From positions 19,800-83,799 of the forward strand of contig CAVRIE010000009.1 of NCBI GenBank assembly GCA_963721165.1: a stretch of 64,000 bases of DNA. Reading direction: 5' to 3'. Below the pieces are notes generated by a model. That model did no database searches and was not told where the DNA came from. It saw only the letters and a program-made list of their open reading frames with translations. The position numbers were made by a program, and so were the translations under genes. This document shows positions 1 through 64,000 of the stretch, one piece after another; positions within the stretch are counted from its first letter, which is position 1; the number at the start of each line of letters is the position of its first letter. The DNA comes from an uncultured Actinomycetota bacterium (GTDB lineage Bacteria > Actinomycetota > Actinomycetes > Propionibacteriales > Nocardioidaceae).

Positions 1-1
1 G

Positions 2-253
2 GCGCTGCGCATCTCTGCCGAGACGCTCTACGTCCGGGCCGGCATCCTCGACCCGAACGACGCGCAGGTCCGGTCCGTGGAGCTGGCGATCCTCGCCGAC
101 CCGGGGCTGACCGAACGGCAGAAGCAGTCGCTGTTGGACGTCTACCAGTCTTTCCGCGCAGCCAACGGCACACCGGTCGAGCCAGTCCCCGGCTCGGCCG
201 AACCAATCACTCCCGGCGTGGACTCGGATGACGCCGGGGACAACAGGAGGTAA
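2..253 (+). CDS. XRE-family HTH transcriptional regulator, C-terminal part (Rv0474-like), truncated by window edge
   Basis: Frame from base 2 reads ALRISAETLYVRAGILDP...LTERQKQSLLDVYQSF to TAA at 251-253; lies upstream of hbhA and DUF2516 homologues as in mycobacteria. Confidence 0.8.
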   Translation, partial: ALRISAETLYVRAGILDPNDAQVRSVELAILADPGLTERQKQSLLDVYQSFRAANGTPVEPVPGSAEPITPGVDSDDAGDNRR

Positions 254-257
254 GCAG

Positions 258-914
258 ATGGACGTCAAGAAGATCGACGCAACCCGCCCGTTCTACGCCG
301 TTGTCGGCGCCACCGACCTCGCGGTCGAGTACGCCCGCAACTACACCGCGGACGTGCAGGCTCGCTTCGCCAAGCTCGAGCTCGAGCCCAAGGCCCTGGG
401 CGACCAGGCCCGGACGGTCCTCACCGCCCGCATCGACGAGCTGAACAAGGACGCCAAGGGCGCCCGCAGCAACGTCGAGACGCGCGCCAAGGAGGCTCGC
501 AGCACGGTCGAGACGCGCGCCAAGGAGGCCCGCGAGCAGATCGAGCAGTACCTCAACGAGATCGAGTCGTACCTGAACGAGACCGCTTCTGACGTCACCG
601 AGACCTACGGCGACCTCGCGGAGCGTGGCCGCAAGCTCGTGGCGCGGATCCGTCGCCAGCAGGCCACCCAGGACGCCAAGGCCGCGACCAAGAGCACGGT
701 GACGAAGGCCAAGACCGCCCGGACCCAGACCAAGAAGTCCGCGAAGGCGACGGCCGGCACCGCCAAGACCGCGGCGAAGTCCACCTCGGCGTCGGCCAAG
801 AAGACCGCCGGCACCGCGAAGACCAGCGCCAAGAGCACCAGCACGGCTGCCAAGAAGGCTGCGGACGCCGGCACCAAGGCTGCCTCGGACGCCGCTGACA
901 AGGTCGGCGACTGA
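258..914 (+). CDS. hbhA: Heparin-binding hemagglutinin (HBHA)-like protein
   Basis: AGGAGG at 245-250, ATG 258; N-terminal PFYAVVGATDLAV, coiled-coil centre, Lys/Ala/Thr-rich C-terminal repeats; synteny. Confidence 0.75.
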   Translation: MDVKKIDATRPFYAVVGATDLAVEYARNYTADVQARFAKLELEPKALGDQARTVLTARIDELNKDAKGARSNVETRAKEARSTVETRAKEAREQIEQYLNEIESYLNETASDVTETYGDLAERGRKLVARIRRQQATQDAKAATKSTVTKAKTARTQTKKSAKATAGTAKTAAKSTSASAKKTAGTAKTSAKSTSTAAKKAADAGTKAASDAADKVGD

Positions 915-934
915 CCTCAGGTAGTCCCATTCAG

Positions 935-964
935 CGAAGCCCCCGCCGAACGGCGGGGGCTTCG
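935..964 (+). terminator. Intrinsic terminator hairpin after hbhA
   Basis: cgaagcccccgccg-aa-cggcgggggcttcg perfect inverted repeat followed by tctcgttt. Confidence 0.8.
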
Positions 965-1012
965 TCTCGTTTGGGGAAGGGGCGCTGTCGTGCGAACGCG
1001 TAAGATCGACCT

Positions 1013-1300
1013 GTGCCGTTCGTCCTCGACATCCAGAACTCGATCCTCCTGGTCGCCACCCTCGCGCTCTTCGCGCTCGAGGCGTGGGCCTTCATCGACG
1101 CCGTCGCGCGCCGCCCCGAGGAGTTCCAGGCCGCCGACAAGCAGAACAAGAAGTTCTGGCTGATCATCCTCGGCATCGCCCTCGTGGCGCACATGCTGAT
1201 CTGGCACCCGATCAACATCCTCAACATGATCGGTGCGGTCGCCACGATCGTGTACCTGGTCGACGTACGTCCTGCGCTTCGGTCACTCACCCGACGCTGA
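1013..1300 (+). CDS. DUF2516 family small membrane protein (Rv0476-like)
   Basis: AFIDAVARRPEEFQAADKQNKKFWLIIL and VYLVDVRPALR motifs; synteny with hbhA. Confidence 0.85.
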   Translation: MPFVLDIQNSILLVATLALFALEAWAFIDAVARRPEEFQAADKQNKKFWLIILGIALVAHMLIWHPINILNMIGAVATIVYLVDVRPALRSLTRR

Positions 1301-1434
1301 ACCGCCGCTTCGGGCTGGTCTGAGCCTGTCCGGGCCAGCTGAGGCGATATATCCCGTTTCACCGAAACTGCCGGTCTCGCGCGCTTACCCTTCTTTGGGG
1401 AAGGAACGCCGAGGCTTGTGGGAGGTGGGTCGGC

Positions 1435-2875
1435 GTGGCGGAAAGCAACCGCGTCCGGCGTCACATCTCGCGCCTGCTTCTGGCCGTAGCGGCGGCCGAC
1501 CTGCTGGTCGTTTCGTCGGCGATCCTGGTCGCCTGGGAGCTGCAGGCTCAATCTCGACCTCGGTATCTGGGCAGCCGACGCTCGCCCCTATGAGGCCCTG
1601 TCGAGCACATTCGGCCCGTGGATCGCGCTTGTCTGGATGGCGCTGCTGTTCCTGCAGGGTGCGTACACCAGCCGCAACTTCGGCGCGGGGCCGGAAGAGT
1701 TCAAGGTCATCCTCATGGGCTCTCTGCTCTCTGCCGGTGCCGTGGGGCTGTTCTGCTACCTCGCGAAGATCGACCTCTCCCGCGGCTTCCTCCTGCTGAC
1801 CTTCTTGCTCGGAATCCCGACGCTGCTGACGGAGAGGTACGTCGCACGAAAGCTCGTCCACCGCGCCCGTGCGCGGGGGCGGCTGCTCCGCCGGGTCGTG
1901 GCGGTCGGAGGCCCCCTCGACATCGCCGAGCTGGTGACCGTGCTCAACCGCGAGCGAAACGCCGGGTTCAGCATCGTCGGGGCATGCATGCCGAGCGGCA
2001 TCACTGTGGATCCCGAGCAACTGCCGGTGCCGCTCCTCGGCTCCGTGGCCGACACGCGTCGCGTCTGCGAGGAGCAGGGAGCGGACACCGTCCTCGTCGC
2101 GCGGGGCGGCTACTCCTCCTCAGCGGATCTCCGGCAGATCGCCTGGGACCTCGGCGACTCGCAGATCGACCTCGTCGTTGTGCCGTCCCTGACGGATGTC
2201 GCCGGCCCGAGGATCCACATGCGGCCGGTCGGTGGTCTGCCGCTGCTGCACGTCGAGGGCCCTCAGGCGACCGAGGCGGGCGGGCTCGGCAAGCGGCTCT
2301 TCGACGTCCTCGGCACGTGCGTCGTACTCCTGCTCGCGACTCCGGTCATGCTCGCCGTCGCCCTCGCCATCTGGCTGGAGGACCGCGGGCCGATCCTGTA
2401 CCGCCAGCTCCGTATCGGTCGCGACGGACAGTCGTTCGACTGCCTGAAGTTTCGCTCCATGTACGTTGACGCCGACGGGCTGGAGAAGGAGCTTCGCGAC
2501 CTCGTCGAGCACGATGGCGCCCTGTTCAAGCACCCCCGCGATCCTCGTGTCACGAGGGTCGGGAAGTTCATCCGGAGGTACTCCCTCGACGAGCTGCCCC
2601 AGCTCTTCAACGTGCTTCTCGGGGAGATGAGCCTCGTCGGGCCACGCCCTCAGCAGGTGTGGGAGGTGGAGACCTACACCGACTCGGCCCGTCGCCGGCT
2701 GCTGGTGCGGCCGGGCATGACCGGCCTGTGGCAGGTGTCCGGTCGGTCGTCGCTGAGCTGGGACGAGGCTGTCCGGCTCGACCTCTACTACGTCGACAAC
2801 TGGTCGATGCTGACCGACCTCGTGATCATGACGAAGACCGTCAAAGCCGTGCTGTCCACGAACGGCGCCTACTGA
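1435..2875 (+). CDS. Polyprenyl-phosphate glycosylphosphotransferase (sugar transferase, WcaJ/CpsE type); +1 frameshift near 1542
   Basis: C-terminal KFRSM, DPRVTRVGKFIRRYSLDELPQLFNVLLGEMSLVGPRP, RPGMTGLWQVSGRS, LDLYYVDNWS; RBS GGAGG 1421-1425 and GTG 1435 give an N-terminal TM segment that joins ORF 1637..2875 after removing one base. Confidence 0.9.
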
Positions 2876-2940
2876 GCCTCCGCGCGCGGCGTCCGCGGCT
2901 CGTTGGTTTGGTGTGGCCAAGTTCTGGCTACTTCGCGGGC

Positions 2941-3985
2941 ATGGCCCGCCTCCGCACCGTCTCGCCCAACAGCTCGGGCTGGACACGACGCCGCTCCGGC
3001 AAGGGGTTCGTCTACGTCGACGCCTCCGGTGCGCGGCTGTGCGATGAGGACTCAGAGCGCTGCAAGGCGCTGGTGATCCCTCCCGCGTGGGAGGAGGTCT
3101 GGATCTGCCCCCAGCCCAACGGCCACATCCAGGCGGTCGGGCGTCGACGCGGCGGGTCGGAGGCAGTACCTCTACCACCCCGAGTGGCGCGTCAAGCGCG
3201 ACAAGATGAAGTTCGACCGGGTCGCCGAGGTCGCGGCGATGCTGCCCAAGGCGCGGGCGGCGATCCTCGAGCACATCGCCCTCGACGGCATGCCGATGGA
3301 ACGGGCGGCAGCGACCGCCGTACGCCTCCTCGACCTCGGCTACTTCCGGATCGGGTCCGACTCGTACGCCGACTCCAACGGCAGCTTCGGGCTGACCACG
3401 CTGGAGAAGCGGCACGTGCGGCGCTCGCAGGGTCGGCTGGTGTTCTGCTTCATCGGCAAGTCGGGGGTCGAGCACTGCATCGAGATCGACGACCCGCTGG
3501 CGGTCTCGGCCGTGGAGACCATGCGCCGGCGACGCGGCGGAGGGGACCGGCTGCTGGCGTACCGCGACGGCCGGCTGTGGAACCCGCTCGATGCTGTCGC
3601 GGTCAACGGCTACCTCCGGGACACCACTGGGGCCGAGATCACCGCGAAGGACTTCCGGACCTGGCACGCCACCGTGCTCGCGGCCGTGTCGCTGGCCTCC
3701 TCGGAGGAGCCGGGTGAGTCCAAGGCGTCGCGCAAGCGGGCGGTGCGGAACGCGATGGTGGAGGTGTCGGAGTACCTCGGCAACACCCCGACCATCGCCC
3801 GCAGCTCCTACGTGGACCCCCGCGTGATCGACCTCTACGAGGACGGTACGACGATCGCCTCCGCCGTACGCCGTTCGTACGACTCGCCTGACGAGCGGCA
3901 GATCGCCCTGGAGCGAGCGGTGCTGCGGATGTTGCAGGAGGACGCGGCCTCCTCGGAGCGGGCAGCACGTCGCAAGGCCGCCTGA
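2941..3985 (+). CDS. Bacterial DNA topoisomerase IB; frameshift near 3140
   Basis: IPPAWEEVWICPQPNGHIQAVG joins VDAAGRRQYLYHPEW after removing one G; FRIGSDSY, FIGKSG, KDFRTWHAT, LGNTPTIARSSYVDP. Confidence 0.9.
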
Positions 3986-4172
3986 GGCGCTCTCGGATTG
4001 TCGAACTGGACCCCGGGCTAACGGCCGTTGCGCCAGGATCGGTAGCTTTCGCGTTCATCGGCGGGAGGGCCGCGCTCGGCAGCAATCTAGAGGTGTGCCG
4101 AAGTCGGTACACACGAGACGAACGGTGCTAAGGCATGGAACGTCAAGGCGACCTGTGTACGCCCGTGATGCC

Positions 4173-4841
4173 CTACGTCGCGTTGCCGCACGACGTGGCC
4201 GAGTGGATGGGCATGGATCGAAGCCGCGGCGCCGCTGGCGGTTGCCCGGTCGGAGATACTAGCTCCACGGCTCGCGCGGCGTAGGTCTCGGCCACCGCCG
4301 CGTGGCTCCGCCGCCGGGGCTCGGCGGGCATCAGGATCGTGCTCAGCATCCGGCGCCGCCGTCCGGGCTTCGGCTCGTTCTCCAGGCGCGGCCGCAGCAC
4401 CTCCACCAGGTCGGCGATGAGCTCGTCGGTCTCCTCGTCGGAGAGGTACATCGCGGCGAACCGGTAGCCCACCCGGTCACGCGCCAGGTCGACGTCGCCT
4501 TGCGCGAGGTACCGGTCGAAGTCCGCGAGCCGGCCGGTCATGAAGGCCACGAAAGCCTGGCTGTGCTGCTCCGGCGTCATGGTGCGCTGCCTCTTCGCCG
4601 CCGAGGACGACGTTCTCGCTCTTCACCCGGTAGGTCCGCTCGAACGTCCCGCGCACCTTGCGCTCCTCCACCACCTCGAGCGCGCCGCCCTCGAGCAGCG
4701 TCGCGATCTGGCGGTAGAGGGTCGCCGCGGGATGTCCGGCAGCTCCTCGCGCAGCTGGGCCGTCGTCAGCTCGCGGTTGCCGACGAGCGCCTGGAGGATG
4801 CGCATCCGGACGGGATGGAGGATCAGGTCGGTGGTGCCCAC
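4173..4841 (-). CDS. ArsR/HTH_20-like transcriptional regulator; frameshifts near 4728 and 4590
   Basis: Pieces LILHPVRMRILQAL...TTAQLREELPDIP + ATLYRQIATLLEGGALEVVEERKVRGTFERTY + MTPEQHSQAFVAFM are colinear across three frames. Confidence 0.75.
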
Positions 4842-4939
4842 GGGCTGCCTCGTTCTCAGGATTGACGTACGCTCCGTCGACGTCGTTCGCTGACGGCCTC
4901 GCGCCGCGCGGGACTGCGAGCACCGGGGCGCGCAGTCCG

Positions 4940-5305
4940 CGCGCGGCGCGCGAAGCTCAAGGCCACGACGACGATGTCGCGCGGCTCAACCTGGCGCGCG
5001 TCAACGCGAAGTGGTTCCGCGAGTACCTCGCCTACGACCCGGCCGACGACCTGCCCAAGATCGACGTGCCCGTTCTTGCGCTTACGGGGACCAAGGACCT
5101 CCAGGTCGACCCGGCTGACCTTGCGGTCGTCGCCGACCGGGCGGCCGGTCCGGTCGAGACCCATCTCGTCGAGGACCTGACGCATTCCCTGCGTCGGCAG
5201 GCGGGCGCGCCGTCGCTCTCGCGGTACAAGCAGGAGGTCCGCGAGCCGGTGGATGCAGAGGTCGTCGCGATCGTCCAGGGCTGGGTGAAGCGCTACATCG
5301 TGTGA
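4940..5305 (+). pseudogene. C-terminal fragment of an alpha/beta hydrolase
   Basis: YDPADDLPKIDVPVLALTGTKDLQV (acid) and LTHSLR (His) present; no nucleophile GxSxG region and only about 100 bp between it and the divergent regulator. Confidence 0.6.
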
Positions 5306-5351
5306 GATCCAGCTCTGGTGGCTTCTCGGCCTGGGGACGGATGTCGGAAAC

Positions 5352-5373
5352 TGTCGGTGGCCTCTCGTAGATT
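5352..5373 (+). promoter_or_regulatory. RecA-NDp / PafBC-type DNA-damage promoter
   Basis: TGTCGGTG-(8 nt)-TAGATT matches the tTGTCRgtg-N8-TAnnnT consensus. Confidence 0.75.
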
Positions 5374-5378
5374 CGTAT

Positions 5379-5394
5379 TCGAACAGGTGTTCGA
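5379..5394. promoter_or_regulatory. LexA (SOS) box
   Basis: TCGAAC-AGGT-GTTCGA, exact actinobacterial consensus, between the -10 and the RBS of the HNH gene. Confidence 0.85.
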
Positions 5395-5410
5395 GCGACA
5401 GGAGGCGTCG

Positions 5411-6950
5411 ATGGATCCAAGTGGCACAGACACGATGACCCGAGGGGCTCCGCCGGGCGATGGTGGCGCGCAGCCGGGATGGTGGTGCGCAGCCGGGCGA
5501 CGACGGGGTGGAGGTCGCGAAGGGGGAGAAGCGCCTTGCGGATCGGATCCTTCTCGACGACGCTCTCGAGGCGATGGTCGCGGAGAACCGGTCCCGGGCG
5601 ATGCGACTCGATGCGGTCAGCGAGTTCCACGCGCGCCGGGTGGCAGAGGCGGAGACGCGAGGGTCCGGTGCTCCCGGTTTCTTCGTCCTGACTCCGCTGC
5701 AGGCGACCAAGGTCGAGTTCTGCCCGCTCCTCGGCATCGGTGAGCTGATGTTGCAGTTCGACCTGGAGCTGACCGACGGTCTCAAGCAGTGGTTCCCGCG
5801 CCTGTGGCGCCGCTGCATGAAAGGTCGGCTGGACATCGGCCGGGCAAGGCTCGCCTACGACCAGCTGCAGAACCTGACCAACGACGCCGACAAGGCGGCC
5901 TTCGCGGAGCTCATCGAGGAGATGTTCGACCGGATGGACGATCCTGCCTCGCCGCTCTACCCGGTGAGCCGCACGACGTTGCAGCGCGCGATCCGCCGCA
6001 GGTGCTTGAAGTTCCCGCAGAAGAGCGAGGACGACAACTTCGGCGAGGCGTTCAAGAAGCGGCGGGTCAAGCTCGAGACCGACGAGAACGGCATGGGAAG
6101 TCTGAGCGTGAGTACGGCGGTGCACGATGCCATGACCGCCGACTACCGCCTGACCCTCATCGCCAAGAAGCTGGGCGAGGCCAAGGGCGAGACCCGCACC
6201 CTCGACCAGCGCCGCGCCGACGTGTGCATCGACCTCATCCTGGGTCGTCTGACCGTCGGAGCGACCGACGGTGAGCTCGAGGATGACAGCACGGGTGGTG
6301 GGGACGACCCAGCGGAGACCTTCGAACGCAAGCCCGTAGGCAGGTTCGCCCGGCCGATCATCAACGTGACCGTCCCGATCACGACACTGATGGGCCTGAG
6401 CGACGAGCCCGGCGTGATGGCAGGTGGCACGTCCCTCCCGGCGGACGTCACGCGGCACATCGCGACGGACCCGGACGCGACGTGGTACCGGCTCCTCACA
6501 GACCCGGCCGGCGGGTTCCTGGAGCTCTCGACGACGAGCTACACGCCGACCGATGCCATCTGGCGATGGACCGTCGCCTGCAACCAGAAGTGCATCTGGC
6601 CCGGATGCTGCCGCCCGGCGACGGTCATCGAGCTGGACCACCGAATCCGGTTCCCGCTCGGGAAGACCTCGACATGCAACCTCCAGCCGCTGTGTCGCCG
6701 ACACCATCACGTCAAGCACTCGGAGGGCTTCTCGGTCGTACTCGAGGCCGACGGGTCCTACACGTGGACGAGCCGGTTCGGGAGCACCTTCCGGACGCCG
6801 GCGCCGGAGTACCCGATCGCGGTGTGGCCCGAGGACGTGCCGGCGCCGCCCTCGGCCGAGGTGGTGGAGGCGGCGGCCAAGGTCGATCTCGCGTTCCGCT
6901 CGATCGTGGAGCGGGAGTTCGAGGCGGTGATCGTCCGGTGTCACTCCTGA
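5411..6950 (+). CDS. DUF222 (13E12 repeat family) HNH endonuclease-domain protein; probable frameshift near 5480
   Basis: RTLDQRRAD, C-terminal CIWPGC...ELDHRIRF...NLQPLCRRHHHVKH; RBS GGAGG 5401-5405 before ATG 5411; main ORF 5460..6950. Confidence 0.85.
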
Positions 6951-6984
6951 CCAGGCTCCGAGCCGTTCGAACGATCCTTGCTCG

Positions 6985-7050
6985 CGAGCTCGCCAGAGGT
7001 CGAGCGCGCCAGAGGTCGGCGGCGCCCGTCGAGATCGCCAGAGGCCGAGC
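6985..7050 (+). repeat. Short 16-bp repeats cgagNNcgccagagg (3 copies)
   Basis: Copies at 6985, 7001 and 7030. Confidence 0.6.
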
Positions 7051-7072
7051 ACGCCGTCGTAGAGTCGCTGGT

Positions 7073-7558
7073 ATGGAGCTGACGGTCGTCGAAGGAGACA
7101 TCACCCAGCAGAAGGTGGACGCGATCGTGAACGCCGCCAACGAGCGCATGCGCGGTGGCGGTGGGGTCGACGGCGCCATCCATGGCGCGGGTGGACCCGC
7201 AATCCTCCAGGACTGCATCGAGCGCTTCCCCGATGGGCTGCCCACCGGTGAGGCGGGCTGGACGACTGCCGGGAACCTCCCCGCCAAGTGGGTCATCCAC
7301 GTCGTCGGGCCGGTCTACGGCGACGGGACGCGGGACCAGCTCGTCTCCTGCTACGCCAACGCGCTCCGCGTAGCCGACGAGTTAGGGGCACGGTCGGTGG
7401 CGTTCCCGCTGGTCTCGGCTGGCGTCTACGGCTGGCCCCGAGAGGACGCGATCCGCGCGGCGGTCGACACGATCCGCGGCACGCCGACCGCTGTCTCAGA
7501 GGTCCGACTCGTGGCGTTCGGGCGTCCGACGTACGACGCCATGCAAGCCGCCCTCTGA
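7073..7558 (+). CDS. Macro-domain protein (O-acetyl-ADP-ribose deacetylase, YmdB-like)
   Basis: VEGDITQQKVDAIVNAAN..MRGGGGVDGAIH, VIHVVGPVY, SVAFPLVSAGVYGWP; TAGAGT -10 six nt upstream suggests a leaderless transcript. Confidence 0.92.
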   Translation: MELTVVEGDITQQKVDAIVNAANERMRGGGGVDGAIHGAGGPAILQDCIERFPDGLPTGEAGWTTAGNLPAKWVIHVVGPVYGDGTRDQLVSCYANALRVADELGARSVAFPLVSAGVYGWPREDAIRAAVDTIRGTPTAVSEVRLVAFGRPTYDAMQAAL

Positions 7559-7721
7559 TCGGACCGAACGGCTCATCGTTCCCAGAGCACCGGATTACCC
7601 CATTCTGAGGGTGTTCCCCCTACGTCCGGGCTTTACCGTCGAAGAGTCCACAAGACTTGCAGGGGGGCTGCGGGTGATCGATGCCTATCCCGGTGCGCGG
7701 GCGCCGGAGGGGAAGTGCACG

Positions 7722-8941
7722 ATGCGGTCCACATCTGGTCGCCGCACCCTCCGGTCCGCGGTGTCGGTCGGCCTCGCCGTTTTCGTCGTCGGTGTCACGA
7801 GCGCTGCCTACCCAGAAGGCAACGAGAACTCAGGCTCATCATCGACAGCCTCGAACGGCTCCGCCGGCAACTCGTATATCGATGGCACCCAGCCCGGCGG
7901 CGACCTCCAAACGACTGACGGCACACCAACCGGGGAACAGCCAACTGACGGGGTGTCGCCTCCGGATGTGTCTCCACCGGTCGTGGCTCCACCGGTCGTG
8001 TACTCCGCCGGTCGTGTCTCCGCCTGTTGTGACTCCGCCTGTTGTGAGCTCCGCCGGTCGTGTCTCCGCCTGTTGTGACTCCGCCGGTCGTGTCTCCGCC
8101 TGTTGTGACTCCGCCGGTTGTGTCGACCACGTCCGACTGGAACCTCAATTTCACCTACGGCACGACCAACAACGGTGTCACCACGAACGACAGTTTCAAC
8201 AACGGCAGCTTCTGCAACGGGTCGTCCTCGGACTGTCGGTGCAACGACAGTTCTCACTGTGACGGCTCGAGCTGGCGGTGCGATAGCGGGAGCTTCTGCA
8301 ACGGGTCGTCCTCGGACTGTCGGTGCAACGACAGTTCTCACTGTGACGGCTCGAGCTGTGGGTGCGATAGCGGGAGCTTCTGCAACGGGTCGTCCTCGGA
8401 CTGTCGGTGCAACGACAGTTCTCACTGTGACGGCTCGAGCTGTGGGTGCGATAGCGGGAGCTTCTGCAACGGGTCGTCCTCGGACTGTCGGTGCAACGAC
8501 AGTTCTCACTGCGACGGCTCGAACTGCCGGTGCGACAGCAACAGCGCGCACTGCGACCACTCGAACTGCCGTTGCAACAACGACAATCACTCGTCGGACG
8601 GCAACTGCGGCTGCGACCGGGACACCGGCAACTCGACGGTGACGATATCGCCGGTCGCCACCCCGACAACGGTGCCCGTCACGGTGCCTGTCACGACGCC
8701 GGTCACGGTGCCTGTCACGACGCCGGTCGAGACGACCGTTCCGGCGGCTCCCGTGGTGACCCAGGCCGCCGTGCCGGCCGTCGTGGCAGCTCCCGTGGCA
8801 GCGCCTGCGCCCGCGGCTGCCCCGAGCCAGGGGACGCTGCCCAGGGTGGGTGCCGACTCGAAGGATGACCTGTTGGCCTTCGGAGGTGCCGCGATGCTGC
8901 TCACGGGGATCGTGCTGCTGCGGCTCCAGAGAAGGACCTAA
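7722..8941 (+). CDS. Secreted Cys-rich repeat protein with LPxTG-like (LPRVG) sorting signal; two +1 indels in the VSPPV repeats
   Basis: Signal peptide MRSTSGRRTLRSAVSVGLAVFVVGVTSAAY; Pro/Val repeats; Cys-rich repeats; Thr/Pro/Ala stalk; LPRVG + hydrophobic helix + RLQRRT. Confidence 0.8.
7953..8119 (+). repeat. 15-bp tandem repeat encoding V[S/T/A]PP[V/D] x11
   Basis: gtgtctccgcctgtt / gtgactccgccggtc units; two units are 16 nt (7998, 8044). Confidence 0.9.
8204..8539 (+). repeat. 84-bp tandem repeat x4 encoding GSFCNGSSSDCRCNDSSHCDGSSCGCDS
   Basis: Unit starts at 8204, 8288, 8372, 8456. Confidence 0.95.
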
Positions 8942-9002
8942 GAGCTGGCGCCGGCCGCTACCCAATCCCACCCGGCCGGCGCTGGGATACCTCCCAAGGA
9001 AA

Positions 9003-9038
9003 GTGGGCGGCAGTCTCTCAGTCGAGACTGCCGCCCAC
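9003..9038 (+). terminator. Terminator hairpin, copy 1
   Basis: gtgggcggcagtctc-tcagtc-gagactgccgcccac, 15-bp stem. Confidence 0.8.
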
Positions 9039-9265
9039 GGTTCGTTGTGAGGGTGCGGTGGACGGTCCCCCAAGCGACCGACGCCCACGCGTCTTTGGTG
9101 AAGACGGTGAGTCTGGCCTTCCCGCACCAGCTCGGAACTACCCGATTTTGAGGGCGCCTTTACTTACTTCGCGCTTTAGCGTCCCACAGGCAAAGGAGGC
9201 TTGCGCGGAGCTGCGTGCGAGCGACGACGATCCCGGCTCATTGTGCCGGAGGGTGGAGAAGCGTC

Positions 9266-10295
9266 ATGCATTGCTTACGTACTCGCGGGCATACGTTCCG
9301 CGCTGTCGCATCGGTCGGAATGGCCGTGTTCGTGCTCGGAGTCACCAGTCCGTCCTACGCCGACGACGGCAACGGCTCCCATGGGAACTCGTCTCACCAG
9401 GAGAAGTGGGCCGGCGAGAACTCGGCGGCGGCAACTGGGACGGCGGGAAGTCCGGCGGCGACAACTGGGATGGGGGAAGTCCGACGGCGGCAAGGAGTCC
9501 GGCTGGGACGGGGGAGAAGTCCGGCGGCGACAACTGGGACAGCGAGGAGTCCGGCTGGGACGGGGAGAAGTCCGGCGGCGACAACTGGGGCAGCGAGGAG
9601 TCCGGCTGGGACGGCGAGAAGTCCGGCGGCGACAAGGAGTCCGGCTGGGACGGGGAGAAGTCCGGCGGCGACAAGGAGTCCGGCTGGGACGGGGAGAAGT
9701 CCGGCCGTGACAAGTGGCACGGAGAGGACCACGGGGACAAGGACCACGGGGACAAGGACCACGGGGACAAGGACCACGGGGACAAGGAGCACGGGGACAA
9801 GGACCACGGGGACAAGGAGCACGGGGACAGGGACGCACGGGGACAAGGAGCACGGGGACAAGGAGCACGGGGACAAGGACCACGGGGACAAGGACCACGG
9901 GGACAAGGAGCACGGGGACAAGGAGCACGGCGACAAGGACCACGGGGACAAGGACCACGGCGACAAGGAGCACGGCGACAAGGACGACGAGGAAGAGTGC
10001 GAGTGCCCGAAGGAGGAGAAGCCTGAGAGAGGAGGTCCCGCCCGCTGAGCAGCCTCAGGAGCAGCCCGCTCCGCCCGAGGCCGTCCCGGCTGAGCAGCCC
10101 GCGCCTCCTGCGGAGGTCCCTGCCGCGCCGGCCGTCGCACCGGCCCCCGAGGCAGCGCCTGCCCCGGCCGCAGTGGCTCCGACCCAGGCTCTGCCGTCGG
10201 TCGGTGCCGACCCGGTGGACGAGGCCCTGGCGTTCGTAGGGGCCGGGATGGTGCTCTCGGGAGCCACCCTGCTGTGGCGTCGCAGAAGGGCTTGA
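9266..10295 (+). CDS. Secreted His/Trp/acidic repeat protein with LPxTG-like (LPSVG) sorting signal; several indels within the repeats
   Basis: Signal peptide MHCLRTRGHTFRAVASVGMAVFVLGVTSPSYA; ESGWDGEKSGGD repeats; HGDK[DE] repeats; Pro/Ala/Glu stalk; LPSVG + hydrophobic helix + WRRRRA. Confidence 0.8.
9430..9717 (+). repeat. 39/51-bp repeats encoding ESGWDGEKSGGD(K / NW[D/G]SE)
   Basis: gagtccggctgggacggggagaagtccggcggcgac repeated. Confidence 0.85.
9718..9985 (+). repeat. 15-bp tandem repeat cacggggacaagga[c/g] encoding HGDK[D/E] x17 after a leading HGED
   Basis: Counted directly; the unit at 9820-9835 is 16 nt. Confidence 0.95.
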
Positions 10296-10356
10296 GATCT
10301 GGCGCCGATCGCTGACCAGACCCAACCCGGCCGGCGCGCAGCAAGCTCACATGGAA

Positions 10357-10392
10357 GTGGGCGGCAGTCTCTCAGTCGGGACTGCCGCCCAC
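10357..10392 (+). terminator. Terminator hairpin, copy 2 (near-identical to 9003-9038)
   Basis: gtgggcggcagtctc-tcagtc-gggactgccgcccac, followed by ggggtttg. Confidence 0.8.
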
Positions 10393-10401
10393 GGGGTTTG
10401 C

Positions 10402-10434
10402 GCGGTGGTTGGTTTCGACAGGCTCAACCACCGC
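10402..10434. repeat. REP-like palindromic element (GGTTTCGACAGGCTCAACCA type)
   Basis: gcggtggttg-gtttcgacaggct-caaccaccgc; related copy at 63905-63928. Confidence 0.7.
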
Positions 10435-10441
10435 TGCCGCG

Positions 10442-11200
10442 CTAGCGGGGGGCCATGCGCAGGGCGCCGTCCATCCGGATGACCTCGCCGTTGAGGTAGT
10501 CGTGGTTGATGATCGTGAGGGCGAGCTGGGCGTACTCCTCGGGCCGGCCGAGCCGCTGCGGGAACGGCACGCCCGCGGCGAGCGCCGCCCGGAACTCCTC
10601 GGCCACCGTCGCGAGCATCGGGGTCTCCACGATGCCGGGTGCGATCGTGCAGACCCGGATGCCGTACTGCGCGAGGTCCCGCGCGGCCGGGAGGGTGAGC
10701 CCGACGATGCCGCCCTTCGAGGAGGCGTACGCCGCCTGGCCGACCTGACCGTCGTACGCCGCGATGCTCGCGGTGTTGATGATGACGCCGCGCTGGTTGA
10801 ACTCGTCGCCCTCGGTCTTCGCGATCTCCTCCGAGGCGACCGCGAGCACGTTGAAGGTGCCGACCAGGTTCACCTGCACGACCTTGGCGTAGAACCCGAG
10901 GTCGTGGACGCCCTTCTTGCCGAGGATCCGCATCGACGGGCCGATGCCGGCGCAGTTCACGACCGTCCGCAGGGGTACGTCGGACGCTGCCGCCTGTGCG
11001 ACGCCGGCGCGGACCTGCTCCTCGTCGGTGACGTCCACCGCGACGTACTCGAGGCCCTTCACCTCAGGCGCGTTGTCGATCGACTGCGGCAGGTCGAACG
11101 CGAAGACCTTCGCGCCCTGGTCGACCAGGGCCGCGGCCGTCGCGGCGCCCAGGCCGGATGCGCCTCCGGTGACGATCGCGGCGGTGTTCTCGAGCTTCAT
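10442..11200 (-). CDS. SDR, type II 3-hydroxyacyl-CoA dehydrogenase (HSD10-like)
   Basis: TGGASGLG, NCAGIG, RGVIINTASIAAYDGQVGQAAYASSKGG, DGALRM. Confidence 0.9.
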   Translation of the reverse strand: MKLENTAAIVTGGASGLGAATAAALVDQGAKVFAFDLPQSIDNAPEVKGLEYVAVDVTDEEQVRAGVAQAAASDVPLRTVVNCAGIGPSMRILGKKGVHDLGFYAKVVQVNLVGTFNVLAVASEEIAKTEGDEFNQRGVIINTASIAAYDGQVGQAAYASSKGGIVGLTLPAARDLAQYGIRVCTIAPGIVETPMLATVAEEFRAALAAGVPFPQRLGRPEEYAQLALTIINHDYLNGEVIRMDGALRMAPR

Positions 11201-12390
11201 CAGTTGTTCTCCTGTGTCGTCGGGCGGCTGACCGTGACCGACCCCTTGTTCTCGCGGTCGAGGTGGCGGGCGATCACCATCCGCTGGATCTGGTTCGTGC
11301 CCTCGAAGATCTGCATCACCTTCGCCTCGCGCATGTAGCGCTCGACGGGGAAGTCACGGGTGTAGCCGTACCCGCCGAGCACCTGCACCGCGTCGGTCGT
11401 GACCTTCATGGCGTTGTCGGTTGCGACCATCTTCGCGATGCTCGCCTCCCGGCTGAACGGCAGCCCCTGGTCCTTGCGGCGGGCCGCGGCCAGGACGGTC
11501 GCCCGGGCGGACTCCACGGCCGCGGCCATGTCGGCGAGCACGAACGCGAGCCCCTGGTGCTCGATGATCGGCCTGCCGAAGGTCTCACGCTCCTTGGCGT
11601 AGGCGACCGCCGTGTCCAGCGCGCCCTGCGCGAGGCCGGTCGCCACCGCGGCGATCCCGAGCCGGCCCGAGTCGAGGCCCTCCAGCGCGATCCGAAGGCC
11701 TTCACCCTCGGCGCCGAGCCGCCGCTCGACGGGGATGCGCACGTTCTCGAACCGCATGGTCGCCGTCGCGGACCCGGTGAGGCCCATCTTCCGCTCCGGC
11801 GCGTCGGCGACCAGGCCGGGCGTGTCGGCCGGGACCAGGAAGCACGAGATGCCGTTGCGGTCGTCGCTGGTGCGGGCCATCACCTTGTAGAAGTCGGCGT
11901 ACCCGCCGTGGGTGGTCCACGCCTTCGCGCCGTTCAGCACGTACTCGTCGCCCTCGCGGACCGCCCGCGTCCTCATCGTCGCGGGGTCGGAGCCGGCGTG
12001 GGCCTCGGAGAGGCAGTACGCCCCGAGCTGCTCGCCGCTCAGCATCCCGGGGAGCCAGCGCTGCTTCTGCTCCTCGGTGCCACGGGTGAACAGGCCGAAG
12101 CACGACAGGGCGTGCACCGAGACGCCGACCCCGACGGAGGACCAGACCGCCCCGATCTCCTCGAGGACCTGGAGGTAGACCTCGTACGGCTGACCCCCTC
12201 CGCCGTACTCCTCGGGGTAGGGGAGGCTCAGCAGCCCCGCCCGGCCGAGGGTCCGGAACACCTCGCGCGGGAAGGTCTCGGTGGCCTCGGCCTCCGCGAC
12301 CGGCGGAGCGAGCTCCTTCAGGGCCAGGTCGCGGGTGAGCTCGATCAGGTCGGCTGCCTCTTCGGTGGGCATGACGCGCGTTGCGGGCAT
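11200..12390 (-). CDS. Acyl-CoA dehydrogenase
   Basis: AYCLSEAHAGSD, LNGAKAWTT, RETFG, VQVLGGYGY, IFEGTNQIQR. Confidence 0.93.
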   Translation of the reverse strand: MPATRVMPTEEAADLIELTRDLALKELAPPVAEAEATETFPREVFRTLGRAGLLSLPYPEEYGGGGQPYEVYLQVLEEIGAVWSSVGVGVSVHALSCFGLFTRGTEEQKQRWLPGMLSGEQLGAYCLSEAHAGSDPATMRTRAVREGDEYVLNGAKAWTTHGGYADFYKVMARTSDDRNGISCFLVPADTPGLVADAPERKMGLTGSATATMRFENVRIPVERRLGAEGEGLRIALEGLDSGRLGIAAVATGLAQGALDTAVAYAKERETFGRPIIEHQGLAFVLADMAAAVESARATVLAAARRKDQGLPFSREASIAKMVATDNAMKVTTDAVQVLGGYGYTRDFPVERYMREAKVMQIFEGTNQIQRMVIARHLDRENKGSVTVSRPTTQENN

Positions 12391-12437
12391 GGGGGTCCTT
12401 CTCTCGGTTCAGTCGCGTCTCACTCTAGGACGGCCGG

Positions 12438-14142
12438 TTAGCGTTCGCTAACTCGCGGCTGCATGTACACGGCGAGCATGCAGACGTCGTCGGCCCGGGT
12501 CGGGGACTCGAGGAGCGCCGTCTTCGCCCGCGCGCACATCTCCGCGGCGCTGGTCACGCCATGATCCCCGAGGGCGCCGGCGAGGGCGTCGAGGCCCTGC
12601 CCGAGTCGAGCGCCCCCTGTCCTCCACGAGACCATCGCTGAAGAGCAGGAGCCCCGAGCCGGGCGGCAGGTGATGAGTGGCGACGTCGTACTCCGCGTCG
12701 TCCGCGACCCCGAGCATCAGCCCGCCTGCACTGCTGAGGTACTCCGGCCCGCCGGGGCTTGTCATGACCGGCGGCGGGTGACCGGCGTTGGCGTAGGTCA
12801 GCTCGCCGGTGTTCACGTCGAGGACGCCGAGGAACACCGTGGCCATCGCCTCGGGCAGGAGCCGGGCAGTGCGGCGTTGGTCCGCTCCAGCACCCGGCCC
12901 GGGCGCGGGTCGTCGACGGCGAAGGCGCGTAGCGCGTTGCGGACCTGGTTCATGGCCGAGGCCGAGGCGAGGTTGTGCCCCACCACGTCACCGATCACGA
13001 CACCGAGCAGCCCCTCGCCGAGCGGGAACGCGTCGTACCAGTCCCCGCCGACCTCGACACCCTCGGTGGCCGGAAGGTAGACCACGGCGAGGTCCACGCC
13101 CGGGACGCTCGGCAGCTCGTCGGGAAGGACCGAGCGTTGGAGGACCTCCGACACGCTGTGGTCACGGGCGAACGTGTCGACGTTCGTGAGCCCGACGCTG
13201 ATCCGGCGGCCGAGCTCCTCCGCTACGGCCAGGTCGAACTCGCTGAACACGGGCCGCTCGTGCGATCGCCCGAGCACGAACACGCCCAGGTGCTCCGCTC
13301 CCTGCGTGAGCGCGATGGCGATGAAGCTGCCGGCGTTCAGCTGGTCGGCCACCTCGCCGAGGCGGGGATCCAGCTCGGGCCACGAGGCGCGGTGCGCCGC
13401 GACGTCCTGGACCAGCTGGCTCTTCCCGGTCAGGTAGGCCGCCTGGAACGCGACGCTGTTGCCCGGCGAGATGGGGTCATCGAGCAGGCGACTCCAGGAC
13501 CGCCGTAGCCGCTGGGTCGCGATGCACCGCGGCGGTGGCACGCAGGCTGTCGTCCTCGGTCGGCAGGAACACGGCGGCGAGGTCGGCGACCGAGGGGACG
13601 ACGAGCCGCGTGACCTGGTCGAGCATGTCCTCCCGGCTGTGCGTGGCAGCGACGAGGGCGCCGGCACCGAGGAGAAGGTTCAGCTGCTCCTCGGCGTTCT
13701 GTGCCTCGAGCTGGGCGGCGTGGGCCGACGCGACGAGCTCGGCGCGCTCCTCCTCGGCTCGCTGCCGTTCGGACAGGTCGGCCAGGAAGACGATCCAGGT
13801 GAGCGGCTCGTGCTCGACGACGGCGGCTCCCAGGAGCACCGGGACCCTCCGGCCGGACCGGTGGAAGAACTCCTTCTCGAAGGGTTCGCAGGCGCCGGTG
13901 CTCCGTAGCTGATCGACCGCGACCACGTCGCGCTCGACCCACTCGGGAGGGGTCATCGCCTTCCAGTCCACCCCGTCTGTCGCCAGGTCCTCGCGGCTGT
14001 AGCCGATCATGTCGAGGAAGGCGTCGTTCGCGTCGAACACCCGGTCCTCGTTCGCGACCGCGATCGCCAGCACGTTCGAGTCCCTGAGGCGCGCGAGCAG
14101 GCTGTCCCGGTCGCGCAGCTCCGCGGTGGTGAGCCGGGTCAC
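12438..14142 (-). CDS. PAS-GAF-PP2C (SpoIIE) phosphatase; about 3 frameshifts
   Basis: GTG 14142 with GGAGGGAGG RBS; PAS (DANDAFLDMIGYSREDL, EKEFFHRSGRRVPV), GAF, VGGDWYD, VIGDVVGH, NAGHPPP, FSDGLVE, RADDVCML in successive ORFs 13477..14241, 12813..13667, 12448..12846, 12438..12635. Confidence 0.85.
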
Positions 14143-14179
14143 GGCTGACCACCTCCCTCCCCTGCTCAGTCCGCCCGGG

Positions 14180-15799
14180 TCACTCAGCCTGGGCGATCTC
14201 GGCGTGCTCCTCACGCAGCTCCCGCTTGAGGATCTTGCCACTGGGGTTCTTCGGCAGCGCCTCGGCGATGACCACGCGCTTGGGGGTCTTGTAGCCCGCG
14301 AGGTGCTTGCGGGCGTGCTCGATGACGTCCTGCTCGGTCAGCGACGCGTCGGGCTTGGGTACGACGACCGCCACGACCGCCTCGATCCACCGCGGGTGGC
14401 TCACGCCGAACACCGCGACCTCCGCGACGCTGTCGAGCTGGTAGATCGCCTCCTCGACCTCGCGGCTCGCGACGTTCTCGCCGCCGGTCTTGATCATGTC
14501 CTTCTTGCGGTCCACGACGGACAGGCGGCCGTCCTCGTCGAGGAAGCCGAGGTCGCCGGAGTGGAACCACCCGTTGCGGAACGCCTCCGCGGTCTTCTCC
14601 TCGTCCTTGTAGTAGCCGAGCATCGCGTGCGGGCTGCGGTGCACGATCTCGCCGACCGTGCCGGGCGGCACCGGGTTGTCGTCGTCGTCGACGACCCGGG
14701 TCTCGACGTTGAGCGCGGCCCGCCCGGCCGAGCCCGCGTGGCTGAGCTGCTCCTCGGGGCCGAGGATCGTGGCGAGCGGCGCCATCTCGGTCTGGCCGTA
14801 GAAGTTCCACAGCCGCACGTTCGGCAGCCGCTCCCGGAGCTCGTTGAGCACCTCGACCGGCATCGCCGAGGCGCCGTAGTAGCCCTTGCGGAGGCTCGAC
14901 AGGTCCGTGTTGTCGAAGTCCGGGCAGCGCAGCAGCGCGATCCACACGGTCGGCGGCGCGAACAGCTTCGTCACGTGCTCGGTCTCGATCGTGCGGAGCA
15001 GGGCCGCCGGGTCGGGGCCCGGGAGGATGATGCTGGTCGCGCCGAGGTACATGTCCGGGCCGAGGAAGCAGTCGAGCTGCGCGCAGTGGTACAGCGGGAG
15101 CGAGTGCACCTCGACGTCGCCGGACTCCATGCCGCCGTCGACGATGCAGGAGACGTACTGCCACATCAGCGACCGGCTCGAGAGCTCGGCGCCCTTGGGC
15201 CGCGACTCGGTGCCGCTGGTGTACATCAGCCGCAGCGGGGCGTCGTCCTCCACGATCACCGTGGGCGCCTCGCCGTCGTGCTCGAACCAGGTGCGTACGT
15301 CGACCCAGCCGTCGGGCCCGCCGTCCGCCGCCTCGGCCGACCCGGACCCGATCACCGCCTTGATGCGGACCGACCCGGCCGCCGCGGAGCTCAGCGCCGC
15401 CTCGGCGGTCTTGACCAGGGCCTCCTCCACGACGAAGGCCGAGGACTCGCTGTGGTCGAGGATGTAGGCGATCTCGTCGGGGCCGAGCATGAAGTTGACC
15501 GGCACGAGGGTCACGCCGAGCCGCGCGGTCGCGAAGCTCAGCACGACGAACTGCCAGCAGTTGTGGGAGAGCAGCGCGAGACGGTCGCCCTTCTGCAGGC
15601 CCGCGGCGTCGAGCGCGGCCGTCGTACGGCTGATGAGTGCCTCGAGCTCGGCGAAGGTGAGCCGGGTGTCCCCGTCGACGAGGGCGAGCTTGTCGGGGAA
15701 CCGGTTGGCGGTGCGACGCGGCAGGTCGCCGAGCGCCTGGTGGCGGGCCTGAGGGATCAAACCCTGAGGGATCAAACCCTGAGCGATCAGTGACGACAT
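14180..15799 (-). CDS. Fatty acyl-CoA synthetase (AMP-binding)
   Basis: MYTSGTESRPKG, FYGQTE, WFHSGDLG, DRKKDMIKTGGENV, PKNPSGKILK. Confidence 0.93.
   Translation of the reverse strand: MSSLIAQGLIPQGLIPQARHQALGDLPRRTANRFPDKLALVDGDTRLTFAELEALISRTTAALDAAGLQKGDRLALLSHNCWQFVVLSFATARLGVTLVPVNFMLGPDEIAYILDHSESSAFVVEEALVKTAEAALSSAAAGSVRIKAVIGSGSAEAADGGPDGWVDVRTWFEHDGEAPTVIVEDDAPLRLMYTSGTESRPKGAELSSRSLMWQYVSCIVDGGMESGDVEVHSLPLYHCAQLDCFLGPDMYLGATSIILPGPDPAALLRTIETEHVTKLFAPPTVWIALLRCPDFDNTDLSSLRKGYYGASAMPVEVLNELRERLPNVRLWNFYGQTEMAPLATILGPEEQLSHAGSAGRAALNVETRVVDDDDNPVPPGTVGEIVHRSPHAMLGYYKDEEKTAEAFRNGWFHSGDLGFLDEDGRLSVVDRKKDMIKTGGENVASREVEEAIYQLDSVAEVAVFGVSHPRWIEAVVAVVVPKPDASLTEQDVIEHARKHLAGYKTPKRVVIAEALPKNPSGKILKRELREEHAEIAQAE
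15748..15790. repeat. 15-bp tandem repeat cctgagggatcaaac (2 full copies + 1 degenerate) in the 5' end of the synthetase
   Basis: Encodes LIAQGLIPQGLIPQ on the minus strand. Confidence 0.8.
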
Positions 15800-15809
15800 G
15801 GTGTGCTCC

Positions 15810-17246
15810 TCAGCTCTGACGGATGGTGACCTGCCGGCCGATCAGCCGGAGCAGGAGATAACCCACGATGGCAGCAACCAGGCTGCCGAGCAGGATGCCG
15901 AGCTTCGCCACCTCGATCACGGCACCGTCCTTGAAGGCCAGGTTGGCGACGAAGATGGCGACGGTGAAGCCGATGCCGGCCGTCGCGGAGACGCCGAGCA
16001 GGTGGGCCTGGGTCATGCCGGAGGGGTACCTCGCGAGCCGGAGCCTCACCATCAGCCACGAGGCGCCGAAGATCCCGATCGTCTTGCCGAGGACGAGGCC
16101 GAGGGCGATGCCGAGCACCACCGGGTCGGCGAGCCACTCGCTCACCGGCACGTCGGGGAACGGGAGTCCTGCGTTGGCGAAGGCGAACAGCGGGACGATG
16201 CCGAAGGCGACGTACGGCGCGAGCACGGTCTCGTTGCGGTGCAGCGGCGACTGGGTCTCGAGGGTGAGCCGCCGGATCTCGCGGAGCGTGTGGTCGTTCG
16301 CCTCGTGCTCGTCGGCGGTGACCACGCCGTCGGCGTTGCGGTCGACGACCTCGTTGACCAGGCGGGTGGCGACGTCGGGGTAGAGGTTCGGCGGCAGCAG
16401 CGCGAAGGCCGGCGTGATCAGGCCGAACGCGACGCCGATGATCGTGGCGTGGACGCCTGACTCGTGGAGGGCGTACCACCCGATGCCGCCGAGCAGGATG
16501 TAGGCGCCGATCGCCCGGACCCGCGCCCGCTGCAGGAAGAGGGCGGCGACCACGGTGGCGGCCGCGACGAGCAGCCAGACGATCGACACCCCGCCGGTGT
16601 AGAAGATCGCGATCACGAGGATCGCGCCGAGGTCGTCCACGATCGCCAGCGTGAGCAGGAACAGGCGCGCGCCGAAGGGCACCCGGCTGCCCAGCGAGGT
16701 GAGCACGGCGACCGCGAAGGCGATGTCGGTGGCCATCGGGATGCCCCAGCCGCTCAGGTGCGGGCCGCCGGCGTTGAAGGCCACGTAGATCGCCGCGGGC
16801 GCGAGCATGCCGCCGACCGCGGCGACGATCGGCAGCGCCGCGGCCTTCGGGTCGCGCAGCTCCCCGAACACCAGCTCCCGCTTGATCTCCAGGGAGACCA
16901 GCAGGAAGAACAGCGTCATCAGGCCGTCGTTGACGACCTCGCGGAGCGTGAGGTCGAGCAGGTGGAGGTCGCCGACGTGGAACACGAGGTGGCTCTCCCA
17001 GAAGCGCTCGTAGTCCGCGTAGAGCGGCGTGTTGGCGATGACCAGGGCGGCGACGGTGGCGAGCAGGATGACGACCGCGCTGCTGGTCTCGATCTGCATC
17101 AGGTTCTGCAGCGGCCGCACCAGGCGCCGGGGGACGAAGCGGTCCGTCTCGCGCCAGCTGGGCGCAGCGAACTGCCGTGCCCCTTCGGTGGGCGCCCCTT
17201 CGGTGGGCCCCCCTGAGGTGGGCGCTGTCTCGGGCGGCATCGTCAC
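15810..17246 (-). CDS. nhaA: Na+/H+ antiporter NhaA
   Basis: VNDGLMTLFFLLVSLEIKRE, GIPMATDIAF, LAIVDD, GIGFTVAIF. Confidence 0.93.
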   Translation of the reverse strand: MTMPPETAPTSGGPTEGAPTEGARQFAAPSWRETDRFVPRRLVRPLQNLMQIETSSAVVILLATVAALVIANTPLYADYERFWESHLVFHVGDLHLLDLTLREVVNDGLMTLFFLLVSLEIKRELVFGELRDPKAAALPIVAAVGGMLAPAAIYVAFNAGGPHLSGWGIPMATDIAFAVAVLTSLGSRVPFGARLFLLTLAIVDDLGAILVIAIFYTGGVSIVWLLVAAATVVAALFLQRARVRAIGAYILLGGIGWYALHESGVHATIIGVAFGLITPAFALLPPNLYPDVATRLVNEVVDRNADGVVTADEHEANDHTLREIRRLTLETQSPLHRNETVLAPYVAFGIVPLFAFANAGLPFPDVPVSEWLADPVVLGIALGLVLGKTIGIFGASWLMVRLRLARYPSGMTQAHLLGVSATAGIGFTVAIFVANLAFKDGAVIEVAKLGILLGSLVAAIVGYLLLRLIGRQVTIRQS

Positions 17247-17303
17247 TTCCTAAGCAGGCAGGGTCCCTTCAGGTTATCGACCCGGATCATCGGCCGGGGT
17301 CGG

Positions 17304-17897
17304 TCATCGGCCCGTGGCGCCGACGATCCGCAGGGCCAGGTCGCTGTAGTGGCGGGCGATCTGGTCGGGGGTCCATTCGCCCTCGTCGCGGTACCACCGC
17401 GCGACGTCGATGCCCAACGACAGCAGCGCGAGCGCCGTCATGTGCGGGTCGGGCGTCTCGAAGACCCCCGCCGCGACGCCGCGCTCGACGACGTCGCGCA
17501 TCTCCTGCTCGATCTGGCGCCGGATCGCCGCGATCTCCTCGAGGTGCTCCGGCGAGAGCGCGGCGAGCTCGTAGTTCACGATGCGGGCGCCGGTGTGGTC
17601 CTCGGCGTGGTAGACGACGAAGGCGTGTACGACGGCCAGCAGCTGCTCGCGGGGGTCGCGCGAGGTGGCCACGGCCTCCCGCACCAGCGCGAGGGTCTTC
17701 TCGTGACCCGCGCGGCTGATCTCGTGGAGCAGCTCCTCCTTGGAACGGTGGTGCACGTAGAGCGCGGCGGGGCTCATCCCGGCGCCCGAGGCGATGTCCC
17801 TGGTCGACGTACCGTGGAAGCCCTTGGCCGCGAACGACTCCACCGCCGCGGCCCGGAGCCGGGCGCGGGCATCAGGTGGTTGACGGATCTGCTCCAC
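17304..17897 (-). CDS. TetR-family regulator
   Basis: FAAKGFHGTSTRDIASGAGMSPAALYVHHRSKEELL; GTG at 17897. Confidence 0.9.
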   Translation of the reverse strand: MEQIRQPPDARARLRAAAVESFAAKGFHGTSTRDIASGAGMSPAALYVHHRSKEELLHEISRAGHEKTLALVREAVATSRDPREQLLAVVHAFVVYHAEDHTGARIVNYELAALSPEHLEEIAAIRRQIEQEMRDVVERGVAAGVFETPDPHMTALALLSLGIDVARWYRDEGEWTPDQIARHYSDLALRIVGATGR

Positions 17898-17907
17898 CTG
17901 AGGAACG

Positions 17908-17943
17908 CTAAGCGAACGCTTAGGGGCTAAGCAAGCGCTTAGC
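17908..17943. promoter_or_regulatory. Tandem palindromic operators CTAAGC[G/A]-NN-CGCTTAG
   Basis: ctaagcgaacgcttag (17908-17923) and ctaagcaagcgcttag (17927-17942) in the divergent tetR/SDR gap. Confidence 0.75.
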
Positions 17944-17967
17944 CGGGACATCGGAAGGGCTAGCGCA

Positions 17968-18721
17968 TTGAAGAGGTTCGAGGGCAAGGTCGCGATCGTC
18001 ACCGGAGCCAGCCGGGGGATCGGTCTCGGGATCGCGGAGCGGCTCGTCGCCGAGGGCGCGAAGGTGACCGTCACCGCACGCAAGCCCGAGGCGCTCGAGG
18101 AGGCGGCGAAGAGCCTCGGCGGACCTGATGTGGCCCTCGCCGTTGCCGGGAAGGGCGACGACGTCGAGCACCAGGCCGACGCGATCCGCCAGACCATCGA
18201 GACCTTCGGCAGCGTCGACCTGCTGGTGAACAACACCGGCATCAACCCGGTGTACGGGCCGATGGTCGAGCTCGACCTCGGCGCCGCCCGCAAGATCTTC
18301 GAGGTCAACTGCCTGGCGGCGCTGTCGTGGGTGCAGCAGGCGTACAAGGCGTGGATGGGCGAGCACGGCGGCTCGGTCGTCAACGTGTCGTCCGTCGGCG
18401 GGCTCAAGCCGGCTCCCGGGCATCGGGTTCTACGGCGCCAGCAAGGCGATGCTGAACCACATCACCCAGGAGCTCGCCGTCGAGCTCGGCCCCGACATCC
18501 GGGTGAACGCGGTCGCCCCTGCCGTGGTGAAGACCAAGTTCGCGACCGCGCTCTACGAGGGCCGCGAGGACGAGGTGTCCGCGACCTACCCGCTCAAGCG
18601 GCTCGGTGTCCCGGAGGACATCGGCAGCGTGGTGGCGTTCCTGCTGTCCGAGGACGCGGCGTGGCTGACCGGCCAGGTCGTCGTGATCGACGGCGGGCTC
18701 ACGCTCACCGGCGGCGTCTGA
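17968..18721 (+). CDS. SDR oxidoreductase (DHRS4-like); frameshift near 18420
   Basis: TGASRGIG, NNTGINPVYGP, then IGFYGASK when reframed, IRVNAVAPAVVKTKFA. Confidence 0.88.
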
Positions 18722-18722
18722 C

Positions 18723-19511
18723 ATGGACGTCGACGGAGCGGGCGTCGTCGTCACCGGCGCCGGCCACGGCATCGGCCGCGCCATCGCCGAGCGGATGGCA
18801 GCCCAGGGTGCCCGCGTGGTGGTCAACGACCTCGACGGCGAGGCTGCCGAGCAGGTCGCCACGGCGATCGGCGGCGGCCTCGCCGTGCCCGGTGACGCCG
18901 CGTCCGAGGAGGGGGTCGCGGAGCTCGTCGCCGCGGCGCGCGACCACCTCGGCAGGATCGACGTCTACTTCGCCAACGCCGGCATCGACGTCGGCCAGGG
19001 CCTCGGCGCCCCCGAGGACGACTGGGCGCGCGCGGTCGACGTCAACGTGATGGCACACGTGCGGGCCGCGCGGCAGCTCGTGCCGACCTGGCTCGAGACC
19101 GGCGGCGGGCGCTTCGTCGTCACGGCGTCGGCGGCCGGGCTCCTCACGATGCTCGGCAGTCCGGTCTACTCGGTCACCAAGCACGCCGCGGTGGGCTTCG
19201 CGGAGTGGCTCTCGGCCACCTACGGCCACCGCGGGATCGTCGTACAGGCGATCTGCCCCCAGGGCGTCCGCACGCGGATGCTGGAGGAGGCCGGCCCGCT
19301 CCAGGAGCTGCTCTCCCACGACACCGCGCTCGAGCCGGAGCAGGTCGCCGACACGGTGTTCCACGCCCTGCAGGACGACCGGTTCCTGATCCTGCCGCAC
19401 CCGGAGGTCGCGGAGTACTACAAGCTCCGCGCGAGCGACACGGACCGCTGGCTGGCCGGGATGCGGAAGCTGCAGCGGCGGCTGGACGAGGCGACGGGCG
19501 CGGCCGAGTGA
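18723..19511 (+). CDS. SDR oxidoreductase
   Basis: TGAGHGIG, NAGI, TASAAGL, YSVTKHA. Confidence 0.9.
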   Translation: MDVDGAGVVVTGAGHGIGRAIAERMAAQGARVVVNDLDGEAAEQVATAIGGGLAVPGDAASEEGVAELVAAARDHLGRIDVYFANAGIDVGQGLGAPEDDWARAVDVNVMAHVRAARQLVPTWLETGGGRFVVTASAAGLLTMLGSPVYSVTKHAAVGFAEWLSATYGHRGIVVQAICPQGVRTRMLEEAGPLQELLSHDTALEPEQVADTVFHALQDDRFLILPHPEVAEYYKLRASDTDRWLAGMRKLQRRLDEATGAAE

Positions 19512-20527
19512 CCCCCGCCGAGCTCCCCGGCCTGGACCTCGACCGGTTCCGCACGTTCTTCGAGAAGGCCTGCCCGGGCGAGGTCACCGGGCCGCTGACC
19601 GGTTCGCTCGTCGCGGGCGGCAAGTCCAACCTGACCTACATCGTCGGCGACGGCCACCGCGAGTGGGTGGTGCGACGCCCGCCGCTCGGCCACGTGCTGG
19701 CCACCGCGCATGACATGACGCGGGAGTACCGCGTGATGACCGCGCTCCGGGACACCGACGTCCCCGTGCCCAGGACGTACGCCCTGTGCGAGGACGAGTC
19801 CGTGACCGGAGCGCAGTTCTATGTGATGGAGCGCGTGCACGGGACGCCGTACCGCACTGCCGCGGAGCTGGAGGCCCTGGGCCCGGAACGGACGGCCGCG
19901 ATCTCGCGAAGGACCGTCGAGACCCTCGCCACCCTGCACTCGGTCGACCCGGCCGCGGTCGGGCTGGCGGACTTCGGGCGGCCGGAGGGCTTCCTCGAGC
20001 GGCAGGTCCGCCGCTGGAAGAAGCAGCTCGACGCCTCGCACAGCCGCGACCTGGCCGGCGCCGACGAGCTGCACGCCCTGCTCGCCGCGAACATCCCGGC
20101 CGAGCAGACCCCGGCGATCGTGCACGGCGACTACCGCCTCGACAACCTGCTCGTCGACTCCCAGGACCGGATAGCCGCGGTCATCGACTGGGAGATGGCC
20201 ACGCTCGGCGACCCGCTGACCGACGTCGCGCTGATGGTCGTCTACCACCGCCTCGCCGCCCTCGACGCCGCTGTGGCCGACGCGTCGACGGCCGCCGGCT
20301 TCCTCAGTGAGGCCGACACGATCGAGCTGTACGGCTCACGGAGCGGGCGCGACCTGTCGGCCATGGGGTTCTACCTCGGGCTCGCCGCCTTCAAGCTCGC
20401 GGTGATCCTGGAGGGCATCCACTTCCGCTACACCCAGGGCCAGACCGTGGGCGAGGGGTTCGACTCCGTCGGCGCCTCCGTCGAGCCCCTGATCAACGCA
20501 GGCATCACCTCGCTGAAGGAGAACTGA
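19508..20527 (+). CDS. APH-family phosphotransferase (ACAD10/11 kinase-like, LvaA-like)
   Basis: GGKSNLTY, RRPPLG, AHDMTREY, VHGDYRLDN, IDWEMATLGDPLTD; GTGA overlap at 19508. Confidence 0.9.
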   Translation: MTPAELPGLDLDRFRTFFEKACPGEVTGPLTGSLVAGGKSNLTYIVGDGHREWVVRRPPLGHVLATAHDMTREYRVMTALRDTDVPVPRTYALCEDESVTGAQFYVMERVHGTPYRTAAELEALGPERTAAISRRTVETLATLHSVDPAAVGLADFGRPEGFLERQVRRWKKQLDASHSRDLAGADELHALLAANIPAEQTPAIVHGDYRLDNLLVDSQDRIAAVIDWEMATLGDPLTDVALMVVYHRLAALDAAVADASTAAGFLSEADTIELYGSRSGRDLSAMGFYLGLAAFKLAVILEGIHFRYTQGQTVGEGFDSVGASVEPLINAGITSLKEN

Positions 20528-20528
20528 C

Positions 20529-21766
20529 ATGGAGTTCGCGTACGACGCCCGCACCGAGGAGCTCCGCGAGCAGCTGCTCGCGTTCATGGACGAGCACATC
20601 TACCCGAACGAGGCGCTCTTCCACGAGCAGCTCGACGCGCTCGAGAACAAGTGGGACTGGACCTCCGCGCCGGTGATGCAGGAGATCCGGGCCGAGGGCA
20701 AGAAGCAGGGGCTCTGGAACCTCTTCCTCCCCGGCGAGCACGGCGCCGGCCTCACGAACCTGCAGTACGCCCCGCTCGCCGAGATCACCGGCCGCTCCGG
20801 CCACCTCGCGCCCGCCGCCCTCAACTGCGCCGCCCCGGACACCGGCAACATGGAGGTGCTCGCGCAGTTCGGCAGCGAGGAGCAGAAGGAGCGCTGGCTG
20901 TCGCCGCTGCTCGACGGCACGATCCGCTCGGCGTTCGCGATGACCGAGCCGGACGTGGCCTCCTCCGACGCGACGAACATCAGCACCACGATCGAGCGCG
21001 ACCTTCGACGGCTGGGACCAACGGCGGATATGTCCTCAACGGCCGCAAGTGGTGGATCACCGGGGCGATGGCTCCCGCCTGCGAGATCTTCATCGTGATG
21101 GGCAAGACCGACTCATCAGCCGACAGGCACCGGCAGCAGTCGATGATCCTGGTCCCGCGCGACGCCCCCGGCCTCGTCGTGAAGCGCGGCATGGAGGTCT
21201 TCGGGTACGACGACCACGAGCACGGCGGCCACGCGGAGCTCGAGTTCAACGACGTCCGCGTCCCCGCCTCGAACCTGATCGGCGAGGAGGGCACCGGGTT
21301 CGCCATCGCGCAGGCCCGCCTCGGCCCCGGCCGGATCCACCACTGCATGCGCGCGATCGGTGTCGCCGAGCGGGCGATCGAGCTGATGTGCAAGCGGTCG
21401 GTCGAACGGGTCGCGTTCGGCAAGCCTCTTGCGAGCCAGGGCGTCGTGCGCGAGTGGATCGCGGAGTCGCGGGTGAAGATCGAGCAGCTGCGCCTGCTCG
21501 TGCTCAAGACCGCCTGGCTGATGGACACCGTCGGCAACAAGGGCGCGCACACCGAGATCCAGGCGATCAAGATCGCCACCCCCGAGACCGTCCAGTGGAT
21601 CCTCGACAAGGCGATCCAGGTGCACGGCGGCGGCGGCCTGTCCCAGGACTTCCCGCTGGCCCAGCAGTTCGCCGGCATCCGCACGCTCCGCTTCGCCGAC
21701 GGCCCGGACGAGGTCCACAAGATGTCCCTGGCCCGCAGGGAGATCAAGAAGCAGGTGGGGCTGTGA
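20529..21766 (+). CDS. Acyl-CoA dehydrogenase (ACAD10/11-like, LvaC-like); frameshift near 21002
   Basis: [74 protein letters not shown]. Confidence 0.9.
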
Positions 21767-22975
21767 GCTCGCCTGCCGCGAGGACGTTCGCCGCGACCTC
21801 GCGGAGCGGGTCGAGAAGCTGCTCTCGTCGTGCCCGCCTGCCTCCACGGACCGGCTGGAGTTCCTCCGCGCCCGCTTCGACGCGGGGCTCGCGTGGGTGC
21901 ACTTCCCCGAAGGGCTCGGCGGGCTCGGGCTCGCGCGTGGCTTCCAGCAGTACGTCGAGCAGCTGCTCGCCGAGGCCGGGGCGCCGGACAACGAGCCGCG
22001 CAAGATCGGGATCGGCCTCGGCATGGCCGCACCCACGATCCTGGCCTTCGGCACCGAGGAGCAGAAGCAGCAGTTCCTCCGCCCGTTGTGGACCGGCGAG
22101 GAGGTGTGGTGCCAGCTGTTCAGCGAGCCCGGCGCCGGGATCCGACCTCGCCGCGCTCGCGACGCGGGCGGTCCGTCACGGCGACGGGCCCGACGCGACC
22201 TGGGTCGTGAACGGGCAGAAGGTCTGGACGTCGAGCGCCCACAAGGCACAGCGGGCGATCCTCGTGGCGCGCACCGACCCGGATGCGCCCAAGCACAAGG
22301 GCATGACGTACTTCCTCGCCGACATGACCGACCCCGGCGTCGACGTACGACCGTTGCGCCAGCTCACCGGCGAGGCGGAGTTCAACGAGGTCTTCCTCTC
22401 CGACGTACGCATCCCCGACGCCCACCGCCTCGGCGAGGTAGGCGACGGCTGGAAGGTCGCGAACGCCACGCTGATGAACGAGCGTGTCGCGATCGGCGGG
22501 CACGCCGCACCGCGCGAGAGCGGGATGATCGGCCGAGGTCGCGGAGACGTGGCGTTCACGCCCGGAGCTGCGCACGCCCGGGATGCATGACCGGCTGATG
22601 TCCGGCTGGGTCGAGTCGGAGGTCTTCCGGCTGACCGGCGCGCGCCTGCGGCAGAAGCTCGCGGTCGGGGCGCCGGGCCCCGAGGGCTCCGCGATGAAGC
22701 TGACCTTCGCCCGGCTCGCCCAGGAGCTCAGCGGGCTCGAGGTCGAGCTGCTCGGCGAGGACGGCCTGCGTTACGGCGACTGGACGATGACCCGGCCCGA
22801 GCAGGTCGACTTCACCGGTCGCGACGCCGGCTACCGGTACCTCCGTGCCAAGGGCAACTCCATCGAGGGCGGCACCTCGGAGATCCTGCGCAACATCGTC
22901 GCGGAGCGGGTCCTCGGCCTGCCGACCGAGCCGCGCGTCGACAAGGACATCCCGTGGAAGGAGATCCCGCGATGA
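21763..22975 (+). CDS. Acyl-CoA dehydrogenase; frameshifts near 21775, 22140, 22545
   Basis: [19 protein letters not shown] + [45 protein letters not shown]. Confidence 0.85.
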
Positions 22976-24225
22976 GCTCGGACCTCAACCTGCTCTACAC
23001 CGACGTCGAGGACGACCTGCGCTCGTCGGTGCGGGACCTGCTCTCGTCGCGTTGCCCTGCTGACGCGGTGATCGCGATGTACGACGGCGACCGCTCGCTC
23101 GTCGCGCCCCTGTGGCGGTCGCTGGCCGTCGAGCTCGGGCTGGCGGGGCTGCTCGTGCCGGAGTCCTTCGGCGGTGCCGGGGCTTCTGCTCGGGAGGCGG
23201 CGGTCGTGCTCGAGGAGCTCGGCCGGTTCGCCGCGCCGGTGCCGTTCCTGACCAGCTCGGTCGTCGCCACCGCGGTGCTCGGCGGTGGGTCGCCTGCCGG
23301 TTCCGTGCACGTGCACGGTTTTGACGGCGGAGCGGCCGGATCGCGCGTCGATTCCGGGCAGGTGCACGATTCTGGCGAGGGAGCGGCCGGATCGCGCGTC
23401 GATCCCGTGCATGTGCACGATTCTGGCGAGCTGGGTGCCTCCTTGCTCGCGGAGTTGGCGGCGGGGGAGCGTACGGCGGCCCTGGCGGTGCCGCTGGCGG
23501 CGAGCCCCTGGTCCTTCGAACCCACTGTCACCGCGTCAGGCGATGCGCTGACCGGCCGGGTGACCTCGGTGGCGGGTGCGCTGGAGGCGGATGTGCTGCT
23601 GGTGCCGGTCGCCGTGGACGGGGGCGGCTCGGCCGGGGTCGAGGTGCGCGCGGTCGACGCTGCGGACGCCGAGATCACGCCGGTGACCTCCCTCGACATG
23701 ACGCGCCAGGTCGCCGACGTGTCGTTCGACGGCGCGTCGTCGCGGGTCGTCGTACCCGCAGACTCCGGCGCAGCCGCGGTGCGGAACGCCCTCCAGGTGG
23801 GAGCCGCGCTGATGGCGTCCGAACAGGTCGGTGTCGCGCAGTGGTGTCTCGACACGACGGTGGCGTACCTCAAGGAGCGGCGCCAGTTCGGCCGCGTCGT
23901 GGGCGGCTTCCAGTCGTTGAAGCACCGCCTCGCGGACCTGTACACGCTGGTCGAGCAGGCTCGTGCCGCAGCGCGCTACGCCGCAGCCACGGTCGCGGAG
24001 GGCGACCCGGACCAGGAGGTCGCGGCTTCGGTGGCCCAGGCGTACTGCTCCGACGTCGCCGTGAAGGCGGCCGAGGAGTGCGTGCAGCTGCACGGCGGGA
24101 TCGGCATGACCTGGGAGCACCCGGCGCACCTGTACCTCAAGCGCGCCAAGGCGGACCAGATCGCCTTCGGCACGCCGGGGGCGCACAGGGCCCACCTCGG
24201 CGAGCTCGTCGACCTGCCCGCCTGA
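22972..24225 (+). CDS. Acyl-CoA dehydrogenase with about 50-aa repeat-derived insertion
   Basis: LEELGR, SLDMTR, ERRQFGRVVGGFQSLKHRLAD, VQLHGGIGMTWEH. Confidence 0.9.
   Translation: MSSDLNLLYTDVEDDLRSSVRDLLSSRCPADAVIAMYDGDRSLVAPLWRSLAVELGLAGLLVPESFGGAGASAREAAVVLEELGRFAAPVPFLTSSVVATAVLGGGSPAGSVHVHGFDGGAAGSRVDSGQVHDSGEGAAGSRVDPVHVHDSGELGASLLAELAAGERTAALAVPLAASPWSFEPTVTASGDALTGRVTSVAGALEADVLLVPVAVDGGGSAGVEVRAVDAADAEITPVTSLDMTRQVADVSFDGASSRVVVPADSGAAAVRNALQVGAALMASEQVGVAQWCLDTTVAYLKERRQFGRVVGGFQSLKHRLADLYTLVEQARAAARYAAATVAEGDPDQEVAASVAQAYCSDVAVKAAEECVQLHGGIGMTWEHPAHLYLKRAKADQIAFGTPGAHRAHLGELVDLPA
23303..23430 (+). repeat. In-frame copy of the 51-bp GTGCACGATTC repeat family
   Basis: Palindrome ccgtgcac|gtgcacgg (23303-23318); units start at 23311, 23362, 23413; homologous to 56246-56413. 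Confidence 0.85.
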
Positions 24226-24283
24226 CCGGCCCCTCCGCCGTACCCACGGGCCCACCTTCGAGCGGGTCGGCCGAGGCAGGCGC

Positions 24284-24679
24284 TCAGGCTATTCGGCGGC
24301 CGGTGATGTCGCGCCAGCGAATCCTCACGTAGAGCGCTCGCGGACCGGCGGCCCAGGGCCCCGGCTCGTGGGCCCAGCGGATCTGCTCGATCTCCTCGAT
24401 GTCCTCGACGATCTCGCCGCGGCCGACCACCACCACGCTCCAGCCCGTGCGGGTACTCGTGTCGATGCTGTCGACCTCGAAGGCGATGTCGCCGGACCAG
24501 CCGTAGGTGCCGAGCACGCTGTAGGGCGTGGTGCGGAAGACGACCGAGTCCTCGTGGATGCTGAAGTTGACCGGTACGACATGGGGACCGGTGGGGGTGC
24601 AGATCGCCGCGCGTCCCACGACCTGCGCGCTGATCAGCTCCTTGCATTCGTCGGCGGAGAGCTCCACGAGTACGCCCAT
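24284..24679 (-). CDS. Pyridoxamine 5'-phosphate oxidase-like FMN-binding protein
   Basis: ELSADECKELI, VGRAAI, PHVVPVNF, VFRT, FEVD, GWSVVVVG. Confidence 0.85.
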   Translation of the reverse strand: MGVLVELSADECKELISAQVVGRAAICTPTGPHVVPVNFSIHEDSVVFRTTPYSVLGTYGWSGDIAFEVDSIDTSTRTGWSVVVVGRGEIVEDIEEIEQIRWAHEPGPWAAGPRALYVRIRWRDITGRRIA

Positions 24680-24827
24680 GACGTGCCCCCTCCCTGCTAT
24701 AGCCCTGCGGCTCCAGCATCCGGCCGCCGGCCGTGGTCCCGGATGAGGCGAAAGGCCCGGCGCGACCTGCCGGTGGTCCAGGGTTCCGTCGTATGCTGCC
24801 GCGACCGCGAACCACATGGAGGCCTGG

Positions 24828-25760
24828 ATGCCCGTCGACCCGCACATCGCGCCGCTGCTCGAGCTGCTCGCCACCGTCCCGCCGATGAGCGAGGGATCGC
24901 CGGAGGCGGCTCGTGAGGCGTTCCGCCGGCTCACCGTCGAGGGCCGCCGGCCGGAGCAGGTGGTGCAGGTCGGTTCGGTCGAGGACACGACCATCCCCGG
25001 TCCGGCGGGAGACCTGGCAGCGCGGGTCTACCGTCCCTCGGCGGAGGGCCCGCTCCCGACGGTGATGCTCTTCCACGGCGGCGGCTGGGTGATCGGCGAC
25101 CTCGACACCCACGACAGCATGGCGCGCAGCATCTGCCGCGACTGCGACGCGGTCGTGGTGTCGGTCGACTACCGGCTCGCGCCGGAGGCGCCGTTCCCCG
25201 CGGCGGTGGACGACGCGCTCGCCGCGACGCGGTGGGTCGCCGACCGCCTGGCCGACTTCGGCGGTGACGCCCGGCTGGCTGTTGCAGGCGACAGCGCGGG
25301 CGGCAACCTCGCCGCCGTCGTGGCGCAGCAGCTCCGCGACTCAGGCGGCCCGACCCTGGCGGCGCAGCTCCTCGTCTACCCGGCCACCGACGTGAGCGGC
25401 GACTTCGCCTCGCGGACCGAGAACGCCGAGGGGTACTTCCTCGACCTCCCGACGATGGTGTGGTTCATGGAGCACTACGCCGCCGACGCCGCCGCGCACG
25501 AGGACCCGCGGCTGTCTCCGCTGCGCCACCCTGACCTCTCCGGCCTGCCGCCGGCGGTCATCGTCACCGCGGAGTACGACCCGCTGCGCGACGAGGGGGA
25601 GGCCTACGCCACCGCGCTGACCGAAGCCGGTGTGGAGGTCGACGTACGACGGTTCGACGGGATGATCCACGGGTTCTTCGACATGGGCGCCTACTCACCC
25701 GGGGCGCAGGCGGCCGTCGACGAGTCCTGCGCGATGTTCGCCAAGCTGCTGTCCCGGTAG
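24828..25760 (+). CDS. HSL-family lipase/esterase
   Basis: FHGGGW, VDYRLAPE, GDSAGGNL, YDPLRDEG, HGF. Confidence 0.93.
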   Translation: MPVDPHIAPLLELLATVPPMSEGSPEAAREAFRRLTVEGRRPEQVVQVGSVEDTTIPGPAGDLAARVYRPSAEGPLPTVMLFHGGGWVIGDLDTHDSMARSICRDCDAVVVSVDYRLAPEAPFPAAVDDALAATRWVADRLADFGGDARLAVAGDSAGGNLAAVVAQQLRDSGGPTLAAQLLVYPATDVSGDFASRTENAEGYFLDLPTMVWFMEHYAADAAAHEDPRLSPLRHPDLSGLPPAVIVTAEYDPLRDEGEAYATALTEAGVEVDVRRFDGMIHGFFDMGAYSPGAQAAVDESCAMFAKLLSR

Positions 25761-25783
25761 TCGACGCCGTAGCCGCAGCCGCG

Positions 25784-27058
25784 TCAGCTCGTGATGGCGG
25801 CGGCACCGCGGCTGGAGTGGCCCGTCGCCATCAGGCCGAGGACGAGGAGCAGCCGGTCGCGGGGGACCTGGAGGCTGCGACCCGTGAGCTGCTCGATCTG
25901 CTTCATCCGGTAGATCACGGTGTTGCGGTGGCAGTAGAGCGCCTCGGCGGCGTGGGTCGGCGACCCGTTGTGCTCCAGGAGGGCCAGCAAGGTCTGGATG
26001 AGCAGGTCGGCCTGGTGCTGAGGCTGCGCGAGCAGCGACCCGATCGACTCCTCGACCAGCAGGGAGGCCACCTCGGGGCTCCCGTTGAGCAGCACCTCGG
26101 GCAGCCGGTCGCTGGCCGAGACCACCTGGACCTGGCCACGCGGGACGGTCTGGGCGGCCCGAGTAGCCAGCAGGTAGGCGGAGGCGAAGCCGGCGATGCC
26201 GTCTGCTGACGTCGCGACCCCCGCACGACCGGCGGCGCTCGGCGACAGCAGCTCGACGAGACCGGCGGCATCGGTGTCGCCGAGCGGCACGAGCCCGAAG
26301 TAGGCGCCCCCGCGGATGTGCCAGTGCGAGACGCGGCCGGCGCGTTCCAGACGGTCCTCCGCCGCCCGGAGCGGCTCGTCGAGCGACTCGTCGAACGGGG
26401 CCACCACACAGGCGACCGGCTCGTCGGCGCTGACCCCGAGGGTCTCGGCTGCATCCTGTGCGAACGCCGGGTCCGCCCCGCGGCCCTCCACGAGCCCGTC
26501 GAGGAAGCTCTGCTGGCGTTGCAGGTCGCGGCGCTGGAGCCGGGCGGACTCCCGGCGGTAGGACTCGACGAGCACGGCGTTCTGCACGTCGAGCGCGTTC
26601 CAGATGCGCTGGCCGGCCATCAGCAGCACGTGGTCGTCCACCCCCAGGTCCTGCCGGGCGCCCTGGTCGAGCAGCGCCTCCCAGAGGACGCGGGTGCCCA
26701 GGCTGTAGGCGTTGAGCACCAGCTCCATGGGTACGCCTTGTCGGGCGCGTCGTCGTCCGGTCTCTCGCCAGACGTCGGTGGCCTTCTTGCCCGGCTCGGT
26801 CTGCCCGGCCATGGTCAGGATCCCGCGACGGACGTGCTCCCGCGTGCTGGTGCGGACGTCGGCGCGCAGGTCGTGACCGGCCTTGTCGTACCACTCCCGG
26901 TCCTTCTCGAACAGCGTCAGCGAGATGTCGTCGGCGATCGCGTCCGCCCGGTCGATCAGGGAGGCCCACGCGAGCCGGATCTGGTGCTCGAGCGCTTCGT
27001 CGGCCGGCTCGATCGCGCGCGTGAGCGCTGAGCCCCTCGGCATCCGCGACTCCTTCAT
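25784..27058 (-). CDS. PucR/CdaR-family transcriptional regulator
   Basis: C-terminal HTH AAEALYCHRNTVIYRMKQIEQLTG; divergent from the ABC operon. Confidence 0.88.
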   Translation of the reverse strand: MKESRMPRGSALTRAIEPADEALEHQIRLAWASLIDRADAIADDISLTLFEKDREWYDKAGHDLRADVRTSTREHVRRGILTMAGQTEPGKKATDVWRETGRRRARQGVPMELVLNAYSLGTRVLWEALLDQGARQDLGVDDHVLLMAGQRIWNALDVQNAVLVESYRRESARLQRRDLQRQQSFLDGLVEGRGADPAFAQDAAETLGVSADEPVACVVAPFDESLDEPLRAAEDRLERAGRVSHWHIRGGAYFGLVPLGDTDAAGLVELLSPSAAGRAGVATSADGIAGFASAYLLATRAAQTVPRGQVQVVSASDRLPEVLLNGSPEVASLLVEESIGSLLAQPQHQADLLIQTLLALLEHNGSPTHAAEALYCHRNTVIYRMKQIEQLTGRSLQVPRDRLLLVLGLMATGHSSRGAAAITS

Positions 27059-27269
27059 GCGAGCCACGTTCGCACTCCGAGCACAGTAAAGCCACCCCAA
27101 ATGCCCCTCTTGGGGCGGTTAGCACGACCCATTTTGTGCATTGCGCCCATATCCCTTTCTGTGCGGGGCGACCAAAGTGGTGGCGGTCACACCCGCGCAG
27201 GCCACACGAGGGAGCCGGAGTGAGCGAGACCGTCGCCGAGCCAGTGAACACCGGAACGCCGCCTTCACG

Positions 27270-28052
27270 ATGTCCGACGTCGGGGTGAGCTTCGGCGGCA
27301 TCGTGGCGCTCAGCGGCGTCGCCCTCGACGTGCAGCCGAACCAGGTGCTCGGCGTCATCGGTCCCAACGGGGCGGGCAAGACCACCCTTTTCAACGTCGC
27401 CTGCGGGTTCGTCCAGCCGGACACCGGCCGGCTCACCTGGCGAGGTCGTGAGCTGAGCCGGCTCCGTCCGCACCAGCTCGCCGGGCTCGGCATCGGACGG
27501 ACCCTGCAGGGCCTCGGACTGTTCGACCGGATGACGGTGCTCGAGAACGTCATGGTCGGCGCCGACCGTCACGCCAAGGCGGGGTTCCTCGCCGGGCTCA
27601 TCGCCCTCCCGCGCAGCACGAAGGACGAGCGAGCGCTGCGTGACCGCGCGATGACCGTCCTCGCGGAGCTCGGGATCGAGGAGTACGCCGGACGCCTCCC
27701 CACGAGTCTTCCCTACCCGGTCCGCAAGCGGGTCGCTCTGGCGAGGGCGCTGGTCAGCGAACCAGAGCTGCTGCTGCTGGACGAGCCGGCCAGCGGGTTG
27801 TCCAACGACGAGATGAGCGAGCTCGGTGACCAGATCCGCGGCCTCACCGGCCGGATGTCGGTGATGCTCGTGGAGCACCACATGGACCTCGTGATGAGCG
27901 TGTGCGACCACATCGTCGTGCTCGACTTCGGGAAGGTCATCGCCCGCGGCACCCCCGACGAGGTGCGCAACGACCCGGCTGTGCTCGCCGCCTACCTCGG
28001 CGACGAGGTGTCGCACCGGTCGACCGACCTCCTCGCCGAGGGAGGGCGGTGA
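27270..28052 (+). CDS. HAAT-family ABC transporter ATPase (LivG-like); true start may be GTG 27220 with a frameshift
   Basis: GPNGAGKTT, LLLLDEPASG, VEHHMD. Confidence 0.9.
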   Translation: MSDVGVSFGGIVALSGVALDVQPNQVLGVIGPNGAGKTTLFNVACGFVQPDTGRLTWRGRELSRLRPHQLAGLGIGRTLQGLGLFDRMTVLENVMVGADRHAKAGFLAGLIALPRSTKDERALRDRAMTVLAELGIEEYAGRLPTSLPYPVRKRVALARALVSEPELLLLDEPASGLSNDEMSELGDQIRGLTGRMSVMLVEHHMDLVMSVCDHIVVLDFGKVIARGTPDEVRNDPAVLAAYLGDEVSHRSTDLLAEGGR

Positions 28053-28759
28053 CCATGCTCGACGTACACGAGCTGACCACGACGTACGGTCCGGTGACGG
28101 CCCTCGACCACGTCTCCTTCTCCGCGCCGAAGGGCAAGGTCACCGCGGTGCTCGGCGCGAACGGGGCGGGCAAGACCACGTTGCTCCGCACGCTGTCCGG
28201 CCTGATCCGGCCGAGCCACGGCAAGGCGGAGCTCGAGGGCACGGACCTCGTCCGGACCCCGGCGGAGAAGATGTCGGCGATGGGCCTGGCCCACGTGCCC
28301 GAAGGCCGCGGTGTGATCACCGAGCTGACCGTCGAGGAGAACCTCCGGCTCGGGGGTCTCGGGCGGGCCGACAGGTCGAAGCCTGCCGACATCGACCGGG
28401 TCTACTCACTCTTCCCGGTCCTCGGCGACCGGCGCAGCGCCACGGCCGACACGCTCTCCGGCGGCGAGCGGCAGATGCTCGTGATCGGCCGCGCCCTCAT
28501 GGCGAACCCCAAGATCCTGCTGCTCGACGAGCCTTCGCTCGGGCTCGCGCCGCGGATCGTCGCCCAGATCTTCGACCTGCTCAAGACGCTCGTGGAGACG
28601 GACGGGCTCACCGTCGTGCTCGTCGAGCAGAACGCCCGCAGTGCCTTGTCCATCGCCGACTACGGCGTCGTGCTCAACCTCGGCCGGCTCGTCGTCCACG
28701 AGGCCGCCGACGTGCTCGCCGCGGACGAGAAGCTCCGCCACGCCTACCTCGGATTCTGA
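28049..28759 (+). CDS. HAAT-family ABC transporter ATPase (LivF-like)
   Basis: GANGAGKTT, HVPEGR, LSGGERQM, LDEPSLGLAP, VEQNA. Confidence 0.92.
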   Translation: MTMLDVHELTTTYGPVTALDHVSFSAPKGKVTAVLGANGAGKTTLLRTLSGLIRPSHGKAELEGTDLVRTPAEKMSAMGLAHVPEGRGVITELTVEENLRLGGLGRADRSKPADIDRVYSLFPVLGDRRSATADTLSGGERQMLVIGRALMANPKILLLDEPSLGLAPRIVAQIFDLLKTLVETDGLTVVLVEQNARSALSIADYGVVLNLGRLVVHEAADVLAADEKLRHAYLGF

Positions 28760-28793
28760 CCAGACCGCACCCCTACCGCCGCCGGGAGAACTC

Positions 28794-29672
28794 GTGCAGC
28801 AGTTCCTCACCATCGCGTTGACCGGGCTGACACTCGGCTTCGTCTATGCCGCGTTCGCGCTCGCGCTCGTGCTGATCTGGCGCTCGACGCGGATCGTCAA
28901 CTTCGCCCAGGCGCCGATGGCGATGATCACCACCTACATCGCGCTGGTGCTCATCGACGCGGGGGCGTCGTACTGGGTCGGCTTCGCCGCTGCCCTGGTG
29001 TCCGGGCTGGTCCTGGGGGCCTTGGTCGAGCGGGTCTTCGTGCGCCCCGTGGAGGGCAAGTCCGAGATCAACGCGGTGATCCTCACGCTGGGCCTCTTCA
29101 TCGTGATCCACGCTCTGGCAGCGGTGATCTTCGGCTCGCGCTACCGCTCCTTCCCGGCACCGTTCGGACTGCGCGGGTTCCAGATCGGCGACATGCGGAT
29201 CGCGCTCACCGGGTTCGGCATCTTCACGATCGTGGCCGTGCTGGTGACGATGGGCCTGCTCGTCGCGCTGTTCCGGTTCACCGACCTGGGTCTGAAGATG
29301 CGCGCCTCGGCGTTCAACGCGGAGGTGGCCAGACTCCTCGGCGTCAAGGTCGGCCGGATGCTGACCTTGGGTTGGGCGCTGGCCGCGCTCGTCGGGTCGC
29401 TCTCGGGCCTCCTCATTGCCGGCGGCAGCCTCGTGCACCCGTCGTACATGGACTCCGTCGTCGTCTACGGCTTCGTCGCCGCTGTGCTCGGTGGGCTCGA
29501 CAGCCCAGTGGGCGCGGTGATCGGCGGCCTGCTGCTCGGCGTCTCGCTCAGCTTCGTCAGCGGGTACGTCGGCTCCGAGGTCGTCGCGCTGGCCGCTCTC
29601 GTGATCCTCATGCTCGTCCTGCTCCTCAAACCCGGTGGCCTGTTCTCCCACGCAGCAGAGCGGAGGGTCTGA
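28794..29672 (+). CDS. HAAT-family ABC permease (LivH-like)
   Basis: IVNFAQ, LGLKMRA, AAVLGG; multi-TM. Confidence 0.9.
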   Translation: MQQFLTIALTGLTLGFVYAAFALALVLIWRSTRIVNFAQAPMAMITTYIALVLIDAGASYWVGFAAALVSGLVLGALVERVFVRPVEGKSEINAVILTLGLFIVIHALAAVIFGSRYRSFPAPFGLRGFQIGDMRIALTGFGIFTIVAVLVTMGLLVALFRFTDLGLKMRASAFNAEVARLLGVKVGRMLTLGWALAALVGSLSGLLIAGGSLVHPSYMDSVVVYGFVAAVLGGLDSPVGAVIGGLLLGVSLSFVSGYVGSEVVALAALVILMLVLLLKPGGLFSHAAERRV

Positions 29673-30788
29673 ATGGCCTCGCTGCCCGCACCCATGACCA
29701 AGCTCTCCGAGTCCACCCTGCTGCGGCACGTCCTGCTCGCGGTGGCCGGCCTCGTCGTCGTGATCCTCGTGGTCGAGACCAGCAGCGACTTCCGCAGCGC
29801 ACAGTTCGCCGCCATGGCGTACCTCGGCATCGCCGCCGGCGGGCTCACCGTGCTGACCGGCCTCAACGGCCAGATCTCGCTGGGACACGGCGCCTTCATG
29901 GCGATCGGCGCCTACACCACCGCGCTGCTCTACCAGGACGCCGAGCCGGTGCTTCCCGTGGTGGGCGCCCTGGCCGCGGCCACCATCGTCGCGCTGGTCG
30001 TCGGCGCTGCGGTCGGTGTCGCGGCGGCGCGGCTCCACGGGCCCTACCTGGCGGGCGCCACGCTCGCCCTCGCCATCGCGGTCCCCGGAATCGCCGTCTT
30101 CTTCGACGAGACGTTCGGTGGCGAGCAGGGACTCACCGTGCGGCTTCCCGAGGTCCCGAGCTGGTTCGCCGACATCGTCTTCTTCATCACCGCGCACGAC
30201 GTGTCGAGCAGCAAGTACGTCGCCTACATCGGCTGGCTGTCGCTGATCGGCGTCTTCGTGCTGCTCGCGAACCTCTCCCGCAGCCGGGTCGGCCGGACCT
30301 GGCGGGCAGTCCGCGACGACGAGGTCGCTGCGGAGCTGGCCGGGATCAACCTGGGCCGTGCCCGGGTGCTCGCCTTCCTGGTGAGCGCGGCGTGTGCCGG
30401 GCTGGCCGGGTCCGTGATGGCGATGGCCGTCCGGCTCACCGCTCCGAGCGGCTTCACGCTCACGCTCTCGCTGACCCTTCTGACCGCGGTCGTGCTCGGC
30501 GGGCTCGGGAGCCTGCTCGGCGCGCTGATCGGCGCCGCCCTGCTCACGTTCCTGCCGCAGGTCGTCACAGGCGTGGGTGCCGACCTCGGCCTCAGCGACC
30601 TGCAGTCCGCCGAGCTCGCGCCGCTCGTCTACGGCCTGACGATGGTGCTCGTCATCCTGCTCGCTCCCGCCGGGATCGTCGGCAGCGCTCGCGGGTGGGC
30701 GCGTCGACGCGCCGAGAGGCGAGGACGACCGGCGTCATCCGGGGGAGCCGAGGAGCGGCCGGCCGAGAAGGTCCAAGAACGCGCATGA
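29673..30788 (+). CDS. HAAT-family ABC permease (LivM-like)
   Basis: GQISLGHGAFMAIGAY, GPYLAGATLA, RAVRDDEVAAELAGIN. Confidence 0.9.
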   Translation: MASLPAPMTKLSESTLLRHVLLAVAGLVVVILVVETSSDFRSAQFAAMAYLGIAAGGLTVLTGLNGQISLGHGAFMAIGAYTTALLYQDAEPVLPVVGALAAATIVALVVGAAVGVAAARLHGPYLAGATLALAIAVPGIAVFFDETFGGEQGLTVRLPEVPSWFADIVFFITAHDVSSSKYVAYIGWLSLIGVFVLLANLSRSRVGRTWRAVRDDEVAAELAGINLGRARVLAFLVSAACAGLAGSVMAMAVRLTAPSGFTLTLSLTLLTAVVLGGLGSLLGALIGAALLTFLPQVVTGVGADLGLSDLQSAELAPLVYGLTMVLVILLAPAGIVGSARGWARRRAERRGRPASSGGAEERPAEKVQERA

Positions 30789-30850
30789 GTCCCTGCTCCC
30801 GCGCCGGCGGGGCAGCAACAGGAGCTGGCAACTACAGGAGGCAACACCAC

Positions 30851-32188
30851 ATGAAGAGATGGACGAGAAGCCTGGCCCTGGCGACCAGTGTCATCACGAC
30901 GGGGGCCCTGGTCGCCGCGTGTGGCGCCGGAAGCAGCCGGGAGGAGTCGAGCGGAGCCTCTGCATCCGAGGTGGGGATCACCGACAGCTCGATCAAGATC
31001 GGTGCGCACTTCCCGCTCACCGGCGTCGCGGCCCCGGGTTACAGCGAGATCCCGAGCGGCATGAAGGCCTACTTCGACTACGTCAACGCGAACGGTGGCG
31101 TGAACGGCCGCAAGATCGAGTTCGTGGTCCGCGACGACGGCTACAACCCCACGAACACCAGCCAGGTCACCAACGAGCTGGTGCTCAAGGACCAGATCTT
31201 CGCGATGGTCGGCGGTCTCGGCACCCCGACGCACGCCGCCGTCGTCGACTTCCTCAACTCCGAGAAGGTGCCCGACCTGTTCGTGTCCTCCGGCGCGCTC
31301 CAGTGGGGCGACGACGTCGAGGCGAAGCCGTACACCTTCGGCTGGCAGCCCGACTACGAGAGCGAGGGCAAGATCATCGGCCAGTACGTCGCCGAGAACA
31401 TGCCCGACGCCAAGGTCGGTCTGTTCCTCCAGGACGACGACATGGGCCGGGACGGCGAGAAGGGCATCCGCCGGTTCCTCGACAAGCAGATCGTCGCGGT
31501 CGAGCGGTACACCTCCGGCAACACCGACGTCGCTCCGCAGATCGCCGGCCTCCAGGCCAAGGGCGCGGACCTCGTGCTCAGCTTCAACACCCCGTCGTAC
31601 ACCGCCCTGAGCCAGCTCGTCTCCATGAAGCTCAACTACAAGCCGAAGTGGTTCTACGCCAACATCGGCTCCGACCCGACACTCGTCGGCTCGCTGCTCT
31701 CGAAGTTCTCCGAGGGCAAGGTCGACGGCGCCCAGCCGCTCGACGGCGTGCTCACCACCGAGTACCTGGCCGGCGTGGACTCACCGGACGACCCGTGGGT
31801 GAAGCTGTGGCAGAAGGTCTGGGACGAGAACGGTGACAAGGGGGACCTCACCAACTACCGGGTCTACGGCATGGCCAAGGCCTACGCCTTCGTGCAGGCG
31901 CTCCAGGCCGCCGGCGAGAACCCGACCCGCGAGAGCATCGTCGAGGTCACCGAGAAGTGGGACTCGAAGACTCCCGGGCCGGAGCTGGCTCCCTTCCGGT
32001 TCTCCTCCGATGGCCACATGGGCATCTCCGGGATGCGGATCGTCGAGCTCGAGGGCGGTGCCGGCAAGGACCTGACGCCGGTCCTGGTCACCGACAACGG
32101 CGACGCCCCGATCGAGGAGGACGCGTCCGGCCAGGGCGATGACGCCCCTCCGGCCGACGGCGTCCCCGAGGTCGAGCCGGCCGGCTGA
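30851..32188 (+). CDS. ABC substrate-binding lipoprotein (periplasmic binding protein type 1)
   Basis: Lipobox LVAAC; GVNGRKIEFVVRDDGYNP; RBS AGGAGG upstream. Confidence 0.9.
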   Translation: MKRWTRSLALATSVITTGALVAACGAGSSREESSGASASEVGITDSSIKIGAHFPLTGVAAPGYSEIPSGMKAYFDYVNANGGVNGRKIEFVVRDDGYNPTNTSQVTNELVLKDQIFAMVGGLGTPTHAAVVDFLNSEKVPDLFVSSGALQWGDDVEAKPYTFGWQPDYESEGKIIGQYVAENMPDAKVGLFLQDDDMGRDGEKGIRRFLDKQIVAVERYTSGNTDVAPQIAGLQAKGADLVLSFNTPSYTALSQLVSMKLNYKPKWFYANIGSDPTLVGSLLSKFSEGKVDGAQPLDGVLTTEYLAGVDSPDDPWVKLWQKVWDENGDKGDLTNYRVYGMAKAYAFVQALQAAGENPTRESIVEVTEKWDSKTPGPELAPFRFSSDGHMGISGMRIVELEGGAGKDLTPVLVTDNGDAPIEEDASGQGDDAPPADGVPEVEPAG

Positions 32189-32219
32189 CCGTCGTACTCA
32201 TCGCTCTGGAGGAGGAAGC

Positions 32220-33719
32220 ATGACCTCGCTCTCGCTCGCTGCCGTGCTCGCCGAGTCGGCCCGTCGCGTGCCCGACAAGCTCGCCGTCGTGGAGGGAGAC
32301 CTCCGGCTCAGCTACGCCGAGCTGTGGCGCGACGCCCGTCGCTACGCGGCGGCCCTCGTCGAGCGCGGCATCGGGCGGGGCTCCCGTGTAGGTCTGCTGG
32401 CGCCGAACGTCGTGGACTTCGTCCGCGGGTACTTCGGCATCCTCTCCGCCGGTGGCGTGGTGGTCCCGGTGCCGACCCTGCTCAACGGCAACGAGGCGGC
32501 GTACATCCTGTCGCACTCCGGAGCGCAGACCCTGCTCTACGAGGCGGGGTACGCCTCCATCGCCTCGCACGCCGCGGCCGCCGCCGGGGTGGAGGCCTGG
32601 CCGGTGGAGGGTTTCGCCGACGGGGCGGAGCCGGTGCGGACCTACGCGACCCGTGAGGCCGAGGACCCCGCGGTCGTCTTCTACACGAGCGGTACGACGG
32701 GCCGCCCCAAGGGCGCGGTCCTCACGCATCTCAACCTGGTGATGAACTCGACCGTCAACGCGTTCGACGCCAACCCGATCCGGCGTGACGACATCGTGAT
32801 GGGCTGCCTCCCGCTGTTCCACACCTTCGGGCAGACGGTGTCGATGAACTCCACGTTCCGGGTCGGGGCCACGCTGCTCCTCCAACCGCGCTTCGACGCG
32901 CCGACCGCGATCGAGCTCATGCACCGCGAGGCCGCGACGCTCTTCTTCGGCGTGCCGACGATGTACGTCCAGCTCCTCGAGGCATCCGGGTCGGCCGTCG
33001 AGCTGCCGCGGCTGCGGGACTGCATCTCCGGCGGTGCGTCGCTCCCGGTGGTGGTGCTCGAGAAGTTCGAGACGGCCTTCGACACGACCGTGTACGAGGG
33101 CTACGGCCTCTCGGAGACCTCGCCGACCGCGACCGTCAACCAGCCGTGGTTCGGCACCCGGCCCGGCACGGTCGGCCACCCGATCTGGGGCGTCGAGGTG
33201 GAGGTCGCCGACGAAACCGTCGACGACCGCATCGTGCTGCTCGACACAGGCGCGCTCGGCGAGATCGTGGTGCGCGGTCACAACGTCTTCGCCGGCTACC
33301 TCGACAACCCCGAGGCCACGGCGGAGGCTGTTGTGGACGGCTGGTTCCGCACCGGTGACATCGGACGCAAGGACGAGGACGGCTTCATCTCGATCGTCGA
33401 CCGCAAGAAGGACCTGATCATCCGAGGCGGCTTCAACGTCTACCCGCGCGAGGTCGAGGAGGTCCTCATCCGCTACCCCGGCGTGGCGCAGGTCGCCGTG
33501 ATCGGCGTACCGGACCCGGAGAAGGGCGAAGAGGTGTGTGCGGTGGTCGTACCCTCCTCTCCCCGCGGCGTGGACGCCGATGCGCTCGTGGAGTGGTCGC
33601 GGGAGCAGCTGGGCCGGCACAAGTACCCGCGCATGGTCGAGGTGGTCGACGAGCTGCCGCTCGGCCCCACCCACAAGGTGCTCAAGCGTGAGCTGCGAGC
33701 GCAGCTCGCCCGCTCGTGA
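32220..33719 (+). CDS. Long-chain fatty acid-CoA ligase
   Basis: FYTSGTTGRPKG, EGYGLSET, WFRTGDIG, DRKKDLIIRGGFNVYPREVEE. Confidence 0.93.
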   Translation: MTSLSLAAVLAESARRVPDKLAVVEGDLRLSYAELWRDARRYAAALVERGIGRGSRVGLLAPNVVDFVRGYFGILSAGGVVVPVPTLLNGNEAAYILSHSGAQTLLYEAGYASIASHAAAAAGVEAWPVEGFADGAEPVRTYATREAEDPAVVFYTSGTTGRPKGAVLTHLNLVMNSTVNAFDANPIRRDDIVMGCLPLFHTFGQTVSMNSTFRVGATLLLQPRFDAPTAIELMHREAATLFFGVPTMYVQLLEASGSAVELPRLRDCISGGASLPVVVLEKFETAFDTTVYEGYGLSETSPTATVNQPWFGTRPGTVGHPIWGVEVEVADETVDDRIVLLDTGALGEIVVRGHNVFAGYLDNPEATAEAVVDGWFRTGDIGRKDEDGFISIVDRKKDLIIRGGFNVYPREVEEVLIRYPGVAQVAVIGVPDPEKGEEVCAVVVPSSPRGVDADALVEWSREQLGRHKYPRMVEVVDELPLGPTHKVLKRELRAQLARS

Positions 33720-33744
33720 ACCCCCAACAAGACAAGGCAGACCG

Positions 33745-34926
33745 ATGGACCTGAACCTCAGCGACGAAGAACGCGAGATCCGCGAGTGGGTGCGCACGTT
33801 CGTGCGCAAGGAGATCATGCCGCTCGAGCAGGAGGTGCTCGCCCGGGAGCGGCGCAACGAGCGTGGCCTGAAGGAGGAGGAGCTCGAAGCCCTTCAGGAC
33901 AAGGCGAAACAGTCCGGTTTCTTCGGGGTGCACACGCCCGAGGAGTACGGCGGGATGGGACTCGGCGCGGTGATGAACGCCCTCGTCGAGGTCGAGCTCG
34001 GCCGGTCGTTCGTGCAGTTCAAGTTCGCCGGGGACGCCGACAACATCCTGTACTTCGCGAACGAGGAGCAGAGGAAGCGCTACCTCGTGCCGACGATCAA
34101 CGGTGAGCGCAAGAGCTGTTTCTCGATCACGGAGCCCGGAGCGGGTTCGGACGCCCGGGCGATCCGGACCTCCGCCGTACGCGAGGGCGACGAGTGGGTG
34201 ATCAACGGCGAGAAGACGTTCATCACCGGAGGCAACGAGGCCGACTTCACGATGGTCTTCGCGGTCACGGACCCCGAGAAGCACAGGGAAGGGCGATCCT
34301 CCGAGTCCGTCACCTGCTTCCTGGTCGACCGGGAGCAGGGCTGGAAGTCCGAGTACATCGACACGATGGGCGAGTGGGGGCCGGCGTCGCTGGTCTTCGA
34401 CGACGTGCGCGTGCCTCACTCCGCGATCCTCGGCGAGGAGGGCAAGGGCTTCGAGCTCGCGATGCGGTGGATCGGCAAGGGCCGCTACCTGCTGCCCGCT
34501 CGTGCGCTCGGCGCGTGTGAGCGCCTGGTCGAGATGGGCATGGAGCACGCCCGCAACCGGGTGACCTTCGGCAAGCCGATCGCCGACCGGCAGGCGATCC
34601 AGTGGATGATCGCCGACTCCGCCGTGGAGATCGAGGCGCTGCGCTGGCTGGTGCTGTCCGCCGCCTGGCAGGTCGACGCCGGGCTCGACTCCCGCCAGGC
34701 CCAGTCGATGGCGAAGCTGTACGGCGGCGTCAGGGCCAACGAGATCGTCGACCGGGTGCTGCAGATGCACGGCGGCATGGGCTACACGCGTGAGCTCCCT
34801 GTCGAGCGGTGGTACCGCGAGCTGCGGCTGCTCCGCATCTACGAGGGGACCGACGAGATCCAGCGCCGGACCATCGCCCGCAACCTGTTGAAGGGCCACG
34901 CGTCGATCCGCGGCCACCTCGGCTGA
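33745..34926 (+). CDS. Acyl-CoA dehydrogenase
   Basis: CFSITEPGAGSD, NGEKTFIT, RVTFGKPI, QMHGGMGY, IYEGTDEIQR. Confidence 0.93.
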   Translation: MDLNLSDEEREIREWVRTFVRKEIMPLEQEVLARERRNERGLKEEELEALQDKAKQSGFFGVHTPEEYGGMGLGAVMNALVEVELGRSFVQFKFAGDADNILYFANEEQRKRYLVPTINGERKSCFSITEPGAGSDARAIRTSAVREGDEWVINGEKTFITGGNEADFTMVFAVTDPEKHREGRSSESVTCFLVDREQGWKSEYIDTMGEWGPASLVFDDVRVPHSAILGEEGKGFELAMRWIGKGRYLLPARALGACERLVEMGMEHARNRVTFGKPIADRQAIQWMIADSAVEIEALRWLVLSAAWQVDAGLDSRQAQSMAKLYGGVRANEIVDRVLQMHGGMGYTRELPVERWYRELRLLRIYEGTDEIQRRTIARNLLKGHASIRGHLG

Positions 34927-34945
34927 GTCCGAGTCGGCCGGCGCG

Positions 34946-35410
34946 TCAGGAGTCTCGGCGCAGGGTCCACGGGAGGTCGGGGTCGGCGCCCTGGATCTCC
35001 AGGGCCGCGACGGTGATCCGCGCGAGGCCCGCGGCGTCGGACTGCGGCCACTCCACGACGGTGTAGTCGGGCGCGTACGGCTCGTAGTGGCCGGGGTCAC
35101 CGGGGCCCTTCCAGCCGAGGTCCCGGATGCTCCGGTCCTGCTCCTCGGTGATCTCCACCTGGCCGCCGACGAGAGTGGCGCCGCCGAGGGTGCCGAGGAC
35201 GAGCCCCTGTCCCTGGCCGGCGAACTGCGCGACGTAGCCCGAGGGGAGCCGGACCGGCGGCTTGGTGCGGAAGAGCCCGCGGCGCGGCTCGGACCAGCGC
35301 TGCTGCTCGGGCGGGACCTCGTGGTCGAAGACCAGGAACTCGACCTCGGAGAGGGTCGCCAGCTCCGAGGCGAGGCGGTCGCGCCACCGGTCCCAGCGGG
35401 GGTCGGCCAT
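34946..35410 (-). CDS. Hypothetical protein, possibly TY-Chap/YbjN-like chaperone fold
   Basis: Good codon bias; RBS AGGAG upstream of ATG 35410; Y-x-QF ... LGWxxP pattern recalled from TY-Chap families, not verified. Confidence 0.55.
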   Translation of the reverse strand: MADPRWDRWRDRLASELATLSEVEFLVFDHEVPPEQQRWSEPRRGLFRTKPPVRLPSGYVAQFAGQGQGLVLGTLGGATLVGGQVEITEEQDRSIRDLGWKGPGDPGHYEPYAPDYTVVEWPQSDAAGLARITVAALEIQGADPDLPWTLRRDS

Positions 35411-35491
35411 GGTGCTGCTCCTGTCCGGGTGCTCGGGGCAGAACGGGACGGGCCGGGCATGTCGACCCACCCGGAGGGTACCTTTTCGGAC

Positions 35492-35782
35492 GTGAGCGGT
35501 GGATACGCACTCGAGCCGGCCGAGCTCGACGCGATCGTGGGTTTCCTGAGCGACGCCGAGTCCGAGCTGCATGACGACGTGAGCTCGCTGTCGGTGTCCC
35601 CCGACGCGGGCCGCAGCACCGACGAGGTCGCGAAGGCCTTCGGCACACTCGCGGTCGCGGGGGGAGCCCTGGCCGAGAGGATCGGTGTCATCTCGTCGAC
35701 GCTGGCCGACAACGTCGCGCGTTACCGCGACGCCGAGGAGCGCGTGGCCGGCTCCTTCCGACAGGACGGCCTGCAGCCGTGA
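35492..35782 (+). CDS. Small WXG100-like type VII secretion substrate/partner
   Basis: 96 aa helix-turn-helix pattern, C-terminal YRDAE (YxxxD/E signal); GTGA overlap with the next gene. Confidence 0.7.
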   Translation: MSGGYALEPAELDAIVGFLSDAESELHDDVSSLSVSPDAGRSTDEVAKAFGTLAVAGGALAERIGVISSTLADNVARYRDAEERVAGSFRQDGLQP

Positions 35783-36999
35783 GCGCCGTGATCGACCTAC
35801 AGGTGCACGGTGATGTGGGCGCCTGCGCGGAGGCCGTACGCCGGGGCAGGCAGGCGTCCGAGGCCGTTGACGCGGCCATCGCCCACCTGCGCAAGGCGGG
35901 CGACGACAGCCGCGACTGGACCGGCATCGCGGCCGACTCGTTCCGGGGCGAGCTCACCGAGGTGCGGACCGACCTGTCCGACCTCCACGGAAGGCTCGGC
36001 GACGCCACCCGGGCGCTCAGCACCTTTGCCGACGAGCTGGTCTCGGTGCGCAGCAAGCTGGCCGACGTCCGCGACTTCGCCGCCTCGCACGGCCTGACTG
36101 TGGGTGAGCACACGGTGACCGCGCCGGCCACGCCGTCGGGCGACGCTGACCAGGCGACCATCGACGCGCACAACGAGAAGGTGGGCCACTGGAACACCGC
36201 CGTGGAGATGGCCGAGGGCGCGCGGTCCAAGGAGGCCGGTGCGCACGAGCAGCTGACCTCGAGCCTCCAGAAGGTCGACGGCGACGGCTGGCTGGAGAAC
36301 CTCCTCGAGCGACTCGGCATCCTGCCGCCGGACAACATGGACGGAGTCACCGGGTCCGGGTGGCTCGCCGGTCTCGGCCTCACCGCCTTCGGCGTACAGG
36401 CAGAGGCGATGGCGCGGGCGGTCCTCGGCCGCTGGCAGCCGTGGTTCAAGGGCCCGAACGGGTGGCGGCTGGGATCGCCGTACGGCCTTTCCGCGTGGGA
36501 GCGCTTCAAGCTGGGGCTGCGCACCGGCGAGACGGCGGCGCGGGACTGGCGCGCCTACCCCTACCAGTCGGCTGCGCGTGGCCGGTGGTCCACCGCGGGC
36601 AAGTGGGCCGGGCGGATCGGTATCCCGATCACGGCGGCGACGTCCGGGTGGGAGCAGTGGCAGGCCGACGCCGACGACCCCTCGCTCGACACCGGTGAGC
36701 GGGTGGACCGCACCGCCACCAAGGCCGCGACGACCACCGCCGGGGCCATCGTCGGCGCCAAGGGCGGCGCGATGCTCGGCGGGGCGATCGGCACCGCGAT
36801 CGCCCCGGGTGTCGGGACCGTCGTCGGTGGGGCGGTCGGTGGCCTGGTCGGCGGCGTCGGAGGAGCGATGGCCGGAGGTGCGGTCGGTGACTTCGTCAAC
36901 GAGCAGTGGGACGGCGCCGCGCACGCGGTCGGCGACGCGGCCGACACCATCGGTGAGGGACTCTCGGACGCCGGCGACGCTCTGACATTCTGGGACTGA
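35779..36999 (+). CDS. WXG100-domain putative type VII effector with C-terminal glycine zipper
   Basis: DWTGIAADSF (WxG); C-terminal GAIVGAKGGAMLGGAIGTAIAPGVGTVVGGAVGGLVGGVGGAMAGG. Confidence 0.75.
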   Translation: MSAVIDLQVHGDVGACAEAVRRGRQASEAVDAAIAHLRKAGDDSRDWTGIAADSFRGELTEVRTDLSDLHGRLGDATRALSTFADELVSVRSKLADVRDFAASHGLTVGEHTVTAPATPSGDADQATIDAHNEKVGHWNTAVEMAEGARSKEAGAHEQLTSSLQKVDGDGWLENLLERLGILPPDNMDGVTGSGWLAGLGLTAFGVQAEAMARAVLGRWQPWFKGPNGWRLGSPYGLSAWERFKLGLRTGETAARDWRAYPYQSAARGRWSTAGKWAGRIGIPITAATSGWEQWQADADDPSLDTGERVDRTATKAATTTAGAIVGAKGGAMLGGAIGTAIAPGVGTVVGGAVGGLVGGVGGAMAGGAVGDFVNEQWDGAAHAVGDAADTIGEGLSDAGDALTFWD

Positions 37000-37000
37000 C

Positions 37001-37387
37001 ATGACCTCCGTACTCGTCCTCCTCCTGTCCGTGCTCGCCGTCCTGGCCGCCGTGGCCCTGGCCGGGTACGCCGTTGCATGCCGCCGGGGGCGCACACCCG
37101 AGCGGCGAGAGTGGGCCTTCGGCAGCGAGGAGACCGCTCGGACCACGATCCTGATGCTGCCGGGAGGTGCGGCGATGCTTGCTGCGGCCGGCTTCCTGGG
37201 GCTGACCCGGGTCACGGACGCGGTCGCTCCGCTCGTCGCGTTCTGCGCCCTCGTCGGCGTAGTGCCGGTGCTCTGGGCCGGGCTGCGCCTGCCGGTGCCG
37301 CTGGCCTTCTACCCGGCATGGGCGCGGGAGCAGCGGGCGCGCGTCCGGGCCCGGGCGAAGGCGGGTTCGACGGGACGCAAGGCCTGA
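37001..37387 (+). CDS. Small 3-TM membrane protein, candidate immunity protein
   Basis: Three hydrophobic segments; starts 1 nt after the effector stop. Confidence 0.55.
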   Translation: MTSVLVLLLSVLAVLAAVALAGYAVACRRGRTPERREWAFGSEETARTTILMLPGGAAMLAAAGFLGLTRVTDAVAPLVAFCALVGVVPVLWAGLRLPVPLAFYPAWAREQRARVRARAKAGSTGRKA

Positions 37388-37854
37388 TGCTCCTCGAGCT
37401 GAGCGGCCCCTCCGGGTGCGCCCGAGTGCTCCTGCCCACCGGCTGGGAAGAGCTGGGCGACCCGGCTCCCGGCACCGCGGTCGCGGTCGAGCCCGCCGAA
37501 GCCTCCGCAGGCGGCTTCGGCAGCAACCTCGTGCTGTCCGGCGCCGACAACGACGGCCTCTCCTTCCGCGACTGGCAGGTGACCACCGACCAGCTGCTGC
37601 CCCGGATGCTCACCGACTACCTGCTGCTCGACCTCGAGCGGTGCCAGGTGGCGGGGCGTCCGGGCGGCCGGAGGCTCGCCCACCACATCACGCCCGACGG
37701 CGTCGCGGTGACGATGGAGCAGTGGTTCACCGCGGTCGACGGCGTGGGTTGGACGCTGACCGCGACCGTGGACTCGTTCAGGTACGACGAGCAGGCGGAG
37801 CTGCTCGCACGGGCGGCCGCGGGCCTCGAGATCGGCGCGGGGGCGACCCGATGA
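37387..37854 (+). CDS. DcrB/DUF1795 (PsbP-fold)-like cytoplasmic protein
   Basis: LPTGW, FGSNL, YLLLD, VTMEQW, TLTAT pattern; no signal peptide; TGA/ATG overlap. Confidence 0.55.
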   Translation: MLLELSGPSGCARVLLPTGWEELGDPAPGTAVAVEPAEASAGGFGSNLVLSGADNDGLSFRDWQVTTDQLLPRMLTDYLLLDLERCQVAGRPGGRRLAHHITPDGVAVTMEQWFTAVDGVGWTLTATVDSFRYDEQAELLARAAAGLEIGAGATR

Positions 37855-38474
37855 GCATCCGGGTGGACGGCCGGGTGGTCCGTCTCACCGACACCGACTT
37901 CCAGGACCTCGTCCGCGGGGAGGCCGCTCCCTCGCTCGCGGACGCGCTCTCGGTGCCAGGCGTGCCCGAGGCGCTGGAGGCCGTGCGCTCCCCGCTCGCC
38001 GTGCTGAACATCGCCGTCGCCGGCCGCAGCCATCTCCTGAGCCACCAGGCGTGGGTCACCCCGGACGCCGTGGCCCTGCTGCTCGACGTGCGCGAGGGTG
38101 AGCGCCAGCTCATGGCATTGCCGCCAGCGCTGCTCGCGTCCGGGCTCGCCCGACTGCTGCGGCTCGGTCCGCGCCGAGTCGCCGAACGGGCCCCAGGCGA
38201 GGCCGACGGCGCGGTCCTCGCGGACCTGTTCTCGGCGACCGAGATCCTCCGGCGCTCCGCCTTCGAGACGCTGGACGTGGACCTGGCGTGGAACCTCGGT
38301 CTGTCGTGGCCCGGCGGCGACCGCTGGATGAGCGGACTCGACGGCAGGGACGGGCTGTGGTTGGTCGCGGGCGACGAGGCCGCGCCACGGCTCGAGCCGA
38401 GCACGGCCACGGACGTCTGGCGTCGGCTCACCACGCTTCTCGTCGGGGTCGACGCCCCTCAGCTCGCCGGCTGA
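37851..38474 (+). CDS. EspG-like ESX secretion-associated protein
   Basis: LASGLARLLRLGPR and C-terminal GLW...LEPSTATDVWRRL pattern; ATGA overlap; locus context. Confidence 0.5.
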   Translation: MSIRVDGRVVRLTDTDFQDLVRGEAAPSLADALSVPGVPEALEAVRSPLAVLNIAVAGRSHLLSHQAWVTPDAVALLLDVREGERQLMALPPALLASGLARLLRLGPRRVAERAPGEADGAVLADLFSATEILRRSAFETLDVDLAWNLGLSWPGGDRWMSGLDGRDGLWLVAGDEAAPRLEPSTATDVWRRLTTLLVGVDAPQLAG

Positions 38475-38487
38475 GGCACCGGGCCCG

Positions 38488-38569
38488 TAGAACATGCACT
38501 GGGCCGCTCCCGGAGGGACATCCCCGCCTGACGCCGTACTGCGCCGGGACGACTGCATGTTCTGCGGGC
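38488..38569 (+). repeat. 82-bp direct repeat, left copy, with inverted ends AGAACATGCA...TGCATGTTCT
   Basis: Matches 39511-39593 with 2 substitutions and 1 indel. Confidence 0.92.
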
Positions 38570-38600
38570 CCGGGCCAACTCAGCCGCTGCGGGCCCGGGT

Positions 38601-38620
38601 CCTGTGGACGACGGGATGCG
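38601..38620 (+). promoter_or_regulatory. Motif cctgtggacgacgggatgcg upstream of DUF559 gene 1
   Basis: 18/20 identical to 55185-55204; about the same distance to the start codon (51 vs 50 nt). Confidence 0.65.
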
Positions 38621-38651
38621 GAGGTGATCGCGGCCCGGCATCCTCTCCCGG

Positions 38652-39554
38652 GTGAGACCGGAACAGGCGCTCGTCAGGCTCGGCGGGATTGCAGACACGA
38701 AGACGCTCAGGCGCTTCGCGTCACGAAGACAGATACGGAAAGCCGTGGCCAGCGGCGCGATCGTCCGGGACGCCCGTGGACGCTACTCGCTTCCCTCCGC
38801 GTCTGAGGCCCTCAGAGCCGCCAGTCGGCTGAGCGCTGTGGTGTCGCATGTGAGTGCTGCCCAGGTCCACGGGTGGGAGGTCAAGCATCCACCGGCACTC
38901 CCCACGGTGACCGTGCCTCGCAATCGCCGGGTCGCACCTGAACGGCGAGAGGGGGTGGACGTCAAGTGGGCGCACCTCGCTCCACAGGAGGTTCTGAGCG
39001 GGCGTGTCACGTCGTACGGCCGGACGGTCATGGACTGCGCCAAGCACCTGCCGTTCGACGAGGCGCTCGCCGTCGCGGACTCGGCACTGAGGCACGGCAA
39101 CGTGACGAGGTCATGGCTCATCGAGCTGGCCGGCCGGATGCCCGATCGCCACCGCGAACGCTGCCTTCGCGTTGCCCTCGCTGCAGACCGGCGTGCGGCC
39201 AACCCTTTCGAGTCCGTGCTGCGGGCGATCGGGCTCGACATCCCGGAGCTCGTCCTGGAGCCGCAGGTCGTGATCTCGGGCGAGGAGTTCTCGGTCCGCC
39301 CGGACCTCGTCGACGAGAGGCGAAGGGTCGCCGTGGAGGCTGACTCGTTCGAGTGGCACGGCAAGCGGAAGGCGCTCCACGCGGACTGCCATCGCTACAA
39401 CGCGCTCGCCCTCGACGGCTGGCTCGTGCTGCGGTTCAGCTGGGAGGACGTGATGTTCCAGCCCGACTACGTGCGGCGATGTCTCCTCATGGCCTCCCGC
39501 CGCGTGCCCTTAGAACATGCACTCGGCCGCTCCCAGAGGGACATCCCCGCCTGA
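38652..39554 (+). CDS. AbiEi-N / DUF559 (Vsr-like PD-(D/E)XK) nuclease-domain protein
   Basis: N-terminal wHTH (GAIVRDARGRY); C-terminal RPDLVD..RVAVEADSFEWH..D..RYN.L..GWLVLRFSWEDV. Confidence 0.85.
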   Translation: MRPEQALVRLGGIADTKTLRRFASRRQIRKAVASGAIVRDARGRYSLPSASEALRAASRLSAVVSHVSAAQVHGWEVKHPPALPTVTVPRNRRVAPERREGVDVKWAHLAPQEVLSGRVTSYGRTVMDCAKHLPFDEALAVADSALRHGNVTRSWLIELAGRMPDRHRERCLRVALAADRRAANPFESVLRAIGLDIPELVLEPQVVISGEEFSVRPDLVDERRRVAVEADSFEWHGKRKALHADCHRYNALALDGWLVLRFSWEDVMFQPDYVRRCLLMASRRVPLEHALGRSQRDIPA

Positions 39555-39593
39555 CGCCGTACTGCGCCTGGGACGACTGCATGTTCTGCGGGC
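39511..39593 (+). repeat. 83-bp direct repeat, right copy; overlaps the last codons and stop of the DUF559 gene
   Basis: tagaacatgcactcggccgctcccagagggacatccccgcctgacgccgtactgcgcctgggacgactgcatgttctgcgggc. Confidence 0.92.
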
Positions 39594-39647
39594 TCGGCAA
39601 CCAGCCCGGCAACCAGCCGGCAACCCGGGGCCGGCAGCCCGGCGGGC

Positions 39648-41553
39648 TCAGCCGTTGCGGCGGCTGCGGGCTGCGCTGCGGGCGCGCAGACTCTGGTCGA
39701 GCACGACCTTGCGGATCCGCACCGACTCCGGCGTGACCTCGACGCACTCGTCCTCGCGGCAGAACTCCAGGCACTGCTCGAGCGAGAGCTTCTTCGGCGG
39801 GATCAGCTTCTCGAAGTTGTCCGACGTGGAGGAGCGGACGTTGGTCTGCTTCTTCTCCTTGGTGATGTTGACGTCCATGTCGTCCTCGCGAGAGTTCTCG
39901 CCGACGATCATGCCTTCGTACACCTCGGTGGTCGGCTCGATGAACATCGTGCCGCGCTCCTGCAGGTTGGTCATGGCGTACGCCGTCGCCGCTCCCGCCC
40001 GGTCGGCCACCAGGGAGCCGGAGGCGCGGGAGCGGATCTCGCCGGCCCACGGCTCGTAGCCCTCGAACACGTGGTGCGCGATGCCGGTGCCGCGGGTGTC
40101 GGTGAGGAACTCGGTGCGGAAGCCGATCAGGCCACGCGCGGGCACGAGGAACTCCATCCGGACCCACCCGGTGCCGTGGTTGGTCATCTGCTCCATGCGG
40201 CCCTTGCGGACGGCGAGGAGCTGGGTGATCGTGCCGAGGTACTCCTCGGGCGCGTCGATGGTCAGCCGCTCCACGGGCTCGTGGATCTTGCCGTCGATCT
40301 CGCGGGTGACCACCTGCGGCTTGCCGACGGTGAGCTCGTAGCCCTCACGCCGCATCTGCTCGACCAGGATCGCGAGCGCGAGCTCACCACGGCCCTGGAC
40401 CTCCCAGGCGTCGGGGCGCTCGGTCGGGAGGATCTTGATCGACACGTTGCCGACGAGCTCGGCGTCGAGGCGGTCCTTGACCAGGCGGGCGGTGACCTTG
40501 GAGCCCTTGACCCGGCCGGCGAGCGGCGAGGTGTTGGTGCCGATGGTCATCGAGATCGCCGGCTCGTCGACCGTGATCAGCGGCAGCGCGCTTCGGGTCG
40601 TTGGGGTCGGCGAGGGTCTCGCCGATCATGATGTCGGGGATGCCGGCGATGGCGACGATGTCACCGGGGCCGGCGGACTCGCCCGCCTTGCGCTCGAGGC
40701 CCTCGGTCACGAGGAGCTCGGTGATCTTGACGTTCGACACGGACCCGTCACGCTTCATCCACGCGACCTGCTGGCCCTTCTTGAGGGTGCCCTCCTTGAC
40801 GCGCACCAGCGCGAGGCGGCCCAGGAACGGGCTCGAGTCGAGGTTGGTCACGTGCGCCTGCAGCGGCGCGTCCTCGTGGTACACCGGGGCCGGGATGGTC
40901 TCGATGATGGTCTGGAACAGCGGCTCGAGGTTCTCGCTGTCGGGCAGCCCGCCGTTGTCCGGCAGCTTCAGCGACGCGCGGCCGGCCTTGGCGCTGGCGT
41001 AGACCACCGGGAAGTCGAGTGCCTCGGCGTTGTGGCTGTCGTCGAGCAGGTCCATGAACAGCTCGTAGGTCTCGTCGACGACCTCGCTGATCCGTGCGTC
41101 GGCGCGGTCCACCTTGTTGACGACGAGTACGACGGGCAGGTCGGCGTTGAGGGCCTTGCGGAGCACGAACCGGGTCTGGGGGAGCGGACCCTCGGACGCG
41201 TCCACGAGCAGCACGATGCCGTCGACCATGGACAGGCCGCGCTCGACCTCGCCGCCGAAGTCCGCGTGACCGGGGGTGTCGATGATGTTGATCGTCATCG
41301 CGCCGCCCTCGACGGACTGCGCGGCCTCGCCGGTGTACCGGATCGCGGTGTTCTTCGCGAGGATCGTGATGCCCTTCTCGCGCTCGAGGTCGCCGGAGTC
41401 CATGGCGCGCTCGTCGACGTGCTGGTGCTCGCCGAAGGCGCCGCCCTGCCACAGCATCGCGTCCACGAGCGTCGTCTTGCCGTGGTCGACGTGCGCGACG
41501 ATTGCGACGTTGCGCAGGTCGGAGCGGCTCTTGCGGGTGGTGTTCTCGGACAT
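39648..41553 (-). CDS. typA: Translational GTPase TypA/BipA; +1 frameshift near 40591
   Basis: LRNVAIVAHVDHGKTTLVD, EREKGITILAK, DTPGHADFGGEVER, NKVD, VQGRGELAL, LSLEQCLEF..EDECVEVTP. Confidence 0.96.
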
Positions 41554-41711
41554 GCGGCTGCGAACTCTGCTTTCGGGTTGAGGCTCCGGCGCGACGTCAT
41601 ACGACGGGGTCGGTGTTGCGACCAGGGTGGACGCCGCTGCGGAAAGACACTCCATTCTACCGGCGGGAGGGGCGTGAGCCGAATCGCGCGCTCGTCGTAC
41701 TGTCAGGAGGC

Positions 41712-42686
<975 letters not shown>

Positions 42687-42690
<4 letters not shown>

Positions 42691-43494
42691 GGACCGAGCT
42701 CGCCGGCGGGCGACCTGCTCGTACGGCGGAGCGACCACATGGTCGAGGTGGTGTTCAACCGGCCCGAGCGGCACAACGCGTTCACCAGCGGCACCTACGA
42801 GGGCCTGCTCCAGGTCTGCGCGGAGCTGCACGACGACCACGACGTCCGCGTCGTCGTGTTCCGCGGGGCCGGCGGGCGCGCCTTCGCCGCGGGCAACGAG
42901 ATCTCCGAGTTCACCTCGCTCGCCGACGGCTCCGGCGGCGTGGCCTACGAGGCGAAGGTCGGCCGGGTGCTCCGGGCGATCGCGGAGCTGCCACAGGTCA
43001 CCGTCGCGGCCGTGGAGGGCATCTGCGTCGGCGGCGGACTGGCGGTGGCGACGCACTGTGACCTCAGGATCGCCACGGAGGGGTCCCGCTTCGGGTACCC
43101 GATCGCCCGCACGCTCGGCAACGCGCTCTCCGCCTTCATCGTCTACCGGTGCGCGAGCGTCTTCGGGGAGTCGCTGACCCGCGAGATGCTCCTGGCCTCG
43201 CGCCTGGTCGACGCCGAGAGGGCGTTCAACGTCGGCGCCGTGATGAGCGTGGTCCCGCCGGAGGGGATCGAAGACGAGATCCGCGACCTGGCCGACGGCA
43301 TCGCCGCTGCCTCTCCGATGACGCTCACCGCCACCAAGGAGCAGCTGCTGCGCCACTCCGACACGCTCGAGGTCTCGCCGGCCGACGACGTGGAGCGGCT
43401 CGAGAAGGTCTACGGCGCCCCGGACTTCCGCGAAGGGGTCCGCGCGTTCCTCGCCAAGGAGAAGCCGCGGTTCGGGGAGGGGGCCGGTCGATGA
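42687..43494 (+). CDS. Enoyl-CoA hydratase/isomerase family; start 42687 needs a frameshift, otherwise 42739
   Basis: FNRPERHNA, AFAAGNEI, EGICVGGG, DLRIA, DFREGVRAF. Confidence 0.88.
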
Positions 43495-44267
43495 CCCACC
43501 CGGTCGACGAGCTGGCCGGCCTGCTCGCCGCGAGCCGGCGGGTGACGACGTTCACCGGCGCCGGTGTCTCGACCGAGTCCGGCATCCCCGACTTCCGCTC
43601 GCCGGGCGGCGTGTGGACCCGCTACGACCCGCGGGACTTCACCTTCGACAGGTACGTCGACTCGGCGGAGGTGCGAGCGAGCTCGTGGGCCATGCGGCGG
43701 GAGTTCTTCGCCCGGGACGTCCAGCCCAACCCCGCCCACCGTGCGATCGCCCGGATCGAGTCAGCGGGGCGGAGCCACGGCGTCGTCACGCAGAACATCG
43801 ACGGTCTGCACCAGCTCGCCGGCTCCACGAACGTCGTGGAGATCCACGGCACCGCCCGCGAGGTGATGTGCATCGGCCACGCGCCACGGCACGGGACCCC
43901 GGACGGGTGCGGGTTCACCGCGCCGTACACGTGGGCGTTCGAGCAGGTCGACGCGGGCGACCCCGACCCGAGCTGTCCGCGGTGCGGCGGCCTCGTGAAG
44001 TCCTCGACGGTGTCGTTCGGGCAGGTGCTCCTCCCCGGCGTGGTCGAGCAGGCCACGATGCTCGCGACGACCGGCGACCTGATGCTCGCCGTCGGCTCGT
44101 CGTTGCAGGTGTGGCCGGCCGCGGACCTCCCTGTCCAGGCCACCCGGGCCGGCGTACCCCTGGTGATCGTGAACGACGAACCAACGCCCCTGGACGACCT
44201 GGCGACGCTGGTCGTGCGCGGGCGGGCCGGCGAGGTGCTCCCGGCGGCTGTCGACTCCGTCCTCTGA
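43491..44267 (+). CDS. cobB: Sir2-family NAD-dependent deacylase
   Basis: GAGVSTESGIPDFRS, TQNIDGLH, EIHG, CPRCGG, VSFGQ, GSSLQVWPAA. Confidence 0.88.
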   Translation: MTHPVDELAGLLAASRRVTTFTGAGVSTESGIPDFRSPGGVWTRYDPRDFTFDRYVDSAEVRASSWAMRREFFARDVQPNPAHRAIARIESAGRSHGVVTQNIDGLHQLAGSTNVVEIHGTAREVMCIGHAPRHGTPDGCGFTAPYTWAFEQVDAGDPDPSCPRCGGLVKSSTVSFGQVLLPGVVEQATMLATTGDLMLAVGSSLQVWPAADLPVQATRAGVPLVIVNDEPTPLDDLATLVVRGRAGEVLPAAVDSVL

Positions 44268-44352
44268 CAGCACTCGCCGACTGGGCAGCAGAGGGTTTGC
44301 CCGGTTCGACCCCGGGTACGCCCGCGTTGTCGCGGCACCGGCGAGCGGACCC

Positions 44353-44376
44353 CCCTCAGAACCGGGCTTCTGAGGG
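44353..44376. terminator. Hairpin between convergent genes
   Basis: ccctcagaa-ccgggc-ttctgaggg. Confidence 0.45.
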
Positions 44377-44457
44377 AACACCGGGTGCGGAGGCGCGCTT
44401 TCTAGCAGCAGGGGTCGCGCCTCCGTACCCCCCTTTTCACAGCGCTGCGAACGGGCG

Positions 44458-45222
44458 TCAGTCGAAGACCCGGTGCACCTTGTGCTGGGCGGCCTGGGCC
44501 CGCGGCCGGATCACGAGCTCGTCGATGTTCACGTGCGAGGGCCGGGTCACGACCCAGGCGATCGCGTCGGCGATGTCCTCGGCGACCAGCGGCTCCGCGA
44601 CCCCGGCGTACACCTGCTCCGCCTTCTCCCGGTCCCCGCCGAAGCGGACGACTCCGAACTCGTCGGTCCTGACCATGCCGGGCGCGATCTCGCTGACCCG
44701 CACCGGCTGCCCGCACAGCTCGAGGCGCAGCGTCTCGGTGACGACCTGGGTGCCGTGCTTCGCCGCGGTGTACCCGCCGCCGCCCTCGTAGGCGATCCGG
44801 CCGGCGGTCGAGCCGACGTTGACGACGACGCCGTCGCCGCTGGCGACGAGCGCGGGGAGCAGGGCCTTCGTGACGTTGAGCAGCCCGATCACGTTCACCT
44901 CGTACATCGCGCGCCAGTCGTCGGGGTCGGCCTCGGCGACGGGGTCGGACCCGAAGGCGCCTCCGGCGTTGTTGACGAGCACGTCGAGCCGGCCGCCGAC
45001 CTGCTCCGCAAGGGCGGCGACGTCCCCGGTCGAGGTGACGTCGCAGCTGACCGCCGTGCCCCCGATCTCGTCGGCCAGGGACTGCACCCGGTCGGTACGG
45101 CGGGCGGCGCAGATCACGTGGTACCCCTCGGCGGCGAGGCGTCTCGCCGTGGCGGCGCCGATGCCGCTGCTGGCTCCGGTGACGACTGCGGTGCTGGGGG
45201 AGGTCTGCTGATCGCTGGTCAT
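44458..45222 (-). CDS. SDR oxidoreductase (YdfG-like)
   Basis: TGASSGIG, NNAGGA, YTAAKHG, EIAPGMVRT, RPSHVNIDELVIRP. Confidence 0.9.
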   Translation of the reverse strand: MTSDQQTSPSTAVVTGASSGIGAATARRLAAEGYHVICAARRTDRVQSLADEIGGTAVSCDVTSTGDVAALAEQVGGRLDVLVNNAGGAFGSDPVAEADPDDWRAMYEVNVIGLLNVTKALLPALVASGDGVVVNVGSTAGRIAYEGGGGYTAAKHGTQVVTETLRLELCGQPVRVSEIAPGMVRTDEFGVVRFGGDREKAEQVYAGVAEPLVAEDIADAIAWVVTRPSHVNIDELVIRPRAQAAQHKVHRVFD

Positions 45223-45302
45223 GTTCGGGATTCTTGCAGTCGCGTAGCCCGAGGGCCGGGCAGGGGGTGCGCCCTCGGGGACGAAAAGGCACACTTGTCC
45301 GC

Positions 45303-45749
45303 ATGACATCGAGGAGAATCGCGTCGATCGGGGCCGTCGTGGGAGGCGTCGGCTGGCTTCTCATGGCCGGTCTGATCTGGCTGAGCGGCGGCGACGGCGG
45401 TCAGCTCGGGACGTGGATGTACCAGTTCGGGCTGGCGGCGTTCGCCGTGGGACTGGCAGCCGCGGGGTACACGCTCGTGGAGAAGGCCCCGGTCTGGCTG
45501 CGCGGCATCGTCGCCGTCGCGACGTGCTTCTTCGTGCTGATGGTGTGGCTCATGGTCGACCCGGCGATCAAGGCGCTCTTTCCCGGCGACTCATGGCTCC
45601 ACGAGGCGGTGAGCGAGCTCGCCGCCGGGTTCGCCGCCGTGGTGCTCGGCTTGTGGGAGCAGCGGCGGATCGCCGCGAGGGCCCCCGTCGACCCGCGTGG
45701 GACGCGCCGGGCCGAGCCGCCCGTCCGGGGGCGTCGGGCCGCCCGCTGA
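45303..45749 (+). CDS. Hypothetical membrane protein (4 TM)
   Basis: Four hydrophobic segments, typical codon bias. Confidence 0.7.
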   Translation: MTSRRIASIGAVVGGVGWLLMAGLIWLSGGDGGQLGTWMYQFGLAAFAVGLAAAGYTLVEKAPVWLRGIVAVATCFFVLMVWLMVDPAIKALFPGDSWLHEAVSELAAGFAAVVLGLWEQRRIAARAPVDPRGTRRAEPPVRGRRAAR

Positions 45750-45780
45750 ACGTCGACGGGGTGGTAGACACCACTTTGCC

Positions 45781-45799
45781 TGAGGTAAGGCTTACCTAA
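45781..45799. promoter_or_regulatory. IdeR/DtxR/DmdR1 iron box
   Basis: TGAGGTAAGGCTTACCTAA matches TWAGGTWAGSCTWACCTWA at 18/19 positions. Confidence 0.85.
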
Positions 45800-45811
45800 T
45801 AACCTTGCCCG

Positions 45812-48522
45812 GTGCGTCTCGCCCCCACCGATCCTCTCCCCGCTGCCTGCTCCCGGCTCCGGGCGCGGTGCCGTTCGCGGCCCGGCTCGCGCAGTTCGGC
45901 GACCGGGTCGCGGTGCGTACGTCGGGGGAGACGCTCACCTACGCCGAGCTCGCCCGGCTGGTCGCGCGGCGCGCTGAGCTCCTCGGCGGCACCCGTCGGC
46001 TGGTGCTCGTCGCGGGTGCCAACCGCCTCGACGCGCTCGTCACCTACCTGGCCGCCCTCTCCGCGGGCCATCCGGTGATCCTCGTGCCCGGCGACAACCC
46101 CGGGAACCTCGAGGCGGTCGTCCGGGCCTACGACCCCGACGTCGTCGCGGGACCTGACGGTGAGCTCGCCGAGCGGCGGCCCGGCACCGCCCACGACCTG
46201 CACCCCGACCTCGCGCTCCTGCTGTCCACCTCCGGCTCCACCGGCTCGCCCAAGCTGGTGCGGCTCTCCGCCGAGAACGTCCAGGCCAACGCCGCGTCGA
46301 TCGCGTCCTACCTCTCCATCCGGCCCTCCGACGTGGCGGCGACGACGCTGCCGATGCACTACTGCTACGGGCTGTCGGTCATCAACAGCCACCTGCTCGT
46401 CGGCGCCTCGCTCATGCTCACCTCGCTGTCGGTGGTCGACGGCTGCTTCTGGGACGAGTTCCGTGACGCGGGGGCCACGACGTTCGCGGCGGTGCCGTAC
46501 ACCTTCGACCTGCTCGACCGGGTCGGCTTCGACGCCATGGACCTGCCCTCGCTGCGCTACGTCACCCAGGCCGGCGGCCGCCTCGCGCCCGAGCGGGTCC
46601 GCCGCTACGCCGAGCTCGGCCGGAGCCGGGGGTGGGACCTGTTCGTGATGTACGGCCAGACCGAGGCCACCGCGCGGATGGCCTACCTCCCTCCGGACCT
46701 CGCGCTGACCTCGCCGGGCGCGATCGGCGTGCCCGTGCCGGGTGGGTCGTTCCGCCTGGAGCCGCTGCCGGAGGTGCCGCTGACGCGCAGGGGTGCGCCG
46801 GACGTGGGGGAGCTGGTCTACGACGGGCCGAACGTGATGATGGGCTACGCCGAGTCGCCGGCCGACCTCGCCCTGGGGCGGGTCACCACGTCGTTGCGGA
46901 CCGGTGACGTCGCCCGTCGTACGCCCGAGGGGCTGTTCGAGATCGTCGGCCGCCGCAACCGGTTCGCCAAGGTCTTCGGGCTGCGGATCGACCTCGACGA
47001 GGTGGAGCGGGTGTACGCCGACGAGGGGATGCTCGTCGCGTGCGCCGCGGCCGAGGGCGCCTCGGGGGAGCGGCTCGTGGTCGCGGTCTCCGACGACGCC
47101 GGCCCGGTCGACGTCACGCGGGTCGCGGCCGTGGCGAAGGAGCACGTCGGCCTGCCACCCGGGGCCGTCGCCGTGTGCCCCGTGCGCGAGGTGCCGCGGC
47201 TGCCCAACGGCAAGCCGGACTACCGCGCGGTGGCCGCTCTCGCGGTGGGTCAATACCCAGGTATGTCGGAACTGCTCTCGACGGCGAGCTTGCCACGGGA
47301 GGAGCAGTCCCCGCATCCCTGGTAACTCGCCAGACCCCGGTACGACGGGCGCGCGGCTGCGCGAGGTCTACGCGGAGGTGCTCCGGCGCGACGTCGTCCG
47401 CGACGAGGACACGTTCGTGTCGCTGGAGGGCGACTCGCTGTCCTACGTCGAGATGTCGATCCGGGTGGAGGAGGTGCTCGGCCACCTCCCGCCGAACTGG
47501 CACGTCACGCCGATCGGGGAGCTCGCCCCCCGCGAGGGGCGGGCCCGACCCGGCCGGTCGCTCGAGATGAACGTGCTGCTGCGAGCCCTGGCGATCATCG
47601 CGATCGTCGGCACGCACGCCAACCTCTTCGTCGTCCTCGGCGGCGCACACGTCCTGCTCGGTGTCGCCGGCTTCAACTTCGGCCGGTTCCACCTGACCGG
47701 CGCTCCGCGCGCCGAGCGGGTACGCCACCTCGCGTCGAGCATCACCCGGATCGCGGTGCCCTCGGTCGTCGTCATCGGGGTCGTCGCGGCGTTCACCGAG
47801 GGGCTCGGCTGGCGCAACGCCCTCCTGCTCAACGGCGTCCTGGGGTCGCGCGGTTGGACCGAGCCCGCCTGGCACTACTGGTTCATCGAGGCACTGCTCT
47901 ACACGCTGGTCGCACTCACCCTCGTCATCGCGTTGCCGGTCGTGGACCGGGCCGAACGCCGATGGCCGTTCTGGGTGCCGATGACGCTTTCCTGCGCTCG
48001 GGTTGCTCGACGCGCTACGAGATGGTCGAGGTCATGGGCGGCGACGTCATCCACCGCGCGAACGTCGTGTTCTGGCTGTTCGCGCTCGGCTGGGCGACGG
48101 TGAAGGCCGCCACGACGTCGCAGCGGGTCCTCGTCACGGTCGTCCTGGTCGCGAGCGTCCCCGGCTTCTTCGACGACCTGGCGCGTGACGCGGTCGTCGT
48201 CGCGGGCCTGCTCGCGCTCGTCTGGGTCCGCGCGGTCCGGGTGCCCGCGTGGGCTGCTCGCCTCACCGGCACCCTCGCGAGCGCCTCGCTCTACGTCTAC
48301 CTGGTGCACTGGCAGGTCTACCCGTACCTCGAGGACGAGGTGCCGTGGCTCGCGACGGTGCTGTCCCTCCTCGCCGGCATCGTGGTGTGGCAGGCCGTGG
48401 ACCGGGTCACCCCGCCCGTCGTACGCCTTGCCCGCGAAGCGGCCTCCCGGGGCGTCATCACCGCTGCAACGGTCCGCGAAGAGTGGCGTTGGGGGAATGG
48501 GGAACAATCTCGCGTGGTTTGA
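45812..48522 (+). CDS. NRPS-like adenylation - carrier protein - membrane acyltransferase (AT3-like); frameshifts near 45845, 47250-47330 and 47990
   Basis: A motifs [32 protein letters not shown]; carrier [11 protein letters not shown]; AT3-like [27 protein letters not shown] in ORFs 45805..47325, 46904..48103, 47854..48522. Confidence 0.8.
48494..48519 (+). promoter_or_regulatory. SigR/SigH-type promoter upstream of mshA
   Basis: GGAAT-N18-GTT exact spacing. Confidence 0.7.
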
Positions 48523-48544
48523 CCCAACGGAGGTATGCCGTTTC

Positions 48545-49843
48545 GTGAGCTCTGTGTCCCCAGGCCCGGGCCGTCCCGTGCGCGGCCGCGTCGCGATGAT
48601 CAGCCTGCACACGTCCCCGCTCGACCAGCCGGGGACGGGTGACGCGGGCGGCATGAACGTGTACGTCATCGAGCTGTCCAAGCGGCTCGCCGAGCGCAAC
48701 ATCGCCGTGGAGATCTTCACGCGGGCGACCTCCTCCGCCCTGCCGCCCGTGGTCGAGGCGGCCCCCGGCGTCTACGTGCACAACGTCCACGCGGGGCCGT
48801 TCGAGGGGCTCTCGAAGAACGAGCTGCCGCCGCAGCTGTGCACGTTCGCCCGTGAGGTGCTCCGGGCCGAGGCGGGTCACGAGCAGGGCTGGTACGACCT
48901 CGTGCACAGCCACTACTGGCTCTCCGGCCAGGTCGGCGCGCTGGTCCGCGACCGGTGGAGCGTGCCGCTCGCCCACTCGATGCACACGATGGCCAAGGTC
49001 AAGAACGAGATGCTCGCCGAGGGCGACACCCCCGAGCCGATGGCTCGGGTGATCGGCGAGGAACAGGTGGTCGAGGCCGCCGACATGCTCGTCGCGAACA
49101 CCGACATCGAGGCCAAGCAGCTGATCAACCTGTACGACGCCGACCCCGGCCGCGTCGAGGTGGTGCACCCCGGCGTCGACCTGGGCGTGTTCCGGCCGGT
49201 CGGCCAGGCCGTTGCGCGGGCCCGGCTGGGCCTCCCCGCGGACGCCCACGTGCTGATGTTCGCGGGCCGGATCCAGCCCCTCAAGGCGCCCGACGTCCTG
49301 CTCCGGGCCGTCGCGGTGCTGCTCGAGCGCGACCCGACACTGCGCGACCGGCTCGTCGTGCCCGTTGTCGGCGGCCCCTCGGGCACCGGGCTAGAGCACC
49401 CCGAGTCGCTCGCCCAGCTCGCCACGTCCCTCGGCCTCGACGACGTCGTGCGCTTCGTCCCGCCGGTTGCGCAGTCGACCCTGGTCGACTGGTACGCCGC
49501 CGCGACACTCGTCTGCGTCCCGTCGTACAACGAGTCCTTCGGTCTGGTCGCCGTCGAGGCCCAGGCAACCGGTACGCCGGTCGTGGCCGCAGCCGTGGGG
49601 GGCCTCACGACCGCGGTGCGCCACGGCGTCTCCGGGCTGCTCGTCGAGGGGCACGACCCGGCCGACTACGCCCGCGCGTTCGAGCGGATCCTGCACCAGC
49701 CGGCGTTCCGCGAGGAGCTCTCCGCGGGCGCCGTACGCCAGGCCGCGAACTTCGCCTGGGAGGCTACTGCCGAGCGCACCGTCGAGGTCTACCGCCAGGC
49801 GAGCGCCGCCATGCGCAGCGACCTCGAAGGGATGACCCCATGA
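48545..49843 (+). CDS. mshA: D-inositol-3-phosphate glycosyltransferase
   Basis: [65 protein letters not shown]. Confidence 0.95.
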
Positions 49844-50385
49844 CCGAACCGCTCCAGCAGTCCACGACCGATGAGCAGAAGGCCGCCGCCGCCACGCTCC
49901 GCGAGGTCTTCGACGACCACGAGCTGGAGTGGAAGGAGATCGAGGACGGCATGTTCACGGTCGTCCTCCCCGGCGAGAAGAAGCTCCAGACCCCGTGCCG
50001 CTTCGACGTCGGCGAGCACGCCCTGGGCATCCACGCCTTCGTCGCGCGCCGACCCGACGAGAACCACGAACGCGTCTACCGTTGGATGCTCGAGCGGAAC
50101 CTGAAGCTGTACGGCGTCTCGTTCGCCCTCGACCACACGGGCGACATCTACCTCGACGGCCGGTTGCCGCTCTCCTCGGTGACACCGGACGAGATCGACC
50201 GGCTGCTCGGCGCGGTGCTGTCGTACGCCGACGAGTCGTTCAACACGATCCTCGAGCTCGGCTTCGCCACGTCGATCCGCCGCGAGTGGGACTGGCGCAA
50301 GTCCCGCGGCGAGTCGACGCGGAACCTCGAGGCGTTCCGCGGCTGGCTCGAGCGCGGCGAGGAGCCCCCGCCCCCGTCGGAGTGA
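49840..50385 (+). CDS. YbjN-domain protein (Rv0487-like)
   Basis: [35 protein letters not shown]; ATGA overlap with mshA. Confidence 0.85.
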
Positions 50386-50398
50386 CCACCGGGCGCCG

Positions 50399-51352
50399 TC
50401 AGCGGCACTCCGCGGTGTCTGCGGGCACGGCCGGGACCGGTCCGGCGGCGGCCTCGGGCCCGGCAGCCGCCGTACGCCGGACCCGCCCCTTCTTGCGGGT
50501 CAGCGCCACGCCGGCCAGGCACAGCGCGCCACCGACGAAGGCCAGCGCCGGAGGCACCTCGCCGAGGAACAGCCACCCGAGGAGCACCGTGATGGGCGGC
50601 ACGAGGTAGGTCGTCACGCCGAGGCTCGAGGCGTTCATGTGGGTGAGCGCGTAGGCCCACGTGGTGAACGCGATCGCGGTGGGGAACACGCCGAGGTAGA
50701 CCACCCACCACAGGGAGGCCGCGGGTGCGGTGCTCGCGGCTTCCACCAGCTGGCCCGCGAACGGCAGACACGCCACCGCGCCGACCGTGCACGCGACCCA
50801 GGTCACCTGGATCGCGGGAAGCCTGCCCATGACCGGCTTCTGGACGATCATGCTGATGCTGTACGCCAGCGCGGCGAGCAGGGCGAGTGCGACCCCCACC
50901 CAGTCGCGGTCGGCGCCACCGCCGGACGTTGCGAGCGCGATGACGACCACTCCCGCGAACGCGATCGCGAGCCCCGGTCCGGCGTACACCGAAGGGCGCT
51001 CGTGCAGGAACAGCACCGCGAGCACGGTCATCAGGATCGGCGCGAACTGGATCAGGATGCTGGCGGTGCCGGCGTCGATCCGGGTCTCGGCGGCGTTGAG
51101 CGCGATGTTGTAGAGGGCGTACCAGAGCAGCCCGATCGCGACCAGCCGCGGCCAGTCCGCCCGGGACGGCCACGGCGGCCGCCGTACGGACATCAGTACG
51201 CCGAGGCAGACGCTGCCGACGAGGAGGCGCCCCAGGGAGAGCGCTCCGGGCGTGACGTCGGGGCCGAGGTGACGGATCGCCACGAAGGCGGACGCCCAGA
51301 AGAACAGGGTGACGGCGACGGCCGACAGCGGCAGGAGACGGGAGCGAGGCAC
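50399..51352 (-). CDS. DMT/EamA-family transporter
   Basis: Ten TM in two EamA repeats; WASAFVAIR, LFLHER, LFLGE. Confidence 0.9.
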   Translation of the reverse strand: MPRSRLLPLSAVAVTLFFWASAFVAIRHLGPDVTPGALSLGRLLVGSVCLGVLMSVRRPPWPSRADWPRLVAIGLLWYALYNIALNAAETRIDAGTASILIQFAPILMTVLAVLFLHERPSVYAGPGLAIAFAGVVVIALATSGGGADRDWVGVALALLAALAYSISMIVQKPVMGRLPAIQVTWVACTVGAVACLPFAGQLVEAASTAPAASLWWVVYLGVFPTAIAFTTWAYALTHMNASSLGVTTYLVPPITVLLGWLFLGEVPPALAFVGGALCLAGVALTRKKGRVRRTAAAGPEAAAGPVPAVPADTAECR

Positions 51353-51395
51353 GAGTTCGAGCCTAGGACGGCGCCGGGGAACCGCCTAGCGGGTT

Positions 51396-52073
51396 TCAGA
51401 CCTCCAGCTTGTAGCCGAGGCCCCGCACGGTGATGAGGTACTTCGGCGACGCGGGGTCCGGCTCGATCTTGGCGCGCAGGCGCTTCACGTGTACGTCGAG
51501 CGTCTTCGTGTCGCCGACGTAGTCCGAACCCCACACCCGGTCGATCAGCTGCCCGCGGGTGAGCACCCGGCCCGGGTTGCGCAGGAACATCTCGAGGAGC
51601 TCGAACTCCTTCAGCGGCAGCTTGGTGTCCTCGCCCCCGACCGTCACCACGTGCCGCTCGACGTCCATCCGCACCGGCCCCGCCTCGAGGGTCGCCGGGG
51701 CGAGCTCAGGCTCGGTGCCCCGCCGCAGCACAGCGCGGATCCGCGCCACGAGCTCGCGAGGGGAGTACGGCTTGGTGACGTAGTCGTCGGCGCCGAGCTC
51801 GAGCCCGACCACCTTGTCGACCTCGCTGTCCTTGGCGCTGACCATGATCACCGGCACGTTCGAGGTCTGCCGGATCACCCGGCACACCTCGGTCCCGGGC
51901 ATGCCAGGGAGCATCAGGTCGAGCAGCACGATGTCCGCGCCCGTCCGGTCGAACTCCGCGATCGCGTCGGGACCCGTGGCGGCGAGGCCGACCTCGAACC
52001 CCTCCTTGCGAAGCATGTACGCCAGGGCCTCGCTGTAGCTCTCTTCATCCTCGACGACGAGTACCCGTGTCAC
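51396..52073 (-). CDS. regX3: OmpR-family response regulator RegX3
   Basis: VLVVEDEESY, LLDLMLPG, GADDYVTKPYS, VWGSDYVGDTKTLDVHVKRLR. Confidence 0.92.
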   Translation of the reverse strand: MTRVLVVEDEESYSEALAYMLRKEGFEVGLAATGPDAIAEFDRTGADIVLLDLMLPGMPGTEVCRVIRQTSNVPVIMVSAKDSEVDKVVGLELGADDYVTKPYSPRELVARIRAVLRRGTEPELAPATLEAGPVRMDVERHVVTVGGEDTKLPLKEFELLEMFLRNPGRVLTRGQLIDRVWGSDYVGDTKTLDVHVKRLRAKIEPDPASPKYLITVRGLGYKLEV

Positions 52074-52114
52074 GGGCTTGCCTCCTGCTGGCTGTGTTGG
52101 TCACTGTGGTCTGG

Positions 52115-53311
52115 TCACTGGGTCGGTCGGGCCCGCGGCCCGGCTGGTCGTGATGGTTCTGGGTTCTGGGGGTACGACGCCGGGCTGCTCGTGCTCGCCC
52201 GGCGGGGCAGGGTCAACGTGAACGACGACCCCTCCCCGGGGGAGGACCAGACCCGGACCTCACCGCCGTGGGACGCCGCCACGTGCTTGACGATCGACAG
52301 TCCGAGACCGGTGCCTCCCGTGGAGCGGTGACGTGCAGGGTCGACCCGGTAGAACCGCTCGAAGATCCGGTCCAGCTCAGCGGCCGGGATGCCGATGCCC
52401 TGGTCGGTCACCGTGATCTCGACCATCTGGTCCGCCGCCTTGGCCGCCACCACGACATTGGAGCCGTCGGGCGAGTAGGCGACCGCGTTGGCCACGAGGT
52501 TCCCCACGGCGAGCGCGATCTGGTCGGCGCTGCCGAGCGCCTCGAGGCCGAGGTCGCCGTGCTGCACCACGGAGATGTGCTTGGTGGTGGCGTCGATGGA
52601 GCTCGCGTCGATGGCACGCGCCACGATGTCGTCCACGTCCACCGTCGAGGGCGCCTCGAGCGGCTCGTCGCCCTGGAGCCGGGACAGCTCGATGATCTGC
52701 TGCACCAGCCGGCCGAGGCGCTCGCTCTCCTTCTGCATGCGGTCCGCGAAGCGCTTGACCGCGGCAGGGTCGTCGGAGGCCTCGCGCACGGCCTCGGCGA
52801 GGAGGTTGATCGCGCCGACCGGGGTCTTGAGCTCGTGGGAGACGTTCGCGACGAAGTCCCGCCGGATCGCCTCGACACGGCGTTCGCGGGTGCGGTCCTC
52901 CACGAGGGCGAGGACGAGGCGTGAGCTGAGCGGCGCCACCCGGGCCGTGACGTGGACCGGCGGGTGCCCCCCGCGCTGGGTCAGGGTGAACTCCGTCTCC
53001 CGGATCTGCCCGTCGCGGCGTACCTGCCGCACCAGGTCGGCCAGCTCGTCGACCGCGAGCTCCTTGCCGCGGACCAGCCCCAGGGCATGGGCCGGCGCCG
53101 AGGCCTTGAGCACCTCGTCGTTCTCGTTGACGACGAGCGCACTGCTGCGCAGGACGCTGAGGACGGTGGCCACCCCGGCCGGAACAGCCGGCTCCTCGTG
53201 CGGCGGGATCCGGAGCCGTTGCTGCTCGCTGACCCTCCAGGCGAGGACGACGCCTGCGCCCAGCACTGCGCCGAGCAGCGCGAACAGGAGGGCCTGCGTC
53301 GTCGGGTCCAC
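52115..53311 (-). CDS. senX3: Sensor histidine kinase SenX3
   Basis: RRDFVANVSHELKTP, NLVANAVAYS, DQGIGI, RFYRVDPAR, GTGLGLSIVKH. Confidence 0.92.
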   Translation of the reverse strand: MDPTTQALLFALLGAVLGAGVVLAWRVSEQQRLRIPPHEEPAVPAGVATVLSVLRSSALVVNENDEVLKASAPAHALGLVRGKELAVDELADLVRQVRRDGQIRETEFTLTQRGGHPPVHVTARVAPLSSRLVLALVEDRTRERRVEAIRRDFVANVSHELKTPVGAINLLAEAVREASDDPAAVKRFADRMQKESERLGRLVQQIIELSRLQGDEPLEAPSTVDVDDIVARAIDASSIDATTKHISVVQHGDLGLEALGSADQIALAVGNLVANAVAYSPDGSNVVVAAKAADQMVEITVTDQGIGIPAAELDRIFERFYRVDPARHRSTGGTGLGLSIVKHVAASHGGEVRVWSSPGEGSSFTLTLPRRASTSSPASYPQNPEPSRPAGPRARPTQ

Positions 53312-53382
53312 ACCAAGATCGTACGCAGACGCGACGGAGCACCTCGCCGCCCAGCCGTTCCCGCGAGAGGGGTTAGGCGACT

Positions 53383-53404
53383 GTTCACCTCCAGTTCACG
53401 CCCC
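53383..53404 (+). promoter_or_regulatory. PHO-box-like 11-bp direct repeats
   Basis: GTTCACCtcca GTTCACGcccc in the senX3/phoU divergent gap. Confidence 0.75.
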
Positions 53405-53443
53405 TCTCCCATTTGGTCACCCGCTGTCATTACGGTAGGCGGC

Positions 53444-54100
53444 ATGCGGAACGCCTACTACGACCAGCTGGACGCCGTCGTCGACGAGCTCGTGACCATG
53501 ACCCACGAGGTCGGCACGGCCGTCGGCCAGGCCACCAGAGCCCTGCTCGAGGCCGACGCCGAGATCGCCGAGCAGGTGATCTCGCACGACGAGCACATCG
53601 ACTCCGAGCGCGACCGGATCGAGGAGCTGAGCTTCGAGCTGCTCGCCCTGCAGCAGCCGGTGGCCGGCGACCTGCGGATGCTCGTCGCGGCGCTGCGGAT
53701 GGTCTCCGACCTCGAGCGGATGGGCGACCTGTGCGTGCACGTCGCGAAGATCGCGCGCCTGCGAGTGCCGGACGTGGCGATCCCCGACGAGATGCTGCCC
53801 ACCATCAAGCGGATGGCCGAGGTGGCCGAGGAGATGGTCGCCAAGGTCGAGAACGTCATCGCCCACCGTGACGTCGAGGCTGCGATCGAGCTCGAGCGCT
53901 GCGACGAGGAGATGGACCAGCTGCGCCGCTCCTCGTTCCGCCAGATGCTCAGCGACGACTGGGCCCACGGCGTCGAGCCGGCCGTCGACATCGCCCTCCT
54001 CGGGCGCTACTACGAGCGCATCGCCGACCACGCCGTGTCCCTCGCCCGCCGCGTGGTCTTCCTCGTGACCGGAGAGCACCCCGCGGTCATCGACGCCTGA
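53444..54100 (+). CDS. phoU: Phosphate signalling protein PhoU
   Basis: QQPVAGDLR, DLERMGDL, DEEMDQL, YERIADHAV. Confidence 0.95.
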   Translation: MRNAYYDQLDAVVDELVTMTHEVGTAVGQATRALLEADAEIAEQVISHDEHIDSERDRIEELSFELLALQQPVAGDLRMLVAALRMVSDLERMGDLCVHVAKIARLRVPDVAIPDEMLPTIKRMAEVAEEMVAKVENVIAHRDVEAAIELERCDEEMDQLRRSSFRQMLSDDWAHGVEPAVDIALLGRYYERIADHAVSLARRVVFLVTGEHPAVIDA

Positions 54101-54136
54101 CGGTGCAAAGGCGGCCGGCCCTGCGATGATGGGGCC

Positions 54137-54934
54137 ATGGCCGAAGTTCACCAGGCCGCCTCTTCGACGGCGGTCGACTTCGTGTCGGCCTATGCCACTG
54201 CGGCCGCCGAGCTCGTCGAGGCCATCCCGTCCTGCGACATGGCGGCCCGCGTCCCCGCCTGTCCGGGCTGGTCGACGTACGACCTCCTGGTCCACGTCGG
54301 CAACGTCCACGCCTGGGCAGCGACGATCGTGGAGACCGGCCGGGAGGCGCCTGAGCAGGACGACCGGCCCGGGTCGCGCCGCGCGAAGTCGGTCGCGCGG
54401 TGGTACTCCGGCAAGGCCGAGGACCTCTTCCAGGTGCTCCGCGCCGCCCAGCCGGGGGACCCGTGCTGGACCTTCTCGGCCGGCCACTCGACCAAGGCCT
54501 TCTGGCCACGGCGGCAGACCCACGAGACCCTGGTGCACCTCGCGGACCTGCGTCAGGCGGCAGGGCGTACGGCGGACATCCCGGCGCCGTTGGCCGCCGA
54601 CGGGGTCGCCGAGGTGCTCGAGGTGTTCCTGCCGCGGATGCACGCCCGCGGCCGACCCGCCAGGCTGGACGCGCAGGTCCTCCTCCACGCGCACGACACC
54701 GGCGACGCGTGGTTGCTGACCCCCTTCCGCGGGGAAGGCCCACCCTTGGTTCGGCGCATCGGGCTGAGCGGCGGCCCCGACTCGCACGTCCAGGACCTGG
54801 ACCGGGTCAGCGCGCCCGCGGCCGACCTCATGCTGCTGCTCTGGAAGCGACTGCCCGTCGACCACCCCGGACTGACCCTCGACGGCGACCGCGACCACAT
54901 CCTCGCGTTCCTCACCTCCCCGCTCACCCCCTGA
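54137..54934 (+). CDS. Mycothiol-dependent maleylpyruvate isomerase family (DinB/MDMPI)
   Basis: VPACPGWSTYDLLVH, RRQTHETLVH..D, ADGVAE. Confidence 0.85.
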   Translation: MAEVHQAASSTAVDFVSAYATAAAELVEAIPSCDMAARVPACPGWSTYDLLVHVGNVHAWAATIVETGREAPEQDDRPGSRRAKSVARWYSGKAEDLFQVLRAAQPGDPCWTFSAGHSTKAFWPRRQTHETLVHLADLRQAAGRTADIPAPLAADGVAEVLEVFLPRMHARGRPARLDAQVLLHAHDTGDAWLLTPFRGEGPPLVRRIGLSGGPDSHVQDLDRVSAPAADLMLLLWKRLPVDHPGLTLDGDRDHILAFLTSPLTP

Positions 54935-55062
54935 CACTCGCCCCCGCGCCGCCCCCGCCCGGTCGCCCGCCCGCCGCCCGCCCGTCCCCGCCCTGCCCGG
55001 CCCGCCGCCGCGGCCGCCCGCTGGCCCGCATGGCCGCGCCACGGCGACCGCCGCTCTGCCTG

Positions 55063-55143
55063 GCAAGAATCGTGCATGTGCGAGGTTCTTACGGCCGGAC
55101 GGCCGCTGGCGCCGCAAGGATCGTGCACCTGCACGATCCTTGC
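55063..55143. repeat. 51-bp repeat family, left cluster (two minus-strand units + palindrome)
   Basis: gcaagaatcgtgca at 55063, gcaaggatcgtgca-cc-tgcacgatccttgc at 55114-55143. Confidence 0.88.
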
Positions 55144-55184
55144 CGCCCGACTCGCCTGAACCGGCACGCGCCCAGGGGGTCGGG

Positions 55185-55204
55185 CCTGTGGATGACGAGA
55201 TGCG
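55185..55204 (+). promoter_or_regulatory. Motif cctgtggatgacgagatgcg upstream of DUF559 gene 2
   Basis: 18/20 identical to 38601-38620. Confidence 0.65.
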
Positions 55205-55234
55205 CGACGCCGCACCCCTTGGCAACCTCGTCGA

Positions 55235-56189
55235 ATGACCACGTTGAAGGCCTCGTCCGTCGTCCTCGTCACCACGCCTCGAGACTCGCCGACCGTTCAC
55301 ACGCGCCGACGCGCTGGCGGCAGGGATCCCGGCACGAGACCTTCGCGGCTCGAAGTTCCGGCGGATCTTCAACGGCGTCTACATCGACGCGCGCGTGCCC
55401 GACCATCCGCTGATTCGCGCCGAAGCGGCGCTGCTCGTGCATCCCCCGACCGCGTTCGCCAGCCACGTCACGGCTGCGCGGGTGCACGGACTGCCTGTGC
55501 CCACCCACCACGCAGAGCATGTGACGGTGGTGTCAGCCGCCGACCGGAGCAAGCGCGCCGGGATCAAGTGCCACGTCGCCGGCACTGACGACGTCGTCGA
55601 GATCAGCGGTGTCCGTGTCTCCGGACCGCATCGGATGTTCGTCGAGCTCGCGCCCATGTTGTCGTTGGTCGACCTCGTCGTGGTCGGTGATGCTCTGGTG
55701 CGGCTCGGGAAGACCACACCGGCGGCTCTCGCGGCGGCGTGCGAGCGGAGCGACGCGCGGCATGCGACAGAGGCACTTCGCGCGGCCCGCTACGTCCGGA
55801 AGGAGGTCGACTCCCCGATGGAGACCCGGCTGCGCATGCTGATCGTGCTCGCCGGCCTGCCCGAGCCAGAGGTCAACCACAAGATCCGCGACGAGCACGG
55901 ACGGGTGACCCGACGCTTCGACCTGAGCTATCCCAGCGTCCGGCTGATCGTGGAGTACGACGGCCGCCAGCACGTCGAGATCCAGCAGAACTGGACGTCG
56001 GACCTCGAGCGCCGTGAGGAGTTCGACGACTCGGGCTGGCGGATTCTCGTCGTGACGAGCGACGGCATCTACAAGGACCCCGCCAAGACCGTTGCGCGCG
56101 TGCACCGGGCGCTTCGCAGTCAGGGGTGGCGCGGCCTGCCGACACGAACCTCCGACGCCTGGCGCCCCCACTTCCGCGGCCGGAGCTGA
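55235..56189 (+). CDS. DUF559 (Vsr-like) nuclease-domain protein; frameshift near 55280
   Basis: PFTRADALAAG...FRRIFNGVY; DSPMETRLR; RFDLSY...IVEYDGRQH...DLERRE...GWRILVVT. Confidence 0.85.
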
Positions 56190-56236
56190 CCCGCGCTCGG
56201 TCGAGCCGCGGAAGGCGCGGGGCGCCGGGGCGAAAC

Positions 56237-56413
56237 ATCGTGCACGTGCACGATTCTTGCGCCGCGAGCGACCGGATCGGCGTCGAACCTTCGCAGGTGC
56301 ACGATTCTTGCGCGGCGAGCGACCGGATCGGCGTCGAACCTTCGCAGGTGCACGATTCTTGCGCGGCGAGCGACCGGGTCGGCGTCAAACCTTCGCACGT
56401 GCACGATTCTTGC
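56237..56413 (+). repeat. 51-bp repeat family, right cluster: 18-bp palindrome + 3 full units + 1 partial
   Basis: atcgtgcac|gtgcacgat (56237-56254); units start at 56246, 56297, 56348, 56399. Confidence 0.95.
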
Positions 56414-56462
56414 CGCCGGGTGCGGGCCGCCGGGCGCATGCACCCGGCCAGGCCGCGCGGGG

Positions 56463-57221
56463 TCAGCGGCCCTGGTTGGCGACTGCCTGGATCGCCTCGG
56501 CGGCGGCCTCGGGGTCGAGGTACTGGCCGCCACGCTCGAGCGGCCGCATGTGCTGGTCGAGGCGGTACACGAGCGGGATCCCGGTCGGGATGTTGAGACC
56601 CACGACAGCCTCCTCGCTCATGTCGTCGAGGTGCTTGACGAGGGCGCGGAGCGAGTTGCCGTGCGCAGCGACGCAGACCGTCTGGCCGGCGCGGAGGTCG
56701 GGGACGATCGCGTCGTACCAGTAGGGGAGCATCCGCTCCACGACGTTCGCGAGGCACTCGGTGCGCGGCATGATCTCGTCGGGGAGGTCGGCGTAGCGGC
56801 TGTCACCGGTCTGCGACCACTCGTCGTCGTCGTCGATCGGCGGGGGCGGGGTGTCGTACGAGCGGCGCCAGAGCATGAACTGCTCCTCGCCGTACTTCTC
56901 CATCGTCTCCTTCTTGTTCTTGCCCTGCAGCGCGCCGTAGTGCCGCTCGTTGAGGCGCCAGGAGCGCTTCACCGGGATCCAGTGCCGGTCGCACTCGTCG
57001 AGGGCGAGCTGGGCGGTGCCGATCGCCCGGCGCAGCACGGAGGTGTGGAGTACGTCGGGAAGCAGACCCGCCTCGGCGATCAGCGTGCCGCCGCGGATCG
57101 CCTCGGCGCGGCCCTTCTCGGTCAGGGGTACGTCGACCCAGCCGGTGAAGAGGTTCTTCGCGTTCCAATCGCTCTCGCCGTGGCGGAGCAGGACCAGGGT
57201 GTACGGGGCCTCAGCACTCAT
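56463..57221 (-). CDS. gpmA: 2,3-bisphosphoglycerate-dependent phosphoglycerate mutase
   Basis: [55 protein letters not shown]. Confidence 0.96.
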
Positions 57222-57263
57222 GGGCGACACACTAGCGCCGGCCCGACCGAGGCCGTTCCAGGG

Positions 57264-57749
57264 TTACGGGAGCGGGACGTCCGCGAAGTCGCCACGGTGT
57301 GCGACGACCGGCACGTCGAGGGTGACGCTCTCGGCGTTCTGGAAGCTGAAGGTGAGCGTGACGAAGGCGCCGGACGTCACGCCCTGGCCCTTGACCGCGA
57401 CCGGGGTCTTCTCGTCGGCGAGCTGCACCGCGCCGCCGGGGGCGATCTTGATCGGGGCCGAGAGCGTGGCGGTGACGCCGGAGTCCTCACCGGAACCGGC
57501 CACCTGGGTCAGGGCGTCGCCCTTCTGCGTGTTGTTCGCCAGGCCCGCGACGAGCGTTCCGCTGCCGTCCTCGCCCGAGACCACCGCTGCGTGGAGTACG
57601 TCGACCTGGCCGCTGCGCTCGTTGACCCCCACGCCTGGGTTGTACACCCGGTCAGTGGGCTGGTTCAGGCCGCACGCGGACAGCATCGGAGCGAGCACGA
57701 GGGCTGCGACAGCGATGCTGCGACGAAGGGTGACGTTCACGTTCTCCAC
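57264..57749 (-). CDS. Lipoprotein (LpqE-like)
   Basis: Lipobox LSAC; TFSFQNAESVTLDVPV; position near carD. Confidence 0.7.
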   Translation of the reverse strand: MENVNVTLRRSIAVAALVLAPMLSACGLNQPTDRVYNPGVGVNERSGQVDVLHAAVVSGEDGSGTLVAGLANNTQKGDALTQVAGSGEDSGVTATLSAPIKIAPGGAVQLADEKTPVAVKGQGVTSGAFVTLTFSFQNAESVTLDVPVVAHRGDFADVPLP

Positions 57750-57859
57750 GGTTCCTCTCGGTGGACCCGCGCACGGGGCGGGAGCGACCAGTTCGGACGA
57801 TGCGGCTCAGCGAGGGCGCTGTGGCGCCCAGGACCGCAAAACAGCCAGGAGTCTAGCGT

Positions 57860-58577
57860 TTATTGACCGATCCCCACCGTGAGCCCTGCCACGAAGATGC
57901 CTGCGGCGACGAGCGCGGTGTAGGTCACGGAGATCCACAGCAGGGCCGGGGCGCCGATCTTGAGCGCGATGCGCAGCGGCAGGTGCCGGACGCCGGTCTC
58001 GTTGTCCTGAACGAGGTCCGGGAGGGTGTTGAGGAAGTGGATGCCGATGCCCAGCAGGGCGGCCAGGACGGTCATCGCCCAGGTCGGCGGGGACCCGTGC
58101 ATGCCGCCGCCGAGCCCGCCGTACGACAGGAACGCCGGGAGCAGGCCGAACGACACGATGTAGGGGAGCGGGGAGAGCACCGACTTCTTGAACCACAGGT
58201 TGTAGAGCCACGCGGAGGCGACCGCGCCCAGGTGCGCGAGGCCGGCGTAGGTGCCGTTGGCGATCGAGAGCGGGATCACCGCGAGCACGGCCACGGCGAT
58301 GGCGAACGTCACGGTGCCGGGGTCGATCCAGCCCATCGCGACGGGCTTGTCGAGGCGGCCGACCTCACGGTCCCGGTCGCGGTCGACGACGTCGTTGAGC
58401 CAGCCGACGGTGAGCTGGCCGGTCAGGACGGTGGCCGCCACCAGGCCCACCTCGAGGAGGTGGACGGCCGGTGAGAGCGGCAGCGGCGGAGAGGCCGACG
58501 GTCATGGCCAGGGTGGGCAGCGGATGGCTGGACAGGACGAGGGACAGGGTCGTGCCCCGCTGCTTCCTGAACTTCAT
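57860..58577 (-). CDS. UbiA-family prenyltransferase; frameshift near 58455
   Basis: WLNDVVDRDRD...DKP, HFLNTLPDLVQD; multi-TM; N-terminus SHPLPT in ORF 58365..58577. Confidence 0.85.
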
Positions 58578-58811
58578 GGCTCGCAGTATCGACCACCCGG
58601 CCGGTCGATGGGTGGACCACCCCGCGATTCGCAGGGAAACACAGGGGATTCGGTCGGTTCGTCATGTCCGGTAGTCGGGTGCCGAGGCCCCGCGACGCAC
58701 ACGAATCGGTCATCTGTCAAGCCCCGATTTGGCCTCTGACCTGCGCAAACGCCAAAAGGGCCGGCTCGGATGACGTGTTAGACTAGTCACCTAGGAAGGG
58801 GTACTTGGCAC

Positions 58812-59297
58812 ATGACATTTACCGTCGGCGAAACGGTTGTTTATCCAAATCACGGGGCCGCAGTAATCGAGGACATCGAGACCCGCCAGATCAAGGGAGA
58901 GGACCGTCAGTACCTCGTACTACGGATCGTCGCCCAGCAGGATCTGGTCGTCCGAGTCCCTGCTTGCAACCTGGATCTCGTAGGTGTGCGGGACGTAGTC
59001 GACAAGGAGGGTCTGGACCGAGTCTTCGAGGTGCTGCGCGCGGCGCACACCGAGGAGCCGACCAACTGGTCGCGTCGGTACAAGGCCAACCTCGAGAAGC
59101 TGCACTCCGGTGACGTGATGAAGGTTGCCGAGGTCGTCCGTGACCTGTGGCGCCGCGAGCGTGACCGCGGCCTCTCCGCCGGCGAGAAGCGGATGCTGGC
59201 GAAGGCTCGCCAGATCCTCGTCTCCGAGCTCGCGCTCGCCGAGCGCACCAACGAGGACAAGGCCGAGGCCCTCCTCGACGAGGTTCTCGCCTCCTAG
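58812..59297 (+). CDS. carD: RNA polymerase-binding transcription factor CarD
   Basis: [42 protein letters not shown]. Confidence 0.96.
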
Positions 59298-59314
59298 AGA
59301 GACAGCGCTCATCC

Positions 59315-59349
59315 GAAGGCCCCCGGGACACGCCGTCCCGGGGGCCTTC
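59315..59349 (+). terminator. Hairpin after carD
   Basis: gaaggcccccgggac-acgcc-gtcccgggggccttc, 15-bp stem. Confidence 0.75.
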
Positions 59350-59365
59350 GTGGTCTGATGGGCCG

Positions 59366-59959
59366 GTGAGCCACTACGACGACGGCCCCGGGCCGGCCAG
59401 GCCGATGGGCCAGGTCCCCACGACCGGCCGCGGCTCGATGCCCTTCGCGATGCTCGACGGGGAGCCGCTCGTCGCACTCGCGTCGTTCGCGCTGGAGGAC
59501 GCCGGCGTCGAGCTCGTCGACTTCAACGTCCACCTCGCGGATCTCCACGACCGGCACCGGCCGCTCGTGCTCCACGACCCGCTGTGTCCGCTCACCCCGG
59601 TCGACTTCCTCCGCGAGGCCGTCGAGGTCGCGGTGGACGACGACGTCGTGGTGGTCGGTGTGCTCCCGGTCACGGACACGATCAAGTCCGTGCACGCCGG
59701 CGTGGTCGGCGAGACGGTCGACCGCGAGGCGCTGTGGACGCTCGCCTCGCCCGTCGTACTCCCCGCTTCGGCGGTCGCCGAGCTCGAGGGCTGGCCGGAC
59801 GCCGACGACCTACCCGCACTGGTGACCCGGCTGCGCGAGCGGTTCGAGGTCCGGTTCGTCGAGGCTCCCGCGCTGGGCCGACGAGTCGAGGACGAGTCGT
59901 CGCTCGCACTGCTCGAGGCGCTGGCAGCCGAGCAGGCCGGCCAGACGGCCGAGGCGTGA
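59366..59959 (+). CDS. Degenerate IspD-like cytidylyltransferase paralogue
   Basis: VLHDPLCP, LPVTDTIK, TVDREALW retained; LAAGxGxR, QTPQ and KIT motifs absent. Confidence 0.65.
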   Translation: MSHYDDGPGPARPMGQVPTTGRGSMPFAMLDGEPLVALASFALEDAGVELVDFNVHLADLHDRHRPLVLHDPLCPLTPVDFLREAVEVAVDDDVVVVGVLPVTDTIKSVHAGVVGETVDREALWTLASPVVLPASAVAELEGWPDADDLPALVTRLRERFEVRFVEAPALGRRVEDESSLALLEALAAEQAGQTAEA

Positions 59960-59963
59960 GTCC

Positions 59964-61457
59964 TCAGCGGTCCTTGCTGGTGGCGATCGCGAGATAGGAG
60001 TACGACGGTCCGCGCCCGTCTCGTGGGCTGAGCGCGGGGCAGCCGCGGCGGAGGTCCTCGCAGCGCACCCGGCGTCCACCGTCGTGCCCGAGGTCGAGCC
60101 GCGACCGGTAGTAGAAGCTGTAGACGTTCCCGTCGCCGTCCGGGTCGACCGACGCCTCGATGCCGTCCCGGCGCCACCGGTCGGTGAGGAGGCGACGCTG
60201 CGCGCGCCGGTCACCCTTGACGTACCTGTCGAACCACGCGGTGGTGTACCACGACGAGGCGTCGATCCCGCGCAGCGTCGCCCCGAAGACGGGCATCGGC
60301 AGGTAGGACCACTCGTAGTGCGTGCCGCCGCGGATCACGATCTCGCCGGTGTCGACGCCGGCCTTCGAGAACGCGTAGGACGCCCTCGCCTTGTCGCGGG
60401 GGTCGGGCTCGGTGGTGAAGGGCGTGGGTGTGAGGAAGTAGTCGGCCGAGAGACCGAGCGAGGGCACGCGCAGCCGCGGCTTCCCGAGCCCGCCGGTGCC
60501 GCAGCCGCCGTCGCCGGAGCCGGGCGTGCTGGACGGACGGCTCGCGTCGCACAGGTTGTCCCAGGCCACGACCGCGTCGACCCGGCGGTCCTGCTGGCCG
60601 ACCCAGCTCACTCCGCTGGCGCCGAACGAGTGGCCGGCGAGGCCGATCCGGGTCCGGTCGACGAGACGCCAGAACGGGTTGTGGTGTGTGGCGAGGCCGT
60701 CGGCGACGCGCTGCTTCTGCTTGTCGCAGTGGCTGGTGCCGGAGCGGCTCGGCCGCGGGCAGTACGGCTTGCCCGGTCGCGAGAGCGCGAAGTCGATGGA
60801 GTCCTGGGTGTGGTCGAAGAAGGTCACTCCGGTGCTCTGCGACGGGAAGCCCTCACCGGCGTCCGCCCCCTCGCCGAAGGTGTCCGAGCGGCCCTGCATC
60901 TGCGGGTCGCGCGTGAGCACGACGTAGCCGGCCTTGGCGAGGGTCTGGGCCGCCCACCAGTACAGCTCCTCGCTGGCCTGCACCGAGCCGTTGGTGATCA
61001 CGACCAGCGGCCGCTTCGCGGGCCCTGCCTTGGTCGCCCAGACGTGTCCGGCCATCGTCGAGCCGTTGCGCGCGACGAAGTGCACCGGCTTCACCATCCC
61101 GTAGCCGCGGTCGGCCCAGTGCGCGAGCCGGGTGTCGCCGCCACAGGCCAGCGCCTTCGACCAGCACAGGTCGGTGACGAAGAGCCGGCCCGGGTCGGTG
61201 GCCTGCTCGACGACGCCCCCGGAGAACGAGCCGGCGCCCTGGGTCGCCTGGTCCGCCAGGGCTCTGGGGGTCAGGTAGTCCGAGGCGCGCTCGCCCTGCT
61301 TGCTGTAGTTCGCCGCCTCCCGCGCGGGGTCCACCGGGTCGCCCTCGGCGCCGCGCGCCGGGTTGGCCAGCATCGTCGGCAACGCGAGCAGAGCCGCGAG
61401 CAGGGCGGCCAGCAGCGCGACGAGCAGGTTGCTGACGGTCGTGGGGAGGCGGCGCAT
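59964..61457 (-). CDS. Secreted alpha/beta hydrolase
   Basis: Signal peptide; GLAGHSFGAS nucleophile elbow; GGTHYEW. Confidence 0.8.
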   Translation of the reverse strand: MRRLPTTVSNLLVALLAALLAALLALPTMLANPARGAEGDPVDPAREAANYSKQGERASDYLTPRALADQATQGAGSFSGGVVEQATDPGRLFVTDLCWSKALACGGDTRLAHWADRGYGMVKPVHFVARNGSTMAGHVWATKAGPAKRPLVVITNGSVQASEELYWWAAQTLAKAGYVVLTRDPQMQGRSDTFGEGADAGEGFPSQSTGVTFFDHTQDSIDFALSRPGKPYCPRPSRSGTSHCDKQKQRVADGLATHHNPFWRLVDRTRIGLAGHSFGASGVSWVGQQDRRVDAVVAWDNLCDASRPSSTPGSGDGGCGTGGLGKPRLRVPSLGLSADYFLTPTPFTTEPDPRDKARASYAFSKAGVDTGEIVIRGGTHYEWSYLPMPVFGATLRGIDASSWYTTAWFDRYVKGDRRAQRRLLTDRWRRDGIEASVDPDGDGNVYSFYYRSRLDLGHDGGRRVRCEDLRRGCPALSPRDGRGPSYSYLAIATSKDR

Positions 61458-61487
61458 GTCGTACCCAACGAGGCACCGCGGAGGGCG

Positions 61488-62223
61488 TTACCCCTTGTGC
61501 AGCAGCCGTTCGGCCAGCGAGACGTCCTCGGGGAAGGTGATCTTGATGTTCGTCGCGGGGCTCGGCACGCAGTGGATCGCGAGGTCGGTGTACGCCTCGA
61601 TGCAGCTCGCCGTGTCGGTGCCGGTGAACCCGTCCCGGTCGGCGTCCCGATAGGCCTCGAGGAGCGGTCCCGCCCGGAACGCCTGCGGTGTCTGTACGGC
61701 GACCAGCTCGCTGTCCCGGGACTCGCCGGACCGTCGCGGGACGAGCGACCGCTGTGCTCGCACGGGAAGGGCCCCGCCGTGCTCGTGCGCGCTCCGGATC
61801 ACCGCCTCGAACAGGTCCACCTCCGCGAGCGGGCGCGCGGTGTCGTGGATCGCGACGACGTCGACCTCCCCGGCATCGACAGCGCCGGCCACGGCCTGCA
61901 GGGCGTTCCACTCCGACCCGTGGCGGGTGCTTCCGCCCGGCACGATCCAGACCTGTGCGCCGGGAAACCGCGCCGCGAGCTGCTCGAGCCCGCGGTCGAT
62001 CTCGGCGCGGTCCTCGGGGCGGATCACGAGCACGACGTGCGTGACCCCGGGCAGCTCGAACGCGCGACGCAGCGACCAGGTGAACACGGGCTCGCCGAGG
62101 AGGGGGAGCAGCACCTTGTTCGTCCCGGCCCCGACCCGGCGGCCCTCACCCGCGGCGAGCAGCACGACCGCCGTACGCGGGAGGTCGGATGCGGAAGGCG
62201 CTGGGCTCGCGGGACTGAGTCAC
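61488..62223 (-). CDS. ispD: 2-C-methyl-D-erythritol 4-phosphate cytidylyltransferase; probable start GTG 62223 with a frameshift (ORF track 61488..62165)
   Basis: LLAAGEGRR..NKVLL, GGSTRHGSE, IHDTARP, VQTPQAF, GTDTAS, NIKITFPED. Confidence 0.85.
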
Positions 62224-62241
62224 GCCGCACACCGTATCCGT

Positions 62242-63051
62242 TCAGGCGGCTGCGCCGACCTCGCGCCAGAACGAGTCGACGAGGGCGTTCCACTCGTCCG
62301 GCACCTCCTGGAACGGCTGGTGGGACTCCTCCTGCAGCACCTCGAAGCGGGCGCCGGGGATGCGCTCCGCGACAGCGCGGCAGAGCTCGGGCCGGCTGGT
62401 CGGGTCACGGCCCCCGGCGAGCACCAGCGTGGGCGCGGTGATCTGCGGGAGGCGGTCGCTCGTGTCGTGCTCCATGAAGGCGTCGAGGAAGCGCTGGAGG
62501 TCCTCGGTGCTCTGCTTGTGGGGGAAGGCGAGGACCTCCTCGATGATCTGGTCGACGGTCCCGTCGTTGTGGGCGCGTGCGGTGTAGATCCACAGGAAGA
62601 AGGACTCGAGGAACGCGCGCTCGCTCGGCGCGGACTCGGCGAGCCAGCGCACGAAGCTCCCCCACGAGCGGAGGAAGGGGTCCGGAGCGGGCCAGGTGCT
62701 CTGCAGGACGAGGCTGCGGACCCTGTCGGGATGCCGAAGGGCCAGCTCCTGGGCGATGATGCTCCCGCCGGAGAACCCGGCGACGTGGGCCGCGGGCACG
62801 CCGACGGCCCCGAGGACCTCCGCCGCGTCGTCCGCCATCTGCTCCACCGTGACCGGCCCGCTCGGCATGGCGGTCCGACCCGCGCCACGGTTGTCGAAGG
62901 CGGTCAGGCGGTACCGGTCGGCCAGCCCGTCCAGCTGGAACTGCCAGGACTCGACGGTGTCACCGAGCCCGCCGATCAGGAGGACGTCCGGTCCCTCACC
63001 GACCTGCTCCACCCAGATGTCCAGGTCTCCCGCGCGCACATGCTCACCCAT
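62242..63051 (-). CDS. Alpha/beta hydrolase (Abhydrolase_1)
   Basis: FDNRGAGRT, HVAGFSGGSI, LAGGRD, SHQPF. Confidence 0.9.
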   Translation of the reverse strand: MGEHVRAGDLDIWVEQVGEGPDVLLIGGLGDTVESWQFQLDGLADRYRLTAFDNRGAGRTAMPSGPVTVEQMADDAAEVLGAVGVPAAHVAGFSGGSIIAQELALRHPDRVRSLVLQSTWPAPDPFLRSWGSFVRWLAESAPSERAFLESFFLWIYTARAHNDGTVDQIIEEVLAFPHKQSTEDLQRFLDAFMEHDTSDRLPQITAPTLVLAGGRDPTSRPELCRAVAERIPGARFEVLQEESHQPFQEVPDEWNALVDSFWREVGAAA

Positions 63052-63138
63052 CCGTCAACGGTGCCCCGCTCGATCTGGGCGTCGCAATGGTCCATGCGCG
63101 CGGTCTCACAGGGCCCGTTGTGAGGAAGTGAGGAGAAG

Positions 63139-63192
63139 TTGACCTCGCGGGCACATCGGCACAGCGCCGGCGAAACACCGGGTTCCTAGCGT
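63139..63192 (+). promoter_or_regulatory. Possible GlnR sites + -10 (TAGCGT) of narK
   Basis: ttgAC-N6-ggcAC-N6-acaGC-N6-gaaAC 11-bp phasing (3 of 4 AC); TAGCGT at 63187-63192. Confidence 0.4.
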
Positions 63193-63278
63193 CAGGGCCA
63201 CTGAACACGCAGGCCCGGAGGCCGCACGACGGGGTGCGGCTCCGGGCCTGCTCCTGCCGAACATCTCAGGAGCCCGCC

Positions 63279-64000
63279 ATGACCGTCGCCGAGACCCCGA
63301 CCGGAACCCCGCCCTCCCCGCCGACCACCGACACCGGGAGCCCTCGCCGCGGAGGAAGGTGGATCGAGCACTGGGAGCCCGAGGACCAGGCGTTCTGGGA
63401 CGGCGGAGGCCAGAAGGTCGCCCGGCGCAACCTCGTGTGGTCGATCCTGGCCGAGCACATCGGGTTCTCCGTCTGGATGCTGTGGAGCGTCAGCGTGGTG
63501 TACCTGGTGCAGGCCGGCTTCGACTTCACCGTCGACCAGCTGTTCTGGCTGGCCGCGATCCCGAGCCTGGTGGGGGCGACGATGCGCTTCCCCTACACGT
63601 TCGCGGTGGCCCGCTTCGGCGGCCGCAACTGGACCGTGGTGAGCGCGTCGCTGCTGCTCGTGCCCTGCGCGTTGCTGGTGGTGTGCGTGTCGAACCCCGC
63701 GACGCCGTACTGGATGTTCGTGCTCGCGGCGGTCACCGCCGGCCTCGGTGGCGGCAACTTCGCCTCGAGCATGGCGAACATCTCCTACTTCTACCCGGAC
63801 GCCAAGAAGGGCTGGGCCCTCGGCCTGAACGCCGCCGGCGGCAACATCGGCGTGAGCACGGTGCAGTTCATCACCCCGATCATCGTGGGCGTGAGCGTCG
63901 TCGGGGTCTCGACAAGCTCGACCACCGGTCCGGGCTCGACCGCCGGTGGGCCGAACCTCGAGAACGTCGCGCTCGTGTGGGCGCCGCTCGCCGTCGTGGC
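63279..64000 (+). CDS. narK: NarK/NasA-family nitrate/nitrite MFS transporter, truncated by window edge
   Basis: WEPEDQAFW, ARRNL..S..AEHIGFSVW, RFPYTF, FGGR, GGGNFASSMANISYFYP..KKGWALGLNAAGGNIG. Confidence 0.93.
   Translation, partial: MTVAETPTGTPPSPPTTDTGSPRRGGRWIEHWEPEDQAFWDGGGQKVARRNLVWSILAEHIGFSVWMLWSVSVVYLVQAGFDFTVDQLFWLAAIPSLVGATMRFPYTFAVARFGGRNWTVVSASLLLVPCALLVVCVSNPATPYWMFVLAAVTAGLGGGNFASSMANISYFYPDAKKGWALGLNAAGGNIGVSTVQFITPIIVGVSVVGVSTSSTTGPGSTAGGPNLENVALVWAPLAVV
63905..63928 (+). repeat. REP-like element GGTCTCGACAAGCTCGACCACCGG, in-frame inside narK
   Basis: Encodes VSTSSTTG; same family as 10402-10434. Confidence 0.7.

Follow-up and report, generated by a model that had tools for sequence, protein, structure and literature searches.

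A dispersed palindromic repeat, probably inserted in frame into a soil actinobacterial acyl-CoA dehydrogenase gene, is related to arrays that frame a DUF559 nuclease gene

Introduction

Several kinds of small bacterial repeats are known to enter or border genes. Rickettsia palindromic elements (RPEs) are inserted in frame into metabolic genes, in which they encode fold-compatible peptide segments, and miniature elements (MITEs) of the BOX, ERIC and Correia type are small non-autonomous repeats that are occasionally fused in frame with host ORFs (both reviewed in PMC10969869). In REP/REPIN-RAYT systems (REPtrons), short palindromes are spread over the spacers between genes, frequently where two genes converge. 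One gene has inverted copies of its own repeat on both sides, and the repeat type co-varies with this gene among genomes. A fourth group is MIRU-VNTR, the dispersed tandem units of actinobacteria, which are approximately 50-80 bp long, often have lengths that are multiples of three and show copy-number polymorphism among strains. MIRUs sit between operon genes; they are not known to have a perfect palindrome at their core, nor to be accompanied by a nuclease gene.

Here, we describe a segment within an acyl-CoA dehydrogenase (ACAD) gene of a free-living, high-G+C soil actinobacterium, located in a window of 64,000 nucleotides (the whole stretch of DNA that was analysed). We consider it probable that this segment derives from a palindromic repeat of the REP/MITE kind that is specific to this genome, a copy of which was inserted into an ACAD gene with an empty loop and was then tolerated. 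The process, in-frame insertion of a palindromic repeat, is already known, and the finding extends such gene colonisation from Rickettsia, where it is best known, to this organism. New here are a different repeat family, 51-bp phased arrays that behave like a coding VNTR, and a tie to a DUF559 nuclease gene.

RPEs are the closest known parallel of the ACAD insertion: in both cases a dispersed palindromic repeat lies in frame in a metabolic gene and the added peptide is judged compatible with the fold. The likeness is one of process and not of descent; the phylum is different, and a relation in sequence is not expected. In addition, only one of approximately 22 copies is genic here, whereas RPEs are mostly found in ORFs, and the present family has a phased 51-bp array with VNTR-like copy-number change and a candidate partner gene (DUF559). 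The features of REPtrons listed above recur in this family, but the framed gene codes for an AbiEi-like, Vsr-like DUF559 protein and not for a Y1 (IS200/IS605-type) transposase, so that the trait that defines RAYTs is missing; moreover, there are tens of copies instead of hundreds, and these form 51-bp phased arrays. With MITEs the family shares small size and in-frame fusion with an ORF. Its ends are palindromic, a target-site duplication is only tentative, and no transposase or parent insertion sequence with matching ends was found beside the family copies inspected. By description, MIRU-VNTRs are similar in being dispersed actinobacterial tandem units that vary in copy number, and differ from the present units, which are palindrome-based and have an associated nuclease gene.

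Results and Discussion

The host gene

The gene that carries the segment is the following.

22972..24225, + strand: host ACAD gene (product P0001, 417 aa), the last of three adjoining ACAD genes

This ORF has no internal stop codon through the repeat array, and its translation yields the peptide quoted in an earlier note on this DNA (GSVHVHGFDGGAAGSRVDSGQVHDSGEGAAGSRVDPVHVHDSGE). P0001 belongs to the ACAD family, with N- and C-terminal helical domains and the corresponding fold. Acyl-CoA_dh_N (PF02771, residues 11-108) and Acyl-CoA_dh_1 (PF00441, residues 265-410) were both detected above their cut-offs; the Pfam model of the middle domain had no match in P0001, as is the case for other beta-type subunits. 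A Foldseek search with the structural model gave a TM score of 0.80 against both 6wy8 and 4x28 and a probability of 1.00 to many ACADs. By sequence, the closest solved structures were Tcur3481 (6wy8) and ChsE5 (4x28_D). The top sequence and fold matches are thus heteromeric alpha2beta2 steroid ACADs (ChsE4-ChsE5 and Tcur3481-Tcur3483), to which, however, P0001 is only approximately 26% identical, and the solved structures have no comparable loop insertion. The stop codon and start codon of the P0001 gene and an adjoining partner ACAD gene overlap. Their operon, which also contains two SDRs, an APH-type kinase and a third ACAD, is conserved, and the ACAD-ACAD-ACAD synteny is kept in the related genome G004. 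The matches to 6wy8 and 4x28, together with gene adjacency, suggest that P0001 resembles a subunit of heteromeric steroid-type (ChsE/IpdE) ACADs.

The inserted segment

The following features were located inside the host gene (L001 is an independently assembled contig from a farmland metagenome).

23296..23442, + strand: inserted segment, residues A109-S157, 49 codons in place of 1 (protein and codon alignments)
23301..23430, + strand: tandem array of 2.5 units of 51 bp (Tandem Repeats Finder, TRF), colinear with the array at ~56236-56420
23305..23316, no strand: first palindrome core, GTGCAC/GTGCAC (GTGCACGTGCAC; sequence and type-1 full-core scan)
23362..23412, + strand: unit A1, 51 bp, beginning with GTGCACGATTCT, with 18-nt direct repeats (GTGCACGATTCTGGCGAG) at its bounds; absent in L001
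23407..23418, no strand: last palindrome core, GTGCAT/GTGCAC (GTGCATGTGCAC; sequence and type-1 full-core scan)

The earlier note had described a 51-bp repeat that is in frame within an acyl-CoA dehydrogenase, consists of a palindrome plus 51-bp units and adds about 50 residues. This description holds in each part: TRF reported a period of 51 bp, 2.5 copies, 87% matches and a score of 197, the array lies inside an intact ORF, both palindrome cores are in place, and P0001, with 417 aa, is longer than the nearest orthologues that lack the insert (367-368 aa), its loop having gained 48 codons net (peptide stretch of the insert-bearing loop, SPAGSVHVHGFDGG). The G+C content at third codon positions (GC3) amounts to 69% within the insert, as opposed to 92% for the remainder of the gene (p = 3e-6), and this low value fits a recent non-coding origin. 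There is no stop codon in any frame of the insert, as expected at 70% G+C.

A dispersed family of 51-bp palindromic repeats

The nearest relatives of the insert in this genome are arrays on both sides of a nuclease gene.

55063..55144, - strand: left array, inverted relative to the right array and lying upstream of the DUF559 gene; two palindromes with a 51-bp spacing
55395..56189, + strand: AbiEi-like/DUF559 nuclease gene (Vsr-like PD-(D/E)XK), from the Pfam DUF559 match, orthologues and an N-terminal alignment to G004
56236..56415, + strand: right array, 3.5 units of 51 bp (placed by TRF at 56242-56418), more closely related to the ACAD insert than any other copy in the genome

With up to one mismatch, the 12-mer GTGCACGATTCT occurs eight times in the window, always at the three arrays, compared to 0.29 occurrences expected from shuffles; for exact copies, a base-composition estimate gives approximately 0.2 per genome by chance. 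When the DUF559-side array was compared with the whole genome by BLAST (a draft of 4.36 Mb with 70% G+C in 18 contigs), the best non-self match was the ACAD insert (81% over 125 bp, E 5e-24), and the two can be aligned colinearly along 2.5 units, the register shifting by one base twice in each unit. Exact 12-mers of the insert are shared with approximately 20 intergenic loci. An HMM built from family members other than the ACAD copies gave the insert only a borderline score (E 0.047), and the similarity at the level of single units is therefore moderate; membership thus rests on the colinear match, the exact 12-mers and the common 51-bp period. Judged by these sequence matches, there is no reasonable doubt that the ACAD segment belongs to the dispersed family of the DUF559-side arrays, which lie 33 kb away and to which the earlier note had assigned it.

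The genome-wide copy count, based on core scans, nhmmer and BLAST, gave approximately 22 loci with 39 half-sites. The building block of the family is a palindrome (consensus AAGAATCGTGCAC/GTGCACGATTCTT, also written caAGAATCGTGCAC/GTGCACGATTCTTg), one arm of which is often degenerate; such palindromes recur every 51 bp, as pairs or as arrays of up to four. All loci except the ACAD copy are intergenic, mostly just beyond gene ends, as were all 12 copies sampled in relatives. A candidate for a second in-gene copy, at C5:336374-336500, was rejected, since the probable start codon, at 336315, places it outside the gene on the upstream side. A degenerate core pattern (CGTNCAYRTGNACG) was too unspecific for the census, half of its 18 matches being in unrelated coding sequence. 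Folding of the 206-nt DUF559-side array gave z = -1.75 relative to shuffles, which is not significantly better than chance and does not support a role of this array as structured RNA.

The same data bear on a local origin of the segment, by slippage within a low-complexity loop, with a likeness to the intergenic repeats that would be coincidental or reversed in direction. The loop is indeed hypervariable, and some orthologues have unrelated simple repeats in it. We nevertheless regard a local origin as highly improbable, given the 125-bp colinear match to an intergenic array, the exact 12-mers at some 20 intergenic loci, the non-coding-like GC3 and the overwhelmingly intergenic location of the family.

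Comparison with orthologous genes

The segment is inserted and not native sequence, as the note had held: the closest aligned orthologues do not have it. An empty short loop was found in G004 (= L002/L006), G006 (= L005), P0003 (metagenome) and G015 (= L007), which, with the loop excluded, are 86-90% identical to P0001 and whose loop is as short as that of outgroups. The condition that the earlier note had set for its own refutation did not arise: no orthologue of another lineage carries the segment. It is present only in the near-identical lineage of L001, the protein of which is 96% identical; junctions and insert agree between the two, except that L001 is shorter by exactly one 51-bp unit. 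The unit absent in L001 is the one bounded by 18-nt direct repeats, as slippage would give. Because 51 is 3 x 17, a change in unit number keeps the frame, and this two-allele comparison bears out the claim that the frame was preserved for that reason. To the right of the insert, the window allele has GAG CTG, as in empty alleles, and not the ..AAADLL junction of another class of occupied alleles (type 2, see below), and the insert therefore entered a formerly empty allele.

The shared junctions also speak against an assembly artefact, either a repeat-induced misjoin or a collapsed or expanded array. The draft is in 18 contigs and has apparent single-base errors; on the other hand, L001 comes from another sample and an independent assembly, the gene reads through in frame and orthologues can be aligned on either side of the insert, which makes such an artefact extremely improbable.

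The alignments defined the bounds of the insertion, whereas of the suggested target duplication only an imperfect pair of direct repeats was found at the flanks (GGGTCGCCT / GGGTGCCTCC). A similar imperfect pair flanks the copy at C5:440.3 kb (GGGACGTC / CGGACGTC), and at neither of these two sites was a clear target-site duplication detected beyond such candidates. The insertion would postdate the split from the G004 and G006 lineages and predate that from the L001 lineage. We infer an age between the latter split (dS 0.12) and the former (dS about 0.5), with which the divergence of the insert from its closest family copy (approximately 19%) is roughly consistent. The number of units would then have changed by whole 51-bp steps, through slippage or unequal exchange between the 18-nt direct repeats.

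Effect on the protein and selection on the host gene

In the AlphaFold model of P0001 (mean pLDDT 75), residues 106-149 form a coil with pLDDT below 50, flanked by helices 94-104 and 150-163, both in the N-terminal domain, and the remainder has the ACAD fold. The insert is thus probably a disordered surface loop that is compatible with this fold. Mapping onto an ACAD structure, as the earlier note had proposed, therefore places the predicted loop between two N-terminal-domain helices of a model with the fold kept. The broader idea that the repeat can remodel proteins stands as far as the gain of a tolerated loop of 48 residues, predicted to be disordered, is concerned; it does not extend to a new function. 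Survival of the insertion may be owed to its multiple-of-three length, to the lack of stop codons in any frame and to its position at the surface, where a loop joins two N-terminal-domain helices.

The dN/dS ratio of the host gene was 0.17 relative to L001 (dS 0.12) and 0.14-0.18 relative to empty-site orthologues (dS 0.47-0.50), and these low values indicate that the gene is kept under purifying selection. Within the insert, P0001 and L001 differ by three non-synonymous and two synonymous changes, and the added loop looks nearly neutral.

These ratios have to be set against the possibility of relaxed selection, that is, that the ACAD operon is decaying in this organism and the insert is tolerated as the gene no longer matters. 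The first ACAD gene, acad1, has one apparent frame change (at ~21002) and acad2 has two (22135 and 22533), and the insert-bearing orthologues of P0001 (ACAD3) in G014, G021 and G003 also show frame changes. Taken at face value, the frameshifts in acad1, acad2 and the DUF559 gene would mean that the operon or the nuclease might be dead. However, the two insert-bearing alleles, of this genome and of L001, have diverged with a dN/dS of 0.17, ACAD3 itself reads without interruption in both of them and in the majority of insert-bearing relatives, and a frameshifted acad2 also occurs in the insert-free G015. The similar single-base problem in the DUF559 gene points to an assembly artefact instead; acad1 and acad2 are approximately 94% identical to their G004 orthologues and five neighbouring genes are intact. 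The apparent frame changes in all three genes are probably artefacts of this kind, and decay of the operon is a distinctly unlikely explanation of the insert.

The same loop in other species

Extra residues were present in the loop of at least 56 of the 120 best orthologues. In 35-40 of these, the loop contained one to three copies of a peptide, AV(P/S)VH(V/M)(D/N)GNG, that is encoded by a second palindrome (type 2, GTTCCCGTCCAY/RTGGACGGGAAC), again with a 51-bp spacing. The cores of types 1 and 2, GTGCAC/GTGCAC and GTCCAC/GTGGAC, differ by a pair of changes that preserves the palindrome, and the 51-bp phase is common to both. Other orthologues have unrelated simple repeats in the loop (PVEPS in P0063 and P0067, GGDVS in P0117). 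Given type 1 here, type 2 elsewhere and these simple repeats, the loop is a permissive, hypervariable site. For enzymology, it is a loop of heteromeric-type ACAD subunits that tolerates approximately 10 to 55 extra residues.

Occupancy of the loop is patchy on the gene tree: presence and absence require a minimum of six changes, four well-supported sister pairs differ, and an AU test rejected a single clade of insert-bearing genes (p = 2e-9). A parsimony count by type gave nine changes, with G009 scored as type 1; the presence/absence count of six does not depend on that label. The short loop of G009 (L010) had been considered as a type-1 remnant, and this assignment was rejected since its right junction, SAAAKLL, matches type-2 alleles.

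One reading of this distribution is that the loop had an old occupant, with a single ancestral entry, precise losses in several lineages and, in this genome, overwriting by type-1 gene conversion from dispersed copies. Many congeners are occupied by the other subtype, which shares the 51-bp phase with type 1 and differs from it in the core by the pair of changes given above, and one early gain followed by approximately six losses is possible because the deep branches of the tree are unresolved. We consider this history unlikely. It would need repeated deletions that restored the exact ancestral length, while the nearest relatives are empty with the loop length of outgroups, the window allele has the GAG CTG junction of empty alleles and not that of type-2 alleles, and both the AU test and the four sister pairs argue against it. 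On the preferred reading, insertion into an empty loop, palindromic repeats would have entered the loop at least twice, type 1 in this lineage and type 2 elsewhere. Read from these alignments, the loop is a recurrent landing or expansion site and not a unique accident.

Mobility of the repeats

In G004, the orthologous spacers lack three of the intergenic family copies (C1:20.1 kb, C5:440.3 kb and C6:~414.2 kb), and at two of the three sites the copy is also absent in G006/G013. The spacer at C6:~414.2 kb has type 1 in the present genome (G000), whereas G006 has a type-2 array there and G004 and G013 have no repeat. The earlier note had taken the ACAD insert as direct evidence that the family is, or was, mobile. 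Mobility in the past or present finds support in the three copies absent in relatives, but this evidence is comparative and not direct; on this comparative evidence, the palindromes that frame DUF559 genes appear to be mobile, or to have been so recently.

The DUF559 gene and its flanking palindromes

The product of the framed gene matched Pfam DUF559 at residues 180-240 with 27.3 bits (cut-off 20.6), and the MTES_1575 model fell below its cut-off; no Y1 transposase domain was found in it by Pfam. An alignment to G004 placed the beginning of the conserved frame at ~55257, with the ATG at 55235 one base out of frame. The DUF559 family has been classed with Vsr (PMC3424549).

Palindromes approximately 51 bp apart were found on both sides of every DUF559 orthologue detected in the genus (G004, G011, G010 at two loci, G003, G005 at the two loci inspected, G014, G006, G012 and G013), and the palindrome varies by lineage; the layout with inverted copies recurs at 10 congeneric loci. 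Each palindrome type is dispersed in a genome that bears a cassette of the matching type. For example, type 3 is dispersed in G011 only (14 matches), type 5 has 13 matches in G005 and elsewhere only single matches in G012 and G010, and type 2, which is not dispersed in the present genome, is so in G014 (36 matches), G003 (31), G006 (22) and others. We infer from this co-variation that the DUF559 nuclease makes the repeat copies. The AbiEi-like/DUF559 nuclease framed by the same repeats would be the most likely agent of the ACAD insertion: it may nick or cut at palindromes, and repair may then copy a unit elsewhere. In the literature, we found no paper that links DUF559 to such repeats, and no report of transposition or nuclease activity for any DUF559 protein of this type.

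A stronger version is that the ACAD loop is actively targeted, with the DUF559-nuclease/palindrome system copying cognate palindromes into preferred sites in a homing-like or repair-templated manner. One coding loop and a shared set of spacers between genes would then be entered time and again by subtypes matched to the nuclease of each genome. We put this forward tentatively, as a rather unlikely possibility; if it were true, the locus could serve as a natural reporter of how specific and how active an undescribed actinobacterial nuclease-plus-repeat system is. For the study of the repeat and nuclease, the ACAD locus offers an event that can be roughly dated, clean junctions and a simple read-out, the length of the loop.

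The orientation of the DUF559 cassette relative to its gpmA and MDMPI neighbours flips between two groups of genomes.

Lineage-specific palindromes flanking the DUF559 gene

We found palindromes spaced approximately 51 bp apart on both sides of every ortholog of the DUF559 nuclease gene in the congeneric genomes (window 55063-56415; loci L046-L054, L058 and L059 in relatives). The flanking palindrome varied by lineage, with five types among these orthologs, and each type was dispersed solely in the genome carrying the matching DUF559 cassette, save for a few single matches elsewhere. Relative to gpmA/MDMPI, the cassette had one orientation in the source genome (G000), G004 and G013 and the opposite one in G003, G014, G006 and G005. 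A short motif, cCTGTGGA(T/C)(A/G/C)A, was also kept 5' of the conserved N-terminal coding region in every ortholog (L045-L059), and it resembles a DnaA box in reverse orientation (TGTGGATAA).

Upstream motif in the window:
about 55180-55195, cCTGTGGA(T/C)(A/G/C)A, 5' of the DUF559 ORF

Intergenic sites were compared between genomes. One spacer between convergent genes (G000 contig C6:414196-414417; compared with L064, L065 and L066) held an element of type-1, the 51-bp-phased repeat of the source genome; its counterpart in G006 was occupied by a type-2 array of three palindromes, and those in G004 and G013 were empty (about 50 bp). A second site had a 185-bp insertion with a type-1 element at G000 C5:440153-440431 (versus L062 and L063). 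It was bordered by GGGACGTC and CGGACGTC, whose place in G004 was taken by one GGGACGTC only; the pair may represent a 7-8-bp target-site duplication.

Other palindromes in the source genome

A palindrome distinct from the type-1 family, GCGGTGGTTGGTTTCGACAGGCTCAACCACCGC, was present in the window. The earlier note had proposed in-frame relatives of it in narK and acad1, the first of two acyl-CoA dehydrogenase (ACAD) genes upstream of ACAD3. Direct reading of all three stretches suggests a relationship for the one in narK (TCTCGACAAGCTCGACCACCGG); for the one in acad1, kinship is doubtful.

Stretches read for GCGGTGGTTGGTTTCGACAGGCTCAACCACCGC and its claimed relatives:
10402-10434
63905-63928
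21002-21027

Beyond the window, at G000 C9:96580-97020, lies a composite array that repeats roughly every 150 bp. Every unit contains the palindrome GGACAC|ATGTCC together with a half-site of type-1, suggesting that several core variants coexist within one genome.

ACAD variation and apparent frame changes

The ACAD loop that holds the type-1 insert in ACAD3 was filled by unrelated simple repeats in orthologs P0063, P0067, P0117 and P0077 (alignment A3), namely PVEPS, GGDVS and a Gly/Ser-rich tract of 51 residues. In P0051, a metagenome ortholog, about 42 residues of the C-terminal ACAD domain were duplicated in tandem (alignment A1, columns 326-367), with the segment LASEQYGVAQWCL...KHRLAD present twice.

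Apparent frame changes were observed in three genes, whereas five neighboring genes were intact. These changes are probably assembly errors; that acad1, acad2 and the DUF559 gene are instead pseudogenes is possible.

Apparent frame changes:
21002-21027, acad1, 17 extra bases
22135 and 22533, acad2, two single extra bases
about 55265, DUF559 gene N-terminus, one extra base versus G004

Follow-up and report, generated by a model that had tools for sequence, protein, structure and literature searches.

Two genes for divergent DUF559 proteins (here, gene 1 and gene 2) are located in the window, i.e., the whole 64-kb stretch of DNA that was analyzed, and each is preceded by a similar 20-bp sequence. 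This arrangement raises the questions of whether the sequence is a functional element, whether it is confined to these genes and which protein might bind it. The first-pass annotation had noted that the two copies are at the same spacing from the start codons. Using the pattern CCTGTGGAYGACGRGATGCG with up to three mismatches allowed, we identified exactly two matches in the window, at 38601-38620 and 55185-55204, both on the plus strand, while none of 100 dinucleotide shuffles of the window reached two matches. The distance to the start codon is 51 nt for GTG 38652 and 50 nt for ATG 55235, confirming that the two genes have the motif, in two exact copies, and its spacing in common. The features of the two loci are as follows.

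38601 to 38620, plus strand: first copy of the 20-mer, CCTGTGGACGACGGGATGCG, an exact match.
38603 to 38611, plus strand: DnaA-box-like 9-mer TGTGGACGA with C38602 and C38612 on either side, at about −49 to −41 from the GTG.
38616 to 38621, plus strand: weak −35-like ATGCGG of the gene 1 promoter, 17 nt 5′ of the −10 hexamer and with moderate conservation as W-K-S-C-G; it may act as the −35 element.
38639 to 38644, plus strand: −10 hexamer CATCCT of the gene 1 promoter, preceded by a G at −14 and located 7 nt before the GTG.
38652 to 39554, plus strand: gene 1 (300 aa, GTG start, predicted to be leaderless), with an AbiEi-like N-terminal half and a DUF559/MTES_1575 nuclease-like C terminus, based on ORF, Pfam and PADLOC analyses.
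55185 to 55204, plus strand: second copy of the 20-mer, CCTGTGGATGACGAGATGCG, a match to the pattern.
55187 to 55195, plus strand: box TGTGGATGA of the second copy.
55200 to 55205, plus strand: −35-like ATGCGC of the gene 2 promoter.
55223 to 55228, plus strand: −10 hexamer CAACCT of the gene 2 promoter, with an extended TGG at 55220-55222, located 6 nt before the ATG.
55235 to 55237, plus strand: ancestral ATG of gene 2, 49 nt after the C preceding the box; in the assembly, its frame differs by +1 from that of the gene body.
55248 to 56189, plus strand: body of gene 2 (AbiEi-like and DUF559), an open frame of 313 codons in which the first canonical start is GTG 55395.

The proteins encoded by genes 1 and 2 matched the Pfam DUF559 model (PF04480) with 22.5 and 28.3 bits, respectively, both above the cut-off of 20.6, and the MTES_1575 match, at 29.6 bits, was under its cut-off of 38.2. 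Each protein also matched the AbiEi models of PADLOC with its N-terminal half (2.6e-10 for gene 1, at residues 23-169, and 2.8e-11), and the two proteins are 25.6% identical over 215 residues. The Pfam DUF559 search of the genome from which the window derives identified only three members, and tblastn was needed to find more distant relatives; three relatives found in this way had no clear box. Because an in-frame TGA is present at 38625, GTG 38652 is the earliest possible start of gene 1. We also considered that a GTG inside the motif could be the start of an upstream ORF or of an extended N terminus, as it shares the frame of genes 1 and 3, with the TGA intervening in gene 1. This idea was dropped because the spacing is 49 or 50 nt across the family, and the frame is therefore not kept.

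For gene 2, a comparison with its orthologue L032, which is 79% identical, pointed to a change in frame. In L032, an ATG at the same motif offset is followed by 48 nt (16 codons) to a conserved TRRPFTR, while 49 nt separate ATG 55235 from TRRPFTR in this genome; gene 2 therefore has a +1 frameshift (window 55235-55290), and the leaderless transcript as assembled would encode a 117-aa out-of-frame product. Gene 2 would thus be either a frameshifted pseudogene or the product of an assembly indel. The latter is plausible because ssb, an essential gene of this genome, likewise seems to be frameshifted (minus strand of G000:C10, at about 452450-451790, which is 643-1309 nt 3′ of a box at C10:453096). 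Its N-terminal OB-fold ORF ends in a noncanonical tail, and the canonical ...GDEPPF C terminus is in a different frame, which suggests indel errors in this assembly. As a separate observation, a subgroup of gene-2-type paralogues that recurs in many genomes has alignments running through exactly one in-frame TGA (e.g., G023:C2:206838-207761, G020:C9:137028-137927, and G011:C70:65975-66886); this TGA could be a conserved stop giving two adjacent ORFs, a recoding site or a result of repeated decay.

The motif had been proposed to be under selection, and this proposal holds. Among 27 genomes of the genus, 21 of 22 gene-1 homologues carry CTGTGGAYRRCS at 48-51 nt before an ATG or GTG, and 21 of 26 gene-2 homologues have the box within the same distance, so that the fixed distance is kept in 42 of 48 genus loci. 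Beyond the genus, scanning one genome per species assigned the source organism to the Nocardioidaceae and yielded 80 further loci, of which 78 had enough flanking sequence. The complete layout was present in 68 of these 78 loci, which span the Nocardioidaceae and beyond (Nocardioides, Marmoricola, Janibacter, Quadrisphaera, and unclassified actinomycete MAGs). The surrounding noncoding sequence, both 5′ of the box and between the box and the −10 hexamer, was not conserved, even among close orthologues.

Although the 42 genus promoters that we aligned had been picked on the box with two substitutions allowed, TGTGGA was invariant in 42 of 42. Box positions 7-9 read Y-R-R in this alignment and Y/G-R-R over the wider promoter set, and a C is conserved on each flank of the box in the alignment. 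Offsets 35-42, which were outside the selection criterion, read G-G-C-A-n-n-n-T with the A at offset 38 and the T at offset 42 each present in 39 of 42 promoters, and the start codon follows at offset 49-51. In the alignment as well as in a set of 104 unique promoters, we found no consensus TTGACA-like −35 element and instead a weakly kept W-K-S-C-G at offsets 14-18. In the set of 104, the −10 hexamer is at offset 37 in 90 promoters, A-11 and T-7 are each present in 90, and G-14 is present in 78. The first base of the hexamer is C in 74, A in 15, G in 15 and T in 0 promoters. The gap from the hexamer to the start codon (ATG in 54 and GTG in 50) measures 6-7 nt in 99 of 104 promoters (6 nt in 71 and 7 nt in 28) and 8 nt in the other 5, and Shine-Dalgarno-like 4-mers precede the start in only 4.

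The first-pass annotation had suggested that a CAnnCT hexamer 6-7 nt before the start fits leaderless transcription. The independent conservation of A-11 and T-7 and the scarcity of Shine-Dalgarno-like sequences agree with this suggestion, and leaderless sigma-70-type promoters are expected to have A-11 and T-7 in a hexamer whose end is 6-8 nt from the start codon and to lack a Shine-Dalgarno sequence; we infer that initiation is leaderless. The TSS map of Mycobacterium tuberculosis reportedly provides examples of leaderless promoters in the Actinomycetota. Like those, the promoters described here have an ANNNT-type −10 hexamer 6-7 nt before ATG or GTG, no Shine-Dalgarno sequence and a poor −35 element; unlike those, they lack T as the first −10 base throughout and have a conserved upstream operator at a fixed spacing.

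Even where the proteins are 25-50% identical and come from several families, the promoters retain the box, G-14, A-11, T-7 and the spacing, and the gene-1 and gene-2 subfamilies (25% identity) display the same mixture of box variants. The geometry is not universal, because the box is often inverted (TTGTCCACAG or TCGTCCACAG) and sometimes doubled in other families of the order (loci L061-L090), where it is located 38-39 nt before a CAnnnT −10 hexamer, with the inverted boxes about 12 nt further upstream. Genomes of roughly 8 Mb among these loci have the forward layout with TGTGGATAA. Based on these conservation patterns, the 20-mer is probably the upstream half of a conserved promoter of fixed geometry that would give rise to a leaderless mRNA.

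The small hairpins that had been described after the motif only partly stood up. Inverted repeats are indeed present in both copies; however, they are not conserved, because this stretch folds no better than shuffles in the 104 related promoters (mean folding z of +0.28), and we rejected the hairpin as a promoter feature. The hairpin stretch is also located 5′ of the predicted transcript. Scanning the whole window with Rfam returned zero RNA families.

Is the motif private to DUF559 genes? A position weight matrix scan of the genome from which the window derives identified seven sites of at least 20 bits, including those of all three clear DUF559 genes, and zero in the reversed-sequence control. 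The full pattern, CTGTGGAYRRC-N25-27-CANNNT-N5-8-RTG, gave 120 matches in the 27 genus genomes compared to 0 in the backwards control, and a variant with TANNNT as the −10 hexamer gave 70 compared to 0. We sampled the client genes of 27 of the 120 full-pattern matches. Thirteen of these sites precede AbiEi/DUF559-family genes, and a 14th precedes a gene that resembles one. The sample further includes sites before a conserved lipoprotein-like gene (four sites), a conserved protein that weakly matched a TOMM leader-binding domain (four sites), an RcpC/CpaB-like gene followed by a 439-aa ORF (two sites), and another small conserved protein (two sites). As AbiEi/DUF559 genes account for about half of the sampled sites and conserved other genes for the rest, the motif is not DUF559 specific; the DUF559 genes are its main clients but not its sole ones.

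The TAnnnT matches represent three orthologous promoters. In about 25 of the 27 genomes, the dnaA upstream region reads CTGTGGACAAC-CGG-TTGATCCACAG...TTGTTAGCGT, so that CTGTGGACAAC is accompanied by an inverted second box and by TAGCGT at the offset of the family promoters. The promoter of rpsF-ssb-rpsR-rplI has the layout in about 17 of 27 genomes, with dnaB located about 4.5 kb downstream as verified by gene order, and a SAF/CpaB-like gene followed by mscL has it in about 24 of 27. This makes the motif a cis-element common to a promoter class rather than a private DUF559 signal.

The resemblance of the core to a DnaA box, which had also been pointed out before, is borne out by the orthologous promoters. 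The DnaA-box consensus of Streptomyces is (T/C)(T/C)(G/A/C)TCCACA. As criteria, we used the general consensus TTWTNCACA and the actinobacterial consensus YYVTCCACA, taken here as TGTGGA-B-R-R. The promoter 9-mers match the DnaA-box consensus, 21 of the 104 promoters have a perfect TGTGGACAA or TGTGGATAA, and the variation Y/G-R-R among the promoter boxes presumably corresponds to the degeneracy of actinobacterial DnaA boxes. Genuine DnaA targets of this genome also contain the element: oriC (the dnaA-dnaN spacer) contains four boxes with flanks similar to those of the promoter boxes, and the boxes of oriC and of the dnaA upstream region have the extra flanking C/G seen in the family promoters. 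Our main argument for DnaA as the binder is that the dnaA upstream region has the same box-to-(−10) geometry as the family promoters. Direct binding of DnaA to the dnaA promoter and autoregulation are established in Streptomyces lividans and mycobacteria (review PMC8203912), and in M. tuberculosis and Mycobacterium smegmatis, the five strongest DnaA sites include rpmH-dnaA and a site 5′ of dnaB (PMC7738170). Based on these comparisons, the best reading, which we consider probable, is a single DnaA-box operator beside a weak leaderless promoter, with DnaA acting as a transcription factor. DnaA itself is, on balance, the likely protein to bind the box.

Several observations speak against DnaA. 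The family promoters have one box each: in the 104 promoters, we detected 6 extra TGTGGA/TCCACA cores compared to 5.8 expected and thus no paired box. E. coli DnaA is reported to prefer closely spaced box pairs (PMC11317965), and stable occupancy by DnaA in vivo is usually at pairs or clusters of boxes (PMC7738170, PMC11317965). In mycobacteria, only five strong DnaA sites were seen (PMC7738170). Box position 7 is G at oriC of this genome (TGTGGAGAA, TGTGGAGGA, and TGTGGAGCA) but C or T in the genus promoters, and the box is often inverted in other families of the order. Finally, the targets outside the family are heterogeneous (RcpC/CpaB-like, lipoprotein-like and one further conserved protein).

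The main rival to DnaA is a dedicated regulator, i.e., a transcription factor of the Actinomycetota that would bind the DnaA-box-like site and control the nuclease-like paralogues, the Tad-like/SAF genes and some housekeeping promoters, leaving only oriC and the dnaA promoter to DnaA. Such a factor would explain why there is one box per promoter without a second site, why so few strong DnaA sites are found in mycobacteria, why the targets outside the family are not replication genes and why a conserved C before and after the box makes the site an 11-mer rather than a classical 9-mer. However, the flanking C/G is common to the boxes of oriC and the dnaA region, and the flanked 11-mer is present at the same distance from the −10 hexamer in the dnaA upstream region, beside an inverted second box, which is a textbook autoregulation site. 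The Y/G-R-R variation, which we take to be that of actinobacterial DnaA boxes, also argues against a dedicated factor. We therefore regard this explanation as possible but rather unlikely and retain DnaA as the preferred candidate.

Much less likely is that the AbiEi-like winged-helix domains of the encoded proteins bind the box, in which case the paralogues would be under negative autoregulation and would regulate each other. AbiEi antitoxins are autoregulators, AbiEi models are matched by both proteins in their N-terminal halves, and family genes are downstream of about half of all sites. As in the abiE operators of type IV toxin-antitoxin systems, an AbiEi-like N-terminal half is thus combined with a conserved element in the own promoter. 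The site, however, is single and asymmetric rather than made up of AbiEi-type inverted repeats; subfamilies with N-terminal domains that are about 25% identical use the same site, with no covariation between box and protein; and the same site and geometry precede unrelated genes (dnaA and rpsF) in nearly every genus genome, including genomes in which no gene-1 homologue was found. Also in contrast to abiE, there is no adjacent AbiEii toxin gene, and the C terminus is a DUF559/Vsr-like nuclease domain. The absence of inverted repeats and covariation and the unrelated downstream genes make autoregulation of this type very improbable.

Both loci are also surrounded by repeats, which are as follows.

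38480 to 38575, no strand assigned: palindrome-containing repeat GAACATGCA...TGCATGTTC, just 5′ of the gene 1 promoter (repeat family D12, 93% identity).
39503 to 39598, no strand assigned: direct copy of the GAACATGCA...TGCATGTTC repeat, overlapping the 3′ end of gene 1.
55058 to 55137, no strand assigned: palindromic repeats of the GAATCGTGCAnnTGCACGATTC type, 5′ of the gene 2 promoter (inverted repeats I1-I3).
56237 to 56414, no strand assigned: three tandem 51-nt copies of the GAATCGTGCAnnTGCACGATTC-type palindromic repeat, 3′ of gene 2 (family D6).

Using BLAST, the GAACATGCA...TGCATGTTC repeat was found at 4 places in the genome, while the GAATCGTGCAnnTGCACGATTC type is dispersed at 17 places, often as tandem 51-nt units; we regard the latter as a REP-like element and not as part of the promoter. 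The 250 nt upstream and downstream of the gene matched each other with at least 30 bits in 26 of 39 related genus loci, compared to at most 25 bits in upstream-versus-gene controls. The arrangement resembles REP-like dispersed repeats in that copies bracket both genes and flanks match in these related loci; it differs in that the repeats vary between loci and genomes, occur without such genes, lie outside the conserved promoter and come without a transposase. That the shared 20-mer is residual homology from an ancestral cassette or the end of a mobile element and functionless today might be suggested by the paralogy of the two genes and by the repeats that bracket them, but this is excluded for practical purposes because the conservation is footprint-like, with the box, G-14, A-11, T-7 and the spacing kept in several families while neighboring sequence drifts, and because the layout also precedes unrelated genes.

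The gene-1 cassette is located beside typA/bipA (window 39648-40550, minus strand, and relatives). As the upstream neighbor of the cassette is not conserved in the genus, typA was used as the synteny anchor. A gene-1-type cassette adjoins typA in 10 of 27 genomes and is within about 4 kb in three more, while six genomes (G001, G002, G008, G009, G018, and G020) lack the cassette and have other sequence after typA. The typA-linked cassettes are 55-94% identical compared to 87-97% for typA. This comparison of typA sites supports that the cassette is old, fast evolving and repeatedly lost but not recently mobile. Elsewhere in the window, dispersed palindromic (REP-like) repeats are also present at 23307-23427, and at 7956-10046, tandem repeats with units of 15, 51, and 84 nt form long arrays that imply a highly repetitive coding region; a 36-nt palindrome in two copies (9003-9038 and 10357-10392) flanks these arrays. 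Outside the window, five DnaA-box-like 9-mers in the same orientation (TCGTCCACA, CCGTCCACA, GGGTCCACA, TCCTCCACA, and TTATCCACA) are located within 150 bp in an intergenic region (G000:C8:76557-76710); the surrounding stretch is free of genes, and another box promoter (C8:78223) is about 1.5 kb away. The five 9-mers may form a DnaA-titrating or regulatory cluster.

Returning to DnaA as the preferred binder, we propose the following mechanism from the promoter sequences. As conservation shows, a single asymmetric 9-mer, TGTGGA-Y/G-R-R with a C on each side, is positioned at about −48 to −40 with its center near −44. Four bases 3′ of it, the weak −35-like WKSCG is followed by a 17-nt spacer, by G-14 and by a (C/G/A)AnnnT −10 hexamer, in which A-11 and T-7 are kept and the first base is never the consensus T. 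The ATG or GTG, 6-7 nt past the −10 hexamer, leaves a space too short for a ribosome-binding site, and RNA polymerase with the housekeeping sigma factor would start transcription at the start codon. The absence of the first −10 T in all 104 promoters together with the weak −35 element suggests that basal activity is low and could be raised by an activator adjacent to the −35 region. The family promoter would thus be intrinsically poor, and its activity would be set by a box-bound protein abutting the −35 region, most likely the replication initiator DnaA. In this way, the AbiEi-like/DUF559 paralogues and a few other conserved genes would be wired to the level or nucleotide state of DnaA. As to the sign of regulation, we can only infer that the bound protein would more likely activate the weak (C/G/A)AnnnT promoters and repress or modulate the strong TAnnnT ones (dnaA and rpsF).

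DnaA boxes are known as transcriptional operators at dnaA and nrdAB in E. coli, at dnaA in Bacillus subtilis and at dnaA in S. lividans and mycobacteria, and DnaA activates or represses depending on its level and bound nucleotide (PMC8203912). The element described here is similar to these operators in its 9-mer, in its location in promoters and in its presence in the dnaA upstream region of the genus. It differs from them in that a single box at one fixed phase (about −48 to −40) is present at many leaderless promoters with a −10 hexamer lacking the consensus first T, in that it is a predicted DnaA site known from sequence and in that its main clients are a multicopy AbiEi/DUF559 nuclease-like family. 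To our knowledge, DnaA is known as a transcription factor in the Actinomycetota essentially for dnaA alone. Our literature search identified no report that connects DnaA boxes with either DUF559/AbiEi-type genes or leaderless promoters and no description of such a regulon, and searching by motif sequence returned only primer matches.

The layout of box, G-14, A-11, T-7 and start codon predicts start codons precisely and can therefore aid the annotation of leaderless genes; it also reveals frameshifted copies such as gene 2. If DnaA is the binder, the more than 100 conserved promoters, each with a single DnaA box in a fixed phase, would amount to a concrete and testable DnaA regulon and would offer a first access to the regulation of the AbiEi/DUF559 genes, which are very abundant. 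More tentatively, and with less confidence than we place in the operator itself, DnaA may directly control a new regulon in the Nocardioidaceae and neighboring families via single phase-locked boxes in leaderless promoters. The largest part of this regulon would be the multicopy, fast-evolving AbiEi-winged-helix/DUF559 family, and the cell or selfish cassettes might thereby read the replication status to switch nucleases. If true, this would establish a new link between replication initiation and genome defense or DNA processing.

What the first reader, a model, noticed from the sequence alone, without database searches (positions are those of the whole stretch)
45781..48522. Iron-repressed one-gene adenylation - carrier - membrane acyltransferase machine
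A near-perfect IdeR box directly precedes a gene with an A domain, a phosphopantetheine-site carrier (GDSL) and a multi-TM AT3-like domain. There is no condensation or thioesterase domain and no siderophore cluster nearby. The architecture compresses DltA/DltC/membrane-transferase logic into one unit and predicts iron-starvation-induced acylation or aminoacylation of an envelope or exported acceptor. Substrate and acceptor are unknown.
Basis: partly seen in the sequence, partly recalled or inferred. Interest (0 to 1): 0.75.

Follow-up and report, generated by a model that had tools for sequence, protein, structure and literature searches.

The report
Iron-repressed self-loading membrane acyltransferase
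A gene that fuses an acid-activating enzyme, a carrier arm and a membrane acyltransferase sits behind an iron-repressor site conserved across Actinobacteria, which points to an unstudied step of iron acquisition. In this assembly the gene is split into frame pieces by what are most likely sequencing indels.

Summary
The iron box is real: TGAGGTAAGGCTTACCTAA at 45781-45799. It is unique in the window and the best of only four such sites in the 4.36-Mb genome. The three domains are real too: adenylation (A), carrier (PCP, GDSL serine) and acyltransferase-3 (AT3). As assembled they are not one ORF. They lie in frames 1/2/1, and the conserved GTG start is out of frame as well. Same-genus relatives encode one 850-900 aa ORF. 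At least 8 of about 45 neighbouring genes in the window are split in the same way, two of the insertions are unique to this assembly, and dN/dS (0.20) matches intact orthologues. The breaks are therefore most likely assembly errors. The fused family is large and I found no study of it. It occurs in Nocardioidaceae, Streptomyces, Micromonosporaceae and Frankiaceae, among others. An iron box sits at the 5' end in 64 of 74 species loci, against a background of 0.005 per 200 nt. About half the loci also carry an FbpA-like ABC importer. The adenylation pocket has an invariant Cys where amino-acid activators have Asp235, so the substrate is probably a carboxylic acid, not an amino acid. This genome has no siderophore synthetase. 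Substrate and acceptor remain unknown.

The parts
45776..45781 (+). Putative -35 hexamer TTGCCT. The surrounding ACTTTGC is conserved in the genus.
   Evidence: Read from the sequence and the genus alignment. Inference: the strict sigma-70 scan found nothing.
45781..45799 (+). IdeR/DtxR-type iron box TGAGGTAAGGCTTACCTAA. It fills the 18-nt spacer between the putative -35 and -10.
45800..45805 (+). Putative -10 TAACCT (TANNNT type), 6 nt before the conserved GTG. This suggests a leaderless transcript.
   Evidence: Sequence and conserved spacing. Inference.
45812..45814 (+). Conserved GTG start codon (CGGTGCG). In this assembly it is in frame 2 and out of phase with the A domain. A 1-nt deletion relative to G004 lies near 45837.
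   Evidence: The N-terminal ~15 codons vary in the genus, so this shift is less certain. GTG at 45868 is an alternative start.
45847..47244 (+). Adenylation (ANL) domain in frame 1. Core motifs are conserved: [18 protein letters not shown], GRxxRxxK, PNGKxD. An invariant Cys occupies the Asp235 position (LPMHYCYGL).
47245..47335 (+). Variable A-PCP linker holding an eroded copy of a genus-specific ~100-nt hairpin. The frame changes from 1 to 2 at about 47306-47310 (an extra C in catCCCtgg is one placement consistent with G008, G015 and G016; the exact site is not resolved).
47345..47500 (+). Carrier (PCP) domain in frame 2. The phosphopantetheine serine of GDSL is the codon at 47435-47437.
   Evidence: The PCP part of the model matches solved PCPs (4pxh_D, probability 0.99).
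47567..47992 (+). AT3 domain, N-terminal part (TM1 to about TM5), in frame 2. It has the R-X10-H motif: Arg codon 47582-47584, His codon 47615-47617.
47993..48009 (+). Two single-base insertions, at about 47993-47995 and at 48009, that move the frame 2->3->1. Both are absent from all 10 relatives aligned.
48010..48522 (+). AT3 domain, C-terminal part, in frame 1, with the invariant HWQxYP motif. The TGA stop is at 48520-48522. There is no SGNH or other extracytoplasmic domain.

Best explanation
The locus encodes a roughly 890-900 residue, three-domain membrane enzyme, probably intact in the living organism, under direct control of the iron repressor IdeR/DtxR.

Shown here:
- The architecture: a cytoplasmic ANL adenylation domain, a carrier domain with the phosphopantetheine serine, and a C-terminal AT3 domain of about 10 transmembrane helices with the R-X10-H motif.
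- An IdeR-type operator lying between the putative -35 and -10, 12 nt before the conserved GTG.
- Conservation of that operator at this gene across Actinomycetota.

Inferred:
- With iron, Fe-IdeR occupies the promoter spacer and blocks transcription. Iron starvation releases it.
- The A domain adenylates a carboxylic acid that lacks an alpha- or beta-amino group, possibly a small polar or dicarboxylic acid.
- It thioesterifies the acid onto the carrier's phosphopantetheine arm.
- The carrier is tethered about 25 residues from TM1. It docks at the cytoplasmic mouth of the AT3 domain and inserts the arm, the same pantetheine moiety that AT3 enzymes normally receive as acyl-CoA.
- The acyl group passes via the conserved TM1 His to an acceptor on the outer face of the membrane, an envelope polymer or an exported molecule.
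- The product serves iron acquisition together with the iron-box-controlled FbpA-like (SBP_bac_6) ABC importer that accompanies the gene in other genomes.

The frame breaks in this window are assembly indels, not biology.
For: Architecture.

Fusion in relatives: single ORFs of 853-900 aa. At least 150 full-length cluster representatives. 540 related loci in species genomes.

Operator: unique in the window and best in the genome. Present in 13 of 16 same-genus genomes at identical spacing. Present in 64 of 74 species loci, against a background of 0.0055 per 200 nt. Consensus TTAGGTAAGGCTTACCTAA, with GTG about 12 nt downstream.

Regulator: DtxR equivalog at 347.6 bits against a cut-off of 290, with all metal ligands present.

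The other three boxes in the genome precede an SBP_bac_6 ABC importer, a ZIP transporter and FTR1/efeUOB.

Link to the importer: SBP and/or permease within 4 kb in about 38 of 80 loci. It is divergent with two boxes in Streptomyces and same-strand directly downstream in Actinoplanes.

Not an amino acid: invariant Cys166 aligns with the Asp of 3wvn and LgrA.

Assembly errors: at least 8 other genes split among about 45. The insertions are unique to the window. dN/dS is 0.20 against 0.17-0.22 for intact pairs.

PPTases are present.
Against: - No expression, binding or enzymatic data exist for any member that I could find.
- As assembled, the gene has 3-4 frameshifts in 2.7 kb. That is more than the window average of roughly 0.2 per kb (Poisson P about 0.003-0.02).
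- AT3 membership is marginal by Pfam: 35.6 bits for the read-through, 29.1 for the G004 orthologue, cut-off 31.
- Fold searches gave no significant AT3 match.
- There is no SGNH or other outer-face domain, so how an AT3-only enzyme completes transfer is unknown.
- The partner SBP gets only sub-threshold NCBIfam hits (aminoethylphosphonate and thiamine binders), so its ligand is not established.
- In this genome the importer is unlinked (contig C5 against C9).
Confidence: 0.6

Rival explanations
1. The copy in this genome is a genuine, recent pseudogene. The frameshifts are real mutations, and this strain has lost the function that its relatives keep.
For: There are three to four frame changes in 2.7 kb, denser than in the rest of the window. 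The linker hairpin is also eroded compared with relatives.
Against: The same assembly splits at least 8 other genes among about 45 by the same kind of +1 insertion. There are no in-frame stops within the pieces. Amino-acid identity to G004 is 75-89%. dN/dS of 0.20 equals that of intact orthologue pairs. The operator and the GTG context are intact. Other long-read MAGs in the set (names beginning MFD) also show broken copies, whereas short-read MAGs are intact.
Confidence: 0.15
2. The enzyme makes or exports a low-molecular-weight iron chelator instead of decorating the envelope. The AT3 domain moves the carrier-bound acid across the membrane onto a small soluble or lipid acceptor, or onto water. 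The FbpA-like importer then recovers the iron complex.
For: The genome has no NRPS condensation domain or IucA/IucC synthetase, yet keeps an iron-regulated adenylating enzyme. The gene is tightly associated with an SBP-dependent importer of unassigned ligand. An invariant Arg sits at pocket position 331. The nearest non-NRPS neighbours of the A domain are oxalate-, malonate- and succinylbenzoate-CoA ligases.
Against: Characterised AT3 enzymes acylate sugars of envelope or secreted glycans (PMC9558356). No release or hydrolase domain is present. One ATP per exported acid would be costly. The pocket reading is inference only.
Confidence: 0.13
3. It is an Aas-like lipid re-acylation enzyme. It activates a fatty acid and acylates a membrane lipid as part of envelope remodelling under iron stress, with no direct role in iron uptake.
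For: The A domain also hits acyl-ACP--phospholipid O-acyltransferase / acyl-ACP synthetase and FadD/MbtM models. FadD10 is among the structural neighbours.
Against: All those hits are far below their family cut-offs. Aas uses a PlsC-type domain, not AT3. The recurrent neighbour is an importer, not lipid genes.
Confidence: 0.07

Closest known systems
DltABCD D-alanylation of teichoic acids (Firmicutes)
   Same: The flow of chemistry is the same. An ANL adenylating enzyme loads a phosphopantetheinyl carrier in the cytoplasm, and a polytopic membrane acyltransferase passes the acyl group to an acceptor outside the membrane.
   Different: Dlt uses four separate proteins. Its membrane component DltB is an MBOAT, not AT3. 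Its substrate is an amino acid (DltA keeps the Asp; here it is Cys). It needs DltD and is not known as an iron-regulon member. This is an analogy, not membership.
AT3 (Acyl_transf_3, PF01757) O-acyltransferases: OafA/OafB, Oac, OatA, mycobacterial SucT
   Same: A roughly 10-TM AT3 domain with the R-X10-H motif in TM1. These enzymes move an activated acyl group from the cytoplasm to an extracytoplasmic glycan (PMC9558356). SucT succinylates actinobacterial envelope polysaccharides (from memory).
   Different: Known members are thought to take acyl-CoA from the cytoplasm, and many need a fused SGNH domain. This protein has its own adenylation and carrier domains and no SGNH. The A-PCP fusion is not mentioned in the 2022 review of AT3 architectures.
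Mycobactin acylation module MbtM (FadD33) - MbtL (ACP) - MbtK
   Same: In Actinobacteria it is IdeR-repressed. An acyl-AMP ligase loads a carrier protein, and an acyltransferase then installs the acyl group on an iron-acquisition molecule.
   Different: It uses separate soluble proteins, a GNAT-type transferase and a defined siderophore acceptor. The MbtM model hit is only 71.6 bits against a cut-off of 621.
Aas (2-acyl-GPE acyltransferase / acyl-ACP synthetase)
   Same: A single membrane-associated polypeptide joining an ANL adenylating domain to an acyltransferase that uses a carrier-bound acyl group.
   Different: It has a PlsC-type transferase, the ACP is supplied in trans, the acceptor is an inner-leaflet lipid, and no iron control is known.
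Stand-alone A enzymes that load discrete carriers (VinN/CmiS6 type, PDB 3wvn)
   Same: This is the best sequence match among solved structures (E 2.9e-26). It is an adenylation enzyme working without a condensation domain.
   Different: Those enzymes keep the Asp that binds a beta-amino group and feed polyketide lines. Here the position is Cys, and the product goes to a fused membrane domain.

Membership tests
ANL adenylating enzymes (PF00501) | Pfam score above the cut-off, and core motifs A3 (SGSTGxPK), A5 (YGxTE), A7 (TGD), A8 (GRxxxxxK) and the A10 Lys | tested here: met
   154.5 bits against a cut-off of 29.9. All motifs are invariant in 35 homologues.
Amino-acid-activating NRPS A domains | Asp235 (FDxS) binding the substrate amino group | tested here: not met
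   The position aligns to the invariant Cys166 (MHYCYG) against 3wvn and LgrA. TIGR01733 scores 130 bits against a cut-off of 317.
Phosphopantetheinyl carrier domain (PF00550) | Pfam score above the cut-off, a conserved Ser in G-x-D-S-L, and a PPTase in the genome | tested here: met
   23.7-25.5 bits against a cut-off of 20.8. GDSLSYVE is invariant across families. The model matches solved PCPs. Two ACPS-family PPTases are present.
AT3 acyltransferases (PF01757) | Pfam score above the cut-off over the full profile | tested here: met
   The read-through window protein scores 35.6 bits against a cut-off of 31, over profile positions 6-317 of 326. The margin is small: the G004 orthologue scores 29.1.
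AT3 acyltransferases (PF01757) | R/K-X10-H motif in TM1 and about ten transmembrane helices | tested here: met
   [12 protein letters not shown], with Arg and His invariant in 25 sequences from several families. The AlphaFold model (pLDDT 88.8, pTM 0.87) has about 10 long helices.
AT3 acyltransferases (PF01757) | Fold match to a solved or predicted AT3 structure | tested here: inconclusive
   No PDB match at E<=0.001. The one borderline BFVD hit is unnamed (E 1.3e-3).
AT3-SGNH two-domain acyltransferases | Extracytoplasmic SGNH domain after an 11th TM helix | tested here: not met
   The protein ends after the AT3 domain and has no other Pfam domain.
IdeR/DtxR regulon | 19-bp palindromic operator overlapping the promoter, and the regulator present in the genome | tested here: met
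IdeR/DtxR regulon | Iron-dependent repression and IdeR binding, measured | not testable with these tools
No paper was found on any member.
Dlt system | MBOAT membrane component (DltB) plus DltD | tested here: not met
   The membrane domain scores as PF01757, and no MBOAT hit is listed. DltD was not searched for.
NRPS or NIS siderophore synthetase | Condensation or thioesterase domains, or IucA/IucC | tested here: not met
   No condensation domain or IucA/IucC in the protein or anywhere in the 97%-complete genome. A thioesterase domain was sought only in this protein.

The most novel reading that the evidence does not exclude
The family is the core of a siderophore-independent iron-acquisition route in monoderm Actinobacteria. 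Under iron starvation the enzyme would install a metal-binding acyl group, for example a dicarboxylic or hydroxy acid, on a wall or membrane-anchored polymer, or on an exported carrier. This would create a cell-surface iron trap that hands Fe(III) to the FbpA-like lipoprotein of the co-regulated ABC importer. It would also be the first AT3 enzyme shown to take its acyl group from a covalently attached carrier instead of acyl-CoA.
Probability: 0.2. Interest if true: 0.85.

Novelty: new variant of a known kind. Interest (0 to 1): 0.62.

Why it matters
AT3 enzymes are thought to draw acyl-CoA from the cytoplasm, and how the acyl group crosses the membrane is still debated. A version with its own adenylation and carrier domains fixes the donor covalently. 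That makes a natural handle for mechanistic and structural work.

The operator at this gene is conserved from Nocardioidaceae to Streptomyces and Micromonosporaceae, and the gene is repeatedly paired with an iron-box-controlled importer. This places an enzyme of unknown chemistry inside the core iron-starvation response of a major phylum. That includes this organism, in which no NRPS condensation domain or IucA/IucC synthetase was found. If the product is a surface or exported iron ligand, it would be a new route of iron acquisition.

For this window, the practical lesson is that the assembly carries many indel errors, so apparent gene breaks should not be read as biology.

Tried and rejected
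- Fold search of the full model returned only adenylation-domain matches.
- Fold search of the PCP-AT3 model against the PDB and BFVD gave no significant AT3 match. Structural confirmation of AT3 is therefore inconclusive.
- Rfam over 45000-49000 gave only a chance microRNA hit.
- The strict sigma-70 and terminator scan found nothing. The promoter assignment rests on conservation and the TANNNT rule.
- Five literature searches and two papers read found no description of an A-PCP-AT3 protein. The DmdR1-regulon paper concerns a different acyltransferase (desH).
- The S. meliloti rirA transcriptome paper (PMC1265945) is not held.
- Programmed frameshifting was rejected, because relatives read straight through the same sites.
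- The linker hairpin as a repeated mobile element in this genome was rejected. There is a single copy only.
- Calling the partner transporter a proven ferric importer was rejected. NCBIfam gives only sub-threshold hits to aminoethylphosphonate and thiamine binders, although a conserved VNHYY motif is present.
- Assigning a substrate from the specificity code (about C-Y-S-A-T-A-M-A-R-K) was rejected. It matches nothing I know.
Full report
**What is in the sequence.** The window is high-GC (about 70%). It lies on contig C9 of an 18-contig, 4.36-Mb genome of Nocardioidaceae affinity. At 45781-45799 stands TGAGGTAAGGCTTACCTAA. It matches the degenerate iron-box pattern TNAGGTWAGSCTWACCTNA without mismatch. 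It is the only such site in the window even with three mismatches allowed, and none appeared in 100 shuffles. Downstream on the same strand Pfam finds three things: an AMP-binding domain (154 bits) in ORF 45805-47325; a phosphopantetheine site plus the first half of Acyl_transf_3 in a frame-2 ORF ending at 48103; and the second half of Acyl_transf_3 in a frame-1 ORF ending at 48522. So the domains and the box are real, but in this assembly they are not one ORF.

**The fusion is real in relatives.**
- A six-frame search of 30 related genomes found the carrier/AT3 piece in 17 of 18 same-genus genomes, mostly inside open frames of 853-900 aa.
- Two were read in full. G008 (887 aa) and G004 (889 aa) encode A-PCP-AT3 in one frame, followed by mshA as in the window.
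- tblastn of the G004 protein onto the window gives three collinear pieces: 45847-47244 in frame 1 at 89% identity, 47309-47992 in frame 2 at 82%, and 48001-48519 in frame 1 at 75%.
- The strongly conserved CGGTGCG, with the GTG start at 45812, is in frame 2.
- Joining the pieces, with X at each junction, gives a 900-aa protein. It passes the curated Pfam cut-offs for all three domains: 152.1 bits, 23.7 (>20.8) and 35.6 (>31).

**Are the breaks biological?**
- I compared 71 kb of the syntenic G004 contig with the window. At least eight other genes, out of about 45 with orthologues, are split between two frames in the window while intact in G004. The typical cause is a single inserted base (examples at 3142, 22140, 41904, 58464).
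- The two insertions at about 47993 and 48009 are absent from all ten relatives aligned.
- Nei-Gojobori dN/dS between the window copy and six relatives is 0.20-0.24. Pairs of intact orthologues give 0.17-0.22. There are no in-frame stops inside the pieces.
- In the species set, broken copies occur in other long-read MAGs (names beginning MFD), while short-read MAGs are intact.
- Against this, three to four shifts in 2.7 kb is more than the local average of roughly 0.2 per kb (Poisson P about 0.003-0.02). Two of them lie 16 nt apart and may be one local mis-call.
- My estimate is about 80-85% assembly error and about 15% true recent pseudogene.

**Iron control.**
- In 13 of 16 same-genus genomes the box lies in the same context, ACTTTGCnTGAGGTAAGGCTTACCTAATAACCTnnnnCGGTGCG.
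- I read TTGCCT (45776-45781) as the -35 and TAACCT (45800-45805) as a TANNNT -10. The GTG lies 6 nt further on, which implies a leaderless mRNA. The operator fills the whole 18-nt spacer. This reading is inference: the strict consensus scan found no promoter.
- A pattern search of one genome per species returned 540 related loci. Eighty were kept, from Nocardioides, Marmoricola, Aeromicrobium, Micromonospora, Salinispora, Actinoplanes, Couchioplanes, Streptomyces, Phytoactinopolyspora, Frankiaceae and Jiangellaceae.
- Among 74 loci with an intact ORF and upstream DNA, 64 carry a box (<=3 mismatches) within a 200-nt window at the ORF 5' end. The rate elsewhere in the same loci is 0.0055 per 200 nt.
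- The aligned boxes give TTAGGTAAGGCTTACCTAA, with a GTG about 12 nt downstream. Conservation inside the box is partly forced by the search pattern. The valid statistic is the enrichment.
- The genome encodes a DtxR/IdeR equivalog (347.6 bits, cut-off 290) with all metal ligands.
- The only other sites in the genome with <=2 mismatches precede an SBP_bac_6 ABC importer (C5:426888), a ZIP transporter (C5:509142) and FTR1/efeUOB (C10:711904).
- Membership of the iron regulon is therefore well supported by comparison, but it has not been measured.

**Family and context.**
- The fused family is large. There are 1681 hits among 8000 scored candidates, the top 120 nearly all 840-940 aa and annotated only as 'AMP-binding protein' or 'acyl-CoA synthetase'.
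- In the library of 50%-identity representatives, the best 150 hits still reach E = 1e-152, and most cover the whole query in one stretch.
- In Nocardioidaceae the gene is followed by mshA in 27 of 80 loci. This does not hold elsewhere and is probably incidental.
- The recurrent neighbour is an SBP_bac_6 binding protein with a double permease, found within 4 kb in about 38 of 80 loci. It is divergent, with two iron boxes between the genes, in Streptomyces. It is directly downstream on the same strand, followed by an ORF carrying the ABC ATPase domain (the permease matched by tblastn), in Actinoplanes. It is convergent in several Nocardioides.
- In this genome the importer lies on another contig but has its own box.
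- Its ligand is not established. NCBIfam gives only sub-threshold hits to aminoethylphosphonate and thiamine binders. A VNHYY motif is conserved in four distant copies. From memory this recalls the tandem-tyrosine iron ligands of FbpA-type proteins. I did not test that.
- The 97%-complete genome has no condensation domain and no IucA/IucC. It has two PPTases.

**Chemistry that can be inferred.**
- All ANL core motifs and the A10 lysine are invariant.
- The residue aligned with Asp235 of amino-acid-activating domains is an invariant Cys (LPMHYCYGL), both against 3wvn, the best solved match, and against LgrA. An amino acid is therefore an unlikely substrate.
- My reading of the specificity positions is about C-Y-S-A-T-A-M-A-R-K, with an invariant Arg at position 331.
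- The non-NRPS neighbours are oxalate-, malonate- and o-succinylbenzoate-CoA ligases. That hints at a polar or dicarboxylic acid. It is speculation.
- The carrier GDSLSYVE block and the AT3 residues Arg and His (R-X10-H), a second His, NxxRF, WFxE and HWQxYP are invariant from Nocardioidaceae to Streptomyces.
- AlphaFold gives a confident PCP-AT3 model (pLDDT 88.8, pTM 0.87) with about ten long helices and no extra domain. The basic stretch REGRARPGR before TM1 fits a cytoplasmic A-PCP.
- A review of AT3 architectures lists SGNH and alanine-racemase fusions but no adenylation or carrier fusion (PMC9558356).

**Mechanism proposed.** Iron starvation releases IdeR. The A domain loads an acid onto the carrier. 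The pantetheine arm, the same moiety as in acyl-CoA, enters the AT3 channel. The acyl group passes to an acceptor at the outer face. The product works with the co-regulated importer. The steps after domain identification are inference. Three rivals remain, with my estimates: a true pseudogene in this strain (0.15), export or synthesis of a small chelator (0.13), and Aas-like lipid re-acylation (0.07).

**Relation to earlier notes of this scan.** After I had reached the above, look-ups showed that the same family had been reported from at least 11 other genomes, with the same reading. I reproduced the two central claims independently here, iron-box conservation and the neighbouring importer. 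I qualify one: the importer's 'ferric' label is not supported at equivalog level.

**Verdict.** The gene belongs to an uncharacterised, widespread, iron-box-controlled A-PCP-AT3 family, which is a new variant of known kinds (AT3 acyltransferases, Dlt-like logic). This particular copy adds a caution about assembly quality and one curiosity, the hairpin in the linker.

Noticed in passing
window 47245-47335 (and the same place in L011, L013, L014, L015, L017, L018, L020, L022): The A-PCP linker of this genus holds an in-frame, low-GC insert of about 100 nt that folds into a long, nearly perfect hairpin (35-40 bp, dG -53 to -71 kcal/mol in relatives). In 20 of 35 predicted pairs at least one genome shows compensatory changes on both sides. 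It is absent from other genera and is single-copy in this genome. The window copy is the most eroded, and it is where the first frame change lies. Its function is unknown. It could be a translational pause, an RNA processing site or a relic palindromic insertion.
   Followed up: partly
window 48486-48550: About 55 nt are almost invariant at the nucleotide level across the genus (GGGAATGGGGAACAATC..CCGGTGG-TTGAC-CCACCGG-AGGTATGCC.TTTCGTGA). The stretch overlaps the poorly conserved C-terminal tail of the AT3 gene and the region upstream of mshA. It has a small hairpin and a GGAGG, and no Rfam match. It may be an mshA leader or a translation-initiation element.
   Followed up: partly
window, e.g. 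3142, 18421, 21006, 22140, 22533, 40594, 41904, 53343-53376, 58464: Many genes in the window are split between frames relative to the syntenic G004 contig, mostly by single inserted bases, often after a G run. The assembly appears to carry frequent indel errors, so apparent pseudogenes here need read support.
   Followed up: partly
G000 contigs C5:426888, C5:509142, C10:711904: The iron-box regulon predicted for this genome is tiny. It comprises an SBP_bac_6 ABC importer, a ZIP transporter next to a pentapeptide-repeat protein, efeUOB (FTR1) and the A-PCP-AT3 gene. No NRPS condensation domain or IucA/IucC synthetase is present in the 97%-complete genome.
   Followed up: partly
G000 C5:426996-429976: Divergent from the iron-box-controlled SBP gene is a 573-aa AMP-binding enzyme (acetyl-CoA-synthetase-like, with AMP-binding_C), followed by a further ORF (C5:428927-429976) that was not scanned. 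This may be a second adenylating enzyme under the same operator.
   Followed up: no
window 45234-45749: A 171-aa membrane protein with no Pfam hit lies directly upstream on the same strand and ends 32 nt before the iron box. It is conserved only in the closest relatives (8 of 80 loci).
   Followed up: partly

What the first reader, a model, noticed from the sequence alone, without database searches (positions are those of the whole stretch)
55063..56413. Candidate new selfish system: DUF559 nuclease gene with its own palindromic 51-bp repeat arrays (RAYT/REP-like logic)
The gene sits in the otherwise housekeeping phoU-MDMPI-gpmA neighbourhood. On the left it is flanked by two inverted units plus a palindrome, and on the right by a palindrome plus four forward units. 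The core TGCACGATTCTTGC is related to the core TGCATGTTCTGC flanking the second DUF559 gene, and a third copy has invaded a coding sequence at 23303. Two nuclease genes, each with a cognate variant repeat and a shared promoter motif, plus a dispersed copy, parallel REP-associated transposase systems but with a Vsr-like PD-(D/E)XK enzyme. I know of no described mechanism; mobilisation by the nuclease is inference.
Basis: partly seen in the sequence, partly recalled or inferred. Interest (0 to 1): 0.88.

Follow-up and report, generated by a model that had tools for sequence, protein, structure and literature searches.

The report
Palindrome-framed AbiEi-Vsr nuclease gene cassette
A gene for a DNA-binding nuclease sits between copies of its own palindromic repeat, which has also spread to about 27 places in this genome; the same gene-inside-its-own-repeats layout recurs across Actinobacteria and resembles REP/RAYT systems, but whether the nuclease moves the repeats is unproven.

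Summary
The gene (55235-56189) encodes an AbiEi-like DNA-binding module fused to a Vsr/DUF559 nuclease. It lies between an 81-bp double palindrome (55063-55143) and a palindrome plus four 51-bp units (56233-56413).

- The repeat occurs at about 27 loci in this genome and almost nowhere in 40 relatives.
- At least five of the seven paralogs here, 16 of 30 homolog loci in relatives and 9 of 27 across the phylum have matching repeats on both flanks. Only 2 of 400 control genes do.
- Repeat sequence follows protein clade, but neighbouring palindromes stay 51-52 bp apart.
- A DnaA-box-like motif precedes the genes.
- Across the genus, the gpmA-MDMPI site is occupied in either orientation, degraded, reduced to a solo repeat, or empty.
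- Whole 82-bp units recur at unlinked loci with unrelated flanks, and one array lies in frame inside an acyl-CoA dehydrogenase.

The RAYT-like reading is only partly supported:
- This copy carries a 1-nt frameshift.
- Two genomes with dead cognate genes keep abundant repeats.
- No compensatory covariation supports a hairpin mechanism.
- Most paralog repeats are barely dispersed.

The best reading is a cognate protein-palindrome module. Nuclease-driven spread is inferred. I found no published description.

The parts
54939..55035 (.). C-rich low-complexity tract (CGCCCCCGCC-like) between the MDMPI stop (54934) and the left repeat
   Evidence: TRF rows at 54939-55035. A similar tract stands upstream of the left repeat in the 97%-identical metagenome copy L101.
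55063..55143 (.). Left family-A unit: an 81-bp double palindrome (four half-sites) whose two palindrome centres are 51 bp apart
   Evidence: Motif hits at 55063(-), 55114(-) and 55130(+). Full-length nhmmer match at C9:74862-74942, 62 bits. As single-stranded DNA it folds into two hairpins, z = -5.1.
55186..55196 (+). CTGTGGATGAC, a DnaA-box-like motif conserved upstream of the gene family
   Evidence: An exact or 1-mismatch motif lies 77-128 nt before the RRPFTRA codons in 18 of 30 homolog loci. The same sequence type (CCCTGTGGACAAC and variants) clusters at this genome's dnaA promoter and dnaA-dnaN spacer.
55223..55228 (+). CAACCT, a candidate -10-like hexamer 6 nt before the ATG (suggesting a leaderless mRNA)
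   Evidence: Read from the sequence. Hexamers of similar form (CAAAGT, CACAGT, AACAGT, CACGCT) stand about 7-10 nt before the likely start in L004, L005, L007, L009 and L013. This is inference only.
55235..56189 (+). Gene g1: an AbiEi-like wHTH module fused to a Vsr/DUF559 nuclease. In this assembly an extra G at about 55262 disrupts it, so the ATG frame stops at 55588 and the homologous frame runs 55248-56189.
   Evidence: Pfam DUF559 28.3 bits against a cut-off of 20.6, plus MTES_1575. PADLOC AbiEi E = 3e-11 over residues 17-172. AF2 model pLDDT 89.5. Foldseek finds AbiEi 6y8q and I-Bth0305I 3r3p. The frameshift shows against P0001/L101.
56233..56413 (.). Right family-A array: the palindrome ATCGTGCACGTGCACGAT followed by four forward 51-bp units
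   Evidence: C9:76032-76212.
38485..38570 (+). Left family-B unit of the second cassette (about 85 bp with 12-nt terminal inverted repeats)
   Evidence: It is 95% identical to 39508-39594. A third copy is at G000 C10:354615-354705.
38602..38612 (+). CTGTGGACGAC, the DnaA-box-like motif of the second cassette
38652..39554 (+). Gene g2: an intact paralog, 26% identical to g1, with the same AbiEi plus DUF559 architecture. Its last codons and stop lie in the right repeat.
39508..39594 (+). Right family-B unit, a direct copy of the left one
23301..23444 (+). Family-A array (about 144 nt, three units) inserted in frame in the acyl-CoA dehydrogenase gene 22954-24225
   Evidence: TRF. Orthologs in G004, G015, G006, G042, G007 and G017 lack it. 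G013 (+96 nt), G008 (+51) and G022 (+15) carry palindromes of their own type at the same codon position.

Best explanation
g1 belongs to a large actinobacterial family of single-gene cassettes. The layout is cognate palindromes, a DnaA-box-like motif, a gene for an AbiEi-like DNA-binding module fused to a Vsr-like nuclease, then cognate palindromes again.

The protein most likely recognises the palindromes that frame its gene, in the way AbiEi-type winged-helix proteins bind paired inverted repeats. The half-sites form palindromes whose centres lie 51-52 bp apart, about five helical turns. That spacing allows cooperative binding on one face of the DNA.

The gene-proximal sites probably act as operators and cassette boundaries. 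In this species the cognate double-palindrome unit (about 82-96 bp) has also multiplied, REPIN-like, to about 27 mostly intergenic sites, into tandem 51-bp arrays, and into one coding sequence.

I infer, without showing it, that cutting or nicking by the nuclease domain at bound palindromes triggers repair-mediated copying or homogenisation of the units, and exchange, inversion or loss of the cassette.

Shown here: the architecture, the statistical association, the co-variation, the conserved spacing, the copying of whole units, and the presence/absence/inversion polymorphism. Inferred: binding, cleavage, DnaA involvement, and the causal link between enzyme and spread. The copy in this assembly appears recently inactivated by a 1-nt insertion.
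For: - **Anatomy:**
- **Protein:** DUF559 above Pfam's cut-off; AbiEi HMM E = 3e-11; AF2 pLDDT 89.5. The N-terminal region resembles AbiEi 6y8q. The C-terminal region resembles the I-Bth0305I homing-endonuclease catalytic domain (TMt 0.80) and the DUF559 structure 3hrl. Acidic residues are invariant even against the 26% paralog: E192, D225, E236, D238, D252.
- **Association:** flank-to-flank similarity at E <= 1e-4 occurs in 2 of 400 random genes. It occurs in 5 of 7 paralogs here, 16 of 30 relatives' loci and 9 of 27 phylum-wide loci. g4 and g7 also show inverted repeats by eye.
- **One repeat per paralog:** each paralog has a different repeat, which argues against insertion into a common REP hot spot.
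- **Co-variation:** three protein clades correspond to three palindrome types, with a constant 51-52-bp lag.
- **Species-specific bloom:** 28 core hits in G000 against 5 or fewer in 40 relatives. The clade-III palindrome is enriched in genomes with clade-III genes (Mann-Whitney p = 0.005).
- **Unit mobility:** pairs of units at unlinked loci are 78/82 and 76/82 identical with unrelated flanks. There is an in-frame insertion that six orthologs lack.
- **Locus dynamics:** across 27 genus genomes the site is occupied in both orientations, degraded, solo or empty.
- **Precedent:** AbiEi and Rv2827c bind paired 23-bp inverted repeats (PMC7319586).
- **DnaA-box identity:**
Against: - No experiment shows binding or cleavage.
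- g1 is frameshifted in the genome with the largest bloom.
- G011 and G015 have degraded cognate genes but 42 and 53 palindrome hits.
- G004, with an intact 79% ortholog, has only about 3-5 dispersed copies.
- Families B, C and E have 0-3 copies beyond the gene flanks, so dispersal is not a constant feature of the family.
- There is no significant compensatory covariation in the outer stem (29-53 of 500 shuffles reach the observed values) or the local hairpins (98-250 of 500). Symmetry is explained by conserved half-sites, and nothing requires a single-strand hairpin intermediate.
- Co-variation of flanks with protein clade could partly reflect shared descent of the whole cassette.
- An earlier check elsewhere in this scan reported a failed scatter test for another member.
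Confidence: 0.55

Rival explanations
1. This is an operator-only, single-chain AbiE-like module. The palindromes are autoregulatory operators, plus a downstream site for looping or termination, of a fused antitoxin-like repressor and nuclease toxin or defence gene. The dispersed copies spread by an unrelated or host-driven process, or serve as extra or decoy binding sites. The nuclease plays no part in moving them.
For: - The AbiEi fold and HMM match.
- AbiEi-family proteins bind paired inverted repeats in their own promoters (PMC7319586).
- There is no compensatory covariation.
- Most paralogs' repeats are confined to the gene flanks.
- Repeats persist where the gene is dead.
- The 51-52-bp phasing fits cooperative binding to duplex DNA.
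Against: - It does not explain why the downstream copy is nearly universal.
- It does not explain why whole 82-bp units, including their non-palindromic interiors, are copied to unlinked loci and into a coding sequence.
- It does not explain why blooms are species-specific and match the local gene's palindrome type.
- No AbiEii partner gene is present; the cassette fills the space between MDMPI and gpmA.
- PADLOC matches only the AbiEi part.
Confidence: 0.27
2. This is hot-spot insertion. A pre-existing REP-like family marks recombination or insertion hot spots, and an unrelated nuclease gene landed in such a cluster, as some IS elements target REPs. The association would then be positional, not cognate.
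For: - Family A mostly sits about 50 bp after stop codons between convergent genes. The gpmA-MDMPI spacer is such a site.
- Solo units occupy the same site in G007 and G023 without the gene.
- A far more abundant hairpin family (about 45 copies) lies near g4.
Against: - Each paralog is framed by a different repeat, most of them rare elsewhere.
- Both flanks always carry the same type.
- Repeat type tracks protein clade across species at a syntenic locus.
- Only 0.5% of control genes show flank-to-flank similarity.
Confidence: 0.08
3. This is a programmed inversion switch. The flanking palindromes are recombination sites that flip the cassette to turn it on or off.
For: - The cassette lies in opposite orientations at the same locus. 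It is in the minus orientation in G000, G004, G013 and G011, and in the plus orientation in G006, G021, G003, G014, G005, G018 and G042.
- G015 holds gene fragments in both orientations.
- 'DUF559 domain-containing protein' is enriched 14-fold among predicted inversion targets in a published table (PMC9881135).
Against: - No recombinase lies nearby.
- The promoter motif inverts together with the gene, so flipping would not switch expression.
- The orientation differences are between species, not within a population. They may reflect replacement, because the G000 and G006 proteins are only 60% identical although their gpmA genes group as sisters.
Confidence: 0.05

Closest known systems
REP/REPIN-RAYT systems (REPtrons) of Proteobacteria
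   Same: - A gene that is single-copy per type, chromosomal and mostly vertically inherited, framed by its own palindromic repeats.
- Several gene-repeat pairs in one genome.
- The dispersed unit is a doublet of inverted palindromic halves with a spacer.
- The units prefer intergenic sites after stop codons.
- Blooms are species-specific.
- The gene is essentially absent from plasmids and phages.
   Different: - The enzyme is an AbiEi-like wHTH module plus a Vsr-like PD-(D/E)XK nuclease, not an HUH Y1 transposase.
- No covariation supports a hairpin substrate.
- Many members have no dispersed population.
- A DnaA-box-like motif is part of the unit.
- Binding and cleavage are untested.
AbiEi / Rv2827c antitoxin-repressors of type IV AbiE toxin-antitoxin systems and their inverted-repeat operators
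   Same: The N-terminal region of about 175 residues matches AbiEi by HMM and by fold. Pairs of inverted repeats stand upstream of the gene, as in PabiEi and Prv2827c (PMC7319586).
   Different: - There is no AbiEii (DUF1814) partner. A nuclease domain is fused instead.
- Repeats also stand downstream of the gene and are dispersed through the genome.
- The palindromes are spaced 51-52 bp apart rather than 3-13 bp.
I-Bth0305I (EDxHD family), a homing endonuclease with a Vsr-like fold
   Same: The C-terminal domain superposes on its catalytic domain (TMt 0.80, probability 1.00) and gives a weak profile hit (E = 0.058). This shows that a Vsr-like fold can serve a selfish, site-specific nuclease (PMC3239194).
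   Different: - The gene is not inside an intron or intein.
- The presumed target is duplicated intact on both sides rather than split.
- The DNA-binding module is unrelated.
Small DUF559 (YcjD-like) genes framed by BoxC/PIT-type repeats, noted repeatedly by earlier agents of this scan (unpublished AI notes)
   Same: The nuclease domain family is the same, and so is the gene-inside-its-own-repeats layout.
   Different: Those proteins are about 110-aa single-domain nucleases with C-run/G-run repeats. Here the protein is about 315 aa with an AbiEi module, and the repeats are ordinary palindromes. I did not test any link.

Membership tests
DUF559 / Vsr-like PD-(D/E)XK nuclease | Match to the family profile above the curated cut-off | tested here: met
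   PF04480 scores 28.3 bits (g1) and 22.5 bits (g2) against a cut-off of 20.6. PF18741 stays below its cut-off (29.6 against 38.2).
DUF559 / Vsr-like PD-(D/E)XK nuclease | Vsr-like fold with conserved acidic catalytic residues | tested here: met
   Foldseek finds 3r3p (TMt 0.80) and 3hrl (TMt 0.71). D225, E236 and D238 are invariant in 41 sequences, including the 26% paralog. Activity itself is untested.
AbiEi (type IV TA antitoxin-repressor) | Two-domain AbiEi fold and sequence | tested here: met
   PADLOC AbiEi E = 3.3e-11 over residues 17-172. Foldseek 6y8q E = 5e-4, probability 1.00.
AbiEi (type IV TA antitoxin-repressor) | Bicistronic operon with an AbiEii (DUF1814) nucleotidyltransferase toxin | tested here: not met
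   The cassette holds one gene between the MDMPI stop (54934) and the gpmA stop (56463). No second ORF fits.
AbiEi (type IV TA antitoxin-repressor) | Binds paired inverted repeats in its own promoter | not testable with these tools
   Paired palindromes are present upstream. Binding needs EMSA or footprinting.
REPtron (RAYT plus REP/REPIN) | Gene flanked on both sides by its cognate palindromic repeat | tested here: met
REPtron (RAYT plus REP/REPIN) | Tens to hundreds of dispersed cognate repeats in the same genome | tested here: inconclusive
   Family A has about 27 loci, but families B, C and E have 0-3 extra copies. G004 has only a few.
REPtron (RAYT plus REP/REPIN) | Enzyme is an IS200/IS605-like HUH Y1 transposase | tested here: not met
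   Only DUF559/MTES_1575 and AbiEi matches appear. The fold is AbiEi plus Vsr-like.
REPtron (RAYT plus REP/REPIN) | Hairpin-forming repeat conserved as a structure | tested here: inconclusive
   The units can fold (z = -5.1 for the left unit), but pairing does not exceed what column conservation gives.
Homing endonuclease gene | Gene sits inside an intron or intein, or splits its own recognition site | tested here: not met
   The gene is free-standing and intergenic, with intact repeat units on both sides.
IS element / MITE | A transposase gene (for an IS), or terminal inverted repeats plus a target-site duplication | tested here: inconclusive
   There is no transposase match. The units have inverted ends, and copies at unlinked loci have unrelated flanks. 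No target-site duplication could be recognised.

The most novel reading that the evidence does not exclude
AbiEi-Vsr cassettes are a second, independently evolved kind of repeat-enzyme partnership alongside REPIN-RAYT. In this reading, a winged-helix-guided PD-(D/E)XK nuclease cuts at its own phased palindromes. Its expression or access may be coupled to replication through the DnaA box. Cutting would drive copying, homogenisation and turnover of about 82-bp double-palindrome units, and replacement or inversion of the cassette itself, throughout Actinomycetota. That would make it a new class of domesticated or selfish DNA with no transposase.
Probability: 0.3. Interest if true: 0.9.

Novelty: new variant of a known kind. 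Interest (0 to 1): 0.72.

Why it matters
Dispersed palindromic repeats in high-GC Gram-positive bacteria have no known cognate enzyme. REP/RAYT is the only established case of a vertically inherited repeat-enzyme partnership, and it is proteobacterial.

This family occurs in 36 of 121 sampled Actinomycetota genomes, with up to 13 copies each. If its members recognise and propagate their own palindromes, several things follow:
- a large block of 'DUF559/hypothetical' genes gets a function;
- species-specific repeat blooms and in-frame repeat insertions in enzymes get an explanation;
- a set of natural sequence-specific nucleases with readable, co-varying protein-DNA pairs becomes available.

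The question is directly testable, because protein and candidate site sit side by side.

Tried and rejected
- **Chance:** rejected (shuffles; control of 400 genes).
- **CRISPR-like array:** rejected. The 37-bp 'spacers' are themselves repeated.
- **Known RNA family:** no Rfam match at E <= 1 in 54800-56600.
- **Known transposase, IS or phage gene:** Pfam, NCBIfam and PHROGs give only DUF559, MTES_1575 or weak nuclease hits.
- **Carriage on plasmids or phages:** 4 weak plasmid or chromid hits and 1 phage hit, all 35% identity or less.
- **Literature:** 25 papers mention DUF559 and none links it to flanking repeats. The nearest are a table row on inversion targets (PMC9881135) and I-Bth0305I.
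- **Hairpin covariation:** my own count (18 of 22 double changes still paired) looked supportive but did not survive the shuffle controls, so I dropped it.
- **Strict palindrome finder on distant loci:** found little. The flank-to-flank BLAST test was more informative.
- **Motif frequency:** genome-wide, CTGTGGAYRA[C/G] is no rarer than its reversed control (24 against 30). Its significance rests on position and conservation upstream of the genes and on its identity with the dnaA-region boxes, not on rarity.
- **gpmA tree:** too weakly resolved to count gains and losses.
- **Bookkeeping error caught:** loci from the genome search are not re-oriented. An early reading that G004 was inverted was wrong and was corrected with tblastn.
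Full report
**1. The observation**

The window is C9:19800-83799 of an 18-contig, 4.36-Mb, 70% GC genome. Homolog names place it in Nocardioides/Nocardioidaceae.

The core TGCACGATTCTTGC, with up to 2 mismatches, occurs 9 times in the window against 0.23 expected.
- Left of the gene it lies at 55063(-), 55114(-) and 55130(+). The last two form a palindrome.
- Right of the gene, the palindrome ATCGTGCACGTGCACGAT is followed by four forward units at 56247, 56298, 56349 and 56400 (period 51, 94% matches).
- Two more copies lie at 23363 and 23414, inside a coding sequence.

The second DUF559 gene (38652-39554) lies between two about 85-bp direct repeats that are 95% identical. Each repeat has 12-nt terminal inverted repeats.

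**2. What the repeat is**

Nine dispersed copies showed that the basic unit is an 81-82-bp doublet. It consists of two imperfect palindromes of about 30 bp whose centres are 51 bp apart. An nhmmer model finds about 27 distinct loci in the genome.
- Some are tandem arrays with the 51-bp period: C9:96583-97017, C5:421405-421639, C10:192430-192665 and C17:96490-96666.
- Most lie about 50 bp after stop codons, predominantly between convergent genes.

Two pairs of units at unlinked loci are 78/82 and 76/82 identical, including their non-palindromic interiors. Their flanks are unrelated. The whole doublet is therefore what gets copied.

The array at 23301-23444 adds 144 nt in frame to an acyl-CoA dehydrogenase. 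Six orthologs lack it.

The family is species-specific. G000 has 28 core hits, G006 has 5, and 39 other relatives have 2 or fewer.

**3. The gene**

The reading frame homologous to relatives is open from 55248 but has no start codon before 55395. The ATG at 55235 is in another frame.

P0001 is a 97%-identical protein from a farmland metagenome. It starts MTMSKASSVSPSPALETRRPF. The DNA alignment shows one extra G in the window at about 55262. In this assembly g1 is therefore frameshifted after about nine codons. The metagenome copy carries the same family-A repeats on both sides.

The protein matches DUF559 above Pfam's cut-off. Its residues 17-172 match AbiEi models (E = 3e-11).

An AlphaFold model (pLDDT 89.5) has two parts:
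- The N-terminal region of about 185 residues resembles AbiEi (6y8q, E = 5e-4).
- The C-terminal region of about 100 residues superposes on the catalytic domain of the Vsr-fold homing endonuclease I-Bth0305I (3r3p, TMt 0.80) and on the DUF559 structure 3hrl.

E192, R196, D225, E236, D238, D252 and R255 are invariant across 41 sequences, including the 26%-identical g2. The nuclease site is therefore under constraint in the family.

**4. The association is general and specific**

tblastn finds seven family members in this genome.
- g1, g2, g3, g5 and g6 have matching repeats on both flanks (E from 5e-5 to 4e-36).
- g4 and g7 show flanking inverted repeats by eye.
- Each paralog has a different repeat.

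| Gene set | Flank-to-flank similarity at E <= 1e-4 |
|---|---|
| Random genes of this genome | 2 of 400 |
| Paralogs in this genome | 5 of 7 |
| Homolog loci in 40 relatives | 16 of 30 |
| Loci sampled across the phylum | 9 of 27 |

In the phylum sample the family occurs in 36 of 121 genomes, with up to 13 copies each.

The fact that every paralog has its own repeat, usually rare elsewhere, argues against simple insertion into a pre-existing REP hot spot.

**5. Co-variation and constant geometry**

A protein tree of 15 close homologs gives three clades. These clades match three palindrome types:
- GCAAGAATCGTGCA|TGCACGATTCTTGC, with relatives GGCCACAACCGTCCA|TGGATGGTTGTGGCC
- GTCGTTCCCGTCCA|TGGACGGGAACGAC
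- CAACAGGTCAC|GTGACCTGTTG

All types keep a CA-NN-TG centre.

The best or second-best direct-repeat lag in the flanks is 51 or 52 bp in most loci of all three clades. A spacing of about five helical turns that survives complete turnover of the sequence points to a protein-imposed geometry.

AbiEi and Rv2827c are known to bind paired 23-bp inverted repeats in their own promoters (PMC7319586).

**6. A conserved upstream motif**

CTGTGGAYRAC lies 77-128 nt before the conserved RRPFTRA codons in 18 of 30 loci. These include 30%-identical paralogs and another family of the order.

In this genome the same sequence type clusters at the dnaA promoter and in the dnaA-dnaN spacer. Examples are CCCTGTGGACAAC, CCCTGTGGACAAA, CCTGTGGATCAAC and CTGTGGAGAAC. 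By sequence it is therefore indistinguishable from a local DnaA box.

The motif is not rare genome-wide. The argument rests on position and conservation.

**7. Dynamics at the gpmA-MDMPI site**

gpmA is 85-94% identical across 27 genomes of the genus. Downstream of it the following states occur:

| State at the site | Genomes |
|---|---|
| Cassette, one orientation | G000, G004 |
| Cassette, opposite orientation | G006, G021, G003, G014, G005, G018, G042 |
| Degraded cassette | G013, G011, G015 (G015 with fragments in both orientations) |
| Solo double palindrome | G007, G023 |
| Nothing (16-98-bp spacers) | G016, G009, G022, G017, G012 |

The DUF559 proteins at this site are only 53-79% identical.

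On a weakly resolved gpmA tree, occupancy is scattered. G000 groups with G006, whose cassette belongs to another clade and lies in the other orientation. That suggests replacement and not only vertical descent.

The acyl-CoA dehydrogenase site holds palindromes of each species' own type in G000, G013, G008 and G022. This means either repeated insertion at one site or in-situ conversion. I cannot tell which.

**8. Evidence against nuclease-driven spread**

- The gene is broken in the genome with the biggest bloom.
- G011 and G015 have dead cognate genes but 42 and 53 hits of the clade-III palindrome. Overall, though, enrichment goes with intact clade-III genes (Mann-Whitney p = 0.005).
- G004, with an intact ortholog, has only a few dispersed copies.
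- Families B, C and E are barely dispersed.
- Pairing in the outer stem or the local hairpins does not exceed what column conservation gives. This fits recognition of duplex half-sites better than a single-strand hairpin mechanism.

The constant feature of the family is 'gene framed by its own palindromes'. Dispersal is an occasional extra.

**9. Conclusion**

The most likely reading (0.55) is a cognate protein-palindrome module in which the AbiEi-like part binds the phased palindromes. The double-palindrome unit can multiply REPIN-like. That the nuclease drives the multiplication is inferred, at about 0.3.

The rivals are:
- an operator-only fused toxin/repressor, with the repeats spreading by other means (0.27);
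- hot-spot insertion (0.08);
- an inversion switch (0.05).

I found no published description. Earlier agents of this scan reached similar conclusions on other genomes. I treated those notes as leads and re-tested the points they raised here.

Noticed in passing
window 23301-23444, and loci L060 (G013), L065 (G008), L068 (G022): The same loop of the acyl-CoA dehydrogenase carries in-frame palindrome insertions in four species (+144, +96, +51 and +15 nt). Each is of that species' own palindrome type, and six species have none. This means either repeated insertion at one site or in-situ conversion of an old insert.
   Followed up: partly
G000 C10:137700-137760 region (downstream of paralog g4) and about 45 other loci: A second, more abundant hairpin repeat (GGAGCGCCGGAATCG...CGATTCCGGCGCTCC, about 56 bp, about 45 copies at 85-97% identity) is dispersed genome-wide. 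It does not frame any DUF559 gene on both sides. Its partner, if it has one, is unknown.
   Followed up: no
G000 C8:76600-76800 (outside the window): A dense cluster of TCCACA/TGTGGA boxes (GTCCACAGG, GTCCACATT, CTCCACAGG, TTATCCACAGCC, GTGGACAGC) lies within 100 bp, far from dnaA (C10:493-495 kb). It could be a second DnaA-box cluster or a degraded cassette promoter.
   Followed up: no
L101:100-135 (metagenome copy 97% identical to g1): A second, slightly diverged copy of the promoter segment (GCCTGCGGATGACGAGACACGCGACGCCGCACC) stands upstream of the left repeat. It looks like a remnant of an earlier cassette or of an inversion.
   Followed up: no
G000 C5:440351-440395: A perfect (CGCCGGT)6 heptamer run directly abuts a solo family-A unit.
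   Followed up: no
window 54939-55035: A C-rich tract (CGCCCCCGCC-like, about 7 copies) lies between the MDMPI stop and the left repeat. A similar tract is present in the near-identical metagenome copy.
   Followed up: no
window 8203-8578 and 9407-9993: There are long tandem repeats: an 84-bp unit in 4 copies at 96% identity, and 15-, 39- and 51-bp units. They look like repetitive coding sequence and are unrelated to family A.
   Followed up: no
family-A arrays in general: The 51-52-bp period is close to the 51-54-bp units of many mycobacterial MIRU-VNTR loci. That figure is from my own memory; I made no sequence comparison. It may be worth testing whether MIRUs relate to AbiEi-DUF559 palindromes in mycobacteria.
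   Followed up: no
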